Shown here: piece after piece, positions 1 through 64,000 of the stretch | Layout of the letters: every line of letters starts with the position of its first letter | Numbering within the stretch: position 1 is the stretch's first letter | Made by a program: the position numbers and the translations under genes | Notes under the pieces: generated by a model | Databases searched by the model: none | Seen by the model: the letters and a program-made list of their open reading frames with translations, nothing else | What the model was told of the DNA's origin: nothing | Assembly: GCF_038025025.1 (NCBI RefSeq) | Contig: NW_027117342.1 | Coordinates: 1,302,001 to 1,366,000, forward strand | Length of the DNA stretch: 64,000 bases | Origin: Phyllosticta citribraziliensis | Lineage: Eukaryota | Direction of reading: 5' to 3'

Positions 1-2030
1 GGTTGCGTGAGGTACATGTTGACAACCTCTGCAGGCTGCGCAAAGTAGCTGTGGAAGAGATCCTTTGCCCAGGCAATCGTGTGCTCGATCCTGTTGGGGA
101 AACTCCTGAGAGTACACATCGGGAAAGACTGCTCGGGGGGATCCTGGGAGCTAGAGTACGACTCGGTGATGTTGGGCAAAACGACCTGGGTGTTGCCCTT
201 GGTGCCAAGAGTACCGCTGTCGAGTAGAGGCTTGCGGAAGAAGACGCAACGACGGTCGACGTAGGTACGAGCCTCGACGTTGTCAAGAGCGTTGGTGACA
301 CCATCAAGGTTATTCCAGAAATCCTCGTTGAAAATATGCTCGGTATCGGCGCCCACCCGTTCCCTAAGAGTAACAATGTGACCCTTCAAGTCAGGGTTCA
401 TGGCCTGCACCGCCTCCGCAGCGCAGTCGCTCTTCAACTTGCCTACATCCTTGGGCCTGAACAAGAATTGGCGGTTGAGGTTGCTCTTCTCGATCTGATC
501 CATGTCCGTCACCCAGATCTTGCCCTCCGGTCCAGCACCAACGCCCATCATCGCCCAGTTCTTCAGCATCTCGCAGCCAATGGCACCGGCGCCGACCAGG
601 AACTCCTTGACGTTGGCGAGCTTGTCCTGGTATTCCTTGCCAAAGACTGCGATCTGGCCGTCGTAGCGGGTTCCGAGTGGCTTGCACGAGTCCTCAGAGC
701 GAGTGGTCGAGGAAGGCAGGGACTCCAAAGAGTCAAAGTAGAGCCATTGCAAGATGGGGTGGAACTTTCCGGACACAGACTTGAGGACTTCTTGTGCGAC
801 CAGGCCACCAAAGAAGGCCGCGATTGGGCTCAGGTCACCCTGGGCTTGGAAGCTCAGCTCTTTGATGATCTTCTCATCCAGCTCCACCTTGTCCTCACCC
901 TCGCCGGCGAGGCTTTGGGCAATCTTGAAAACTTCGGCCGCATCTGCTTGGTGGTGTGGTCTCGGGAACACTCCGTTGTGTTGCTCAGCAAAGGCATGGA
1001 GCGCCTGAACACCAACGTGCAGTTGCGGGGGTCGGTCGAACTTGGCAAAGTCTGATTCCAAGATTTTGGGCTTCTTGAGCTGTTCGCTGAGAGGCTCAAA
1101 GTCCATGATCTTTGGCATCTTGACCTGGTGGAACAAGCCACCGCGCTTGTACTGGCCCAATCCAGAGACATCGCCAATGTTGAAGGTGTATGGGCCCTTG
1201 ACGGTAACCTTTCGAGGAGCGGATTCGTTGAGGCCTTCCATACCCTCCAGTTCAGAGAAAGTAACGTAGTCGCCATCCTCGAGACCGTGCCTCGTCTCGT
1301 CCAGCGCTGAAACCGTGCCATCTTCGTCGATTGCCGCAACAATCCCGCTAGTCGGGTTCTCTCCAGTTGGGTCGCCGCAGGTAAAGTTCTTGCCGAAATC
1401 CGTGAAGACGTGACCGAAGAGACCGAAGGTGTCCGAAATGACGACGTAGATGCCGTTTTGGTGGCAGAAGTCTGCAATCAGCAGCTGGTCGCGGAGCGTC
1501 GTGTCGGTAAGAACAACGCATTGGTACTGCTTGAGCAGACTCAAGTCGGAGGTCAGGTCTTTCGCGGCGTGTTCGCGAATGGGTACGTAGGGATTAAGCT
1601 CCGAGACTCGAGGGATGGTCACAGAGGCGCGCGGCTTGCCAACATCTTCGGGGTGGAGGAAGAACTGGGAGGAGAGGTCCTGAATAGTGGCAGGCTTGGG
1701 GTCGAAGAGCGTTAGAGACTTTACGCCTGCAAGCGCAATGTTCTTCGCAATCTCGACACCCAGACCTCTCAAACCAACGACGAGGATGTTGGAAGATCCC
1801 ATGCGCTTCATAGCCTCGTGTCCCAGGACGTACAGCTGTCTGCTGTAAAGTGACTCGTCAATCTCACCAGGTCCATCCTTGAGCTGCTCGGCCGCAGCTT
1901 GCGGGTTGTCGATCTGCATTTTGTCCTGAGAGAGCTCATAAGTATGTCGACTTTTGACAGCGCGGCGCAGTTTGAGGCCCAAGGTGGGCTGAGCCAGCAC
2001 AGAGGGCAGAAGCTCCAGACTTACCGTCAT
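1..2030 (-). CDS. UBA1: Ubiquitin-activating enzyme E1, 5' part (runs off window start)
   Basis: Manual minus-strand translation: [58 protein letters not shown], catalytic PMCTLRSFP. 6-nt first exon ATGACG (2030-2025), intron GTAAGT..CAG 2024-1926. Missing from the ORF track because the stop lies outside the window. Confidence 0.97.
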
Positions 2031-3412
2031 GATTTTTTTGTGCGGACTGCTAAGGTCCCCGTTGGACGTCTTCCTTTTCCCCAGCTTGCCTGAACCGTTC
2101 CGGTTGTCTTGCGGCGCTGAGTTGGGCGATGCGGTTGATGACGTTGTCGGGTCGTGGGGCGGAATCGTGAAAGCGAGGAGGGGAGGGCTGTGGGAGGCGG
2201 AGGATGAGATGCTGTAGAGATTGAGATAGACCTGCACGTAAAGAGGCGGCGAAGGGTCAAAGAGCGGTGCGGTGGTGCAGAGGGGTTGTGTTGGTGGAGC
2301 AGCAGGAGGCGGGCGGCACGTTGGAAGGCGGCGGGCGATGACGAGAATGAAGCAATGACCGTTTCGCCAAGAAGAGCTGCCCCACCATGAGACCCACGTC
2401 GGCCCTTTCCATCACCAACACCAGCTGCTCCAACTCCAACATCCACTGGTACCTACTTTATCCGACCAGCTCCTCGTTTCCCACTCGCAGGGGCTATCGC
2501 GAGGAGTCTACATGGACGAGTCCGACGCCTCAGCAGTCTTTCCTGGAACGTTCTTCAGACCTCAAGAAAATCTTGGGAAGAAATGGACTGTCCACCGAAT
2601 CGAATCGCCAACACACATTCGATGACAGATGACGACTTGGCCTATGAGGAGCACCGGTTGCTCTCAGCCAACCGAATCCTTCTCGCTCGCTATTGTATGC
2701 TTCGACGGCGTAGCAATCCGTCCTGGCGCTCCAATTTCCGCATCGCACAGTGAATGCCACATTACAAATTCCGTCCTTACTGGTAGAGTCATGGTAGCCG
2801 TCAACTTTTCGAACTCTCTCCCGATGATTAGAAATGCTACATGTTTGATGCCGCAAGCTCGATTTGTCATCTATGCCGCAAGCACGCTGCTGGATCCCCT
2901 CTCTTCTAGGCTACTATTCGGGCAATACATTCTTGATTTGACACAACTGCTGGTGTCAATTGTATAGACACTTCGGCAACTTCCAGAGGCTTTCCTGACA
3001 TACGCCGAGCAACGTGGGGTCAAACAGGGTTGAGGGCAAACCTTTTCACAGGCTGTTCAAGGGTAACAAATTTGCTCCGCTGCTGACGGGCGCGAAAGGC
3101 CTCGCGAACTGTGACGATCTACAATCAATGTCTTCGACCAACAAACTCTACTATGCAGGTGAAGTTGAGATGACGGCTGGGTGCGGCATTGGGTCATTGT
3201 TGTGTGATGCCCGTTGGACCAAGGCTCCAAGCGCCTGGGCTAAACTCAATCTGGAATAAAGTGGCTCAACCGTCGTCGGTTGATGTGTACTCTCCCGGAT
3301 CCACCTTTCGCTGACGCTTTCTGATCCTCTCCAACGTTACACATCTTCTTCGGGCGACCTTCTTTGCCGATCAAGTATTCGACGGCATTTCAGTCAGCAA
3401 TGCGTTACGGCA

Positions 3413-5083
3413 ATGACTGAACTATTGGACTTGTCTCACGAAATTCTCCACTTAATCTTCTCTTACACCGAAGCGGACGACCTCGCCCATCTTTCCGAGA
3501 CCTGTCGTTCCCTCCATCAGTTCATCACTGGCGATGACATACTATGGAAGGAGGTGCATCTCGGAGTATTTGCAAGTCTCATAACCATGTATCTGCCTGA
3601 CTCTTTTGCTTATTGCTCCACAGGATGATCCAAAGGAGCAATCCGTGACCGTATCGTCATGGCAGGACGAACTCTCACGGATGTGGAAGCTCCACAAAAT
3701 CTTGTCGTCGCGAGATGCACAAGTCAAGGTTGGTCAGTCACCAGCAATGTATATCTAGGCTAATCACAGTCAGGCGCGGGACTTGGAGTTTATGGCAACT
3801 GCCATCATCCAGCTTCTGGAAACGTCCAGCCCAGAGCCTGAGTCGAAAACCCGTAGCTGGCTGCGCCATCATTTTGAGAATGGCCTCAACTATCACTCTC
3901 TGCTGTGTGAATCCGCGCTCTTTCGCGATAGCGATTTCTTCAGAGATATGCCCACGAGGAGCTTGTCGGCGAGGGCGAAATTTGACCAACTCAGTGCCAA
4001 ACTGCTTGTGTTGCACGGCGTTTACTGTGAATGTAAGGAACACGGGTATTGCGAAACCGCTGGCTTTCCACATTTGGATGCCTATGCTCGGTCTCGCGTC
4101 TATGATTTACGCCAATGGCATGAAGGCAATTCGTGGGGCCCTTTCATGGACGACTCTTCCAAACGAGTCGATTGGGTCAAGATGAGCTGCATCATGATGG
4201 TCCTCTTGAGCCAGCAACGACGATACTGCAAATCTCTCGGCTCATCGCATCTTCCAATTTGGCATCTTCCCTTCGCGGGTGCTGTTCCAAATACCTACGT
4301 TGATCTGGATGGTGGAATTGCGCCAGCCCAAATCCTACCGGAGCCCAAGTCTTCACATCCGGCCGCACGAATGCTGAAGGAGCCTGAATTGTCCCTCGAC
4401 GAGCTGGATCCGTATGGTATCACTGGTACCTGGTTCAGGATCGTAAACTTCTTAGACTACAGCGACCTCTACCAATTCAACCTCATCTCGCGCAACAGAC
4501 CCAACTCGGAATCGTTACCGCCTCTCGCAAAAACGGACGCAACACGATTCCTCGTCGTCCGACTTCACGTAACGAAGATTGAACCCGTGACTCGCGACGG
4601 GAAGAAGCAGCTCCCGGTGGTGTACTTTGAAGGCGATTCACGCATCCACGAAGATTTCGACGCTATACCGGGCTTTTACTCGACAACCAGAGGTATGTTT
4701 GCGGCCTCGATGCGCAGGTGGCTCAGATGCTCACACTTCCACAGGCCACGTAAGAGAGAATCCAGAGGGCGAGATTTGGTGGTCACTCCTGTCAGTTTTC
4801 AACGGAGAGGAGCGCTGGAAGACCGAATGCATTCAAGTCGGCGGCGTGCGCTCTGAACGCGGCGTCCTGGGTACATGGTTTGACAAGTGAGTCTCCCTCC
4901 TTTTTGCAGCCTCATCCCTGACTTGAGTCCTTTTTGATGAGACCCTCTAGGGATCAAGCCGACGATGGACCCATCGGTCCCACGTGCTTTTGGAAGGTGT
5001 CGGACAAGCAGCTTGAGGGGGATATGCCGAGCGTCATGCGACGTGCGAAACCTGGGCAGCGTGGTTGGAGACGGTATGGTTGA
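3413..5083 (+). CDS. Fungal F-box domain protein (5 exons)
   Basis: N-terminal F-box LLDLSHEILHLIFSY..DLAHLSETCR; C-terminal GGVRSERGVLGTWFDK..GPIGPTCFWK. Introns ~3572-3623, 3729-3773, 4693-4744 and 4887-4950 restore one frame; stop TGA 5081-5083. Confidence 0.85.
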
Positions 5084-5532
5084 GAAATTTCCCGTGGTAC
5101 AATGGGGGTTGGCGTAATATACAGTCTGATTTGGTTCATTGGCTATAGAATTCGGCCACAGAATGTAGATGAACAAGTCTGATATGGCGGCCACTAGAAA
5201 TCAACATTGCCTTGCCACCGTGATGACCATCACCAACTCATCATGGTAAATCTCATCTGATCTAAATGAGCAAAGCGCCAAACAACCAGGCCAGAAGCCA
5301 AGAACGAGTACGAATCATGAATATGGACAAGACCAGAAACAGTCTGTTCGCTGAACCTGTACCTTTCCACCCTAGAGGCGGCGGTCATCGCTGGTGGTGA
5401 AGGAGGATGAGAAGTGGGAAGGAAGGCGGCACTTTATACTTACTCTCATGCGCAAGCACCACGGCGATATCGGTGTGGTCAGGGGTTCCAGGGTGCACGC
5501 GACCAGGGGGCATTTGTGAACGGCTGCACACG

Positions 5533-5616
5533 TGGACTGTGGACTGTGGACTGTGGACTGTGGACTGTGGACTGTGGACTGTGGACTGTGGACTGCGGAC
5601 TGCGGACTGTGGACTG
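5533..5616. repeat. Heptamer microsatellite (TGGACTG)x12
   Basis: 12 contiguous units, two of them CGGACTG. Confidence 0.97.
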
Positions 5617-5649
5617 AGAAGCATGTGCCTCCCTCTTCACAGGCCTCAG

Positions 5650-5827
5650 GTTCTCCCTTCACGGGCCTTGAATGCTTCCCGCCACGAGCCTCGAATGCTT
5701 CCTTTACGGGCCCTGAATGCTCCCTTCACGAGCCTTGAATGCTCCCTTCGCGCGCTCGAATGGTCCCTTAATAGTCATCAAGTGCTCCCTTCACGGTCCT
5801 CGAATGCTCCGGCCTCGAATGCTCCCT
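5650..5827. repeat. Degenerate 22-bp minisatellite, ~8 units
   Basis: Consensus CTCCCTTCACGRGCCTYGAATG, repeated head-to-tail with no spacers. Confidence 0.85.
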
Positions 5828-6037
5828 GCCCGTGACATTGCTCAGTACACAATGAACTCATGATCTGCGAACGCGCTCAATTTGGAGAGGAATGATGTAT
5901 TTACGTGAGCTATACCAATCATTACAACCACGATGGCAGAGGTACGAAACCAAAGGTAAACCAAAGCTATGCGTGCCAAAACGACGTAATCAACGAGGGT
6001 ATCTCGCAACCAGTTAGCCGGCCGTATGCAACACAAA

Positions 6038-7818
6038 TCAAGCCTTGAGGGCATCCGACACTTTTTCAGCCATGGCTAAGACTTTTTCCTCTTCCAGTCT
6101 GCGTGCCACGAGCTGCAGGTTGATGGGCTGGCCATCGATTGCCTCCACGTTGTCTGCACCCGCACCGTTAGTTCAGTCGTTTAGAACCAGGGAGAAGAGA
6201 GGTAGACTTACACTCGTCCTTGGTCTTCTGGTCAAACTCGTTGCGTGTCTCGCGTGTTTGGTCCTCTGCACTGAACCCGTCCACCTGCTTGTCGACCCTA
6301 AGCCCTGTCGGGAAACTGACGGCCGAGTAGTCCAGGCAGTTGTACACACACGTGTACCCCACGTATCTAAACTTGTCATGTTCGACGGCCGCGTAGGGAG
6401 CAGTAGGACAGAGGATGGCATCGAGCCCCGCCGCGTTCCAGCGGTCGAGGTACTTGGATTGCAGGTCGTTTCGCTCGAGGTGGATCTGCCACATGTTGTA
6501 GACGCCCAGCTCCGCGGCATCTTCATACGAGCGCATCTCGGGGCGGAAGGGCTCGCGCGTGGGAGCGAGGAGTGCGCGGACGGACTTGCCGCCGTCGGAG
6601 ACGAACATGCGAGCCTGTTGAACAACAAAGTCAGAAAGCTGGGGTTGTGTCAGAGGATTCTGGAACTTACGATAAGTCTTGCAGCTCTTTCATGCATTCC
6701 TTCGCTTTTCCACTCGACAATATCGTGCCCTGCCCTTCTCAGCTTGTCCACTGCAAGCTGCAAGGCCCTCCGTATCGGCGGTGTCGGCAACACGACATCG
6801 TCATCCCACAATACGCCAATCTTCAACTTCTTGGAGACATCAACCTTCCTCCATGGAATCGGAAGGCATTTCGGGTCATCCAGCCACGGCGAAAGCTCCA
6901 CCACCTTTTGCGAATACGTGGCAATGGTGGCCAAGTCCGGCGCCAGCGGTCCATTCACCGACATGACAGCTTCCTGCCCCGCCAGTCCGGATCTTGTCTT
7001 GGCCGTCGGGAAACGACCAGCGCTGGGGCGTAGAGTCCAGAGACCAGTGCAAGCAGCTGGAATGCGCAGCGATCCACCAATATCACTGCCCACGCCCAGA
7101 CAGCTGCCACCGAATGCAATCAGCGCGCTTTCTCCGCCAGAGCTTCCACCCGATGTCAATTTCCGATTGCGCGGGTTTAGCGTACGGCCGAAGACGTTGT
7201 TGACAGTCTCGGCAATCATCATCGCAGTGGGGACGTTGGTCTTGACATAGACGATTGCGCCGGCGGCGAGTAGCAAGTCGACGAGGGTGCTGTTGAAGGG
7301 CGAGGGCTTGCCCACCAGCGACGAAAACCCGAGTGTCGCATCGGTGCCACGGACTTGAAAATTGTCCTTGATAGAGATGGGAAGACCGTGTAGCGGGCCA
7401 ATTGGCTGGCCGGTGGTTGCCAGATGCTCGTCGAGAGTTCGCGCGGTGCGCAGGGCCAGGTCGAAGAGGGTCTCGGAGAGACAGTTCGTCTAGATTCTGC
7501 GTCAGGTCCTGGACAGCAAAGGAAAGATATCAAAAGTCGCACCAACTGATGGGCAGCGCTCGCCCTTTTACAAAATGCCTTGGTCACTTGCTCGGAGCTG
7601 TACTTGCCACTCCTCAGTCTCTTCAAGAGGACCGTCGCCGACGAATTGGTAATCTCCAGCTCCTCAGCGGTGAACCACCCCGACTTCTGGGGGAATGCGG
7701 TCACGTCGAGCTGGGATTCGGGCGGCAGGATGTTTGCGGGGATGCGCCACTCTTCGGGGATGGAGTCGAGCAGCGCAGCGCGCTTTTTGGCGGCAATTTC
7801 TTTCCACGATCCTGGCAT
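6038..7818 (-). CDS. Amidase-signature family enzyme (acetamidase AmdS-like), ~4 exons
   Basis: WKEIAAKKR..SIPEEWRIP start; GPLHGLPISIKD, KTNVPT, GGSSGGE, GSDIGGSLRIPA (Ser-cisSer-Lys triad motifs); C-terminal LQLVARRLEEEKVL; stop 6040-6038. Confidence 0.95.
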
Positions 7819-8441
7819 GACTATGAGCGCGATGGAAAGGCGACGCGGACGAGAGGAGGTCGGGACGTACCATTTCAATATTGTGGAGTGGTGGTGGTCG
7901 GCGTGTAATAGCTAGACAGCCGCCCACTTTTGGCGCATCGGCTCGGCATGTCGGGATGCTGTGGTTGGGTGTTAATCGCGGCGTCATCAGGCAATATCCC
8001 ACCATGGGTCCCGGGTGAGCACTTGGGAGGCCGGCAACCCGTGGCGCCTGTTTACGTTCCTGCGCGCGGTCCGGGAAGGGTCTGGTCCTTTGCCGGGCAT
8101 GATGCGGCTTGGAGATTGAGGCGCTCTTCCAACAGACTCGGGCATGACAGTCTCTGGATTTCCTTTCCAAACAAGTTCAGATAGCAGAGGGGTCCGGCTA
8201 TCAGGGCGAGATGGAAGAGGAGGTGGATCAGCCGAGATGGAGGCGTGGAGAGGGCCCAAGGTGGACGCGCCGATCCCCGCTAATCCAACGCTTGCACATT
8301 GTGGAGAGGCGACGATCCTTGACAGAGAGGAAGAATGCCATGGACGTCATCTGAGCATTGAAGCCATGACAGGGCAGAAGCGCAACTTTCTTTGCTCGTT
8401 TGCACAAAGACAAAGGTTGAGACCATCTTCGCGCGACGTTG

Positions 8442-8524
8442 AAGTAGAATTGTGGGTCTCTGACTCGCGCCCTTATCCTGCCCGTCGACCACAACCCCGG
8501 GAAACCACTTATCAACCTATCGCA
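8442..8524 (+). repeat. Direct repeat copy 1 (83 bp promoter module; pairs with 14357-14440)
   Basis: AAGTAGAATTGTGGGTCTCTGACTCGCGCCCTTATCCTGCCCGTCGACCACAACCCCGGGAAACCACTTATCAACCTATCGCA; differs from copy 2 by 2 substitutions and 1 indel. Confidence 0.97.
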
Positions 8525-8776
8525 TTGATGCGGCTCAGCACCATACGCGCTCGTCTATCCCGCGACTGCTCTCAATTAATTAGCTGGATACTTTCCATTA
8601 CCTACCATCAAAGCCAAACCTTTAAGCATCAAGCGGAGAGAATGGCACAGGACCTGTGAAGAGAGGGAAATGTAGGGCACTATGCACGCAACAAAGTGAA
8701 TGAGAATCAGAAATGCATGAAATCTACATAACCTCAACGATTGACCTGTCTACCACTCACAATCTTCATTTCCTGG

Positions 8777-9441
8777 TTATGGCTCTTGGAAGCCCGAGTC
8801 ATAGCGTCCCTTCGGTCTACCCTTGCCTTGGCCTTGCTGGATGGACAAACTGCGCATGCGACCAACGGTACCTTGATCAGCCTCCCCCTCACCTGCCTCA
8901 TCTTCACAGCCCTCATGGTCTTCTTCAACGGGGACCTTCAGGGCCTCGGCAATCTTCGCATCCTATAGAAAATGAACTTCTGAATGGGGCAAAAGAATCA
9001 ACGTTGCTTACCACAATTTCCTCATCTGTCATGCCGGCCCAACGCTCTTTCTCTGTGGCTTCGCGCTCCTGTGCCTCCTCCAACCACTCCTGCGCCTGAT
9101 TGAGCTTCTTCGATAGATAGGTGATCAGGTGATCCACGGATGTGTCGTTGATGAGACGGGTGTAAAGCCGGATGGCCTCACGACCGTGGGCACTAAAGTA
9201 GGACGCAAATTAGCTCTTTTCCTGTGTCTTACACTCGGCATTCTTACACAGGGCCATGGTCTGACTTGGTCAACAGTAGATGCATGTTGGCGGCGTGGTA
9301 GTCACCAAGTCGTGGCTCAAGAAGAAGCTCATTGGCGAGGCGGAAACCTTCTTCTTTGTCGCCGGCACGGGCGCGTTCCCACGCGTTGTCGTCACGCCAT
9401 TTGAACATGAGACTCAAGTTGGAGGCGCGTTTGGGTGACAT
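8777..9441 (-). CDS. Small helical hypothetical protein, 3 exons (~190 aa)
   Basis: MSPKRASNL..LLLEPRLGDYHAANMHLLLTKSDHGPV|AHGREAIRLY..coiled acidic segment; intron GTAAGA 9247 to TAG 9193 with a CTAAT branch point, second intron ~9010-8964; stop TAA 8779-8777. Confidence 0.7.
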
Positions 9442-10652
9442 TTTGGTGAAGAAGATGATAAGAGAGGTGGGAGGTCGAACTGAGGAGGTTGCAGCTTGAA
9501 GTATTGTTGAAGAAGGACCGGGCGAAAAATCATGCTTGGTGTTTGGCTCGCCTGCCTAGAGCCCCAGGGCGCATACATTTCAGGTCTAGCGTACTGTAGT
9601 CATTTGTCGAGCTACATGGCAGCGGAGGCTTGCATGAGGAAACGACACTTGGTTGGCAGCAAAAGTCGTGGCACACACAATCCGAAAGCTCTGCAAACGA
9701 CCTTACCAGGATTTGGCTTGAATGCTCCCTGACGGCCTCCCGACAGTGTTGCATGTGGCCCGACTTTCATGACCAAGCCTCGAAATTGCCCTAGGACTCC
9801 GCTCACCATCCGTTTTCGATCATAATCATAGTTCTTGTATGGTATATCGGCTGGTCTCTTGTCAAGCTAAGGGAATGCATGTTGTCGCCCGGATGTGAGA
9901 GGGACTGCACGACAGCGAGAAGCCGTAGGATTGCTTGCGAAAACAAGACATAAGAATGCTGCGTGTCATAGACAATCAGTGCGTGCTTGTCCTGGCGTTG
10001 GCACACTGTTGATTGCAAAATAGGATTGCTTCATGATCGCAATGTGAGGTGAGGCAGATGAGAGACCAGTGTCTTCCTGAAATGACCTCAAAATTTGAGA
10101 AAGACAAACATAAAGGGTGCATGAAGAAAACAATTTTCCAATGAGCAATCGATTAAATGGAATACCGTATCAAGTTCCGCAATTCCCCACTCACTTGAGG
10201 CTCGTTTGATCAGTCATACGTCCACAACTCATTGGCAAAAGCTTGCATCAATTGCTGCCAGAGGGAAACCGGGAATCTATGCACTTATCTTGACTAGCAA
10301 CAATCAGCTTCAAAGTACATATTGAGCAGGGCAGGCTTGTGCGCCGCGGCCGCAAGTAACGTCAGAGGAGAATACAGTCCCATCGCTAGGTCGACTCTTC
10401 TCTATTGGTCGTTGAATTCTGAAAGTTCCGCCATACTCCCCTCGACTTCCACTCTTCAACTTCCGCTCGCACACTGTCCCGCGACTCCACAACGGCCGAG
10501 GTTCTTTCTGTGTGTTGAAGGATCTGGAAGGACTTTGAGGCGGTAAGTACCAAAACTCTGATCAGACTTGGCCCAAATACTGACCACCTCGTCGAGAAGT
10601 CAACTCGGAATCATCACTCTTCAATTCGACCGTACCCGACCGTTCTTTCGAA

Positions 10653-13562
10653 ATGTCCGAACGTAACCTTCGCTCCGGCGCCAAACATGGTCGCTCGCAC
10701 TCGGACGCCACCAACGTGTTGCAATCAGCTCCCATTTCCAAGCGATCCAAGGGCAAAAACGTTGCGTCTTTCTCGGACAATCTTGAGACGACGACGGGCC
10801 CCGGAAAGGAGCATGACCAACTTTCCAGTACAAAGGGCTCTGTTTCTGCGGAAGACGTTGGATTCGATTATCGAAGGTCGCAAAAGCAGACGATGGCAGA
10901 CGCAATCAAAAACATCAAAATCCTCAACTCTCGGGAGAGAACGCCGTCTAATCCCCTGGTTCAACCATTCAGGGAGTTGTTGTCAGCCACCCCCTTGCAA
11001 GATCGGCAATTCAAGACTCGGGTGGTTGAGGCTCTCTCATCCCGTAGGGGCAACCCCCCCCGCTGGTACATCATTGCGGTGGAGAGCGACATACCCTACT
11101 ACTTTGCTCGGGTCCTCCAAAGCCAATTCAGTGAAGCCCAGGCTCAGCAAATGTGTCAGCTACTTGTCGATATCTTGAACCGGTGGCCTGGCAGTGAGGC
11201 GACGTTAGCCTCCAAAGAACCGATGTCGACCTGCAACGTCCCCGCTGATCATCTCCCCTTGATGGTGATGATGGAGACGCATTTATTCCCGAATAGGCCC
11301 ATTCGCATCAGATGTGCTTCCTACAGGGGGACCAAGCATCCGGTAACTGTCAGCCTTCAGATCAAGCTGATAGATCCCACCACAAGGAAACCCTACTTTT
11401 TCTCCCAAACGTACTCTGTATCTCAAATGCCGGCCAACGCCCAAGTTCCCGAAGTCGGCGACAATGTTGTTGTCAACTACGTTGGCAAGGCTCCAGACGC
11501 TTTCGAGGGAAAGGATCAGTCGGGCTCCTTCAGATCTAATTTGCCAGCTTCTGGAATCGACAACGCGACGAGATCGAAGCTCGAAAACTGCGAGCGGCTT
11601 CTTCGCCACCTTGCTGTTCGACTCTCTCAGACACTTATCAATGAAGATGCGGCGAAAGCCATTGGCGATCACCTTCTCGATACGCTCGCAGGAGGTCGCA
11701 AGACCTTGGTAAAATCTGGTCCTTACGGTAAAAAACGACTCGTGTACCCGATTCGATATATTCAGCGCCGTCTGTGGAAGATCGTACATGGGGAAAGCGT
11801 CCTCAAAGATGTGTCGGAACCGTTTCCACCTTTCTTTGTCTATTCACTCGACAGGAGATGGGTCATTCCAGTCATCGACATCATGGAGACGACATGGTTG
11901 CAGGGAGGAAGCCTCCACGAGGTCTGGACCGTCGGGGCTGAAGCTGCCGACAATGTCAATGCCCTGATCCGCACTGGTGACATGCCACCGGGGTCTTGCG
12001 ACTGTGGTCCCGAGTCGTCTCGATCAGAAATGCATCCCTGTCAAAAATGTGCAAAGCTTACGCCGTGCGCAGCTTTGACGTATGGCTTCTTGCGGTTTCG
12101 ATTATGTGCAACTTGCCACGAGCGGGACTCCAAGCAATCAATGTCGTTACCGGAGCAGCTGGCTGTCTTTTACGTCAAGAACATGCTGGACAGTAATGCT
12201 CGGAAGACTGGAAGAAGACACGGAGACTCAAGTGAACGTGCGAAAAAGGACGCGGCCGATGAAGTTTCTTCGATTTTCTCGGAGCATTCTCCAAATTCTG
12301 TTGAGTTCACTGACCAATACACTGGCTGCGTAGAGCAACTCTCCACGGATTCGTCCCATGGCAAGACCCCCAACGCTCTCACCATTGATGCAGTCTTTCC
12401 TTATGGATTCTTTCAAGAAACAGCCTTCATCCACTGTCGCGGAAACCTTGCCGTGACCACACTGGTCATGAACTACGCCAAACATATCCAAATCCCGGCG
12501 TTTCTCGTTGCATTGAAAGACTGGATTGTCGCGGAGCCAAATTGCCGAAACAACCCTGCACAACTCCAGCGATTGCAGTCCGATATGGTTGCACGTTGCT
12601 CCACACTTTCGGCTATTCGTCTCAAGGCAGCCTGGACCATCAAAGCCCGCGAACGTACCAAGTACAATCTCGGCAAGTATGAATACGATCGCGAAGAATG
12701 GCTCTCCGGAAAGCTTCGCAGTGGCGAAGCCGGCCCTTGGGACAAGCGGTCGGACCTCTCTCTGACAAGTGGCTTCAAAGTCCCCGCTGGCGATTTGAAA
12801 GGATGGCCTCAAGCTGAGATGAAGCGTATCAAACGAATCGTCCAAGAGATGAAGGCATGGTTTCAAGTCGATCTTCCTGAAAAGAACGGATGTCCATACT
12901 TCGCGCACCCCGACACCATGCCCTCAACCTGGTCTTGGGGCCTCTGCTTTGCCATTGTCACATGCCGGCGTATTCGAATGGAGTTGCATTGCAACCGCCA
13001 CTTCCCTACGGTCGACACCGCAGAGACCATTTACTTGGAATGTATCTTTGTTGCCCTCGTCACCATCTGTGTGATCAAATCGAATGACCCCGACAAAGCG
13101 CTCAAACTCCGGTACAAAGCCAAGTATCTCGAGTTCCTGCGACTTCCCCTGAACGTGCGGCATCACAACCCGCTGACTTTTGTTGTCGCGCACCGCATCC
13201 ACGGTGCACAGATGGCATCAGGTTGGCGACCAAGCCCGCAGAGTTTCTCAGACCGCATCGATTCACTCAACAACATGCTCATCGAAACGAGGACTTCGAA
13301 TTTTGCAAAGCACAACTTCGACAAGGACCACTGCGATCTCATCAAGCACATGCTCAGCCAAATCGATCTGCCGCTGACGGTCTATGACCCGAGTGTCAAC
13401 CTTTCTCCAGCCAACCGCAAATACCGGAAAGACTTCGAGACCGTCGACGACGACGAGGACCTTGACCTTGACGATGGTTTCGGGGAACTCCTTGATCAGA
13501 TGGAGGACGACGAAGACGACGACGTCATCGACGCCGATGAGGAGGAGGACGATGAGGACTAG
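10653..13562 (+). CDS. 969-aa intronless protein with Cys/His cluster and two HNH-like (His-Me finger) motifs; putative nuclease
   Basis: Uninterrupted 2.9 kb ORF; CDC..HPCQKC..C..CATCH (aa ~449-489); repeated motif N-x4-T-x3-N-[YF]AKH at aa ~600-611 and ~875-887; acidic tail. The ORF itself is certain; the nuclease function is inferred. Confidence 0.8.
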   Translation: MSERNLRSGAKHGRSHSDATNVLQSAPISKRSKGKNVASFSDNLETTTGPGKEHDQLSSTKGSVSAEDVGFDYRRSQKQTMADAIKNIKILNSRERTPSNPLVQPFRELLSATPLQDRQFKTRVVEALSSRRGNPPRWYIIAVESDIPYYFARVLQSQFSEAQAQQMCQLLVDILNRWPGSEATLASKEPMSTCNVPADHLPLMVMMETHLFPNRPIRIRCASYRGTKHPVTVSLQIKLIDPTTRKPYFFSQTYSVSQMPANAQVPEVGDNVVVNYVGKAPDAFEGKDQSGSFRSNLPASGIDNATRSKLENCERLLRHLAVRLSQTLINEDAAKAIGDHLLDTLAGGRKTLVKSGPYGKKRLVYPIRYIQRRLWKIVHGESVLKDVSEPFPPFFVYSLDRRWVIPVIDIMETTWLQGGSLHEVWTVGAEAADNVNALIRTGDMPPGSCDCGPESSRSEMHPCQKCAKLTPCAALTYGFLRFRLCATCHERDSKQSMSLPEQLAVFYVKNMLDSNARKTGRRHGDSSERAKKDAADEVSSIFSEHSPNSVEFTDQYTGCVEQLSTDSSHGKTPNALTIDAVFPYGFFQETAFIHCRGNLAVTTLVMNYAKHIQIPAFLVALKDWIVAEPNCRNNPAQLQRLQSDMVARCSTLSAIRLKAAWTIKARERTKYNLGKYEYDREEWLSGKLRSGEAGPWDKRSDLSLTSGFKVPAGDLKGWPQAEMKRIKRIVQEMKAWFQVDLPEKNGCPYFAHPDTMPSTWSWGLCFAIVTCRRIRMELHCNRHFPTVDTAETIYLECIFVALVTICVIKSNDPDKALKLRYKAKYLEFLRLPLNVRHHNPLTFVVAHRIHGAQMASGWRPSPQSFSDRIDSLNNMLIETRTSNFAKHNFDKDHCDLIKHMLSQIDLPLTVYDPSVNLSPANRKYRKDFETVDDDEDLDLDDGFGELLDQMEDDEDDDVIDADEEEDDED

Positions 13563-13704
13563 TGGTTTTGAGGTTGGCACTCTGGTGTTGGCAGCTTCTG
13601 GTGGGTGGTACTTCTGACGACGATGTCGCCTGATGGTGTCGTGAAAAGACTTTCCTTTTTTTCATGGTGTCATGACTGCATGTTGCGATTTGCTTTGAGT
13701 TTCA

Positions 13705-14001
13705 TTCAAGAAGGAAATATTGGCAGATTCCTGGAAGCTACTGCTGTGTGGGGTTTCTGGTGGTGATGGTGCCTCTAGTGGTGGTGGCGGCAGTGATTTT
13801 TCCTTTTTTTCTTTTGTCCCTTTCGCCTTTCTGTTTCCGAACATGTTTCAAGAAGGAAATATTGGAAGATTCCTGGAAGCTTCTGCAGTGTGGGGTTTCT
13901 GGCGATGATGGTGTCTCTGGTGGTGGTGGTGGTGGTGGTGGTAGCGCCAGTGGGGTTTCCGTTTTCCTCTTGTCCTGTCTTCCTTTTTGCTTCCGGTCAT
14001 G
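13705..14001. repeat. Imperfect tandem duplication, ~142-bp period
   Basis: TTCAAGAAGGAAATATTGG[C/A]AGATTCCTGGAAGCT.. begins at 13705 and again at 13847; copy 2 has an expanded (GGT)n. Confidence 0.9.
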
Positions 14002-14264
14002 TCATGAGTGCGAGGTGAGGTGTGCTTTGAGTTTTTAGATAGAAAAAAACGTTGGATGCCTGCTCACAGCCCAGCTGAGGTCCAATTGACATTGCTTCCA
14101 TTCATGTGCAATGTGCGCCTTGACACGGACTCAGGTGATGGAGCATAGAGGTGTGGACGCCCGAGGCGCGGTCAATCCTTGTATGAGGTCCGAAACATCA
14201 TGATCCAGGAGTCGAGATCTCGCCGAAACGTTCGCCGTCGCTGGAGAGAAGTGTCTTTTGACTA

Positions 14265-14348
14265 GGGATTCAGAGCAGCCTGCACCAGAAAGCCGGTCTC
14301 TCAGGGTGGCGCTGGCTCTTCATCATCGATGGTCTCATAACCGTGCCC
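14265..14348 (+). pseudogene. 84-bp fragment of a diverged homolog of the adjacent MFS transporter
   Basis: Encodes GIQSSLHQKAGLSGWRWLFIIDGLITVP versus GIQSSLHHKAGLSGWRWLFIIDGLITVP at 15307-15390; 11 nt differences, all at third codon positions. Confidence 0.95.
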
Positions 14349-14356
14349 TTAACCAT

Positions 14357-14440
14357 AAGTAGAAATGTGGGTCTTCTGACTCGCGCCCTTATCCTGCACG
14401 TCGACCACAACCCCGGGAAACCACTTATCAACCTATCGCA
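14357..14440 (+). promoter_or_regulatory. Direct repeat copy 2; GATA-rich promoter module upstream of the MFS gene
   Basis: Contains CTTATC twice and CCTATC once (GATA sites on the minus strand, AreA/Nit2-type) plus CCCCGG (CreA SYGGRG on the minus strand); ~210 bp upstream of the MFS ATG. Confidence 0.7.
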
Positions 14441-14648
14441 CTCCCTCACCCGCCAAGAGTTTTTCACTGGCCGCCACTGAGAGTCGGAGAAGTTCCTGAT
14501 TGTAGCGCTTGCTTAAAACTGCAGAGCGAGACGTGTCCCATGAGGCCGGTATCGGTTGATTTTTAGTTTTGTTCTCACAAGTCACTACATTCACTTTTCA
14601 GTCACGAAAAAGGTCAGAGAAGAGCAACCACGCGCTGAAGCAAAGAGC

Positions 14649-16340
14649 ATGGGATTTTCAGAGACTGTGAGGGCGTATTTTCGTCCCTCACAATCCACGA
14701 AAGAGGAACGCAAACTGGTGCAAAAGATCGACTTTTTCATCCTCACTTTTTGCTGTCTCAGCTACTTTTGCAACTATGTACTTTGGCCCTGAACCTCTCT
14801 CTGCTCTCGAACCTCTTCCAACCCCTGACGTATTTGCTGACCACTATATCTAGCTTGACCGTTCCAACCTCACAAATGCCTATGTCTCAGGGATGAAGGA
14901 GGACCTCTCCTTTCACGGGAACCAGCTGACCCAAATCAACACGTACGAGAGCAGATCTGCGACATTCCAACTATACAGATGCTGATGACATGCCAGCATC
15001 TTCTCCTGTGGCTACATTGTAGGCCAGATTCCGTCCAACCTGGCACTGCACTATGTCTCACCTCGAATTTTCTTCCCCTCGATGATGCTCATATGGGCCG
15101 CTCTCACCATGGCGACGGCTGGAGTGCACCGGCCAACCGACATCATGGCGATACGCTTCTTCCAAGGCATGGCCGAAAGCACAACATTCGTCGGGACGCA
15201 CTACATCCTCGGATCGTGGTACACAGCGCGCGAACTGGGAAAAAGATCCGGCATCTTCACCGCCAGCGGGCTCGCCGGAACTCTTTTCGGAGGGTTTATT
15301 CAGAGCGGCATCCAGAGCAGCCTGCACCACAAAGCCGGACTGTCCGGGTGGCGCTGGCTCTTCATAATCGACGGGCTCATCACCGTGCCTGTCGCCATCT
15401 ACGGCTTCCTCCTCTTCCCCAATACGCCCGCTACCACAACGGCCCCGTACCTGTCGGCGCGCGAACGCGCCCTCGCCCGCTCCCGCGTCCCTGCCGAGGT
15501 GGGCGCCTCGCACAACCAGGCAGACGGACACCAGGCGTCGCCACTGTCGTGGAGGTTCCTGCGGCGCGCGCTGACCTGCTTCCCGCTGTACGCGTTCGTG
15601 ATACTGTGGATCGTTGCGGGCGAGACCGAGTCGTTCAGCACCAACACGCTGCTGGCACTGTACATGAAGAGCTCGCCCACGCGGTCGTACACGGTGCCGC
15701 AGCTCAACGACTACCCGACGGGCGTGCCGGCCGTAGGCATCTTGTCGACCCTCTTCTTCGCCACGCTGACCGACATGCTCGGCGGCTGCCGTTGGATCGT
15801 TGGATACTGGATCGGCCTGACCGGCATCATCACCAGCGCCATGATTCTCGCTGCAAAGGCGAAGGGAGGCGACGAGGCCCTTATTTTCGCCGCGTATTAC
15901 TGGGCTGGCAGCGTCTACGCGTGCCAGGCCACGTTCTTTGCTTGGGCCAATGACGCGATGAGGGGCGAGGAGGCCATGCTGAGAGGCCTTGTCGTCGCGT
16001 GCATGAACATGGGAAGTAACGTAATTAACGCGTGGTGGGCCATTGTGTTCTACTCGGCCGATTTCGCCCCCTGGTTTACTGTGAGCCCAACCCCCCTTTT
16101 TCGCCAATGTCGTTTTTCAAAACTCCTGAAACTGACCTTTTGCAGCGCGGCATGTGGGCCATGATTGGCACGTCCATCGCCCTCGCCCTGTGGACGACCG
16201 TCCTGATATGGTGGACTCGCAAGACGAGAAAAGATCCCATGGCGTTTGTTGGTTCCGACGACGTCGTGGTCGAGGGGCAGCGAGGAGAGACATCGAGTGA
16301 CGTGGCAGACGGAGAGGAAGTGACGCCCGTAAAGGTTTGA
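14649..16340 (+). CDS. MFS transporter, anion:cation symporter family (pantothenate/allantoate permease-like, Liz1/Fen2/Dal5 group), 4 exons
   Basis: ERKLVQKIDFFILTFCCLSYFCNY|LDRSNLTNAYVSGMKEDL, LGSWYTARELGKRSGIF, GLSGWRWLFIIDGLIT. Confidence 0.93.
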
Positions 16341-16803
16341 GAGAAGTTTAGGGAAGAGTTGGAGCCTAGTCTATGTTTGGAGCATGCGTGGTGCTGTGAT
16401 ACCCTTAGTAGTCAAGTCGAAATTGCGACGGAAATGCATATGATCTTGAGCAGTCTTTCCGCGCTCGAGCGCGCACGCATGGTCCATTGACTCGAGGAGA
16501 TGCGTACTTCAACGAGGCTGTCATGGATTCAGCCTTGCACTGAAATTTGAGGGAAAGCACACAAACCTTGCAACCGCTCCTGGTCCAATATGGAACATCC
16601 AGATTGGAAAGTCTCGCTTTTCGACGCTATCGTATCTACACTGTCATTCGAACATGACGCCCTTTTCATGGCTCGTGTCGCCACATGAAATGAGTTTGCC
16701 TCGCTTGAAAAACACACCTCCTCCATCTGCTCAAACGCCTCGCTGTGCCAAGCGCCGTCCCAAAAGCTACCGTTGCTCCTTATGACTGCTCGTCTGCCTC
16801 CTT

Positions 16804-19800
16804 TCACTCTCTCGCCAACTGGGTGTTGATCTCCCACAAGCGCATCGTCTGGCCCTCCCTTGATCGCTTCTTGCTCGTCTCCTTTCCGCTCTGCTCTGTC
16901 AGGCGGATCATAGCCAAGCTCGACTGTGCAAACGCTTCGACAAGCTCCCGCATACGACCCGTGTCGACAAAAGTGCTGGACAGGGACTCGTTGCCCGGGG
17001 CAGCGATTGCGGTTGCGAGATCCATGCATCGGGTGATGTTGTCGCGGCCGACCATGTGCGCGGCGCTGTGGAGGACGCTGTTGTATGCGAGGATGACTTC
17101 GGGGAGATAGGCGCGGGAAATAAGTGCCAATGTTTCTCTCTCCATGTCTGCAAGATTGTTAGCTTTGTCAATTCCAAGGAACGCAAAGGCGAAAACGTAC
17201 CAACGCGCCAGCAGGTCAAGAAATTGTCGAGTAGTGGCTGCATAGCCTCGACAACACGTTCCAGTAAATCTCGAATCTTGTTCTTGGGAGGCATGGGCGC
17301 GCCATTGGCTTTCATCCTGGAGAAAAGTTAGCCTCCAGCTTTCAGTCTTGCCGAAATCCCGCTTACTTGATGAGTTCCTCTTCTTCGATCCTCCACTCGT
17401 CCAGCATTCTTATGGCGTGGATGAGCTGTTGACACTGATAGTAGACCCTTCCGGTGGTTTGGAGCGCCTGTCGGTACCAGGAAATGTCATGTTGGAAGCG
17501 GGGAGAGAGTGAGCCGCCTTGCATCTCGGCAGCAAATGGCTCATTGTCATCCATAATGTCGATTGCACGGTTTATGTGTTTCATGTACCGAGTCTTCAAC
17601 TTCGAGACTTGGATGCAGTTGAGACGGTCAATGAGCTTGACTGCTGAACCCAGTCGACCTTGCCTCAGGAATAGCTTTGCAGCCCCAGTCAAAGCGTCAA
17701 AAGTGTCTTCCCATCTTTCAGGAAGGTGCATGTACCACTCGCAACTCCGCATCAGCTGTTCGTCTTCAAGAGGCACATGTTCCGGCAAGAAACCCAAAGT
17801 TATACGATAACCAGGCCATTGATTGTGCTTGACTGGCTCCAAGATCGTGTACTTTTCAATGTTAGGGTGACCAGATTCCGCATTGGCGTACGACAACATC
17901 AGTTGCCGTTCGAGGACTTCGTCAACGTTGATGCCGTAGTCTTGCATCAACTTGACCTGAATCTGTTGCTCCTGATGGTTGCGAATGTCCGTGAGAGCTG
18001 AAGCAAGGGTCTTCAACGCGGTGTCCGGCGACAGTAGCGAGGCATACAGCGGAACAAGTTCAATCTTGCCAGCCATCCGCAAATATTCGATGTAGCCGAC
18101 CAAGACGCTTTCGTAAAAATGCACTCGGCTTGAACTGTGCCAGGGCATTCCCAGGCCCCTGAAAATAAGAAGAATGTGGGCGGCGATTCGCAGAGCGTCG
18201 TAGTCCCGAGCCAGGCGGACGAAGGGCTCTTCAACTGGCCTGTCTATTGCAGGGAGCAAGAACGAAGAGCCGTTTTCATTGGCAATTTGACACAAGGCGG
18301 CACCAAGTTGGCCAGCAATGCGGTCAAATGTCTTCGCGATCAAGGCACCCTGGATCATCTTCATTGGCTCCGCGCCCTCCACCATTGCCGTCTGGTGTCT
18401 GTGCAAGTGACCGATGATGAAGTCGTTTTCGTTGGTGGCATTGTCTTGAGGGTTCCACATGCTTGGTGGAGAGCGAAGGCGTGCGCTGGGTTTTACCGAC
18501 ATGAAAGGAAAGTTTTGATGCTGCCAGTGCTGGAACGAGGAGACGAGGACATTGTTGAGCCGCACGTGGAGGAAGTCGTCCCAAGTGTTGCATACCGGGT
18601 CCACAGATGCAATATCGCCGGCGAGAAATCCAAAGACGGCCGCTTCGTACTCGTTCTGGCCGCCCAGGGCCGCGGCATAACAGGTGTGACGCCACAGCTC
18701 GCCGCAGTTTCTGCTTCGTGCCGAGTTTCTTCGGTCCTTGCCGTCAAAGTCCTCGTTTGGAAACGACTTGCCCAGAGCAACAGCCCGCCACTGCTCGTTG
18801 CGCTCAGAGCACCACTCCCAAATGGTCTGCCAGGACGCACCGCGCCTTAGCATTTCCCAAAGAGACATCCAAATCGCCTTTTCATATTCTTCGTCTGCTT
18901 TTTCAAGAGCGCGTATCTGGCGGCTCGGCGCGTCTGGGTCGAGGTGTGAGACGAGGGGTTCGCCGGTGTCGTTGCGCTTTACTTTGGACAGCGCGTTGCG
19001 ATCCAATGGGTGCATGCGCTTTTCGTGCTTCAGCCTAGATTTGGTATCTTGCCATCCTTTGGACCAAGTTCCGGCGCCTCGTCCAAACTTTTGATCCACC
19101 ATGACCGAGACGTCCTCGTTGGCCTCATCGGCTGTTGTCTCCAACCAGCGCAGGATAAGATCTTTTTCGCGAGCCGTATCGTCCTCCACGAGAAAGCGAT
19201 CCCACACCTGGCCTGGGTCCGAGTACTTGTCAATCCTCGTCCTGGCCAAGAGGTCTTGCTTAATCCTCGAAATGTCTGTTCCTGGCTCCTGGTAGTTGTG
19301 CTCGACCATGATGCGGAGCAATTCCCAAGTAGCGACCTCGGCTTTGGACTGCTCGAGGAGTGTCCGCGTGTCGCCTGAACCGATGCCGACGTCTTCTTCC
19401 ACAGACTGAATTATCTCTTCTTCCCGAACTCTTTCCAAACGCTTGTTGGGTGCACCGCGCAACTCCTGTGCCAGCCTCTTTTTCAGGGAGCGTACGTTGA
19501 CTTCAGCCTCAGCTTTGAGTCGGAATAATAGATCCATTGTGGCGCGATGATTGGTCAAAGACGTCGCGTTGTCGTCGGCAATGGTCCTCACCCAGGTGTC
19601 CACGTTCTCGGCAAATTTCTCGACTTCTTTGCCCACGCGCTCAGCCATTGCTTGCAGTGGATGGAGGTCTTCATCACGCGGGCGGTACATGAGGCTGAGG
19701 GTATTGGTCGTATCGGCTTCGCGCGCAATGTTTTCGTCCAAGTCTGGTCGCAGCCTTCTGTGCGGCTGTTGCAGGTCTCGCGACCTCCGGTATAGGGGAG

Positions 19801-19804
19801 CCAT
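16804..19804 (-). CDS. NUP84: Nucleoporin Nup84/Nup107, 3 exons
   Basis: LVSHLDPDAPSRQ, WEMLRRG..WCSERNEQWRA..LG, YEAAVFGFLAGD, TWDDFLH, terminal YLPEVILAY; GT-AG introns near 17366-17319 and 17200-17149. Confidence 0.92.
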
Positions 19805-20288
19805 GGTGAGGAAAGCTCGTGGCACGGAGCAGGTGAGTGACAAAGAAGGGGATGTCGAATTAGGCGGAGCAGCGCTGGGTTGCGCCGGACAGGTGTGGGG
19901 GAACAGCAAAGACACGCGCGAACGACGGTGATGCGTCGAGGAAGCTCCAGCACGCGCTAGGGCTCAATGAGTGCTAGTGCAGCCGGAGAACAGCCAGACG
20001 CCTGCGGGCGGTGACCATGGTGCTTAGTCATAACCTAAAAATTCTCGTCTATATCTTCGCGTCGCACTCTGGACTCTCTTTCCCCATTACAATGTCTTTA
20101 ACCAAGGTGGTCTTTTAGAGTCGCTATTCAACACTTTCTCAATTTTTGAATGGTGCTCACGACCACCTGAGAGCGACGCGCCTCGTCTACTTATTGCTCG
20201 ACCCCCTCGGGGGACTGAGAGTCAGTTCAGGAATATCTTGGCGTAACATTGCATTGTGTCTGTCTACATGTTGAGGTGGAATTGGGCT

Positions 20289-20747
20289 TCAGCCCGTCTG
20301 TCCTCTCTGCTTCATCTTGAGTCTGGTGAAGTCAGCGGGAGACCAGGGACGAAAAGCCTTTGTCGAGCCGACGCACCTGAGGAGCGGTGCCTTGGGGCAG
20401 CTCACGCAACTCGCGTCGTCGCCGTTCTTTTGGTAGAAAGCGTTGCAGCACTCGTACAGCGCGTCAATCTCGTCTGTGTCAGCCATCTTTTCTGCGCGGA
20501 CATGCGAAGACGGCTACCTGCTTCTGGCACTTGTCCTCTTGGTAGCCGGACCGCTGCAGGCAGTCTGACAGCATCACATCAGCACACGAGACCGACAGTG
20601 CAAAGCTTTCAACACACCTTGGATTGCGCAGGCTCTGGGGTGGCATGGCGGATCTGTCTTGAGGTCTTGTTCGTATCCTGGCTGGAAGCAGCTCGTCAGC
20701 ACTCACCCCTTGATGACTTGCGGCCGTGAGTCTAGGTTTGATACCAT
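20289..20747 (-). CDS. CMC4: Mitochondrial twin Cx9C protein Cmc4 (MTCP1/p8-like), multi-exon
   Basis: Spliced DPPCHPRACAIQ|DCLQRSGYQEDKCQKQ|IDALYECCNAFYQKNG..CVSCPKAPLLR|LKMKQRG; the exact start codon is uncertain. Confidence 0.88.
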
Positions 20748-21333
20748 GATTGCTGGAGATGCAAGAAACAAAGATCTTTCTTAGTTGAAATAATGAACCA
20801 GAGGCATGGGAACAAGAGTCTAGAAGGGCAAAGATATCATGGCGCGCATCATGAGGCACCGTGACGCAACAAGCTACGGGCGAGTCCCGGGTCTTCCACT
20901 TCCCTGCCCTAAGACCTGACCGTCCACTGGGTGTCGGCTCGGCTTGCCAGTACCAACCCCACCGGGCACCGCAACTTCCAGACCATCCTCCACACCTCTC
21001 TCTCCAGCCTTGCAAACGCTCAACAATCAAACCTTTGCTCTAGCGTCTACTTCACTACCCAACTGGTCTACAGGTGAGCTTGCACCCTTCTCCTGCACCC
21101 TCCTCTCCACTCTCCCACCCTATCCACACTCAGCGCGTCATCTCTCGACCCAACACCTCCGGCCCCGTCTATCGATTCACAATTTCTGCGCAATGCTTCC
21201 AACACCCGACACCACAGCACAAGGCCCGCCCAAGGCTCAAGAGGCTGACCAGAGCGAACTAACTCCAAGTCAAACAGCCCAACGCGCAACCTCACCTCCA
21301 TCGACTGCTCTAGAGCCTCCAACCACCGACAAC

Positions 21334-21809
21334 ATGTCCGACAACGGCGGCACGCCCCAGAAGCAGGACGCCGGCCCAAGCGAGCATTTGAACATCAAGG
21401 TCACGGATGGCAACAACGAAGTCTTCTTCAAGATCAAGAGGACCACCGAGTTCAAGAAGTTGATGCACGCGTTTTGCGAGCGTCAAGGCAAGAGGCCCAA
21501 CACGGTGCGCTTCATCTTCGACGGCCACCGCTTGAACGAGGAGCAGAAACCCGTCGACGTAAGTTGTGCCCAGGCGTGCCCAAATACAGCCACGACAGCC
21601 ATTTTGAGAGGCGGCCCCGTAAACTTTTACGCGCGGCTACGCGGATCCAAGAGCGCAAGACAATTGGCCCAGCGGCCTAGAGGCTGGCGCCCGACCCGGT
21701 TGGAAAGAGTATCCTGCTAACATGTCGCGCGGCACAGTTTGAAATGGACGACGGCGACGTTATCCAGGTTCACCAGGAGCAGATCGGAGGCGCTGCCCCG
21801 CGCTGCTGA
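21334..21809 (+). CDS. SMT3: SUMO precursor
   Basis: EHLNIKVTDGNNEVFFKIKRTT..LMHAFCERQGK..VRFIFDG; intron 21559-21737; ends HQEQIGG-AAPRC. Probable 5'-UTR intron GTGAGC 21074 to TAG ~21313. Confidence 0.96.
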
Positions 21810-22455
21810 TCTCGGCCCCCGACGAGCATCCTCGACGGACGCGCGAATTCGACGACAACAAAGCCACGATAGCCCGGCAATTCGACGCGTCTCAATGGGT
21901 GGTACGACTACATACGACGTGGATCAAAGACAAAATCCGGTGCGGGAATGACAAAGATACCTACTACAACAAGAATTGAAGCCAGGACATCTTCTCTACC
22001 TTCTCCTTAATGTTGGGGTTGGTTGAAGGCGAGCAAGGAATGCAGCATCAATCGAGGGTGGCGCTTTTGGCGTCTACATGGGGAACTTCTCTTTTTTTCA
22101 CTTTTTTTGCGGGCGTTGCTCTTGGCTTTTGTTGTATCTTAGCTGCTGGCTGGCGAGCCCGGAGTCTCATCTTCCGGTCCGGCCTCTCTGAGATCTCACA
22201 AGCCCAAATGGTTCGCTCTCTCCGTCGTGTGTCCAGGTGCTGCTGATTTCCCCAAAGTGTGTCCATTTTTGCCTCGCCCACGTGTCAGCCGGCGCGTATG
22301 CTGGAACCCGCGAGATGGTTTGTCCCACTGATACCGTGTCTTCATACGCTCTCCTCGCTCAACTCTTTTAGTATTCATTCAGCTGTTCTTGAATGTAGGG
22401 CCATATCTAACTGATCGTAAACCTCGAATCATGAGAGGACATCCATGGTCCACGC

Positions 22456-24807
22456 TCAACCCACCAACCCACCAGCACTCCGCCCCCTCGCCAACTCCTT
22501 GCACTTGCCAACCGCCTCGGCGAAATCATCAAACGCCCAAACGCGCTTCCCACTCTTCGCAATGACATCTTGACCCTCCTTCTCGCGCGTGCCCCTCAAC
22601 CTCACGACGACGGGGACGCCCTTGTCGTCCAAGCGCAGCTGCTCAAACGCCAGCAGCACGCCTTGCGCAATCATGTCGCACAGCGTCAAGCCGCCAAAAA
22701 TGTTGACGAAGATGACGGCCACGCGCGCGTCGGCGAGCAGCAGCTCGAACGAGCGCGCAACCGTCTCGGCCGTCGCCTTGCCCCCTGTGTCGAGGAAGTT
22801 GGCGGCCACGGCGGGCCCGGCGGCGCTGGGGAGGGACAGCGCGTCGACTGTGTTCATGGCGAGCCCGGCGCCGTTGACGAGGGTCCCAATGTTGTGGTTG
22901 CTGTCTTGCCCTGGGTTGTCGCCGCCGCCCGGCAGCTTGATGTACACGATGCCGTGGCGCTCGGCGGCCAGTTCGGCGGCATCGATGGCATGGGCCGACG
23001 TGTCACGCAGGGCGTGCAGGTCTACATGGCGGTTACAGGAGCGGAACGCGGCGTCGTCGAAGATTAGGGAAGGGTTAGTGATGTGGAGGGGTGAAGAGGG
23101 CGGGACTTTCGAGGAATACGGGGCCAGGGAGACGTGTGTTGAGAGCGTGACGGCTTCGTGTGAAGTGTACAGTGACCACAGGGACCGGAGCAGCTGGACG
23201 ACGGCGCCAACGGTGTTTGCAGGCGCGGATGAGAGCTGTGTGTGTTGTAGGACAGTGTCAATTGTCCTGTCCGTCGGCCCAGTGTGGTAGGAAAAGGGAA
23301 CGAGTCTTGCTCGGGCGTTCGTGTCTTTCGACTCTGTCGAAGGCGAGACGTAGAACGCAGGAGAGCGCGCAGACCGGTCAACGGTCAAACTGATGAGTCG
23401 TGAGGGTTCAGTGGTCGAATCCGGTTTGGAGCTGACCGTGATGCCATGTTGTGATAGGAGGTCAGCTGCTTGGGTCGCGTTGAGATGTAGGCCCCTTTTT
23501 TGAAAAGGTGTGGTATGAGAAGCCGGTCGAGGTCGTCGAGCTGACGTGTGATAGCTACGGCGCTGTGGTCCACTAGCTGCAGACGCAGTTGCGGAGTCTT
23601 GCTACGAGCATGGGTCAGATGGCTTTCTTGGATTTGACCCTTCTCTTTCCATGTCGACTTACAATTTCCTGCACATCAGGTCCGCTTTTTGCGAGAAGGC
23701 CCTTCATCACCCGTCCGAATTGAGATGGATGGTCCACCATGACCGCGCCGGCATCTTGAAGAATTCGATACTTGCTGTCTGCAGAATTCTCGCCGGGACC
23801 AATCCACGCTCCAGCATGTCCCATGACCCGCCCGGGAGGTGCAAGGGTGCCTCCAACCAGCGCGGCAATGGGTCTAGTCCAGCGTCAGTGCAAGCACAGC
23901 AATCTTCAGGGGTGGCTTTACTTGGGGTTGCGAGAACGTCTTCTGTACTCCTTGATCCACTCAGCCGCTTCTTCTTCAGCTCCTCCCCCAATCTCTCCGA
24001 CGAGAATAATTCCCTCCGTGTCAGCATCGTGCTCAAAGACCTTGAGAGCATCCACAAAGTTGGTTCCTGCAATGACGTCACCGCCCATGCCAATACATAG
24101 ACTTTGGCCCAGTCCAGCTCTGGTTACCGAGGCCACTGTCTCGTAGCTCAAAGTCCCCGACTTGGCGACGATGCCTACATGACCAGGAGCAAAAGTGGGC
24201 AGAGGCTGAAAGCCGATTCTACAGCGGCCGATTGCTGAAATGATTCCCGGAGCATTGGCGCCAACGAGTCGGGATTTGCCTTGGGTGTTGAGCATGGAAT
24301 GGATCTGGGTCGGGTCAGTTGACAATGGTCGTGGGCACGCGTGAGACGTACTCGCAAGATGTCATGCAGGGGAATGTGCTCTGCAACCGCAACAATCAGA
24401 GGAATCTCTGCCTCAATGGCCTCCTCGATCGCGGCGGCTGCTTGGTGAGCAGCTACGTAAATGCCCGTTGCATCAGGCTTCAGGTGCTCCTTGGCGGCGC
24501 GCACACTCGGGAGAACTGGTAGACCTAGGTGCTCGCCGTCGTGACCGGGTCTGACGCCGCCCAAGATTCTGGTTCCCCATGCGATCGACTCTTTTGCATT
24601 GGCTGTCGCTTGCTTGCCCGTGAAACCCTGGAAGATGACACGCGTGTGTCTCCCGATCTTCAGATGCTCGATTGTCTTCTCATATGACGCCCTAGTTGGC
24701 GACAAAGAAAAGCTTGCAGCGCCAGAGGGAGGGAAAGTGCTGACGGGAATCCTTTTGGGTCGGAGAATTAATGACGACATGGGCGAGGCACGGGCGCAGG
24801 GCAGCAT
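22456..24807 (-). CDS. Succinyl-CoA synthetase-like alpha+beta fusion protein, 4 exons
   Basis: Alpha part: [38 protein letters not shown] phospho-His motif. Beta C-terminal part: [36 protein letters not shown] phase-0 intron 23662-23602 joins the two in frame. Confidence 0.9.
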
Positions 24808-25453
24808 ACTCAGGCCTGGTGGCTGGCAAGCAACGACTGAAAAGACTAATGCGAAATGCAATTGAAGGACGCAGAAGAGCAAAGGCGACAGATGCGACGC
24901 AACGAGAATGCAGAGAGACTATAAGATGCGGGAATACGAAGCTGGGGATAAGGACAGTGGTGGTGTAGTGGGTGAGGTACCGTAGGTAGGCCGGTCGCGG
25001 ACCTCGGGCAGGCAAGACTGGGGACCCCTCTCCGCAACCCAGCAACATGAACCCTCCGGTCCTCCACCCACGGATCGCCATGCCCAGATCCATGATTGGC
25101 GTGGCTGCGCAAGCTCCTGCGCCTGCGCTGCGCTGCACTGTCCATGTCTGTCCTCTCCCTCCGCCTTCGAAAAGTCGCGCCGCGCCGCCTAACAATAGCA
25201 ATCTGGCCCGGCCATCCGACCTGCTACCTACCACCTTATAAACGCGTCAGCCGCAAACCGCTACTCTCTAGTCTCGCTACCTACCATCCAGCACTGTCGT
25301 TTCTGCCTCCAGTCAGCAACTCGCCGTTGGTCCCGTTTCGTCATTGAGCCGAGCTTTCGTTTAACTTCGAAGCTGTTCGTTTCTTTTACTGTTTAATACC
25401 CCGTCTCGCCCGCCAATTCCACCGCTGGTCTTGTCCATCTTCGATCTTTCCAA

Positions 25454-26110
25454 ATGCCCATCATGTCCTCTTCCGCCATCTCCTCTTCAGGTACTTTCCT
25501 CTCGCCAATCCACGCCCCCGAAAGCAACGCTAATGCTTGGGCTGCAGAGCTCGCCTCTTCTCTGTCAAACCTCAAAATCTCCACCGATCCCACCTCCCTC
25601 GACCCGAAGCCCGCGAGGAAATCTTCGGGTACCAAGATGAACAAGAACGTCGTCGCCGACTCATGGGAGGACGAACTGGTCGAGTCCTCTGGCTCCGATA
25701 CCGAGACCGCCGAAGACGTCGAAACCAACAACACTCCACACGATTCTCTGCAGAGACAAGTGACCGAGGGGCCACTGGCTCCGCCGCCCACTCCTGCCTC
25801 TCCGCTGGCGTCAACGCCGGCATATGACACGCCCTACAAGGGCATTGATGCGCAATTGGGAGCGGCTGCCGCGGAGAAGGGATCTGGCAGGGATGCCCCA
25901 GCAAAACGACCAGAGAAGACCACCGCCGTGGCTGCAAGGATGATTGCGGGGGGCTTGGGTATGAGAGCCCCCAGGAGAACCGAAGAGGAACGTGAATTCG
26001 ACCGCGCTGCGCGGGAGAAGGAGAGGAAGAGGAGGGAGCGCGAGCGCGAGCAAGCCGCACTGGATAAACAACAAGAAGAGGCTGCAAAGAAGAGTGTCTG
26101 GGAGGATTGA
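25454..26110 (+). CDS. Conserved fungal hypothetical protein with R3HCC1L-like C-terminal motif
   Basis: Intronless 218-aa ORF: VADSWEDE, RPEKTTAVAARMIAGGLG, charged coiled coil ending SVWED. Confidence 0.8.
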   Translation: MPIMSSSAISSSGTFLSPIHAPESNANAWAAELASSLSNLKISTDPTSLDPKPARKSSGTKMNKNVVADSWEDELVESSGSDTETAEDVETNNTPHDSLQRQVTEGPLAPPPTPASPLASTPAYDTPYKGIDAQLGAAAAEKGSGRDAPAKRPEKTTAVAARMIAGGLGMRAPRRTEEEREFDRAAREKERKRREREREQAALDKQQEEAAKKSVWED

Positions 26111-28005
26111 TCTTTCGCAATTTTTGTTCATACGTCTTCTCTTCTATCACAAGTGCGCATAGGGCAGGTGTGTGGGGATATTGGTCACCAAAAGGTTCAA
26201 CGTTTTTGGGTTCGGCAAGGATTGGGTTACTTGGGACAGAATGAACGTAATTCGGCTCGGATTGGAAGAGGGAAATGAAGGCATCGATTTGGAGTTTTGG
26301 CTGGCAGGGGGGAAACTAGCGTTTGACAGCAACCAACAGCCTACATCAAAAGCAGATGATTGCACATTTCAACAGCATCACAACCACCTCGGCGAACAAA
26401 CCTTGCCGAAATGAGGCACCTGTGAGTCTGTCTTGGGTGCAAAGGGTTGCCAAGGCAAGGGATCCCATCTTCTAGAATCGTTCCATCCGTCGCAGCTTTA
26501 GGAGGTGGCTGTGTGCTCGCGGATGCGGCTCTTACTGGGGATACGCGACTGGGCGTGGGTGGGTGCAGACAGGCGTGCAGGTGGTGTGCCTTGTTCAGGT
26601 TCCTGTTGCAGCCGCATCACCTTCGGCAGGACCCTGTTCTCTGTCTTCACGGTTGTTGTATCTCGCCAGTGGTACACGGAACTCGTGGCTTCAACCTTGT
26701 AGTTACAGATCTGTTCTCTCACAAATTGGTTGGATTTTTCATGTTACCTTCCCAAACGAGCCTGATGAACTGGTCGAAGATCTTTTGGGTGACGGCAGCG
26801 CGTGTATCCTATTGGCCAGGCGAGTCTCGCTACTGCTGACAAGGGCTGCTGGGCACCGCCGTCTTGAGAGGCACGCAACTTCAATCGCCTTTCCTGGGGC
26901 ATGGAGCGTGGCTGCCGCTGGATAACGTGCTCGACCATCATCATTTTGGTCGACCTGATCGACCAGCGTCTAGACTTTGAGTTTGGCCCAGCTGTGATAT
27001 CATGTCGATGACGGGCAGGACCGTCCTCTGCCTATAAGAATTGAGCGACGGGCCTGACCGGTCCGCTTGCGGTAGGTGATGGGCCAGCGCAGGGTTCAAC
27101 GACGGCGGCCGCTTTTTTGCTCAGCACTGTCGCTGCGACGAATCAAGAGAGGATGCTCGACGACGGGCGACTGGTGGCTTGTCTCGGACATCATCGTGAT
27201 AGTAATCGACAACGACGCGCAACGCGAGTTCTGTCGCCTCATGCCGCCCATGTTTCAGCTTCTTTTTCCGTTTCTCCTCGCTCTTTACATACCCCATCTG
27301 CTGTTCTCTTCGTGGCTTTCTGCCAACACCGTACAGCAGATGGTGAAAGGCTCCGTCTTGAAAGAAGTCTCGCTGTCGCTGTCGCTCTCGCAACCCGCAG
27401 CTGTGGATTCAGCATGACTACACTGCTCCCCTGGGTCACGACTCGGAAGCGCGAGCGCTACAAAAGCTTTGATAAGAGTTTTTGTCTTCTGGCTTGACGG
27501 TGATGGGCTTTTTTGTGCGGAGACGGAGTGCAGCCTCCCGCTAATGCTTGAGCTGCAAGACGGAGTCGGCTCCTCGGTTGGCCGACGCCGTGTCTGACAA
27601 GGAGTCACTACGCTTCCTCCTTGATTCTGACTCTTTCAGACACCTGTGGTGTGGTAAGTGATCGTATCTGCCTGGTTGTGGGTGGGAAAACCGCGCTCCG
27701 CGGAGGCTCCATGGAGACGGAGCACCGCGTCGCGCTCATATTCAAGCCGTTACGCCCGAGAACATAGCTTCAGGACACGCAATGTGAGTCGGCAGCGACG
27801 GCAACACTAAAATCTGGGACTCACAAAGGGAGACAAGAGGGCTGCTCAATCTGTGCACGCTGGAATATATAACGACGTGGAAGACTCGTGAGACGGGTCT
27901 GCCTCGCCAGAAACTCCACAAACAACGATTCCGTCTACAAACTCAATCAACTTCTGTCTTCAACAAAGCTTCAAAATTACCCTACCTTCCTCGGCCTCAA
28001 GAAAA

Positions 28006-29220
28006 ATGTCATCAACACCCAAAATCGCCATCATTGGTGCTGGACCCGGCGGATTGACTCTTGCGCGTCTACTCCACTGCGCCGGCATCCCAAGCATCAT
28101 CTACGAGAGCGACCCTACCCCGGAAAGTCGGACGAGCACTGGAGGCACTCTCGACCTCCACGAAGATTCTGGCCAGATTGCCGTGAAAGAGGCCCAACTT
28201 TGGGATGAGTTCCAGAAATTTGCACGCTACGATGGCGAAGACCGAGTTCTCAAAGACCGCTTCAACAACATCCATGCCGAGCAAAAAGGCATCGACACGG
28301 GCAGGCCCGAAATCGACCGCAAGTACCTGCGCGACATGCTCCTGGATGCCATCCCAAGCGAGTACATCCGATGGGGCCACCACCTCAAGACCGTGGACGA
28401 ATGCGGGACGCTGCACTTTGCCAACGGCAACACGGCCAGCGGCTTCGACCTCGTCGTCGGCGCCGACGGCGCGTGGTCCAAGATCCAACGCCTGCTCAGC
28501 ACCGTGCGACCGTTCTACAGCGGCGTCTCAGCAGTGGAGCTGTGGACCGAAGACATCGACGCCCTCGACCCCGAATTGGCCGCCATGGTTGGCAACGGAT
28601 CGCACTTTGTGTTTGGCAACGAGACGGGCCGCTGCCTGCTCACGCAGCGGCAGGACAAGGGAGTCGTGCGCACGCTGGCCTACATGCGGGTGCCCGATAC
28701 CTACCTGGCCGACCATGACGTCAACGATGGCGACCGCGACGCCGCCGTCGAGTTTCTGCTGCGCGAATTCGACGAGTGGGCTCCCGAATTGAAGAGGCTC
28801 ATTACGACTTTCGACGGCATCGTCGTTCCGCGTCAGCTGCACATGTTGCCCGTCGGCATGCGATGGCCACACAAAAAGGGGTTTACTCTGATCGGTGACT
28901 CTGCCCACCTGATGACACCCTTTGCCGGCATCGGCGTCAACATGGCCATGCACGACGCGCTTGACCTGGCGCATGCCATCATTGGAGCCAAGGGCGGCGA
29001 TTTGGATGCCGCCGTGTACGGCTTCGAGAAGACGATGTGGCCGCGCTCGGAGAAGGCGGCCAAGCTGACTTGGGAGAGCACCTTGTCGAGGTTCGATCGT
29101 GATGGCATCGAGACTCTGAAAGCGCGGCTTCAGCAGGCCGTGGAGTCGCGAGGAACCAGGGAGAGAAAAGTTGAAGTGTTGCCGGCCGTGGAGAAGTTTG
29201 GTGAGATGAACATGTCGTAA
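28006..29220 (+). CDS. FAD-dependent monooxygenase, TetX-like
   Basis: IAIIGAGPGGL, GGTLDLH..SGQ, RPEIDR, DLVVGADGAWS, LIGDSAHLMTPFAGIGVNMAMHDA; intronless, 404 aa. Confidence 0.93.
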   Translation: MSSTPKIAIIGAGPGGLTLARLLHCAGIPSIIYESDPTPESRTSTGGTLDLHEDSGQIAVKEAQLWDEFQKFARYDGEDRVLKDRFNNIHAEQKGIDTGRPEIDRKYLRDMLLDAIPSEYIRWGHHLKTVDECGTLHFANGNTASGFDLVVGADGAWSKIQRLLSTVRPFYSGVSAVELWTEDIDALDPELAAMVGNGSHFVFGNETGRCLLTQRQDKGVVRTLAYMRVPDTYLADHDVNDGDRDAAVEFLLREFDEWAPELKRLITTFDGIVVPRQLHMLPVGMRWPHKKGFTLIGDSAHLMTPFAGIGVNMAMHDALDLAHAIIGAKGGDLDAAVYGFEKTMWPRSEKAAKLTWESTLSRFDRDGIETLKARLQQAVESRGTRERKVEVLPAVEKFGEMNMS

Positions 29221-31136
29221 GAGGCGGGTCATTTTGAACAAAGGTGGATTTAATATGCGCAAGTCTTTGGTGCAGACTCGATCTTTCTTCTTGTACTGTT
29301 CCTCTCTCAGTATGGTCTGATCCTAGCACCGTAGAAATAAACGAATCGAACAACTTTGACGTTTTTCTCGTACACATGTCAAGTAATGGTCTGCCACTTG
29401 GGCCCGTCCATATAATGTAGCTATTGTTTGGGCTCGCCTCGGCTTGACCTTCCTTGCACCAACTCGATTGACAGGTCCAAGGCCTCCAGCGCAGAAGAGA
29501 GGACACGGACGGAACGTTTCGGTCCCGGCTTTCCGTCGCGCCCGAGTTCCCGCTGTATCCCGCGTCTCAAGGGCTGCAAATATGAGTGACCGTGCCTGCA
29601 TTTGACTAATCGCTGGACCAATCGCTGGACCAAACGCCAACTCATCGTATAAATCATGCATGGCGCATCGGCGCGCTGGGAGTCCAATGCGTCATCAAGA
29701 GGTTATGTGGCGTGTCGAGTGAGCCATCTTGACTCCGTGAGCAGACAGAAAGCTCAAGTCTGGAGCTCGGAGCGGAGAGGCGATAGTTGCTGATTGGCAA
29801 GGAAGAGGTGCGGGTCGGGATGAATTAGCGAGCGAGCCGCGAGTTGAGCAGACGTGCGAGTGGCCGCAGAGGCTTGAGGCGCGGGTTTCCTCGTGTTCGT
29901 GACCTTACTTTGTGTCTTTGTATCAACGTCGCTGACCTCGGCTCAGCGTCCTCGCAATCCATCCATCTGCGGAGGGTGCCGTACGTGATTACACACGCCG
30001 GGAGGGAATCCAACTTCGGTTAATAACCTTGATAAGCCTCCTTACGGGGTTTCGACAGGCCTAGTAACGAATAGTTTTCGAGGAAGAAGCCAAGCTTTTG
30101 CTTTACAAGGTACTGTTCAGGTTTACCCTCTTCCCACCCGACGTGTCCACACCCTGTACTTTGCGCATGCGGCTAGACTGGCCAGGAAAGTGCATGGATG
30201 GCGTGAGACAGGGTAAGCGCTGCAGCGCCTAGGTCGGTCTCTACAGGCAGCCCCTCCACCAAACCAACGCCTCGTCCTCGTGGCGCTCTACAACCGCAAT
30301 TGTTTTTTGACCGAGCCAGAGACAGCTTCTATGTTTCGGGAAGAATTCTATTAATCTTCGTGAGCCTATCACAGCACGGCTTCAAGAATATGCTTCACCT
30401 TAGCGTGGAGGCAGATTAGTTTTGGATCAGTAACGACACGGTAGAAGCGGTGTGTACTTGGACGATTACGCAGGAGGTTGCATGCAAGAACAGGCGCAGG
30501 GCTTTTTCGAGGTTCGCGGCCCAATGGCCGTTGGTGCAAAGCTAATCCTTCTGATGCAGGGGCATGCTCAGAAAGGGTAGATGCTGCGATGGCTGATTTC
30601 AGCGAACTGTTGATTCGATGGCGGGCTAACGGCAAGCTGTCCATTGTTGGCATTATTCATCCAAGAATTAGGATCGACTGCAAAAGTTGCAAGCGGAAGA
30701 GCGACATTCAATCTTGCCAAAGGGGCGTACATGGGGAGCATTGAAGTTCCCTTGAGTTACGTTCCTCAAGAGCGTTTAAGCATATGTAGAATGCAGTAGC
30801 AGGGGGTGGTCAAAAAGCTGTGGTTCCCACGGCTCCGCTGAGCCTCGGAGGACGGACCGGGGTAATGTGATGTTCCACTTTAGGGCTAGTTACGGCCTCA
30901 CTCAAGCTTTTGGCGTCGTCCGCGTTGGCGGTTGAGATATATATACCACTTCTTGGGCCACGATATCTCGGCCTTATATTGTGAGCAAGAAGGCCTTGCT
31001 TTTTTCGTCTGGAACCTCTGTCCATTTGACTTCTCATCACTACTTCGACTCCCAATATCCTCTCTTCGAGCACGCTCAAGAGCTTAGAAGGAGTCAGTTG
31101 CGGTAAACATCTGTCGCGTCCAAGACAACGGGAAAT

Positions 31137-32324
31137 ATGGAGCACGTACCGCTAGTAAAGCCAAGGCCGACTCGCCCTTTATCACAGCAACTTTTGAGCA
31201 TACAAAGGAAGGCATGGGGACTCCCCACTGGACTTGTCTCAGTGGGTCTGCCGTGTTGATGAGGCTACCAATCCGCTTCATCTCTTTCCGCAATTCCTGC
31301 GGACGTTTGCTGAAATTCGGCACAGAAAATCAGGGACCAGCTGACAATATCCTCGTGGCTCGCTCTTGGGGCCTGTCTACAAAGCTTGCTCTTTTTGGTG
31401 GCTGGCCGGATCGCTTTGGTTCCCGCATTCGTGCTCATCTTCTACCGCATCGTAGACACCGCCTTGATGGTGAAGGGGATCAAGCCAGATCCTGAGGCGA
31501 TGGATAATATCATAAGGAACAAGTACACCGTCCTCTATCCTGATGGCCAAGGAAAGTATACTGGAAAGCCTGCGAACAAGGACATTGTTGTCTTTATGAT
31601 TGGCGCAAGATCGAACCAGTGAGTGCCACACATCAAGATCGAAACGGTTGCTGACTCTCTTAAGCCCGCTTGGGTTGCTTGCCCCCGGTTTCGGAACGAT
31701 GGGGGACTATTTTGACAGCATGTGCAAGGACATCGAAGGTGAGTCTCCAAACTGGCCCAGTGTCGAACAAAAGACATACTATGTGCAGCTCGCTCCGAAG
31801 AATATGGCCTTTTGGGCCATACGAATTACGCAGTCCAAGGCGACGTCTCGACAAGCACCGAAACCATGAGCGTCATGTTTTTCGAAAATTTCGAAGGGCT
31901 GCATAAGTTTGCCCACGACCCGCTGCATCGAGAAGCCTGGAACTGGTGGAACAGGGACCTAGCCAAGTTTGGCCATCTTAGCATCTGGCATGAAGCGTTT
32001 CATTCGCCGGCGGGGCATTGGGAGGGAATCTATGTCAACTCGCATCCGCGCGGTCTTGGTCAGTGTTTTCCTCGGGCCTCGAGACAGAGAGCCCTGACGC
32101 TAACGTCTCTCGCAGCTGCCACCACCGTACCAATTACTTTGGAGAAGGACTCGGGGGATCTCAAAGCGGGCACGAAAGCGTACTTTTCCCCAATCGTCGA
32201 CGCTCGGAAGGGTGTGCTGAAAACCAGTGCGGGTCGGATTTCGGCGCTGAGATCGAAGGCTGATGAGCATGATAAGTACGGCAAGGATCCGTATGAGAAT
32301 TACGGCAGGATGAATGCCGTATGA
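31137..32324 (+). CDS. DUF4188-type (Af470-like) putative monooxygenase, multi-exon
   Basis: MEHVPLVKPR..|KIRDQLTISSWLALGA, IVVFMIGARSN|PLGLLAPGF, GLHKFAHDPLHREAWNWWN, IWHEAF..WEGIYVNSHP. Confidence 0.82.
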
Positions 32325-32757
32325 GGAGATGGCTGCATGTGTAGACAGAGTTTGTGGATAAACCAAATATCAGAGCCTTTCAGCAGAGAGCCGTTCAACA
32401 GTGAGCCTGAGGTCATTTGATGCGAAGAGAATTCGACGGGAGTCGATGAGCCTGGTAAAATCCGCGATGCCGTGAAGTGAGCAATGGGTCTGCAGCGGGA
32501 TCTCGAAAAGTCGCGAGCCTTGCGCGCCGGCACAGATGGAGGGATGGAGGGATGGAGGGCAAGAGACGGTGCCGGCTTCTGATAGGTCCGAAAGAGGATG
32601 CCGCCATCCCGCATCAGGCCCGTCGGCGAAACCAATTTTTCCGACGGAGGCCCTCGCTTGCCCACCCACTACCGACCAAATTCTGTCGCGATTGTGACGG
32701 GCGCGCAGCGACAGACGACGACCACCCCCAAAGGAACCGCCGACAACCGACTTCAAG

Positions 32758-33589
32758 ATGAAGTACATTCGCTCCCAGGAGTCGCTGACCATCCCCGACG
32801 GTGGTGAGTACGCCATTTTCCGATGCGACCAGACGAGAATTGCCGGCTAACGCGCATCGCGCTCTGCAGTCAAGGTGCACATCAAGACGAGGATTGTCAC
32901 CGTTGAGGGTCCCCGCGGTACGGACACCCACGCCCCGAGAATCGCTTGAGAGGTGCAGCAATTGACGGACAACTCCAGGCAAGCTCGTCAAGGACCTCGG
33001 TCACCTGGCGGTTTCCTTCGCTACCCCCAAGAAGAACGTCATCAACATCGAGCTCCACCATGGCGTCCGCAAGAACATCGCCACCCTCCGCACCGTCTGC
33101 TCGATCATCCAGAACATGATCACCGGCGTCACCAAGGGATTCAAGTACAAGATGCGTTACGTCTACGCCCATTTTCCCATCAACGTCAACATCGAGAAGA
33201 ACAACGCGACCGACCAGTTCGAGGTTGAGATCCGGTATGTGAAGCACGCGGGAAGACAAGGCAAGGATGGAAGGGACTCCAGGCTGACTTGAACGCAGCA
33301 ACTTCTTGGGCGAGAAGCTCGTCCGCCGGGTCGTCATGGCCGCTGGTGTCGACGTCGAGGCCTCGAAGAACGTCAAGGACGAGCTCCAGCTCACCGGCAA
33401 CGACCTCGAGAAGGTTTCCCAGAGCGCCGCAGACATCCAGCAGATCTGCCGCGTGAGGAACAAGGATATCCGAAAGGTTTGCCGAGCCGCCGAAAATCCG
33501 ACCCGCGAAGAAAATCTGGCTGACGCGGGGCACAACAGTTCTTGGACGGTCTGTACGTCTCCGAGAGGACTAACATCGTTGAAGAGTAA
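32758..33589 (+). CDS. RPL9: 60S ribosomal protein L9 (uL6), 5 exons
   Basis: [62 protein letters not shown]. Confidence 0.98.
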
Positions 33590-34009
33590 GCTCGTCGAGG
33601 GGACATGCGGTGTTTCTCATGGGGTATGGCGCGTTCTTCAAGCGGAAAACGGCATCACGGTATTACGAGGGAGGGATAGGGCTACGACGCCTAATCGGAC
33701 TTCCTTGAATGCCGAAATTTTTCCTTTTGGGTGCACAAAACTTCCAAGGACTTGGCCGTGGCGGCGGGGAAAAGTATACCCAAAATCAAGCCACCTACAA
33801 ATTATGACCTGACGTGGAAACGAGCTGACAGCCAGACGCCTTGCTGCGATGGTTTGCGGCAGCGGGCAGCACAAAAACACGAATCACCAGACTGCGTGCA
33901 TCTGATGTGAGAGACGGAGACTAAAGCATCACAGCGAAGTGATTTGGCTTCTTGGACAAAAGGTACGTTCCATCTCCTCTTTCGCATCACCAACATCAAC
34001 ACCGCAATC

Positions 34010-34097
34010 CGTGTGATGAAACATTTCGGATGTAAACCTTTATACCACCGAGAGCGCAAAACCATGTGGATATTTTCCGTTGCCTTCCTTCTGACTC
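34010..34097 (+). ncRNA. snR52: Box C/D snoRNA, snR52-like (guide for 18S rRNA Am420)
   Basis: Box C GTGATGA 34013-34019, box D CTGA 34091-34094; guide GTTGCCTTCCTT (34079-34090) is complementary to the conserved 18S sequence AAGGAAGGCAGC; flanked by a splice donor and a branch point. Confidence 0.85.
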
Positions 34098-35336
34098 AAG
34101 CATTGCTTTACACCTTTCTCTTCACTTCCGACTCGAGGAACTTGAACAGCTAGCTAACATGCCCAAGTTTTGCAGATTTTCATCGTGCCACCAACACCCT
34201 GCCCTAGACGCCGACAAGCCCCACGCAACACAAGCATCAAACACCTTCCACGACCCAGATGTTCCGCCTGTCCTTTTCTTCTTGCTCCGCCTTCACCGAC
34301 CCTTCTGCCGAGAACAACGTACCCGTGGGCGAGCGCTCTCGCGTCCATGAACTAGCAGTGCCAGCCCCCCACACCCAGGCCCAGCAACATTCATCACTCA
34401 CCATTCAAGACTGCTGCTCAGTCCCCAGAACTATCGCCGACCATGCTCGTGGCCCCTTGTCTAGTTCGGATCTTCGGCTTGCCCAAATCACAATGTTCGG
34501 GAGGCAAGGCTATATACCATGGTCTCGGCCGTCGCTCACATCGTCAGCTATTCTTCACATCTTGCTTGCACGCAGGCCTTGCTTTTGGTCTTGCTCGCAA
34601 CGCTCTTTTGCTCACCCAAAATGACTTCCTCAGGCTGAGATTCAGCATTGACGTCGAGAAAAGAAAAGTAGGTTTGACGGACACATCAATCCCCGGCTCA
34701 GTTTGTCTGCCCACGACCGTCAACGATGCCCCTTGACGTTCGGGTTACGCACGACGTCTTCCCGCATGAAGCGAGACGCGTGGAGAAAAGGGTCTCATCG
34801 GCGATGCGGAGGCGACAACGGCATGCATGAGGGGTGGCATTGATGGGATCCACTTTTCTGGAGCTGGGGGTTGCATGGCGCTAACCAGAACGCGAACGTA
34901 CCTAGGACGACCGACGAGACGTCACGCCACGACATCAGAGGTCGACTCTCGTATTCTGACGCTGTCCCGCCGTTACTTGAATCGTCAGGGCAGCGCTACC
35001 TTCGGAAAGACAACGGATCACGGCAAACAAGGTTGGTTGTGTCTGCTGGTCCAGCAAGGAGACCAGAGACGAGGAATGTTTCCATTTGTACTTGCTTCAA
35101 GTAAAAGAGCGTACTTGGTTTAGAAAACGAGGTAAGTGTGTCAAAAGCAACTCATACACGACTCATCAAGAAAGTGGAAAGGCTGGAGCTAGCAAGCAAA
35201 CAGCTAAGCATGCTAGCCAGACTGCATCGTCAGCTAGCGGACGTTGCATAGGGTGTCCAACCGCACACGCAGCCGACTATTCCGAGCGACTAGCAGTCGG
35301 TTTGTACGGAGGCCGCCGGGAAGGAGATGAAGTTGT

Positions 35337-36078
35337 CTAGGCAGCCCCTTCTTCCTTGGCCTTCTTTTTGGCCTTCTTGGATGTTGGTGCCGGTGCGCCC
35401 TCCTTCTTCTGGTGCACGATGAATCGTGTGTAGCACTCCTCAGGGTCCCACTCGAAGCCAGCGAGGTACGGTGCCTCGAGCTCGTCGTCGGCCTGGTGCA
35501 AGACATGTCAGCTTGAACCCTTGGATGATACAAGAAAGAGCAGGGAAATCTAGAGATGATGACGCACCTTCTTCTTGAACTGCTTGTGGATTGCGTCCAG
35601 CGCATCCTTGATTGTCACGCCCTTCAGGTTCCGTGCAACGACGTTGAGTCCAAGCGGGAAGTGCAGGTCAATCTTCTTGACCATTGGTGTCACAAGGGGC
35701 TTCTTCAGTGCGTCCTTCCATTCGTCTAATGTGCCAGGCGAGGTGTTGAGCTTCCTGGCGTGACGTCAGTTGGGCTTGGCCTTGCGGAAGCACAAGAGGG
35801 AGAGCGGGGGTGACGAGGATTGACATGGATGGAGCTTACCAGTTCAGCTTCTGCGTCTCTGGTGCTATTTGCAGTTCGACTCCCTCCTTCTCTGGTCATG
35901 GTCAGTCGTGTCGAGACTTGACAGCAACTGCAGAGGGCTCACCGAGATCTTGAATGTTGTGGACGTCAGGCGAGGTGCTACTCTTTCTCCGGTGTACGGG
36001 GCTCTTGTGGTGGTCGGGGGGCGAGCCGCTCTCGACAGCGGAGTCGATCTTAGTCAAAGGTGATGTATCGGCTGACAT
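35337..36078 (-). CDS. Conserved fungal hypothetical protein, 4 exons
   Basis: MSADTSPLTKIDSAVE..L|EKEGVELQIAPETQKLNW|KLNTSP..KIDLHFPLGLNVVARNLKGVTIKDALDAIHKQFKKK|ADDELEAPYLAGFEWD; canonical introns. Confidence 0.85.
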
Positions 36079-39000
36079 TGTGGATGCAGGAGCTGGCGGT
36101 GGATGTCTTGAGACAAGCAGAGCAAAATGGTTGGTTTGGTTAACTGAATACCTGGACGGAGGGTGGACAGGTAAAGAGGGGGAGGAAGGGTCGGGAGGTT
36201 GCGAACAAGGTGCAATATAGGGCCGGGGCGGGGCGGCTCCGGATTCGCTGGGTACGGCAACCTAAGCTGTACTGGTGGTGCAACAACCTAAGCTTGGGAT
36301 GGGATGAGGAGACGAGCAGGTGACCTTGTCCTCTTGGTCTCCCGTTCGTTGTCCGTGATGGTCACGCCAAAAGGGCAACTGGGGAAGCTACAAAGGGCCC
36401 CGGATCACACCACCCGCCAATCATGGCCCTAGCTCCTGCCTGTCCGCCTCTGCTATTGGCTGCAGCCCTGGCCTGTCGGAATGCGGGGAAGCTCAGTCTC
36501 TCACACCTCACGACAAGACGACTGGACCTTCGACCACTGCACTTTCAATGCAAAAGCTGTTTCCAACCCACATCCTCAGTCGTCAGTCGTCAGACCGCTG
36601 CTTCTGCTCCCGATTCCACTCCCCCTTGTCCTCCTCTGGATCCACCGACCCCACAACCACGACCACGACCCTCCGCTGCCACCGTCCCGTGCCGTACCTT
36701 GCGCAATCGGCGCCCTGAAATGCAAGGAGCCGCTGGCCGAGAGCAAGCAATTCATCGACCACGCTAACCCCGCACTCCCGCTGCCCTGCCCTGTCATGAC
36801 CTACCTATCCTGCCCTGCTTTGCTGCCTCAGCCCGTGCCAATGAAACCTGAACGTCACGCGACATGCCACACCCCTTGGAGAACCATGCGCCTGGAACAA
36901 AGACGATTCGATTAAACCACGCAAAAACTGGAGACCAAGTTTCGTCTCGCGCTCACGACTCATTGCTTCTCTTCCCACATCCTCCACCTGTCTGCCACGG
37001 ACCGACTGTCCATTTGCTGCTGAGAGGCTTTCCGTCCGTTACGTGGTTTGCCCTTCTACGGCCTATCTGCGGGGTCTTCCTTCGACCATTGGAGTACCAA
37101 GGACCATCTACCGTGCTAGGAAGCAAGCCTCTGACGAAGCAAGCCCGCCAGCTTCTCGCACTCTCATTGCTCGCCTCGTTGCCAATCGCCGGTACCAAGC
37201 TGCATCAAGGCGACTAGTGACGGCCCTGAACGACTGCGACGTACATGTGTTGACGACAATCGGAGCGAGGGAGCACATGTGGCGTCAGGGATGGGCACTG
37301 TGTTTTCCCACACAACGAATGCGTGCATATGGACTGCGTGATACGCGCAGAGTGCCCGCGTTTTTGCACGCTCCAGAAGGCACGGATCTCGCGGAACCTA
37401 ATTCTTTTGTCCGCGTCTTGCTTGCTTGCCTGTCTTGCTGAGGCTCATCTCGATCCCGGCAGCGCGGCTGCGCACTTGGCGCCGACATCGCTACCTCTGT
37501 CTGCGGCTGAAGTGACTGACTGACTGACTGGCGGGCTTCGATCAATTCTTGGGCCTTGGAATATTCCCTGTTCTCTGGCTCGTCTCTGACTTGGCTTTGG
37601 GTCGACTATTGGCCCTGTACTGACCGGAGAATAGACTTGTCAATAAACTGTGACCTGGGTTCAACAAGGTGCCGTATCTTCGATCTGGGTATTGATCAAG
37701 CTTCGCGCAGTGCATACCCGCCGATCCAGCATTTCCAATGTCAACGCATGCTCTCATGGTGCAATGTCGAGCAATCAAATCCATTTCTAAAGCCAAGCGT
37801 TGGTACCTTTCTGCAAAGTCCTTCCAAGCATCCTTCTTGCCCTACACTTTTCAGCTTTTCTTTCAGCTCTGCATCCTTCTCCTCTTGACCCCTCAACCAA
37901 CGCTCCATCGGTGCTCTTCCGTAGCCAACTCGAAACTACTTGACCTTCGTTTTCACTTGATGGCACTTCCGTTGCTTTACCCGACGTTGGTTTGATGTCA
38001 AGTCTTTCCTTCAATCACTGTCCGGGAGCTGGCTGACCGACCACCTGATTGACTGACTACGTGACGAATCATTCGCTACTGGTCGTTCGCTGTTGGCAAA
38101 AGCCCCAATATTGGATCTCGCTGGCAACTCTACTTGTCTCCAAACCGAACAATGGTGGCGCTGTGTATGCCGACGGAATGACGCGGAGGAAAGAATGGCG
38201 AGCGAAGAGAAGACGAAGGGAGAAAGATGAAAGGGGGGGAGAGGAACAGAGGGAGGTGCATTCTTGGATAGCATCGATGAAGACAAGCTGGCAGCATTGT
38301 ATTCCTTGTTCTCTCAAAGCATCTCTCTCCCTAGTGTCGGTGTGTCTTGCTTCCTTCGACTCGTCCTCCAGCAATCTATATTTTCGGAGCAGACCAGAAG
38401 AGTTATTCAGAGGCCTTTCGAGTGCATCCCGTCCACACGCGCCGAGTGTTGTAACAGCACACGTCTACGCCTGTATCTGCAACTCATGACTTGCTCGGAT
38501 CCTCCTCATGCCTTGGTAGTGAAGAACAGCTGCCTTTCCACATTACTGTCAAAGTTCTTCACCGGCGCGCAGTCAACCCACAGTAACCCAGCCCGCACAT
38601 TCGAATTCGTCAAACTCTTCAAATGCGCGTCTACCTCATATGTGACTCCAACAAAACAGACATAAAAGGTAGCCCGCGCATGATCTCACGCCAATTTACT
38701 CTCTTTCTAGATGACTTCTCCATCTTTCCGCCTTTCTTCCTCCTGTCACGTCTTGCTTCAAGCAAAGCTGTCTTTTTCTCCCTCCCTCTCTTTCTCTCTC
38801 TGCGTCTTCTCCCCTTTCCCCGTTTTCTTTTCGCTACTCATCACGCCAGGTAGATAAGGAAACAAGAAGTGGCATTACGTCACGGCACGTCATGTCATCC
38901 GTTTCAGTCCTTCTCCCACTATGACTGGCAACATTGCTTCCTCTGTGCAATCGCGTCGCGCGCGGTGTTGGGAACATAGGAGTACGTCAATCTTGGGGTA

Positions 39001-39796
39001 GAGGGTCAAATGCTCAAATCAGGTCACGTTTGAGAGAGGCAAGAATTTCGGTTCGAGTTTCTCCAGTGTCCTTCAAGTCTGCGTGTTCTTACAATTCTCT
39101 ACAGTTGAGACAGCATAGCATCGTGTCGCGTCGACCCAGGGCATCGGACAAGCGCGACCGGCATGGATGGTGTGTAATGCGCCTCGACGTGAACAAACTC
39201 CTCCACTTGAGAGTTCTCATTTTTTGCCGCATCTTTTAGGGAATGCTCTCTGGATGACTCTGCTCGGGAAAAGGTGGCAGCGAGACTGAGCGACTGAGAT
39301 AAAAATGGGACGCGCGACGCGACGCGCGGTGCGGCACTGCTGTGCGCGAATTGACTGATGGATTCCCCCGAATGAGCCCCGAGTTAACAAGGTCCGGGGA
39401 ATGCGTTGCGCTGCTGCTGCGTCTGCTGCAGGCGATACTTTCAGTCTGACCACCTAGGGTAGAAGCGCTCGCGCTTTTTGGCGCTGCTTCACTGGACGGT
39501 TTTCCACCCACCCCTCCTCCTCTTCGTTCCTCGGCCGTGATTCCTGTTGTTTTCAATTGCCGAGGGTTCTCACATGGACAGTGCAATTCATGTCCAACTC
39601 CATTAAGTAATCCAATTGATCATGTTCCAATTCATTCATGACTCGAAAGAAACGGCGGAGAAGTATTTCGCCGTCCGTCAAGCTCCCCGATTAGTGCTGT
39701 GCGGTACCAAAGAGATATGCGCCAAACAGAGTGACAAGAAGAAACGACACACAGGACTAACCAAAACACGGCCATGCGTGGGTCTCCTAATGTGCT

Positions 39797-41141
39797 TTAC
39801 TCCACGATGAACGTCGCCTCGGTGAACAGTGTGCCCTCCTCCACCTTCTCCTCACCTCCAATCTTGATCTTGATTGGAAGCTTGGGCGTGTATTGGTAGA
39901 TGTAGGGCTTGGTACCGGCGGCGCTGGCGACAAGGGTCTTGATGAAGCCCGGAACTTCGGCCATGACGTCAACCCTGTCTGTCCGGGGGCCAAGCGAGCC
40001 GCTGAGTTCGGCGTGCAAGTCTTGCTGGCCGTCAACCGTCTTGCCGTTCCACGTAAAGGCCGCGGCAAAGGGTTCCGGCCAGTCGTTCTCCGAGTCCTGC
40101 CTCTTCTCTGTGTGCGCGGCGGTACCGTTAGGGTTAGCTACGATGAGCTTGCCATCGGTGGCGATTGCCGAAACGTTGACCGTCGTAGTGCCGTACGAGG
40201 GGGGCGTGGTGAATTCCATCATGACGGCCGAGTACGTGGGGGACTGGAAGTTGACAAAGTTCCAGCGCGCAGCTGTTGAAATTCCCCGTCAGTAGGTGCG
40301 TCCACGAGGCCAGTAGAGCCTAGCGTGGGGAGATTGGAGGTCAGGCGTACCTGCGTGGTGCGGCTTCATGCCCTGCAAAGCGTGCACAAACATGCCGCGG
40401 CCGGTGAAGTCAATCTCGCCGGTCTTGGTCAGAACGCTGCCCTCGACCTTGCAGCGGGGCCAAAAGGCGTGGCGCATGGAGCCCCACGGATTCGCGAGGT
40501 CGGTACCAAAGTAGCTGGTGCCATCCTTGCCCATGACGAAGCCCGGGGCTGTCTTTGTGAACTTGAGGTCCACGACGCTCTGCTTGTTGGTCGAGGACTT
40601 GATTGTGTACGTGTTGCCGTCTTCGGATAGCTCGAGGGAGCAGTTGTCGGCGTAAAAGTTGTAGTTGCCCTCGCCGAAGTGCACGTTGTTGAGGGGGTCG
40701 GTTGACCACAAGTGCGGCGTCTTGCCGCCGTCTTGGTAGAAGATCTTGGAGCTAAACTGGCAGGTGGTGCGCAGGCCTCTGTGACAGAGAGCAGTCAGCC
40801 AGTTTATTTTTGACTTGGGCCAGACCCGACCAAGCGTATGTGCTCACGCTACATTGCTGTAGATGACTTGGGCCATGCCGATGATGCCGTTGTCAGCCGT
40901 CATGTAGAAGGTTTGGGTTTCGACGTTGGTGAAGTCGAGAGCGCGCCATTTCATGTCGGCGCGGGTGAGCTCGGTAAAGGGAGTTTCTTGGGCTTGCTTG
41001 GTGACGGGCTGGATGGCATCGGGGCCGTAGATGGGCTCCTGGGTGCCGGCGACGTTGGCCAGCCTGGGTCGAGTGAGCAAAAAAACAGCAGCGCGGTTGG
41101 CGGGGGGACTAGACGGACTGCTGCTTGGCCCAGTTGAACAT
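39797..41141 (-). CDS. SVF1: Survival factor 1 (oxidative stress / lipid-binding Svf1 family), 4 exons
   Basis: [62 protein letters not shown]. Confidence 0.95.
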
Positions 41142-41418
41142 GGCGGCGGAGAGGGAGATGGATCAGAGATCAGATGATGGGCGCGTGGGCGAGTGGGCGG
41201 GAGCTGTTTGGCGGTGGTGGAGTGAGGTGAGGATGTTTGGAGAGGCAGAGAGAGTAGCGTGGGCGGTAGCGGTAGCGGGTTTGAGGTGTGGTGTGGTGAG
41301 GTGTGGATGATGCGGTAGGTGAAGCTAAGGGAACAAGGACCAGGTGCGTGGGTTCGGTTCGGCTGTCATTTGGGCTGTCAGTCGTGCAGTTTCTGACTCT
41401 TGCCTGCCTGTTTCCTGC

Positions 41419-41712
41419 GCCCCCCCCCCCCCCCCCCCACCTCGCCCTCCACCCACATCAACTCAACTCTGCTGTGACCTCAGCGGAACCCACAACCCAC
41501 AACACATCACTCCGCCCGATCGCCGCTGGACATCAGGCACGCTGGCTCCGACGCTCTCGACTGGACTCGTCCTCGTCACCGGCTGGCCTCGGCCGTTCCG
41601 CTCTGCTCGCTCTGCTCTGCTCTGCTCTGCATCTTGACGGCATCTTCTTCCGCCTCCCGGCATAGGTCCGCCCTACCGCACCGCACCGCACCGCACCGCA
41701 CCGCACCGCACC
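41419..41712. repeat. Simple-repeat cluster (C-run, (CTCTG)n, (CCGCA)n) in the SVF1/kinase divergent promoter
   Basis: ~19-nt C run near 41420, CTCTG units ~41601-41630, CCGCA x7 ~41676-41710. Confidence 0.9.
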
Positions 41713-42093
41713 TAACCTATGACGCGCCCGACCGCTTACCCGTTGCTCTGACTGGACCAGACCTCTAGTCGTCGTCTCTCTCTCATTCCTTCTGCCTCTT
41801 TTCCATCCGACCTGACCATCTGCGCTCTCGTGTCTTTGATCCCGGCATCCCAGGAACCTGCCTCGCTCCGACCCTCGGCACTGCTCAGGTCCCGCGCTTG
41901 TGCCTCCATCTCGACTCCATCCCCACGATTCATCAACTCGTCCCACGCTGTCCCACGCCCATTGTCCCTGGCGTGCCTCCGACCCCCCTCCCCAAAGCTT
42001 TCTTTTCCCTGGAATCCTTCGCTTAACCTGCCGTTCCCTGTGACCGTGCGGCATTGTCTTTAATTGAATTTGGCGCTTGGGCTTCCGCTCAAC

Positions 42094-44606
42094 ATGTCCA
42101 AATTAGAAAAGGGCGACGATGCTGTCCACCAGGGCGTGCGCTTTGCCTCGCACAATGAGGAAATCGAGCCAGAGGACGCCTTGCGCCAGGTGGAGACGCT
42201 GACGAGCGAACAAGGAAAGCCGAGTCAACATCTTGGCTCCCACTCACAACAAGACCTATCCTCTCTCTCGCGCTCGCTGCAAAACACCAACCTGCAGCCA
42301 AAGACCCTGGAGCACTTTTCCTATGAGCCTGTCTCGCTTCCAGCCTCACGAGTACGCTTCCCAACTCCGGTATCGAATCACATGCTGACCCATACTTGCA
42401 GGCGCCCTCGCCCTCGTCAGGGTCGAGAACTCCCATGACATACTCGGCCGTGGCATCCCCCAGACCCTCTCCGCCAGCCTCTGCCATGCACTCGCCTCCC
42501 TTGACCCCTGCGGCCACGCAGTCGCGAGACAAGTCGTCTGCTTCCAACCGTCATTCTCAAGACTCGTCCGTCGTGACCCCGGAGTTGTCCCCGCCCCATG
42601 ACACGCCGCCCACCTCTTTATCCACCACCGAGGAGGACAAAAGGAAACCCCTACAAATAGCCGTCCCTGCCACGGAACACAAAAAGGCAAAATCGACGTC
42701 AGATACCACAGGGATCACCAGCCAGCCCCGAGAGCCGCCCAGATTTACTCTCGGTCCGACAGGCGACTCGTTGCCCAGCTCAAAGGATGTAAGCCCCTCG
42801 GCCTCTGGAACCAGCACTCCGGGCGAACCTGCCGCTCCCGCCTCGCCCCAACCCTTCATCAAGCAGATGCACTCGCCTCGCGGAGAAATCGACGACCCAT
42901 ACGCCCGCAGCAAGCGCCCTCCCCAAAAGGCCGACAGGCTCTCGCTCGACCCTCGCTTCATCTTTAGTTCAAGAGATCCACGCAACCGGTCCACCACCTC
43001 TCCACTGCCCCGATCTCGCGGTAACGGCGCAGAACCAAAGCCCTCGGATGAAAAGCGGCATACCTTTTTCGGAGCCCACCATCACCACCACGGCAAGAAG
43101 AGCGACCATGGAGACGGCCGCAAAGAGGCGGCGGACGAGCTGGAACGGAAACATGGCTCCATGTCCGAGTTGAAGCGCTTCTTCAAGATTGGACATAAAC
43201 ACAAGGACAAAAGCAGACCTTCTTCGCCGGCTGGCGACAAGAAGAGGTCCGGCATGCGAACGCCCCCTTCGAGACCTGGCTCAGTCGCCATACCTTTTGC
43301 CGATGATCACGGCCTGGAAGCCAAATATGGAAAATTCGGCAAGGTGCTAGGCTCCGGTGCTGGTGGATCAGTTCGAATCATCAAGAGAAGCACCGACGGC
43401 GTCGTGTTTGCGGTGAAGCAATTCCGGGCGCGCCACTCGTACGAGACCGAAAAAGAGTATACAAAGAAGCTTACGGGAGAATTCTGCATCGGCTCAACGC
43501 TGCATCACGGGAACATCATCGAGACCATGGACCTGGTGCGCGAAAAGGACGCCTGGTTTGTGGTCATGGAGTACGCGCCGTACGATCTCTTTGCCATTGT
43601 CATGACGGGCAAAATGAGCAGGGAAGAGGTGGCGTGCTGCACGCTGCAGATTCTCAATGGTGTTACATACTTGCACAGCATGGGATTGGCCCATCGAGAC
43701 CTCAAGCTGGATAATGTGGTTGTTAACGAGCATGGGATCATGAAGATTATCGACTTTGGCAGTGCCGCAGTTTTCCGGTATCCCTTTGAAAACGACATTG
43801 TCCTAGCAAGTGGTAAGTGAACTTGGCTTCTGGTTTGCGTCGGTTGATTAACAAAGGCTCGTGCAGGCATTGTCGGCTCGGATCCCTATCTCGCTCCAGA
43901 GGTGTACGACTTGCAAAAGTACGATCCGCAACCTACTGACATTTGGTCGATTGCCATCATCTTTTGCTGCATGACACTCCGACGGTTCCCCTGGAAGGCA
44001 CCACGAACGTCGGACAACTCGTTCAAGCTCTTTGCATCTCCGCCGAACACCAACGATTGGCCGCAGCACACATCGCGAAAGTCCGACGTCCAAAGCAGTT
44101 CCAAGAGCGTTGTTGACCTCAAGGAGCACGGCAACGGACACGCAAACAAGAGGGGAATCGAGAGCGAGCCTGTGAGCCGGCACACGAGCCATGTCGACGC
44201 CAAGGACGGCAGCCAACCTCAGGAGCAAGGCAAGGACGGAGATGCAAGTCACGCAAATGGGCGCGACCGTCCGGCTACGTCGGGTCATGCCTTGGCATCT
44301 GCCAAGGCTTCAGGAGCAGCAGACACGACAACAGCCCCGCAGGTGCAGCAGACGATTAAAGGTCCGTGGCGACTCCTGCGACTGCTTCCTAGGGAGAGCA
44401 GGCACATTATTGGAAGGATGCTGGAAATTGATCCCAAGAGACGTGCAACGCTGGAAGAGATTCTCGAGGACAAGTGGGTCAAGAACACGCCCGTGTGCCA
44501 GCAGCTCGAAGGTGGGCGGGTGGTCAGCGCCGACAACCACTCGCACACGCTGGAGCCAGGAAACGCGCAGACGGCGGCGGCGGCGGCGCCGCCGAGTAAG
44601 AAGTAG
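42094..44606 (+). CDS. SAT4: HAL-family Ser/Thr kinase (Hal4/Sat4, HalA-like), 3 exons
   Basis: [69 protein letters not shown]; introns ~42352-42401 and 43813-43866. Confidence 0.92.
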
Positions 44607-45229
44607 GAGTGGAGTGGGTGGTGTATAGCTGTACATAGATGCTTTGGCGGGCGTTTTCGCTTCGTTTCGTTTCGTTTCGTTTCATGGAGGGCGGCGCTGG
44701 GACACGTCAAGGGATTCCATGGTCGTATCGTATTGCATTGGCTGGCACCGTAGCGCAGCGGTTGGGATAGAGCTTTTGCAGCGCGCACGCGTTTAGTTAG
44801 AAATGTAGAAGTTTATAATGGAGAGATGTAGTGCATGTCGTGTCTGACGGACGGGAGCCAAAGGGAGGCGGAAATTACACTGCACCCGACATGTACTTCA
44901 GCCGCGTACGAGACACGACGTCACGGGTTGGTCGTCGATGGATTCTCATCAGTTCCATTCGACCTCGCAACATCCCGCGTCGCTCGTCGTTGGCCTCAGC
45001 CCAAGCGCGCGCGCCGCAGAGGCAATCGAGTCGCTGCCGGCCATGGCCTCGGTCACGCGATCCATGGCTGCCAAAACGCTTTATCGGCGGCCAATTATCG
45101 CGGCACGTTTTGCGGCCTCAAAACGCCAGCCCTTCCCACGTCTGGTCCTGACTGCTGCGACCTGCGAAGCTCCCGCCCCCAGCTCCTCAACCGACGCAAT
45201 TTCCTCCCTGCCTTCAAATAGCCGCCATC

Positions 45230-46542
45230 ATGGTCGCTCGCCATGTGGTGCCCATCAACACGCTGAAAAATTCCATCCACGCCCTCAACCACCCCGACCA
45301 CTCCCAGGCGCCCCACCCGGCCTCGCAACCGCTGTCCTTTGGCGAGCACAGGAGGATTTCCTCCATTCCGGGCTCCAAGACCGCTGCCGGTGAGTAGTGG
45401 AGCAATTGAAAACTCTGACCTCTTGGCTATCCTAAGAAGACGCCGTGCTGATGCGCCGCCGCAGCATTTCTCACTTCTCTCTCTGCCAACTTGACTCTGC
45501 CCGACTCCGAGTCGCCTTTTCCTTCGCCCATGTCGACTCCTTCGCCTCTCAGGGGAAGCAGTCACGATCTTCACGGCTCCCATCTTCTGCCGCCGTCGCC
45601 GCTGTCCTCCGCCGTCACAATGGCTCCAGACGACACCAACGAATCAGTCCCACCAGACTCGCTATCGCCCGCCCACGCGTCCAAACCAATTGCAGCACGA
45701 GCACAGCCTCCTTCACCGCCCAGGTCTTCAGCAGTAGCACGCCCGTCTACTGCCGCCCACGGGCCCGATGATCATCTGGCGGGCGTACCAGAGCTGGTGA
45801 CAGAAGCTGCAACGACAGAGGACGACAAGATCGCCGCCCTGAAGTTGATTGCGGACAGTGTAGCGCAGCAGCGGCAGGCGGCGTCATGGGCGCTAATGTC
45901 GCACCCAACAACACTGGCGGCCTACGTGGGCCTGATGGCTGTGGTGTCGCACTTTGTATGGCGGACCGCCGGAGACTGGCCGTACATGCTGACAACGGGA
46001 GCGGGCGCCACCATGGCGCTGCTCATTGCGGTGCGGCTTATCACTGGCCGTTACATTTCACTGGCGGAGCAGATCAACTGGAGCTTCTTGGACGACGCGG
46101 ATTCCATCCTTGTGACGAGGTTTGGCGAGCGCATTATCGGGGTGCTGGTGTTGGGTTGGGCGGGGCCGAATATGCAGGGCAATCGCGCGCAAAGGAGGCG
46201 TAAAGGCAAGGGCGTGGTAAAAGCTTGGACAGTGTTGCTCAAGTACAGAGGCAAAGGAGTAGGACTGGCTTTGCTCGAAGAGGCTGTACGAGAAACTGTG
46301 CGGAGGGGAGGAGAGAGCGTCGAGTTTGCGGAAGACCATGCGAGTACGTTGCCCCAAACTCGAAACTGAGGGGTTTTGCTAAATTGGTGTCTACAGATTC
46401 GCACCGCATTCTGCCCGCCTATTTCAACGGCAACTTTGAACGCGGCGAGAAGCGCGCGCACAAAGCCTTGCAGTCTGTTATTGAGACTTCAGGCGCCTTT
46501 GGTGGGCGCAGGAGAAAGAGCTCTCTCACGAAAACGCCTTGA
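45230..46542 (+). CDS. GNAT-like acetyltransferase with two predicted TM helices, 3 exons
   Basis: ALKLIADSVAQQRQ, two hydrophobic segments, acetyl-CoA motif VKAWTVLLKYRGKGVGLALLEEAV; exon 45230-45389 splices in frame (phase 1) to 45465. Confidence 0.82.
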
Positions 46543-48604
46543 ACGTCACTTTCGATCCATCGCATCATTCCAAACCTATGGCCTGTGGAATTGCGCCACG
46601 ACAAAGACGTACGGCGGCTTCCAGGCGAATAGAATCGCAAAAGACTGAGGCGGTGATGCTGGGACAAGCATCATATCGTGCGAATAGATTTCGGTCAATC
46701 TCGGTAGCTGCTCTATTCAACTGACCGACTATTGCTCCCTCATGAGGACCACTCAAGATGTGGCATATTGCACTACAAGCTTATCAATGGTCTTCTCCCA
46801 ATCGGAATGCCGACAAGCACGACGGCTTGGCTTATCGCACACCTGCTTGTGCCTATCTCTTCCGTTACTTCTCTCGTGTTCGCAAACTAAGCGGACACTT
46901 GATCTCGTCCAGCCTATTCTGTTCAACCGCAGCAACCGCACCACCAGACCTCACCACACACAGACATTCGGCCATTCCAGCCTAGAGCGGATCTAGAGCC
47001 TCCGCCCGCTCTCCGATAAGCAGCTCCGTGTCGCGGACAGAGTTGAGTCTATCTTCCCTCCCGTCCAATCACGCCCGATGCTACACCCGTAACCATCATG
47101 GTTCCCCGCCATTTCAATCGCAATCGAGCACGCCTCTATCGCAACAGCAATCGTCATCCCCGTACGTCCGCTTTCGAAGACGATATGCGTGGTCGATGCA
47201 CAGGCCAGACTGAGCTGGGCGCGAGGGCTTGCTTGGTAGGATGGCGGCGCATCTTGGCCATGCACGCGTGTCGATCTTTTGTTTGGGGAGTGAAGCTTCG
47301 CGGGCGGACAGCATGTTGATTGCGTGGTTGATGACTTGATTGATTGGCGGAGCGGGGTCGAGCGATTGGCGCGGAGGCGACGTGGGGAGGAAGTGCGCCG
47401 TGGCCAAGATGCTGCACAAGGCGCGGCGGGAACTGGCGGGGCCCCGTGAGAGCGGGCCGTGGTCGGCGTGGATGACGCGTTGTTGTCTGGGGTTTGGGGT
47501 TGAGTGGGGGTTGAAAAGCATGGCTTGGGATGGGCGAGATGAAAAGCGAGGTAAGTCGTTAAGCAGAAGACGTGGAGAGAGCACCCAGGCGTATCGACTT
47601 GATGGTTTTGGAGTCAGTCGTTCTGGCACGGTGTCACCGGACAGATCAGACGCAATGCGAGCGGACGGGAGGGTCAGAAACCTCTCAAACAGCATCTCCC
47701 TATCTCCCCTGACCTCAGACCTTCCCCTTATCTTCACCGTCCCCCTCTTTGCCCCCCTCCCATGCCCGTACTTTCTCCTCTCCCGTCTCCTCGCACATCC
47801 CCCCTGAACCCCAGCTGTCCTTCCCGATGATCGCCCTACCCTGCCCTACGACTCCCTGCACGCTCCCGTCCCGTTCGTCCCGTCCCGCCAAGGTGGGCAG
47901 CGTACGTGTACGCCCTGCGTTTCAGCACACTTGTGTTTCAGCTCTCGCTCAGCTCGCTTGTTCCCGCTGCTGAGACATCAGGGCTGTATCCTTTACATTC
48001 GTATATGATTGGATAAAGAGGCACACGAATGGGCATCATTCATGGTGTAACGGGTGAGTGAGAGACGAAGAAGATGGCAAGAGAGAGATGCATAGTCCGC
48101 AGAACATTCCGTTTTGCGCTATGCTCATCGCTGGTATTAGGTGTTTTCTTCGGGTTGGTTTCGAGAAAGAGCTGTGACCGTGCAGTGCAATCGTATCCCG
48201 TTGCCATTTCTATCGTTGTTTTGCTCAAACAACACAGACTTTCGATCTGCGCAGTCAATATTCTAGCCCTTTGACATTGGGCACAATGTTCACTTTTGCA
48301 AGATCTGCAAGAAGGCAGTCTTGCGCTCTACAATTCGACAGAGCCGAATGCATTCAAGGAGCAGCCTCGCGCCTTCTAGCATGTCGTTACTGCCACAGCA
48401 GGCTGGTAACTGACCTAGAGAACAAGCACCATGATGCACGATAGAACCGCAAACATAGGAAAGAGCAATGCCGGCTCTTGCACCAGTCACTGCTACGGCC
48501 TTCTGGTCCTGGCTGCTCTCCCCGACTTGACATAGGTCTCAAACACAGTCTTGACGCTTAAGCACACTCCATTAGGTCGAGTCTCTGACTATCATTTATT
48601 CATT

Positions 48605-51274
48605 ATGCAACAGAATTCTGCGCCTTCAGACGAGAATGCACAGAATAATCCCCAGGACGACCCTCTACCTCCGACAGTGGACAGTGGCGAGGTCTCCGGC
48701 GAGAGCAACACGGACAGCAAGCATTATCACGCCATCAAGGAGTCGGTGAACACGTCGATGGAGTCTACGCGCGGTAATGGCGAGGCTGATACTTCTGCTT
48801 CTGCTACTTCACCTGACAACCAGAGGCCAGTAAGCCAAAGCGCTGCATCTGAACGCCGGGCAAGGATGTCAGAACAGATGACTGCGCGAAGAGATCGCGA
48901 GCCTCGCCAAAGAAGTATTCCACGCTTTCGTGGAGGCGGTGGCTCGCCGCGCTCGCCAGTGTTAGCCCGCTCCTATTGTCTCGCTCTTCAGTCATGGCCA
49001 TGAGATTGATGATTTGACAGGGCAAGATCCAAAGACTTTATCCGACGGCTCTTCGATCGAAAGAAGATTAAACCGCTCGGTACCCCATACTCGTCCCTCC
49101 TAGCAAAGACTCCTCCCAATCGCAGCGACAGCGGCGGTTGGCCTTCGAACGGAAAAATTCCTAGCCAAGAGACCCCGAGACTTTTGGGTGATCGGACGAG
49201 CGTGGAGCATTCTGTGAGCCCTTGCCAACGTGCCGGACAGAGTGAGGTGGATCGGAGACGTAAAGTCAGAAGCCATCGAGGAGTTGCTTCGGGGAATCGC
49301 GGCATGACAGGAGACTCTCATAGATTCAAGTCATCTGAAGACGCTGTCTCGGCACCCGGAAAGACCCAGGTGGATGAATCTACGCAGGACCCTAACACTG
49401 GTATCCCACAAGGCGATGGAAACCGTGAGAACACAGACGAACAGACTGAGCATCAACAACATGCACGGTATAGTCACGTCATGACTGCTGCTCCTCCTGA
49501 ATTGGATGTTTCCAAGATCACTGGCCAAATTGATACTAAAGATGCACATCGCACTCATGAGCAAAGACCACGAGTACAACATGTACACCAGCAAAATTTT
49601 ATCAATGGGCCTTCGAAGTCAACCCAGATTGCTAGACACGCCAGTCTTCCTGATATTTCAAGACAAGAGGGTCAGAGCTCTGCGCATGGAAACACATCGT
49701 CAGTCAGGCCGCAGCTCACACTTGACACTAAACTGGAAACCAAAAGAGATGGTGAGCTCGAAAGTGCCGTCCAAACGACATCTCGGATCGCCTCGTCGTC
49801 AGCAATCTCATGGAGCAGCTCGACAACACTCTGCTCGGCAGCGCCATCTCGCTCGTCATCCAAAGAAGCAGACGACATTTCCAATTACTCAGAATCCGAC
49901 CAATCCTCTGCTTCTTCAGCACAGCAGCAGGAAAACCAGCCGTTCCAGCAAATCACCAACGACACCAGGACCGCCGTGGCAATTCCGCCTCGTCTGACTG
50001 CTGCGACGAAAGTGGACAAGCCAGGCACCGTAGCCACCAGGCGCGTCGACCGTTGTTCTGGGCTTCTGGAGAGCATTTGTAGAAGCGGTGATGGTACCGT
50101 TGAAACATGCTTGGATAGCTCAAACAATCCTCCTCCTAGTGGCGCAGGCTCAAACATTGTCGTGGGCGTCAACACCACGCCTGCCACTGCCGCTGCAACT
50201 CGGGCAGCGCCAGACGCCACCAACGCCAAAGATGTCACATACATGACCGCGTTGATGAGGGGAGGTGGCCACGGACCGCGTCTGGATCTGGATTCGTTCG
50301 CACCGTCAGAGCCACTTCCAGCGCCACGGACATCGCGCAGCCACTCCGCCATTTCGAGTCCGTCAGCACCGAGTCTGGGACCTATAAACGCCACGAATGC
50401 TTCTCAAATTTCATCTTTTGGTCCCCTTACTTTCGTGGGTGGTTGTGGCGGTGGCCATGAAAACTTAGGGGTCTCTGTTTCCTCTGCGCCCTGCGAATAC
50501 CCTGGCAAGAGCAGTGTTGTCGGAGCAAATGACGAGGACGGAGATGGCAGCAACGCCGATGTCGACGATATTTGTCCTGGCGCTGCACTGGCTTCGCCGT
50601 GCGGCAGCTCGCCCGGCACTGTTGCTGCGGCCATCGCCGTCGAGGTGACTTCGTTCCCCTCGTCGCTTCTCCGCCGCGTTGATGTCGTGCGTCCTGCTGT
50701 TCATGCTGATACTTTTGCTCCACTGCCGATGGCTGTGGCTGCGAATCGTGATGTCGACATCGACATGCATGTGCCGAGTCGTACGTCGAGTCTGTCGCCT
50801 GGTTCTCCTCTTACCCCTGCTCCCAAGTCTCCTGTTCAGGAGGGCGAGAATGCACCTGCTGAGCCAGCGCCACCAGCCGAGACGGAGAAGGAGAATGTAG
50901 GCGAGAAGGCGGATGCGACAACGCCGTCACAACCCTCTCCTCCTCGTCTCAGCTTGGATCAGCCCATCCGCTCGCCGAAGCGCCAGGCGAAACCATGGTG
51001 GGAGACTGGCGCTGGGTCTGCGGACAACGAGTTTGTCGCGGGCAGCGAGGGACAAGCAAGGGAACCAGGGAAAGAAGAGGGCGAGGGCGGTTCAGATGGG
51101 CCTGCATTTTGTGGTGTTGGTACTGGTCGTGGTGTTTGGGATGGCGATGCGGCGACGCGCTCGACGGATGTCGAAAAAGTGGAAATGGAAATGCCGGAGC
51201 GAAGAAGGAAGAGAGATGGGCGTAGGGAACGGGCGGATCGCTGTTCGACGGGCAGTTGGATTTCAATGGAGTAG
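48605..51274 (+). CDS. Low-complexity, probably disordered hypothetical protein (~870 aa, 2 exons)
   Basis: 150-aa and 696-aa ORFs joined in frame by intron GTTAGC 48961 to CAG 49020; S/T/A/P/E-rich with no recognisable domain. Confidence 0.6.
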
Positions 51275-54200
51275 TGTGTTTTCTTGTCTTTGTGGGGTGT
51301 TCTTTTACTACTGTAGAATGGACCGGGGGGGGAAGGGTTGGTTGATTCGTCGAAGCGAAATTGATTGGATTGACATGGTTGGCTAGATTGAGGACGGAAA
51401 GGGGAGATGGGAGAAGGTGGAAGGATGAATTCGTTCGCCGGGCTTGGTCATGATACTGTTTCTGTTTGTGTCTGCGCTTTGGACTTTGTGACTGAGATGC
51501 CGTCGCTGTGCCGTTCATTCTTGCATTTGTGTGGAGTCTTGTCTGGTTTCCTTGGGACGAGAAATCTTCATCAGTCTTCTGCTTTACAAATCTACCTCTT
51601 CGTGGTTATTATGGTACGCGGGCTGTCGTCGAAGTGCCCGTTGAGTAATTTCCGACTTAAGAAATAGGCCGCGCCTTCGACAGATACATACAGCATATGA
51701 CAAGCCTGTCTAGGCAGGTGCGAGAGCTGTGAGTTGTGGGATGTGAGTCGAGACATCTTGGTCTGGATCCAGATCTGGGTCCTCGCCGACGCATGCCATG
51801 AATTGTGTGGAGAACTTGGGTTGTCACTTGTCGTGCGCAGCAGACGATCAGAGTAGGGAGAAATGCCGATCTCTGTTTTATTTTCCCTCTTTGACGTAAA
51901 TCTTCACGCTTCCTACTTACATGTACTTTCTCCCGAATGGCCGTCAAGCGCCGCCTGTCTTCGCTGCCCTGTCCTGCCCCGGTCTGAACCAGACAACTCT
52001 GGAATCTCAAAAAAGGAGAGTAGTCAGTGCTGTCAGCCAGGCAGAGCAGCTGGGTGTACCTACTCCAGACTCCTAGGGGCAGGTAAACTGCATCACCTAC
52101 CTCCTATTGTATCCAGGTCGTGCAGCCGACAATGCATCCCGGCCAGTCCAGATCCAGATCCAGTCCCGCCAGTATTGAGACGTAGGAGTGGCGAGTAGCC
52201 CATTCATTCCCAGACTAGGAGTACCTAGTGCAGCCAGCCAGCCAGCCAGCCAGAGAGCCATGTGGATAATGTTTCTACCGGTGCACCAGGAGAATGCATG
52301 GGCGGTGGCTGGCTAGGTACTGTACCTATGTGTGCAGTGACAGTCTGCTTGTTTGGGGCGCTGGCTGGCTGGCTGGCTGGCTGGACGGATGGGCGGTTGG
52401 TGGTGTCGAGTCGAGTCGGGCGGGCTGGATGTCTGGTCCTTGGTGCAGCTAGCGGACCAGAATTGCTACAGGTCCGTGGCATAGGTACGCACCCACGCGA
52501 TGCTTGGATGGCAGAGAGAGTGGATTCTGAGGCGGCAACATGGACAGATGGTTTGATGGGCGGTGTTTCGATTGTTTCATCAAGTGCTCCGTGTGTTCTT
52601 CCTACACTTCTTTTTTTGTTGAAATCCGTCTCGAGACGCGAGAAACCTCGACTTTCCATGCTCTTGTAGATCGTGACGTGTGAGAAGGGTAAGAAAGCGG
52701 AGAAAGGTGTTTGTGCAACTCGACGGCGCGCCTGCCTACCTGCTTGCTCTCCTCCTTTGCGCCCGGCACCAGCGACTCCTACTCGGCGATGCGACCAGGT
52801 TCTCCTCTCGCAACCCACCGTCGCAAGCAAATCTACCATCGACATCGTCGACCGCGCTCTGCCAGTCGCTCATCGTCTCCGCGGACCACGACCATCCAGG
52901 TCCCAAAAATGACCGAGCGAGAGCATCGCGCATAGTCCATCATCTGGCCTTCCTACCTAGGTTCTGCGACGCCCGCCAGGATTGCTCTCGGCTTCGGAGC
53001 TTTGGCCTTCCAGATGAAAACGCAGGCAGGTAAAGTAGGTAACGTCGCACAAAGAGGGACGCACGCACGCTCGGGTCCAGTCGTCGGTGTCGGTCGGTTG
53101 TTGCCCACGCCAACGGACGCGCCCAGCCTGCCTCGGGTGCCCAGTCCATCCCAGAGAGGGGTGTGTTTGCGAAAACGGAAACGAAAATATAATAATGAAG
53201 GTAGTAATGAATGCTGCAGCGCAGCATAAAGTGAATGCGCTCGTACTTGGTGCAGGAAGTGTGCTCACGCCACGCCCACGTGAAGACGATGCAGCCGAGA
53301 AGCCGATCCCCATTTTCCGTATTGCCTTGGTGGTGCAGCAGCAGCACACGGCATGGAATGCAATTCATGCCATGTTTGAAGGAGGCGAGCGAGTCCATAT
53401 GGTGGTGGGTGGGATCGAGGGAGTGGTGTCATGTCTCGACATCCCATGCGTGTGCGCACACGCCCGCCTGCCTACATGTACCTTGCCTACCTGTCGACTG
53501 GCCGGCCGCGCACTGTGAGGTGTGAGGTCGAAGGTGGGTGGGTTGGTTGCGTGCCGGTCGGTGGTTGCTCAGCAGGACAGCCAGACGGTGGAAAGACAGG
53601 CACTGGAGACAGCCGCGAGACCAGCGCTCACGCTCACACGACGCCCACACCCACCCACCTGCCCGCCCGCCCACTGATACGCCGCATTGCCATGCCATGC
53701 CATGCCATGCGATACGACACGCCTCGGAAACTGATGAGCGTGCTGCGAAAAGGTGACGAGGGCACGACAGCAGCGGCAGCTCGAGACAGGTCTGCGCAGT
53801 GGCGGGTTGCGTGGCCGGAAAACCTCGCGATGGGTACGCACATGGGAAATACAGGCAGGACCGTCAGTCAGCAGGGGGGACAGGAGACGGTGGTGGATCG
53901 CTCTTGTTGCTTTTTTGCTCTCCTGCTCTCCTGTTCGCTCGCTTGCCGGCTTGTTTGCAGGGGAGTCTAGATGCGGCACTGCGCCAGAGCAGGGCGGGGC
54001 GCTGCGCGGTGGTGGGGTCCCGTGGTGGTTGGTTCGCTTGATGAGAGGGTTACTGCTGTGGGGGCTGATTACATACATGGCGTACATGGTGATTGGAGGC
54101 AGGAAGTTTGCGTTTGGAATGGGCGCTGCTTTTTCGGATGAGGAAACGAAAAATGAGAAACAACCTTTCGCGTCTGTCTTAGTCGTCGTCGTCGTCGTCG

Positions 54201-54740
54201 TCGTCGGCGTCGTCGTCGTTTGACGCGTCGAGTGCGCGCTACGCCTGACAGACCGGGACACGAACCTGGACCAGCAACGAAAACGAACGACGGGCGAGCC
54301 AAGGAACAGATGAGGGGGGATGACGGTCGACGGGTTGATGATCTCGACGGAGGATGCCGTTGGTTGGGCTTTTCTGTCTGTGATGTTAGCGGGAGAGCTG
54401 AGGGAGCCAGTGACTGCCTGCCTCTTTGAGCGCGGCCGAGCGACCAAGTGTGGGCCCAGCTCGCTCCCCGCGTTTGTCTCTACCCGGTTAGAACAGCCCT
54501 AGCCACGATTCAGCAGAGAGGAACAGAAGTTGGAGGGAAGAAGTGTGAGGAGCAAGGAAACTCGTGTGCGTCTTTCATTTCTGGTCGTCGTCGTCCCATC
54601 TATAACTATGCCGTCCGTCCGTGATTTCGTCTCGATTAGGCCATTACTCAAACGCTCCAGGCATGATGAATGTACATGGATCGAGGTACAAAGGGAATTC
54701 GACAAGACTCATGCTCCAAACGACGGACTGTAAACGCTGC

Positions 54741-54786
54741 AAAAAAAAAAAAAAAAAAAGAAGAAGAAAAAAAAAAAAAAGAAAAG
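54741..54786. repeat. Interrupted poly(A) tract
   Basis: A-run/GAAGAAG/A-run, ~46 nt. Confidence 0.9.
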
Positions 54787-55371
54787 AGGCACTGGCGACT
54801 AATGTCGAGTCCTCCTCGTTGGGGTATCTTCCTAACGCCGGGCAGGCAGGCGGGTGAGCGTCGAGAAGTCCAGTCAGCGACGGGCAACGAGTGAGCCCAT
54901 TGCTGGAATGTAACCTCTCCTCCGCCTCTCCTGCTGCCATGATTTTGTTGTGCGATGCAGCCTTCCATTCATCAGCCGTTGCGGTATTCTGAAAAGTACA
55001 ATGCGTTCATGTGCTGAATGATTGTGTTTGCACTCCTGGGGGCGACGATCCATGGCAAAACAAAGTACATCTTGCGGCTGCGGGTGAGCCTTGTTGGTGG
55101 ATCTGAGATAAGCTCAGCCTCGGCGTCCATGTTTCACGGCTGCTTGTTTTGTCTCTGCAGTTTGTGGCCGATTGGCCCCCCGGTGGTGTTGACGTGGATT
55201 CATGCCGTGAGGTGATGCGTAACTGTTGCTAAATCCTGAAATGCCGATGCGGGTGACGGGATGACTGGAATTGGAAAAACGGCGAGCGTGTGGGAGCGCA
55301 GCTTTGGTACCCCAGGCTCTAGCAGGGAGAGTCTAAGCAATCGAGCTGCACACACGATGCAAGCCTGGATC

Positions 55372-57135
55372 TCAAATAACCAAGCCGCCAAACGCCTCGG
55401 CCACGCCCGTCAGCGGTGCCTTGGCGCGGCCAAAGAATAAGCGGCTCCTCCGGTTGCTTTGTTTCTGTTGGTGCTCCCGCTCGCCCTCGCTCTCAATCTT
55501 CTTCAGCTGGGGCGGTCCAGCAGCGGCGGCAGGAGCCGGGCGTGTCCTGGCCGGGCTTAGCGGCTCAGTCGGGGCGTCGCCACTGCGAGCACCAAAGAGT
55601 TCGGTCTCCGTAATCGTGTTTCGAGCCGTGCTGTTGCTGGTGATGGGCGTGAGGTATGCAGAGTAATTGCCGTCGCTTTCGACGTGCACGGAAAATGGCC
55701 GAACGCTCTCGCCGCTCGCTTCGCGGCGCACAGTGCGGCGCCTGGTGAGCTGGCGAAGGCAGGCTTCGCGCTGGTCCGGAGTAAAGTGGTGAGCAGAGTA
55801 GTGCGGGGGAAGTTCGGAATAGTACGAGACGGTCTGGCGTTTGGCATTGATGCGCAAGCGGCGGCCCCCGTGAAAGACGACGTCGCTGGCTCTCGGAGAG
55901 TTGCACATGAGAACGGGGGCGCAGCGCTTGCGGTATCGAAGAAGGGAGGACGGGGAAGGGTCGGGCGTTGCGAGCTTTGCGCTGACGTCGGGTCGTAGCT
56001 CTTCGAACGATGGCCGGGAGGTGCCAGTCACGGACGTCACGTCTGTCACGCCGTCGGCAAATGTGGGCTGCTCCGAACTAGCCGTGATTTCCGTTTCGCT
56101 CCTTGCCAGGGTGACTTGAGGAGCTGATGGGAGCAAAAGATCCGAAGGGTCCATTTCTTCGCTGGCTGCTTCGCGGGCCGGGGGAATGGCGGCGCGCTCT
56201 TCCTCGACGGCCTCCAAGGCCAGGTTGGGATACATTGTGCGAATGATGCGCTCCTGCTCGGCGAGCAAGCGTCGGGCAGAAACGTCAATGTTTTCGCTGC
56301 GGGGCCTGGTGGTGGTGGTGGTGGTGGTGGTGGTGCCGCCGTTGGAGCCGTCGAGTTGTCGCTGACGGCGTCCACGCCTGGGTATGCTGCGGTAGCGGGG
56401 CTCGCTGCGGACGTCGAGCGGCTGGGAAATGTCGACGGCAGTGCAAATTTGCTCCACCCAGTCAAGCATGTCTCCCTGGTCGCGACTGCAGAGAAGGAAT
56501 TGCTCGGTTTCCAGCCTCAGGCGGATGACGTGCTCCCTGATGGGCCAAAAGAGATGGGGGTCGGTTTCGTAGAGGGATTGGCGCGCAGCAGGAGGTATCA
56601 GCTTAGCCAATGGCGAACGGGGAGTGAGGTCAGTCTTTTTGAAATCCAGAGCCAAGCCGATTTCGGCGTGTTGGAGGGAGTAGTTCTTGAGGAGACGGCC
56701 GGGGGAGGGCTTGTGGGAGCGTTTGCCAAAGAATTGGTGCTTGAGGCGGTAGATGCTGAGCATGGTGCCGCGGAGCACGACGTAGACGTCGATCCAATTG
56801 GCTTGCTTTGAGCAGGGAAGCTCGAAAATGTTTGTTACTTCCTTTTTGAAGGCCAGAGGACCCTGGAACTCGATGGCGCACGAGTAAGGCGGCAGATGAT
56901 CTGAAGGTCGGCTTGACTCGGGATTTTGGAGCGAAGAGGCATAAGTGGGAGGAGTCTGATTCGGGTCCTGGGGGAGCGAGTGGGTGTGGAAGGTGTTGTG
57001 GTAGCCGTAGCAGCTGGTGTGGGCAGCCCTGGGGTCGTCCTGAGGGTCCTGGGGCTGGTTGGCGGGATTGGGAGACATGGTGGGAGGATGGCGGTGATGG
57101 CGAAGGAGAAGAGCGACCAACGCAGCGAGCGCCAT
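55372..57135 (-). CDS. PH-domain protein (YHR131C/YNL144C-like) with PY motifs
   Basis: LPPYSC, WIDVYVVLRGTMLSIY, YSLQHAEIGLA, VIRLRLETEQFLL, WVEQICTAVDISQPLD; alternative start at 57078. Confidence 0.85.
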   Translation of the reverse strand: MALAALVALLLRHHRHPPTMSPNPANQPQDPQDDPRAAHTSCYGYHNTFHTHSLPQDPNQTPPTYASSLQNPESSRPSDHLPPYSCAIEFQGPLAFKKEVTNIFELPCSKQANWIDVYVVLRGTMLSIYRLKHQFFGKRSHKPSPGRLLKNYSLQHAEIGLALDFKKTDLTPRSPLAKLIPPAARQSLYETDPHLFWPIREHVIRLRLETEQFLLCSRDQGDMLDWVEQICTAVDISQPLDVRSEPRYRSIPRRGRRQRQLDGSNGGTTTTTTTTTRPRSENIDVSARRLLAEQERIIRTMYPNLALEAVEEERAAIPPAREAASEEMDPSDLLLPSAPQVTLARSETEITASSEQPTFADGVTDVTSVTGTSRPSFEELRPDVSAKLATPDPSPSSLLRYRKRCAPVLMCNSPRASDVVFHGGRRLRINAKRQTVSYYSELPPHYSAHHFTPDQREACLRQLTRRRTVRREASGESVRPFSVHVESDGNYSAYLTPITSNSTARNTITETELFGARSGDAPTEPLSPARTRPAPAAAAGPPQLKKIESEGEREHQQKQSNRRSRLFFGRAKAPLTGVAEAFGGLVI

Positions 57136-60100
57136 GGTGGTCTTTTTATCGGGATATGAGACTTGTCGGATAGGGACCGGGGCGTTTGTGGCACAAGGCG
57201 GCCTCTTGGACTACTCAGCAGTGGCACACATGGCGACCAGAGTTGGTGGGAGGAAGAGTGGCGAGAGCGTGGTCGACGTGTGGCGCAGGGGCGGAGTGGT
57301 TAGGTTTGGCTGGGTTAGTGTTGGGAGCAGAGTCGAGAGTCGTGGGAGTCGAAGGGTAGGGGAAGGGTATGAGGCTCGGCGGGGACAAAGAGGTTGGTTG
57401 TATGGGTAATATACACGGTGGACTGGGCAGCTTGTACAGTTATAGCCATGGTGGAGTGTTCGGTGGGTGTGCGGTGCAGTGCAGTCGCAGGTGCAGGTGA
57501 CCCTGCAGGTGGACCGGGAGGGGGGAAGGGCTCGAGTCGGTCACGCCAGCCATGGATGGAGGATGGATTGATTGTTCCTGGGCTGACGCCGTTGTGGCCC
57601 ATAACAATAGATCCATGGCCGATGCACTACGCCAGACACGCCGCTCACCGTTGCGCGACACTGGCAGAGAGAGAGAGGCCTGGCCACGATGGGAGCTGAG
57701 AAGAACAGAGGACAGAGGACAGGACAGCAGCAGTGGAGAGCCGAGCAGCGGCATCCCTCCAGAGCTTGTTTCTCCGCACACGTCGCGCAGCCCTAAGAGC
57801 GACAAGACCTTGACGCTGTGTCTCCACACGCACCAGACGGCATGGATCGCTTTTCGCGCTGCAGCTGCCATGCCATGGATGGATGGCTGCACGAGCCCTT
57901 CACTGCAGTCTGGTGGGCTGGCATGACGGTCGAATGTCTTTTCTCGTGGGGCCAAAGTGACGTCTCGCTGCTCTGGTTCCCCGCTTTCGCTTCAAAACTC
58001 GCTATACCGACCAATTTCCCTTCGTCGCCGCCAACTCACCCAACCCGTCGCCTCTGCCCGACAAAAACTTTAATGCCCCCCCCCCGCCCAATCACAACCA
58101 TTCCATTGCACCCTCTGCCAGGTTATCCACGTGCCTTGATTTTAACCTCATCGACCTCTGGCTGTTGTTGCTCTTGGTCGACGCGACAAAGCCGACTGCC
58201 TCGGCCTTTTCTCGACGTCAAAGAGAAAATTCCATCACTGCCTGCCGTCAGACTGTCAGCCATCATCCTCTTGTCCCACCGCCCATCAACCTCGACTTTC
58301 GCGCACCAAGACGACGTCCTGCCAAAATTCTGAGCCTTCCGTCCGTCCCAGGTCGTCCCCCGTCGTTGCGGGACCCTTCGATACGCTTAATTCGCCCAGG
58401 GGTCCAGGGTCATCCTGTCCCTCCCGTCTACCGTTGGTCCTTCACATGACGCCTTCATTGCCGCGTGCTGCTCCACTTCCCGCCCTCGACTCTCGCAATC
58501 CGTCACAACGGATCCAGATGCCGTGCCCTGCGAGAATTGACCGCTCTCGTCCAACTCGTCGCCACTGCCGTCCGTCCCGACCTCTGCTTGGTCTTTGGCC
58601 GCTGCTCGCACGCCTCTGGCTTGATTACTAGCCTTGTCGCTTACTGCGGGATCTCCGCCAGCATTCGCTCTGTATTTCTCCATCACCATCATGCCACCAA
58701 CCACCACTCCCTGACGGATGGGGCGCACGAGGCGCTGCCACAGCCGGCCACGACATGACTGCATTCCCAGTCACCACCTGACGTTTATCTTGTCTGTTGT
58801 CTGTATGTCATCACGACACCCAATTCCAGACGAATTTTCCTATGCCTGCAGCCCTAGGCCCGTCCTAGTCTGACGCCGCCGCCATAGTCGCATAAGCACC
58901 GCTCTTCCAGCCATTCTCCAACCGACCCACCCCTCGCTGCAATGGCGCCGACATCTCTCAACACCAAACCAACTACTCCGTACCGGCCATCTCCTCGCAC
59001 CAAGCACCTCACCATCCTCCCAAAACCACCATTGTGCCACCCCAACGCACACATCCGGATGACTGATGGTCTCCCGCCTCCTGCTACTACCACGCGCGTC
59101 ATCTCCAACTGCTCTCTGGCGTCTGCTGCAACACAACGCCCCCTCCCCCCGAAGAACACGTCAACTCCCGCTGCGTCCGCGCCCAATTTCACAATTTCTT
59201 TTCTCTCCATCTCCCCGTACTCAACACCAGGGTACATGGCATCGTCGACAGACATAGGTACCCGCAACGCGCCCGCCGCCCGCCTGGCGCCGCAAATCGT
59301 CCCCCTGCTCCCGCCATCTCATCACCCGCCATCCGAGATCCGCAGCCAGGTAGCCAGGTAGCCAGGGCGAGGCAGCCCACTACCGTCTACGTCTACGCAA
59401 GGTCGGTACCTGATTGATCTCCACGCGACGATGGATGCGCCGCCCACTCGTCTGCGTTTCGTCGTCTGCCTCCCCGCACCTCAAACACGCGCGTCTCTTT
59501 TTTTCGTTCCCTCTCCGCAAGTCTTCATCTCGCCAGATACAACAGGCGGGGTCACCCCTTCCGCCACACCCCCACCCCCTCTTCCGTTTTTTGCTCATCA
59601 ACCAAGTCCACGTACCCCTCAACCCTTCCCTTCCTTCCCCTCACTCGCCGCCATGGATGCTCATCCTCGGCTCCCGACATTCGCAATTCGCCATTCGCAA
59701 TTCGTATAGTCGACCGACGGAAAGGGACATGTCCTTCCTTCCTTCCGTCCAATCCCATCCAGCCAACCAAGGTACCACTCGGCAAGGCAAATCTCTGTAC
59801 CTAGGCAAGCCACGACGCGCCACGCACGGCCAGCGTGTACAGCTGTACTTTCCCACCGTCCGCTATCCTCGCTCACCTTCCTGTTTCGGCGCACGACGTG
59901 GAGAAGCGCCTAGCTTTCGTTCCTTTGGCTTCGAGGGGTAACGTCGGACCGTGCGAGATCCGAGATGAACGTGCTGAACGGCGCGCTTGTCGTGTCGTGA
60001 CCTGTCGACGGCGATTCGTCTGCGAAGCCCGTTTCGTCGTCGCGCGCCGAATCGTCGCTTGGCCTTGCCGTTCGACGCAACGTCAGGGCGTGCGGGCTTC

Positions 60101-61304
60101 TTTGGAGATGAGAACAGGAGCCGCCATGTCGCTTCGTGAGGAGAATTGATGACGGACCCATAGTCCAAGTGAGGCCCTCTTGGACTCTGCCTATACAACC
60201 GCCGTCTCCAGCGTTCGCCCCGGGCCTTCAGACCGTCGCTCCATGCATTGGCACAGTCGCGTAGGCTCGTCGACCCATGGAAGAGACACTGTAGTACTCC
60301 GAGCCCCACAGACGGTAAAGTAAGACGAGCGTGTGCGCAGCAGCGGCTTGCTCCTAGTCTCGACACTGCCAACTCCATCGTATCTCTTGAGGAATCATTT
60401 GTCTGCTGCTGTGCTCGTGCGCCTCTGATGACGGCTGTCTACGCCGCGCAGTAAAGAGGGGGGTGGAGACAAATGGACGGACGACGCGGCGACCGGACGT
60501 CGCTTTTCTTCCTGGCCGCCTTCTTGCTGCAATGGTCCAAGTGCCTGTCGGTTCAAATGCCTCAGACCAGCCTTTAGAATTGGTGCTGCCTTGGCTTGAC
60601 AAAGCGCATTCAATGGTATGCTGCTGCTCGGCACCAGCAGTGAGTGTCCCTGAGCGAAGGAGGAGTAGATCGATGAAGCGCGTCCACAACACAACGAGTC
60701 AAGACAATGAACAGAGCGTTGGGGAGGTTGAAAGAAAAGGGCACGACGGCTCTAGATCCATTGCTGTTCGGTCCTCGCGTGAAGGGACGGCAGGCGGAAG
60801 ATGATGCCTTTGCATCTAGGTCGCCGCCGTGGCCTGTGTCTTATCATTCGGTCGCGTGGACAGGCAGGTGTGGACGGTGGGAGTGATGAGTGCCACGTCC
60901 AACTCAAATGACCCCCTGTCAAGCAAGCAAGCCGTAGTGGATTGAATCAAGATCCTGACGATTGATGATTGATGACGATGATGAGATCTCGAGATAGCAA
61001 CAGAAAGAGAGCCAGAGAAGAGAAGAGCTAAAGAGAGAGATGACCCCACCACCCCCTTGACAAAACTTCTCCTCCCTCCCACCTGCTTGCTTACTCTATC
61101 TATAACCCCCATCCGTCCGTCCGTCCGTCCATCCACTCATTCATTCATTCGTTCCCAAACTCATCGTCCTTCCCATTATGTGCTGCTACCTTCGCTTCCG
61201 CCGGAGCGCACGCATCACATCACCAAAAGCATCATCCACCACCTTCTTCGCCGCGATACAAAAACAGAAGAGTTAGCCACCAATTCCAGCCCATATGCAA
61301 TCAT

Positions 61305-64000
61305 TTACACGCGATCGCCCGCAAAATCCCAAACCTCGCAGTCGTCCTCAAAGAAGCCCTCCTCGACATTCGGCGACGCCGCGTCTCCGGCAATTGCTCC
61401 GTCCTCGACCAGGTTGTTCCGCCTGAGCCGGCGCCGCCGCGTCGTCACGACCACCTGCTCGACTTCCTCCTCGCCCTCGCGCAGCGCAAAGTCGCTGACC
61501 ATGCCCATGCCCAAACCCGCCGCGCCGCCGGGCCTTCCTTCGCCGCCCAGCTCGAGCGCGAGCAGGTCGTCGCCGAGCGCGTCGTCCACGTCGGACGCGT
61601 GCGACGACGGCAGCGACACCTTGAGCGCGGGGATGTCGGCGCCAAAGACCCACGGGCTGGCGTCGTCGTAGTGGTGCAGCTCGGCCGCAGCCGTGAAGCT
61701 GGGCGGCTCAATGGGCACGCCCTCGCCATCTTCGGCCGGGTCGTCGTTCGCTGCGACGTTGTTGACAAAGAGGTCGATGCGGCGGTCCGTGTGAAAGGGT
61801 TGGTAGGGCGTGTTGGTTTCGATTTCGGCCGTGGCCAATGGGTGGACGACCAGCTTCCGGCTTTGCTCGCGACGGACGAGGGGTGCGCGCGGTACCCAGT
61901 ACGATTCTTGAGTCCTTTCGGTGCCCGGAAACGGCGCAGACTCTTCGCCTGGCCTGGAATTGATGTATGCCATTACCGACGGCGCGATGCCCGTGTCTCG
62001 AATGGTAGGCAGACTGTACTCTACCATCTTGTGCTTGGTGATGCGAGTCTGCGGTCTTCCGTTCTTGCTGCGTACTTCCTCGAATCTGGCCTTGTAAATG
62101 GACAAGAGACCTCCGGCGACGAGCGCGATGCGCGGGTCTCTGTGCTTGTGGCTGTAGAGCCACCGGACCGAGCTCGAGCTGACACCGTTGGCGAGAGATG
62201 GCAATTGGAGCTTGTTGTCCCCTGCGTGCTTGAGATTGCTTGCGGCGCCTCCAATCGACTTGCCAATACCGGCAGCAACGGCCTTGCCACCCTTTGCGCC
62301 GGCCGCAGGTGTCATGGCGAAGCCACCCAGGCTGAAGCCAGTGCCCCCGCTAGCGCTGCGGTTGCGCACAGAGGTGAAGAAAGGCTTGGCTTTGCCCGTG
62401 ATATTTTGCGCCGCCGATCCAATGATGCCAGCTCCCTTTGCGCTGACGTTTTCAGAAACAGTCTCGGCTGCCTTGGGCGGCTCTGGCTTGCGAGCTCTCC
62501 TCGGAGGCGGCCACTGGAAGGCTGATGCGGGCATGGGATACATGTGAACTGTTCCCTTGTCCGTAAGAATCGCAAGCCGCCTGGCGCTCGGTGCTGACCA
62601 CGCAACGTCGATGATGTTGGCGACAGTCATGCGCGTAAACTTGGCCACCTGCCGGACATGAGACTGAGCGGATCGGTTTCCTCGAGTACTGCGGGAGCTA
62701 GTGTGGTGCATGCAGTTGAGATCCCAAACAAACTGATTGTCGCCCTTTTTGCTAAACGTCATGAGCATCAGGCCACTGGGTGAGAATGAAAGAAAGCTAC
62801 ACCCAAGAGGAGCGGCAAAGGTGGTGAGAGGCTGCAGCGCAGACCTGTTTCGCGACGTCTCCGCATCTGCCAACTTCTGCAAGTCAAAGATTGACACCAC
62901 AGACGGCTCGTTCGAAGCCTGGACGGAGTTTTGATTGTGACCATGCGTGGGAGGAAAGTACGGTTGACCTTGGCTATCGGTCTGAAGAATGTCATTGGGT
63001 GCCTGGTCCGGGGTTGGCTTGGTCCAATAGTTTTTCCAGGCCTGCATTCCAGTGTTTGCCGCCCACTGCACGCCTTTCATGGCCTGCTGGGTTAACTCGC
63101 GGGAAGCATTCTTGAAGAAGCCGTCTTCGGGAGCGTCCACCTGGCAGTTTGGAGACGGCGGAGGAGGCGGAGCGTGAGTGGTAATCCCGGGGGGCTTTGG
63201 ATACGTTGGCGACAGCAAAGGAGCGCCATTGAGCGAGTAGAGATTCGAAGACGCTGGAGGAACGACAGCGATCCAACGCTCGCTCAAGGAAAAGAGCGGA
63301 TATCCGTATTGAGCCGGGCTCTCGACTTCAAGGCTGTTGATTTCGGTCGAACTCGACGTACTTGATACAGGCGTGTGGTCGCGGATCTGTACGGTAGTCC
63401 AAACCTTCCCAATGCATCTGAATGCTTCGGGTTGGGCTTCGTCCCTCTTCGGAGTGAACAAGAAGACTTCTCCGCTGCAGCCAGACGCCACAACGACGAA
63501 TTTTCCATTCGCGTCGATGCGGAGGTCTCCCGAAGGCGGAGGGGCGCGGAACATTGGGCTTTGCAGAGAACTCGAGCAGGCTACGGGCGGCGCTCGAAAT
63601 AGCGTGGCGATGTGTTGGCCTTTTTTCAGAGACCACACTTCTACCGTAGTTTGGTAGTGCGTCACATCAGCAATCAAGGTGTCTCCAGCAACCGAAGCAG
63701 GCCGGGTTGGAGGACTGGACGAGCCGTCATTCTCGTCAGTGCCACCTCCAGAAGAAGAGCCGCTAGAGTGACGGGCATCCTTGATACCATCCACTACTGG
63801 ACCGTGAACGATGAGAGCCACCAAGGGCCGGTCTTCAGCACACGGATCTGAGCCGCGACCCCAAGGGAGAATCTTTGCGCCAATGACTGAACCTCTCAGT
63901 CCCTCGACCCTTCCCAACACGTTCATGTGTTGTGCTCCGACATCAAAGACGTCTAGACCTCCCTCGTATCCAACAAGGAGAGCATTCTGTCCAACACGCA
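61305..64000 (-). CDS. BCAS3-like WD40/beta-propeller protein, 3' part (start outside window)
   Basis: Frame open to the window end; FLSFSPSGLMLMTFSKKGD..VWDL, LTDKGTVH, AEIETNTPYQPFHTDRR. Confidence 0.8.
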   Translation of the reverse strand, partial: RVGQNALLVGYEGGLDVFDVGAQHMNVLGRVEGLRGSVIGAKILPWGRGSDPCAEDRPLVALIVHGPVVDGIKDARHSSGSSSGGGTDENDGSSSPPTRPASVAGDTLIADVTHYQTTVEVWSLKKGQHIATLFRAPPVACSSSLQSPMFRAPPPSGDLRIDANGKFVVVASGCSGEVFLFTPKRDEAQPEAFRCIGKVWTTVQIRDHTPVSSTSSSTEINSLEVESPAQYGYPLFSLSERWIAVVPPASSNLYSLNGAPLLSPTYPKPPGITTHAPPPPPSPNCQVDAPEDGFFKNASRELTQQAMKGVQWAANTGMQAWKNYWTKPTPDQAPNDILQTDSQGQPYFPPTHGHNQNSVQASNEPSVVSIFDLQKLADAETSRNRSALQPLTTFAAPLGCSFLSFSPSGLMLMTFSKKGDNQFVWDLNCMHHTSSRSTRGNRSAQSHVRQVAKFTRMTVANIIDVAWSAPSARRLAILTDKGTVHMYPMPASAFQWPPPRRARKPEPPKAAETVSENVSAKGAGIIGSAAQNITGKAKPFFTSVRNRSASGGTGFSLGGFAMTPAAGAKGGKAVAAGIGKSIGGAASNLKHAGDNKLQLPSLANGVSSSSVRWLYSHKHRDPRIALVAGGLLSIYKARFEEVRSKNGRPQTRITKHKMVEYSLPTIRDTGIAPSVMAYINSRPGEESAPFPGTERTQESYWVPRAPLVRREQSRKLVVHPLATAEIETNTPYQPFHTDRRIDLFVNNVAANDDPAEDGEGVPIEPPSFTAAAELHHYDDASPWVFGADIPALKVSLPSSHASDVDDALGDDLLALELGGEGRPGGAAGLGMGMVSDFALREGEEEVEQVVVTTRRRRLRRNNLVEDGAIAGDAASPNVEEGFFEDDCEVWDFAGDRV

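Follow-up and report, generated by a model that had tools for sequence, protein, structure and literature searches.

A 5.9-kb block with a duplicated promoter piece and a diverged transporter-gene fragment between the amidase and MFS genes of Phyllosticta citribraziliensis

In the 64,000-nucleotide stretch of DNA from the citrus-associated fungus Phyllosticta citribraziliensis that we analysed (the window), the intergenic region between an amidase gene and an MFS gene holds a block of ~5.9 kb with two complete genes that point away from each other. Both of these genes are expressed, the functions of both are uncharacterised, and the block is not fixed in the genus Phyllosticta. It carries an 84-nt fragment of the neighbouring MFS gene which, judged from the distribution of codon changes, must derive from a separately evolving functional copy of that gene. 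Our leading explanation, held tentatively and put somewhat below an even chance, is that the cassette arose in a duplicated segment running from the promoter to codon 204 and then, through homologous recombination at this locus, crossed from one lineage into another that was diverged from it. The parts of the region are as follows.

6168..8346, minus strand: left neighbour in divergent orientation (amidase gene, 5' part), outside the presumed insertion (PF01425, E 3e-81 on the ORF at 6650-7489)
8442..8524, no strand: P1, left copy of the 84-nt promoter-region repeat (96.4% identical to 14357-14440)
8525..14264, no strand: presumed inserted DNA proper, 5740 nt, missing at a relative's locus
8777..9441, minus strand: small three-exon gene, 186 aa (spliced model and annotated protein P0293)
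9442..10652, no strand: spacer between the two divergent genes of the block, presumably their shared promoter region, judging from the gene orientations
10653..13562, plus strand: 969-aa ORF (P0001), member of a large uncharacterised Pezizomycotina family (ORF, family and structure-model analyses)
13563..14264, plus strand: 3' untranslated region of the 969-aa gene (contig record 3 of run X1)
14265..14348, plus strand: 84-nt MFS fragment, codons 177-204, from a diverged functional copy (alignment with the resident gene)
14349..14356, no strand: 8-nt junction TTAACCAT from the fragment to P2
14357..14440, no strand: P2, right copy of the promoter-region repeat, immediately upstream of the intact MFS gene (repeat alignment)
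14649..16340, plus strand: intact MFS gene, liz1/pantothenate-transporter type, 498 aa (all 498 residues of the spliced model agree with annotated protein P0274)
15307..15390, plus strand: resident counterpart of the fragment, codons 177-204, with the GWRWLFIIDG motif (alignment)

The original prediction had described a layout with a duplicated promoter piece and an MFS fragment, and alignments recovered both repeats. The alignment of P1 with P2 has 84 columns, 3 of them with a difference (E 1e-32), and the fragment (14265-14347/8) is 88% identical to the resident gene (15307-15389/90) over 83 nt (E 6e-24). The similarity of P1 ends sharply on both sides, none is left on either side outside the two 84-nt pieces, and a search of the whole 64-kb window found no further copy of the promoter piece or of the MFS fragment. 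No more MFS-like sequence was found in the block (best blastx E 0.24). The 8 nt TTAACCAT match the resident GTCGCCAT at only 5 of 8 positions, and are thus filler or else the fragment continuing in decayed form. The two pieces are of nearly equal length, 83 and 84 nt, an observation that we counted against our leading explanation. As originally proposed, the block showed neither a transposase or recombinase family nor terminal inverted repeats at its ends (alignment score 17 versus 16.0 +/- 2.2 for shuffles), and it likewise contained no tRNA or Rfam family. The GC content of the insert is 0.49-0.54 versus 0.58-0.62 in the flanking genes. The resident MFS gene comprises exons at 14649-14777, 14854-14942, 14997-16080 and 16146-16340; its homologs carry PF07690, and the best matches outside Phyllosticta are 74-77% identical, several of them being named pantothenate transporter or liz1. 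By sequence similarity, the neighbouring gene and the fragment are of the MFS, liz1/pantothenate-transporter type.

All 11 differences between fragment and resident gene in the 84 nt lie at third codon positions (11 of 28), versus none at the 56 first and second positions; the predicted recoding by third-position changes held in this respect, but it is not strictly silent, as ten changes are synonymous and the remaining one (CAG versus CAC) turns His184 into Gln. Eleven randomly placed differences would be confined to the 28 third positions among 84 with a probability of P = 1.2e-6, and this value stays low even if half (P = 0.012) or a fifth (P = 2e-4) of the changes between fragment and resident gene are placed in the working gene. 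The restriction to third positions indicates that the fragment evolved within a working MFS gene, in agreement with the earlier suggestion of a sequence-diverged allele, and this working-gene source would belong to another lineage. The fragment's combination of Gln184 with Ser189 was found in none of the five sequenced Phyllosticta species.

An empty amidase-promoter-MFS allele, as envisaged in the original prediction, was found in record 21 of run X8 (26,149 nt, from a related organism). This record holds 1984 nt of the amidase and 568 and 754 nt of the MFS gene in the same order as in the window, and its amidase-to-MFS gap is 691 nt versus 6588 nt in the window, where 672 nt would be expected without the insert and one repeat copy. 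This difference in gap length marks the block as a lineage-specific insertion with an empty site in the relative; the direction of change would thus be insertion, although the empty site could in principle reflect a deletion by recombination between P1 and P2. In a second organism, record 15 of run X3 (5881 nt) spans 8495-14386 with both inner junctions and 174 differences (3.0%), and a second P. citribraziliensis assembly (1.22-Mb contig) lists a 969-aa homolog and the MFS gene under consecutive accession numbers. A word-based search of 532-1696-aa proteins found the 969-aa protein in P. citribraziliensis only, while annotations of the MFS ortholog exist for five Phyllosticta species, in line with the predicted variability of the block in the genus. 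Among the 120 best MFS homolog clusters, one came from Phyllosticta, with one protein per assembly in five named species, and no close Phyllosticta paralog was present among them.

Both genes of the block were supported by contigs of run X1. The exons of the small gene lie on the minus strand (9441-9248, 9192-9012 and 8962-8777, stop included) and encode 186 aa; exon 1 of the model is identical to annotated protein P0293, and both introns are absent from the X1 contigs, which confirms the three-exon structure. The four minus-strand introns of the amidase gene are also absent from contigs of this run. The small protein has a helical, TPR-like architecture and an acidic tail. It matched no family in Pfam, and in an ESM Atlas feature search 28 of the 30 listed matches were unnamed Ascomycota clusters (best score 0.95). 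For the 969-aa gene, X1 contig record 3 spans 12840-14258 with 1 difference from the window, and the 3' untranslated region contains a 91-nt direct repeat (13705-13795 and 13847-13937, 89%). One further X1 contig stops at 14410, within P2, beside adapter letters.

The 969-aa protein belongs to a family of at least 442 cluster representatives at E <= 1e-3 (101 at E <= 1e-30), hypothetical proteins of Pezizomycotina, which share full-length similarity including a Cys/His cluster (aa 449-489) and both N-x-x-K motifs. The family is patchy and very diverged, with 34-43% identity within Colletotrichum and 23-38% between genera. The predicted fold of the 969-aa protein is confident (pLDDT 92.6) and contains two strand-strand-helix motifs ending in N-x-x-K-H (aa 577-611 and 844-887), on which the structure models place His, Asn, Asn and Lys. 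Among 100 family sequences, H594, N598, K610, P757, C780, N781 and L831 are near-invariant; near-invariant residues of the family in the second motif are H850, E878, N883 and K886. The first motif has Ala at the modelled strand-end position that is occupied in the second by His847, and which we take to be the catalytic position of HNH enzymes. The protein had been predicted to be twin HNH-like, a description that holds for the motifs only: profile searches gave it no support, and HNH profile membership was rejected since none of 50 family members matched an HNH Pfam family at E <= 1. The 969-aa protein itself had no Pfam match at E <= 1 except a chance-level match to TAN, and no PDB relative by sequence or by Foldseek. 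The remaining indications came from elsewhere. One of the 50 members matched an HNH family in PHROGs (E 0.0076, about chance level over 50 proteins), another single match among the 50 was to endonuclease VII (E 0.1), and in one Atlas cluster (score 0.82) PF01844 HNH is present in 11% of members. In structure comparisons, giant-virus proteins ranked best (eight rows, E 0.005-0.016, prob 0.96-1.00); matches to a giant-virus 'HNH endonuclease' (E 0.15, prob 0.91, TM by target 0.51) and a 'divergent HNH endonuclease' (E 0.54) were also obtained. These leads from independent tools are weak and non-significant, and all point to His-Me-finger nucleases. 'Nuclease' is accordingly a lead for this protein and not a result, no nuclease domain being demonstrable.

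How could this structure have come about? A junction between the end and the start of a unit, as seen between fragment and P2, points to integration of a circle by a single crossover or to a tandem duplication. By the first route, P, the cassette and the MFS piece would have been together on one molecule, circular from the start or circularised, that integrated through a single crossover at P; by the second, the segment from P to codon 204 would have been duplicated in tandem, and the interior of the first copy lost to the cassette. Either way the structure would have formed at this very locus in one lineage, and homologous recombination would later have carried it into a genome whose MFS allele was diverged. 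The right-hand exchange would lie between P2 and codon 177. With a donor as diverged as the fragment suggests, a promoter piece of 84 nt that is similar enough for a crossover is a difficulty for this explanation, which would be resolved if both copies of P came together from the donor. The fragment lies 1 kb from its own ortholog, which is unexpected for random capture and argues for homology or a shared history of the locus. The 3 of 84 differing columns between P1 and P2 are close to the 3.0% between the blocks of the two organisms, which fits a duplication at the origin of the structure. On the other side, the identities of the MFS protein over aa 1-204 versus aa 205-498 (95.0% versus 97.6% to P. 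citrichinensis, 95.1% versus 92.9% to P. citricarpa) give no more than a non-significant trend towards a mosaic MFS gene (Fisher p = 0.13), which we counted against this explanation. Origin from a circle or by duplication is thus presumptive, as are passage from one lineage to another and any part that the 969-aa protein had in it; the block may move between lineages, and DNA cleavage by it is putative.

Homing would account for several of the same observations. The 969-aa protein would act as a His-Me-finger (HNH-type) endonuclease, its targets would be alleles that lack the element, cut within the conserved MFS segment or close to it, and repair from the element-bearing chromosome would copy the cassette together with a resistant, differently spelled 5' part of the MFS gene, the 84-nt fragment being the relic of an earlier host's allele. 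The presence or absence of the block with an exact empty site, the adjacent host-gene fragment changed at third codon positions only, the conserved His, Asn and Lys on the modelled motifs, the patchy and very diverged family, and the weak leads from giant-virus structures, PHROGs, endonuclease VII and the Atlas all agree with it, as do two lineage-specific amino-acid changes of the resident MFS gene at codons 169 and 176, just before the boundary codon 177. Against this, none of the nuclease leads is significant, neither HNH Pfam families nor the PDB (sequence or Foldseek) gave a match, and the first motif carries Ala where the second has His847. The geometry also fits poorly: the remnant of old coding sequence sits on the downstream side of the putative nuclease gene, no more than 84 nt survives at either end of the old unit, the element-bearing allele has the MFS gene and the P2-5'UTR junction whole, leaving no visible split target site, and the element is a single copy with no cluster of elements or fragments within the 64-kb window. 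Reasoning from section 10 of PMC7282813, copying primed by the 84-nt fragment would extend over P2 and the MFS gene and leave out the cassette. Overall, we regard homing as unlikely.

We consider a purely local history improbable as well, to the same degree. Here an old tandem duplication from P to codon 204 would have had the interior of its first copy replaced by unrelated DNA, with no transfer between lineages, and the third-position pattern would stem from change in the working gene or from later gene conversion of the resident. The junction of fragment and P2 is the classic signature of a tandem duplication, and P1 and P2 are still 96% identical. Third-position GC is 0.86 in the resident segment and 0.80 in the whole resident gene versus 0.75 in the fragment, which makes some directional synonymous change in the resident gene plausible. 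However, a non-functional copy should change at all codon positions, contrary to the 0 of 56 versus 11 of 28 observed; the divergence of 13% in the coding piece versus 3.6% in the promoter piece is the reverse of what a single duplication predicts; and the changes are not of the RIP type, 7 of the 11 being transversions.

A move within the same genome, in which the cassette came from beside a paralogous MFS gene and landed by chance or short homology, is very unlikely. The liz1-type transporters do form large families, with the GWRWLF segment as their most conserved part, and several run X8 contigs match 14294/14307-14342 only; contigs of run X3 match only the coding part of the small gene (8945-9424) with unlike flanks, indicating that a relative of this gene exists elsewhere. 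Yet the fragment shares 27 of 28 residues with the resident protein, where the P. capitalensis ortholog shares 26 of 28 over the same segment and the listed representatives of other genera differ more, and the 120 best MFS homologs include no second Phyllosticta cluster. A chance landing less than 1 kb from the ortholog would, moreover, be very improbable in a genome of tens of megabases. Finally, an assembly artefact (merged haplotypes, or a free circle sharing P with the chromosome and wrongly threaded into the locus) is hardly credible: short-read contigs do break inside P1 and P2 (X3 record 15 at 8495 and 14386, X2 record 7 at 8512) and so cannot alone connect the block to its flanks, but the source contig is 2.47 Mb long, the second assembly has both genes under consecutive accessions, and the independent X3 organism confirms the inner junctions.

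To our knowledge, homing-type elements in eukaryotic nuclei are almost only inteins, rDNA group I introns and yeast WHO elements, and in a limited full-text literature search we found no account of such a nuclear element in a filamentous fungus. We think it quite unlikely, and state only as a bold reading, that filamentous fungi provide, with this cassette, the first example of a nuclear 'homology-riding' selfish element. It would be a ~5.9-kb unit able to circularise, with two short patches of homology taken from the host (the promoter piece and the MFS segment of highest conservation) head-to-tail. It would encode a new type of His-Me-finger nuclease, one that giant viruses also have, to break alleles without the element, and would be copied at the same locus across lineages while leaving the transporter gene intact. 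If this were true, Pezizomycotina would have a large class of mobile genes that has gone unrecognised, in the form of this family of at least 442 clusters. The locus offers a clean filled-versus-empty pair, a host-gene relic attributed to another lineage and a candidate effector from a family of hundreds of unannotated fungal proteins, with a confident predicted fold that lacks a solved counterpart. Even if the cassette is passive cargo of hybridisation, it would record gene flow between diverged Phyllosticta lineages at base-pair resolution, and a large protein family with giant-virus relatives would be flagged as meriting a biochemical test.

Among known systems, the original prediction had drawn an analogy with WHO elements, which are described at FBA1 in Torulaspora and Lachancea (Coughlan et al. 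2020, PMC7282813; Osborne et al. 2026, bioRxiv 10.64898/2026.08.13.744650), with FBA1 alleles 85% identical downstream of the cleavage site (PMC7282813, section 10). The likeness lies in a nuclear, intron-less and intein-less element beside an intact host gene with a host-gene fragment adjoining, in ~85-88% identity between fragment and working gene, and in presence that varies between genomes. The analogy failed on geometry. WHO fragments, as described there, are found beyond the nuclease gene and extend from the point of cleavage to the end of the host gene, whereas the fragment of the block is internal, 84 nt long and placed downstream of the 969-aa gene, between it and the MFS promoter, with the promoter piece duplicated; the locus also lacks the cluster of elements reported for WHO. 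In a mirrored WHO layout, on the same descriptions, the nuclease gene would be preceded by the old promoter and codons 1-204, both intact, unlike the 84 nt per end seen here. We therefore rejected a WHO-type end replacement, the surviving piece being internal (codons 177-204) and lying between the large ORF and P2. WHO proteins are described as LAGLIDADG plus zinc finger proteins with demonstrated cleavage, unlike the 969-aa protein with no detectable nuclease domain; a WHO-type element was also rejected on the protein, which has no LAGLIDADG or intein-derived family in Pfam and no sequence relative in the PDB. Starships and DNA transposons resemble the block in being present or absent with host-like genes, but the flanking repeat of this 5.9-kb block measures 84 nt, unlike a short target-site duplication; they were rejected for want of a DUF3435 tyrosine-recombinase 'captain', a transposase or terminal inverted repeats. 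The likeness to His-Me-finger (HNH) proteins consists of the two modelled strand-strand-helix motifs with conserved His, Asn, Asn and Lys, and of giant-virus structural neighbours, two of which are named HNH or divergent HNH endonuclease (E 0.15 and 0.54). In 'ends-in' integration, seen with integrative plasmids in fungal transformation in the laboratory, a single crossover inserts circular DNA to give repeat, insert and repeat with the target gene intact, and the second homology arm joins the repeat at the circularisation junction, often with filler bases. That is a laboratory observation, whereas the cassette is known here as integrated DNA and its arms are only 84 nt; the order P1, cassette, fragment, TTAACCAT, P2 and MFS gene matches it exactly.

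Both repeats described in the original prediction, one of promoter-region sequence and one of MFS transporter coding sequence, were present, and each was unique within the 64-kb window, which belongs to Phyllosticta citribraziliensis. They belong to a 5.9-kb block between the amidase and MFS genes, whose inserted DNA (the cassette) carries two genes. The features are as follows (window positions).

8442-8524: P1, left copy of the 84-nt promoter-region repeat (P)
8777-9441, minus strand: small gene, three exons, 186 aa
10653-13562, plus strand: large gene, 969-aa ORF
14265-14348: 84-nt MFS fragment, codons 177-204
14357-14440: P2, right copy of the promoter-region repeat
15307-15390: counterpart of the fragment in the resident MFS gene

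P1 and P2 were 96.4% identical over 84 columns (3 of 84 differed), and the fragment was 88% identical to the resident sequence. Similarity stopped abruptly at all four repeat borders, and no residual homology was detected outside the two 84-nt pieces. Terminal inverted repeats, tRNA genes and Rfam families were all absent from the block, as were tandem repeats other than a (TGG)8 run (13918-13942), which lies after a 91-nt direct repeat in the 3' region of the large gene (13705-13937; 89% identical, spacing 142 nt); a TGG-rich stretch resembling this run also occurs at 56306-56340. The left neighbour of the block is an amidase (PF01425), and the right neighbour is a liz1/pantothenate-type MFS transporter, the spliced model of which matched the annotated protein P0274 of the same species at 498 of 498 residues. 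Exon 1 of the small gene was identical to the annotated protein P0293. The 969-aa ORF showed 92% identity to P0002 of the same species with 100% of the query covered, while in another comparison P0002 was 100% identical to it across three matched stretches. P0002 comes from the second assembly and is annotated at 890 aa, 79 residues shorter than the ORF, which is probably a gene-model difference (a predicted intron) and not a real deletion.

Contigs of four public sequencing runs were aligned to window positions 6000-18000. A 26,149-nt contig of run X8 (record 21) matched the amidase part 6070-8053 at ~83% identity, together with MFS positions 14642-15209 and 15535-16288, with the two genes in the order of the window. 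The gap between amidase and MFS was 691 nt in this contig compared to 6588 nt in the window, and the length predicted after removal of the block and one repeat copy was 672 nt. Record 21 shows the site empty in a relative. A 5881-nt contig of run X3 covered 8495-14386 with 3.0% differences and spanned the junction between P1 and the block, the fragment, and the junction between the fragment and P2; therefore, a second organism shares the same structure. In addition, a large-gene homolog and the MFS gene carry consecutive accessions in the second P. citribraziliensis assembly. The block is a genuine insertion, not an artefact.

Several further contigs touched this locus. Low-depth X8 contigs matched the block (e.g. 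record 22, 12000-12267, 24 differences in 268 nt) and could represent a third carrier lineage, and in one X8 contig position 14384 was followed, after 24 other letters, by 8472, perhaps a permuted junction from a circle or a tandem array. In X3, the block contig (8495-14386) had a word depth of 71, the flanking contigs summed to about 143-240, and two MFS variants (depth 139.5 and 75) were seen at 14747-15180; X3 may hold several genomes, one alone with the block, a use for which contig depths are unreliable, and depths were excluded from the evidence. X3 contigs of depth ~143 matched the small gene in its coding part only (8945-9424), skipping 148 nt (9188-9337) and differing from the window on either side of the match, and the organism of these contigs seems to have a relative of the small gene elsewhere.

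Contigs of run X1 were identical to the window and lacked the minus-strand introns of the amidase, small and downstream nucleoporin genes, indicating that they derive from spliced RNA and confirming the three-exon model of the small gene (intron joints 8961/9011 and 9192/9248). X1 is read as RNA from these intron-less contigs, the run label itself being a guess. One contig covered 12840-14258, taking in the last part of the large ORF and the adjoining 3' region and ending 6 nt short of the fragment; bins 10010-10811 and 11614-12014 of the block had no X1 cover. A 5199-nt X1 contig had one end at 14410, inside P2 and beside adapter letters, and extended without a break over the entire MFS gene and on into Nup84/Nup107 (PF04121), a minus-strand gene downstream. 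Four minus-strand introns were absent from it (16069/16136, 16517/16567, 17147/17201 and 17315/17366) and the plus-strand introns of MFS were retained, which suggests that a long antisense transcript crosses MFS and that one of its introns overlaps MFS intron 3.

The differences between the fragment and the resident gene bear on where the fragment came from. All 11 fell at third codon positions (11 of 28, compared to 0 of 56 first and second positions; P = 1.2e-6 under random placement), 10 being silent and one replacing His184 by Gln. The probability of this pattern was 0.012 if half of the changes arose in the working gene and 2e-4 if one fifth did. Because changes at every codon position are expected in a dead copy, the fragment belonged to a working MFS gene during almost the whole time since it separated from the resident one. 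RIP was rejected as the origin of the differences, 7 of 11 being transversions. Among the best 120 MFS homolog clusters, a single one came from Phyllosticta, with one protein per assembly; as far as proteomes show, then, the fragment does not come from a paralog. The combination of Gln184 and Ser189 in the fragment was absent from all sequenced species compared: these residues are His and Ser in P. citribraziliensis and P. citrichinensis, Gln and Thr in P. citricarpa and P. citriasiana, and Leu and Thr in P. capitalensis. The divergence of P1 from P2 was similar to the 3% between the blocks of the two organisms. The MFS protein was 95.0% identical to that of P. citrichinensis in aa 1-204 and 97.6% in aa 205-498 (p = 0.13), so that a mosaic MFS protein is a trend only. 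Two of the four P. citribraziliensis-specific changes in aa 1-204 (Leu169 and Ser176, within 15100-15306) lie just before the codon 177 boundary, in numbers too small to interpret.

An MFS ortholog is annotated in P. citricarpa, P. citriasiana, P. citrichinensis, P. capitalensis and P. citribraziliensis, and the large protein was found in P. citribraziliensis only (word-based search, proteins of 532-1696 aa). A HMMER search of 1.84 billion representatives returned at least 442 homologs of the large protein at E <= 1e-3, 262 at E <= 1e-10 and 101 at E <= 1e-30, and 46 of the best 150 hits were under 500 aa. Ten of 20 clusters looked up were named, all as hypothetical or uncharacterised proteins, from Colletotrichum, Fusarium, Dactylonectria, Thyridium, Elsinoe, Friedmanniomyces and Dothidotthia; identity was 34-43% within Colletotrichum and 23-38% between genera. 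No Pfam family matched the large protein, 30 of 32 long homologs had none (one C2H2, one PHD), and nothing relevant was found in 50 family members. For genomic context, a 7-sequence alignment confirmed 5 of 265 candidate stretches, two earlier alignments having been too diverged. Two metagenome loci (L001 and L002) had flanks of at least 2 kb, too few to judge an association with host-gene fragments; they contained no recognisable adjoining gene or gene fragment (12 ORFs scanned, 2 chance-level hits), no flanking repeats like those at the MFS locus and no small-gene homolog (best E 0.12). A chance-level gag/pre-integrase hit (L001, 4976-5467, E 0.0034) and an AT-rich palindromic stretch at a contig end (L002, 35-114) are hints of repeat-rich DNA around these homologs. 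The small protein likewise had no Pfam family; 28 of its 30 Atlas feature hits were unnamed Ascomycota clusters (best 0.95), and its predicted form resembles TPR proteins.

AlphaFold modelled the whole large protein at pLDDT 81.4 and residues 549-935 at pLDDT 92.6 (pTM 0.92). The most conserved residues of the family (H594, N598, K610; H850, E878, N883, K886) fell on two strand-strand-helix motifs that are alike, …N-L-x-V-x-T-x-x-x-N-Y-A-K-H and …N-M-L-I-E-T-R-T-S-N-F-A-K-H, and both appear to resemble the N…N-x-x-K signature of HNH enzymes. Foldseek against PDB returned 0 matches at E <= 0.001 for the whole and domain models, PDB searches by sequence and by profiles A3 and A1 gave acidic-tail matches alone, the VIA results for the whole model were filled by a helical hairpin at 496-549, and ESM Atlas feature scores (0.82-0.83) were at chance level, the Atlas's own model having pLDDT 0.45. 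In the viral structure library, eight giant-virus proteins matched at E 0.005-0.016 (prob 0.96-1.00), one of them named as a Zn-finger protein, and lower matches included an HNH endonuclease (E 0.15, prob 0.91) and a divergent HNH endonuclease (E 0.54). Thus, several weak leads, none significant, agree on a His-Me-finger nuclease; they make the large protein a candidate nuclease, and the odds that it has a nuclease-type active site are slightly better than even.

The elements stand in the order P1, cassette, fragment, 8 nt, P2, 5'UTR and MFS; therefore, the end of a unit running from P to codon 204 is joined to its start. In the simplest history, the structure would have arisen once, at this same locus, in a lineage whose MFS had the spelling of the fragment, and would later have entered, by recombination, a genome whose MFS allele had diverged, the right-hand exchange falling between P2 and codon 177. 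Its origin could be a single crossover at P with a circular molecule bearing P, cassette and fragment, the 8 nt being a circularisation scar, or a tandem duplication whose interior was then replaced, which would give an equal product; the two are equally compatible with the observed order. Under the WHO model for the yeast homing elements at FBA1 (PMC7282813, section 10), the displaced old part is expected to survive whole beyond the nuclease gene, and a mirrored version of that mechanism was rejected on the order of the elements here. Moreover, if a broken end primed on the 84-nt fragment, P2 and the MFS gene would be copied and the cassette would not, and nuclease-driven homing of the block is improbable. 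Helitron-type capture was rejected with no Rep/helicase present, and the block ends are presumably unlike Helitron termini.

Overall, the original observation was confirmed and extended in its repeats, insertion and codon pattern. Its interpretation found partial support. Searches of open-access text turned up WHO papers and mitochondrial or intein work, with no comparable nuclear element in Pezizomycotina, and as far as these searches reach, the nuclear genomes of filamentous fungi have no described counterpart. We conclude that the block is a genuine cassette, expressed and lineage-specific; from sequence comparison, the relic of the host gene that it carries suggests that it moved from one diverged lineage to another at a single locus. 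The block does not belong to the WHO elements, and recombinational integration accounts for its layout better than end-replacement homing does.

Follow-up and report, generated by a model that had tools for sequence, protein, structure and literature searches.

The P0001 gene and its features

The window is a 64,000-nt stretch of the Phyllosticta citribraziliensis genome, in which the gene for a large hypothetical protein, here called P0001, is present as a single copy. Its neighbours encode ubiquitin E1, an MFS protein, Nup84/107 and SUMO. The features of the gene are collected in Table 1. The 969-aa reading frame reported in a first-pass annotation is real and free of stops, and the D/E-rich tail described with it was borne out by counting the last 44 residues.

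Table 1. Features of the P0001 gene (positions in the window)
Feature	Residues	Positions	Strand	Description and basis
P0001 ORF		10653..13562	+	969 codons plus stop, no internal stop (ORF listing and translation)
N-terminal region	1-374	10653..11774	+	Conserved in some relatives only; no Pfam match
Cys/His cluster	449-489	11997..12119	+	CDC-x9-HPCQKC-x5-C-x12-CATCH (regex)
Domain A	495-640	12135..12572	+	Helical hairpin, beta hairpin (YTG), first strand-strand-helix; endonuclease VII/DraIII-like
Motif 1	554-611	12312..12485	+	DQYTG...NYAKH (regex)
First beta-beta-alpha element		12378..12482	+	Strands aa 576-580 (LTIDA) and 599-603, helix 604-610 (DSSP, model)
Domain B	735-915	12855..13397	+	GCPYFAHP hairpin, three helices ending C780-N781, second strand-strand-helix; PacI/Cas9-HNH-like
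Motif 2	828-887	13134..13313	+	FLRLPL...NFAKH (sequence position)
Second beta-beta-alpha element		13176..13310	+	Strands aa 842-847 (TFVVAH) and 875-879, helix 880-886 (DSSP, two models)
Acidic C-terminal tail		13428..13559	+	28 D/E in 44 residues (residue count)

The gene had also been called intronless, which is plausible, as the single ORF holds all of the conserved blocks, with no read evidence over aa 442-473 and 514-561. These are the only stretches missing from a public 890-aa model of the P. citribraziliensis protein, which is otherwise identical to P0001. Since they contain six of the eight conserved zinc ligands described below, the public model probably splices out coding sequence, including most of those ligands. 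Unspliced, low-depth contigs lie over 12400-12753 and 12840-14258 in runs X2 and X5, with none over the upstream spacer, and give a weak hint that the gene is transcribed; the runs were taken as RNA-containing from the spliced joints of neighbouring genes, none being recorded as RNA.

Most family matches begin near query aa 375-400; among the 150 listed, about 25 reach positions below aa 170. KRSKGK, a basic stretch at aa 30-35 of the N-terminal region, is a possible nuclear localisation signal, and an Atlas search with this region returned nothing usable. At the other end, acidic stretches downstream of the core are also seen in other family members in the alignment.

A large family of fungal proteins

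A search of 1.84 billion representatives recovered 442 clusters of relatives at E<=1e-3, 262 at E<=1e-10 and 101 at E<=1e-30, so the initial description of the protein as an orphan was wrong. At least seven matches were listed when a 5.8-billion collection was searched with a profile of the family alignment, and the JGI metagenome contigs gave one locus, of 1,349 nt, too short for context. The named members come from Phyllosticta, six Fusarium species and the lichen fungus Bacidia gigantensis. Judged by sequence, the family is large, unnamed and one of Pezizomycotina (filamentous ascomycetes), a range taken from these few named members. Divergence within it is very wide (22-35% identity). The nearest relative outside Phyllosticta is 33-35% identical to P0001 and the Fusarium members are 45-83% identical to one another, values that point to fast evolution or patchy descent.

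A Pfam scan of P0001 at E<=10 gave nothing but a chance TAN row. The same scan of 12 close and 34 long relatives gave no HNH-type model (HNH, HNH_2, HNH_5, Endonuclease_7 and others), the sole significant rows being a PHD finger (P0067, P0130) and a C2H2 finger (P0033). Eight family members had no match in NCBIfam. The family profile found no solved structure among PDB sequences: its best row (E 0.076) falls on the acidic tail; over the Cys cluster there is a row for a DksA/TraR-type zinc finger, which is not significant (E 0.21). Because neither P0001 nor the 12 + 34 relatives match a Pfam HNH-type model, the family is new as far as sequence comparison reaches.

The Cys/His cluster and two related motifs

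The Cys/His cluster is present exactly as first reported. Each of its eight ligands (C449, C451, H461, C463, C466, C472, C485 and C488) is kept in 104-114 of 114-116 family members in an alignment of 158 proteins, and the model shows small strands here, at pLDDT >90. The eight ligands presumably form a two-zinc module.

Motif 1 was found at precisely the coordinates first given for it. Motif 2 is also real, and its original span (13125-13319) was slightly off. Both were said to end in an identically spaced N-x4-T-x3-N-[YF]-A-K-H, and this pattern occurs exactly twice in the protein, at aa 598-611 and 874-887. When domain A was compared with domain B by hhalign, P was 6-8e-5, as against P>=0.11 for ten control windows without motif 2. 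The internal duplication proposed from the motif endings is thus upheld by profile-profile comparison (P ~7e-5), and only for windows containing motif 2.

In the first element, D579 is Asp in 108 and Glu in 23 of 134 family members, while N598 (132/135), N607 (122/136, with Gln in another 12) and K610 (132/137) are strongly conserved. The position of the general-base His, 580, is Ala in 113 of 134 members, Gly in 9, Ser in 7 and Thr in 2, and never His. A conserved histidine, H594 (133/135), is found near this position. As hhalign pairs A580 with H847 of domain B, and as His never occurs at 580 in the family, motif 1 lacks a canonical general base, in agreement with the Ala noticed there at first (131/134 when Gly, Ser and Thr are included). 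A protein with two active sites, one of the options raised at that stage, is unlikely given that Ala at this site is the family norm.

In domain B, C780 is invariant (143/143) and N781 nearly so (142/143). H847 is kept in 111 of 126 members and H850, close by, in 121 of 124; the corresponding counts are 119/123 for N874, 120/123 for E878, 122/122 for N883 and 119/122 for K886. The first-pass annotation held that its His-Me finger reading would fall if the key residues were lost among homologs; the Asn/Asn/Lys and Cys/His residues are kept at 90-100% across the 158 proteins.

Predicted fold and structural matches

An AlphaFold model of aa 375-930 had a pLDDT of 93.1 and a pTM of 0.91, and a model of domain B alone (aa 730-920) reached 95.8 and 0.90. 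In these predicted models both motifs take up a strand...strand-helix arrangement by DSSP at pLDDT >90, the pairing of the strands not being read from coordinates. In both domains the second strand begins at an Asn and the helix has another (N598/N607 and N874/N883), whereas the first strand ends in a His at the general-base position in domain B (H847) and not in domain A.

Domain B was compared with 48,161 PDB representatives by VIA wide, and only 44 chains reached Z>=2. PacI was the top solved match (Z 5.4, rmsd 3.9, 119 of 142 residues aligned). By title, 18 of the 44 chains are HNH enzymes or Cas9 chains and two more are probably HNH, giving 18-20; they include Gme HNH, Cas9 chains, McrA, DraIII, T4 endonuclease VII, GVE2 HNH, ZRANB3 HNH, I-E HNH Cascade and TagI. 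In another structural comparison, 9 of 193 chains had Z>=2, and all eight entries listed are Cas9 HNH domains or DraIII. The top four Foldseek rows for domain B against the PDB are DraIII and Cas9 HNH, though at E>=0.2. For domain A, the search with the aa 375-930 model gave a weak match to DraIII (4l0k_B; Z 4.8, 119 residues aligned, model 121-258, equal to aa 495-632). A VIA wide list for this 556-residue model was taken up by matches to its helical hairpin (best Z 6.3) and told nothing about the fingers. Weak leads from the Atlas were to HNH, GmrSD_C, DraIII and Endonuclease_1 clusters.

Unrelated models commonly reach Z 7-8 in VIA and all values here are lower, those of the finger matches being at most 5.4. 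With every single Z below that level, it is the enrichment of HNH rows that carries the case for HNH. Modelling, as suggested at the outset, showed the beta-beta-alpha elements; in Foldseek neither model (aa 375-930 or 730-920) had a PDB match at E<=1e-3. The His-Me reading of both motifs agrees with the high-confidence models and, for domain B, with the HNH enrichment among its structural matches.

Profiles of phage proteins gave a separate line of evidence. The phrog_1035 'endonuclease VII' profile was matched by eight of 58 relatives (E 2.6e-5 to 0.29, the best values being 2.6e-5, 7.9e-5 and 1.5e-4), always at the equivalent of aa ~454-631, which takes in the zinc cluster, the hairpin and motif 1. 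It was the only recurrent family match of the relatives, apart from lone weak rows; P0001 itself and the other 50 relatives had no match to it at E<=0.1.

These data also bear on whether the protein has a His-Me finger at all. The N-x8-N-x2-K motifs and their strand-strand-helix could have arisen by convergence in an unrelated, novel fold, in keeping with the missing significant Foldseek match in the PDB, Z values no higher than 5.4 (middling values being common for unrelated models) and the missing Pfam HNH match. We regard this as very improbable: HNH enzymes make up 18-20 of a mere 44 chains, PacI aligns over most of its length, all eight rows listed from the 193-chain comparison are HNH, the phage endonuclease VII matches come independently from sequence profiles, and the conserved residues are placed as in HNH enzymes. 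The P0001 core is probably a tandem His-Me-finger protein of a new family, a nuclease with a catalytic second domain, and domain B is presumed to be the catalytic domain of this candidate nuclease.

Genomic context and giant-virus matches

A direct repeat of 84 nt flanks the gene (8442-8524 and 14357-14440, 96% identical), and a stray, internal 31-codon MFS fragment lies beside it, upstream of the intact MFS gene. No terminal inverted repeats were found around the gene. Its GC3 is 0.61, against 0.64-0.78 for the neighbours. Run X3 contains a second genome, about 11% divergent, in which the flanks are present and there is no cover over 9903-14174, a gap that is not evidence of absence at the 85% threshold used; no contig bridges an empty site at the locus. 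Two specific readings were rejected, a transposon because there are no terminal inverted repeats and no second copy in the window, and a homing cassette that replaces a gene end because the stray piece of MFS comes from inside that gene and is not a displaced gene end.

The only structural matches that span the whole core are giant-virus proteins, aligned over 467-500 columns at Foldseek E 3.9e-4 to 7.8e-4 and probability 1.00, between predicted structures and with low TM. The wider list (Pithovirus, Fadolivirus, Klosneuvirus and others) runs from E 3.9e-4 to 5e-3 at probabilities of 0.98-1.00. The top matches in BFVD are A0A481ZCZ7 of Pithovirus LCPAC403, A0A481ZBB7 of Pithovirus LCPAC401 (a 'Zn-finger protein') and A0A7D3V904 of Fadolivirus; lower rows from Klosneuvirus, Yasminevirus and Harvfovirus are annotated 'divergent HNH endonuclease' or 'HNH endonuclease'. 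Scanning the IMG/VR viral contigs with the family alignment gave 22 pattern matches, none of them a relative, and tblastn of the motif region and of the relative P0040 against 50,697 phage records gave no match.

On this evidence the gene might belong to a selfish or mobile unit as its nuclease, being either a free-standing nuclear homing-type gene or part of an undescribed element, possibly derived from or shared with giant viruses, and the unit would spread through cleavage of an empty site. An intronless gene amid housekeeping genes, with a direct repeat on both sides, an MFS fragment beside it and no X3 cover between divergent flanks, would suit such an origin, as would the fast or patchy descent of the family and the giant-virus proteins as best whole-core matches. 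We consider it unlikely, however. Besides the single copy and the missing inverted repeats, the GC3 falls just under the range of the neighbours, the 5.9-kb segment bounded by the repeats includes an unrelated, spliced and well-expressed gene (8701-9484), the missing cover may only reflect divergence beyond the threshold with no contig bridging an empty site, and no relative at the sequence level was found in the IMG/VR viral contigs or phage genomes.

Proposed function

With moderate confidence, we favour P0001 as a nuclear tandem-HNH, divalent-metal-dependent DNA endonuclease in which domain B would be active and domain A a degenerate partner. In the mechanism proposed, for which we infer metal and zinc binding, catalysis, the identity of the active domain, pseudo-dimer geometry and nuclear location, the core (aa ~375-930) would consist of an eight-ligand module binding two zinc ions and two diverged His-Me fingers, the two copies having arisen by internal duplication. 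Domain B (aa ~735-915) would supply the active site, with H847 (and H850 nearby) where the first strand ends, Asn874 where the second begins, and both Asn883 and Lys886 on the helix. Domain A (aa ~495-640), with its Asn/Asn/Lys, an invariant His594 and Ala at the general-base position, may hold DNA as a degenerate partner. The single chain would thereby mimic the dimer of solved HNH enzymes such as PacI or DraIII, and either one strand would be nicked or the second would be cut by an unusual route. As to its role, the family's rapid divergence and scattered close relatives suggest a selfish or conflict-type gene more than a housekeeping enzyme of DNA repair.

The same fold might instead serve as a non-catalytic scaffold that binds DNA or chromatin, with both fingers inactive, as in Smad MH1 or ENPP. 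We think this rather unlikely. Domain A has no general-base His in any family member, the likeness to active nucleases is weak, the rare relatives with a PHD or C2H2 finger suggest chromatin work, and inactive His-Me domains are documented (PMC5714182). However, H847, H850, N874, E878, N883 and K886 of domain B are kept over the very wide divergence of the family, for which a maintained active site would be expected rather than a binding surface.

A search of the literature outside the subscription journals found neither this family nor any fungal protein with tandem HNH domains in one chain, and no architecture that sets a canonical and a degenerate finger together on one polypeptide, downstream of a distinct module of eight zinc ligands. 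A broader proposal, bolder and in our estimate improbable, is that of a family of HNH endonucleases spread across filamentous ascomycetes that are free-standing and pseudo-dimeric, each a single chain with a two-zinc module and two fingers, one live and the other degenerate. They would have kinship with giant-virus proteins and act in the nucleus as selfish or conflict genes, either cutting empty alleles in a homing-like way or serving as nucleases of defence or incompatibility. To our knowledge, eukaryotic nuclear-encoded HNH/His-Me nucleases are few and mostly well known. If the proposal is true, eukaryotes would have a new class of nuclear nuclease, from which rare-cutting enzymes with long sites might be drawn. 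If active, these proteins might underlie DNA breakage in plant-associated fungi, Fusarium and Phyllosticta among them, and would link the fungal and giant-virus gene pools. Several hundred clusters of large 'hypothetical', Pfam-less fungal proteins would gain a fold, a probable chemistry and testable residues.

Comparison with known systems

The giant-virus proteins are uncharacterised predicted structures of 345-586 aa that lack the fungal N-terminal region. Against the P0001 core they give TM values of 0.22-0.30 by query and 0.25-0.40 by target, with high rmsd.

Cas9 HNH domains were retrieved by domain B at low Z (2.2-3.5). Cas9 has the pattern D-H...N-x8-N-x2-K, of which the Asn-x8-Asn-x2-Lys spacing is common to both P0001 motifs, and motif 1 has I-D-A-V-F-P where Cas9 has V-D-H-I-V-P. 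Unlike Cas9, P0001 lacks a RuvC domain and an RNA-guided context, and sequence profiles give no match.

T4 endonuclease VII (1e7d) is among the structural rows of domain B (Z 2.3). It is classed as a zinc-bearing His-Me finger enzyme of group 13 (PMC5714182). The phage endonuclease VII proteins are small, single-domain, junction-resolving enzymes, whereas P0001 has tandem fingers and the domain that matches their profile has Ala at the general base.

The best solved matches of the P0001 domains are the HNH type II restriction endonucleases PacI (3m7k) and DraIII (4l0k), the latter also matching domain B (Z 2.9-3.0; Foldseek rank 1, E 0.2). DraIII is an HNH enzyme with H183 as general base and N202 as metal ligand, in which the beta-beta-alpha-metal site follows helices and two structural zinc sites have mixed Cys/His ligands (PMC3996161). 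This layout, with helices before the finger and Cys/His zinc sites, resembles the P0001 core. There is no detectable sequence similarity between P0001 and either enzyme, and domain A differs from them in having no general-base His. PacI and DraIII are bacterial homodimers of 142-227 aa with one finger per chain and CxxC pairs around each finger, whereas P0001 carries two diverged fingers in a 969-aa fungal chain, with its eight zinc ligands in one upstream cluster.

The gene and its neighbourhood

The open reading frame is uninterrupted over its 969 codons, and regular expressions placed the Cys/His cluster and motif 1 exactly where the first-pass annotation had located them. Motif 2 is also present, with its ends a few bases within the claimed 13125–13319. 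The shared pattern N-x4-T-x3-N-[YF]-A-K-H occurs twice in exact form, and the D/E-rich tail is borne out by Asp or Glu at 28 of the 44 C-terminal residues. Together with a basic stretch near the N-terminus (KRSKGK, aa 30–35), the acidic tail would be compatible with a nuclear DNA-handling protein; that it acts as a DNA-like self-inhibitor is a guess. The window has a GC content of 51–61% and is fungal in appearance, with little compositional contrast between it and the gene, and no second copy of the gene was found in the 64 kb.

Features of the HNH-like gene and its surroundings (window positions)
Feature	Position (nt)	Strand	Remarks
Ubiquitin-activating E1	3–2411	-	Housekeeping neighbour, with introns
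Microsatellite and tandem array	5518–5832		7-nt unit GTGGACT (~14 units), then degenerate ~22-nt array
Spliced transcript	7543–8425	-	Well covered
GT..AG introns	7811–7869, 8962–9010, 9193–9247	-	Runs X2 and X5
84-nt direct repeat	8442–8524, 14357–14440		96% identical
Spliced gene	8701–9484	-	Well covered
HNH-like ORF	10653–13562	+	Query protein
Stretches missing from P0002	11976–12071, about 12192–12335		aa 442–473, 514–561
Cys/His cluster	11997–12119		aa 449–489
Motif 1	12312–12485		aa 554–611
Motif 2	13134–13313		aa 828–887
3′ flank copies	13705–13790, 13847–13932		~86–91 nt, ~90% identical, 142 nt apart
MFS fragment	14265–14357		31 codons
MFS transporter	14989–16164	+	Housekeeping neighbour, with introns
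Nup84/107	17363–19963	-	Housekeeping neighbour, with introns
SUMO-like gene, succinyl-CoA ligase parts, FAD oxidoreductase	elsewhere in window		Housekeeping, with introns

A conserved fungal family

The protein had been taken for an orphan, a description that does not hold: an exhaustive search of 1.84 billion representatives returned 442 clusters at E ≤ 1e-3, 262 at E ≤ 1e-10 and 101 at E ≤ 1e-30. Most cluster matches span query residues ~375–965, while the N-terminal region was also matched in about 25 of the 150 listed. A word-index search found P0002, the public P. citribraziliensis ‘hypothetical protein’, and ~30%-identical hypothetical proteins from six Fusarium species. Named members come from Phyllosticta, Fusarium and, more distantly, the lichen fungus Bacidia gigantensis, and these named members thus cover three classes of filamentous ascomycetes. 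The closest match outside Phyllosticta has 33–35% identity and Fusarium members share 45–83% among themselves; judged from the sequences, the gene evolves fast. No Pfam model matched the query protein, 12 close or 34 long relatives, barring an added PHD finger in two (P0067 and P0130) and a C2H2 zinc finger in one (P0033), which hints that the protein may be directed to chromatin or DNA in certain lineages.

Residue conservation was assessed in 158 family proteins aligned to a profile of the core (aa ~375–930). All eight ligands of the zinc cluster are strongly maintained (C449 108/116, C451 104/114, H461 110/114, C463 and C466 114/114, C472 108/114, C485 and C488 114/116). In motif 1, position 579 is Asp in 108 and Glu in 23 of 134 proteins, and P583 (119/134), H594 (133/135), N598 (132/135), N607 (122/136, with 12 Gln) and K610 (132/137) are kept. 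Between the motifs, C780 (143/143) and N781 (142/143) are nearly unchanging, and motif 2 retains H847 (111/126), H850 (121/124), N874 (119/123), E878 (120/123), N883 (122/122) and K886 (119/122). The first-pass annotation would have been contradicted had homologues lacked the N..N/AKH residues; they are kept, with the exception of the last His, which is variable in both motifs (H611 57/137, H887 23/122).

P0002, the 890-aa gene model of the same protein, is identical to the window protein except for two missing in-frame stretches that were treated like introns. Within these stretches lie the conserved Tyr556 and six of the eight zinc-cluster ligands, and because of the latter P0002 probably splices out coding sequence; the model is probably wrong at both places.

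Predicted structure of the core

The core was modelled by AlphaFold2 with a 64-sequence alignment (mean pLDDT 93.1, pTM 0.91). By DSSP, motif 1 forms strands at aa 576–580 (LTIDA) and 599–603 followed by a helix at 604–610, and motif 2 forms strands at 842–847 (TFVVAH) and 875–879 followed by a helix at 880–886. In both, the second strand of the model begins with the first conserved Asn and the helix holds the second Asn and the Lys, so that the predicted model has the proposed beta-beta-alpha (His-Me finger) arrangement at each motif.

Foldseek found no PDB match to the core model at E ≤ 1e-3, and a wide search with the structure-comparison tool VIA was dominated by a helical hairpin (model residues 121–184). 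When VIA was used to rescore the Foldseek list, DraIII (4l0k_B) gave Z 4.8 (rmsd 3.9, 119 residues), aligned over model residues 121–258, or aa 495–632, which comprise the hairpin and motif 1. According to PMC3996161, DraIII is an HNH restriction enzyme whose general base is H183 and whose metal ligand is N202; it also carries two zinc sites made up of Cys and His. In a search of predicted structures from viruses, matches along the full core came from giant-virus proteins that are uncharacterised (Pithovirus LCPAC403/401/404, Fadolivirus, Edafosvirus, Barrevirus and Klosneuvirus). They spanned 409–531 columns, with E-values between 3.9e-4 and 5e-3, probability 0.98–1.00 and low TM-scores (0.22–0.40); lower rows of the same list carry the names ‘divergent HNH endonuclease’ and ‘HNH endonuclease’.

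Domain B, modelled alone as aa 730–920 from 75 sequences (pLDDT 95.8, pTM 0.90), reached Z ≥ 2 with only 44 chains of 48,161 PDB representatives. Z-scores below 8 are common with VIA and the individual values for domain B are unconvincing, the top match being PacI (3m7k_A; Z 5.4, rmsd 3.9, 119/142 residues). HNH chains are a tiny fraction of the library, yet make up almost half of the 44 rows: their titles identify 18 as HNH enzymes or Cas9 chains, and 7enh_A and 9e8z_E are probably HNH as well. The 18 comprise eight Cas9 entries (Z 2.4–3.5), the Gme HNH nickase (4.0), two GeoCas9 HNH domains, EcoKMcrA (2.9), DraIII (2.9), T4 endonuclease VII (2.3), GVE2 HNH and ZRANB3 HNH (both 2.1), type I-E HNH Cascade (2.1) and TagI (2.0). 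An axonemal protein (4.9) and a threonylcarbamoyladenosine dehydratase (4.4) are among the rows that are not HNH. Foldseek gave no significant E-value for domain B against the PDB. Its first four rows were DraIII and Nme Cas9 HNH (E 0.2–0.9), and the next contained many colicin E9/E7 DNases (E 2–5) among unrelated CYP51 and kinase rows. Rescoring of its 193 chains left nine at Z ≥ 2, and all eight listed entries are Cas9 HNH domains or DraIII. Going by its conserved positions, domain B carries the complete residue set expected for catalysis.

Probable internal duplication and the state of domain A

The two motifs had been proposed to derive from an internal duplication, and profile comparison by hhalign agrees: aa 545–640 matched aa 820–915 with P 7.3e-5 and probability 62.5%, pairing A580 with H847, N598 with N874 and N607 with N883. 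As a control, the remaining core was tiled as 12 windows of 96 residues; values of 6–8e-5 were obtained only in the two motif-2 windows, and P was at least 0.11 in the other ten. The putative general-base His of motif 2 is thus paired with the Ala that the first-pass annotation had pointed out in motif 1. Position 580 is never His in 134 family proteins (A113, G9, S7, T2), so domain A lacks the canonical general base throughout the family.

When 58 family members were scanned against PHROGs, one family recurred, phrog_1035 ‘endonuclease VII’, matched by relatives P0040 (2.6e-5), P0100 (7.9e-5), P0080 (1.5e-4) and P0037 (0.0093), and more weakly by P0031 (0.022), P0034 (0.023), P0006 (0.065) and P0013 (0.29). 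It was not matched by the query protein or by 50 of the 58 relatives. These matches project to aa ~454–631 of the query protein (P0080 to 566–678), and an ‘HNH endonuclease’ PHROG matched by P0099 (E 0.0076) covers only aa 454–512. Jointly they span motif 1, the hairpin before it and the later part of the zinc cluster.

The core would then consist of a zinc module and, behind it, two His-Me fingers that have diverged from each other, with the geometry of the two sites inferred. In the simplest mechanism, the single chain would mimic dimeric HNH enzymes, domain B cutting while domain A grips the DNA, and the enzyme may be a nickase. Domain A retains Asn/Asn/Lys and the invariant His594, four residues ahead of the first Asn, and might alternatively cut via a non-canonical route.

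Local repeats and sequencing runs

The surroundings of the gene are unusual. The 84-nt direct repeat encloses a 5.9-kb segment that holds the HNH-like gene and also an unrelated minus-strand gene; no inverted repeats were found. The right-hand copy directly follows a fragment with 90% protein and 88% DNA identity to residues 107–137 of the neighbouring MFS ORF (15307–15398), and looks intron-like, starting with GTAGAA and containing CTGAC. The MFS fragment appears to be a relic of an earlier duplication or rearrangement. ORFs around the minus-strand transcripts (7543–9484) gave no Pfam match.

Reads from four runs were compared with the window. Runs X2 and X5, from one organism, contain RNA, since spliced joints of neighbouring genes are present. 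They also have unspliced, low-depth contigs at 12400–12753 and 12840–14258, with the spacer 9903–10703 bare, which hints weakly at transcription of the gene. The two 3′ flank copies are rich in GGT/GGC runs, and the X2 contig 12840–14258 passes through both. In run X3, from a relative, the entire 8495–14386 segment is present at ~97% identity; the 5,881-nt contig terminates within both repeat copies, as expected of a two-copy repeat. X3 also contains a second version of the flanks, ~11% divergent, in which 9903–14174 is without cover; no contig joins across an empty site, so a presence/absence difference is putative. A selfish or conflict role is possible.

Comparison with known HNH systems

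The proposal of a zinc-binding endonuclease is supported as regards fold and residue conservation, with nuclease activity putative. The query protein is HNH-like in its predicted fold and its residues, and Pfam did not place it in a curated HNH sequence family. In the portion of the His-Me superfamily classification available (PMC5714182), fungal members appear only in other groups, e.g., HNH_2 and I-PpoI-like. The literature searched did not describe this family, nor any single fungal chain with HNH fingers in tandem. Where the retrieved papers speak of ‘two HNH domains’, what is meant is reportedly an oligomer of bacterial Cap5 or a similar protein. Neither the fold nor the chemistry is novel; the novelty lies in the family, in its tandem pairing of a presumably live with a degenerate finger, in a separate zinc module of eight ligands and in the look-alikes from giant viruses.
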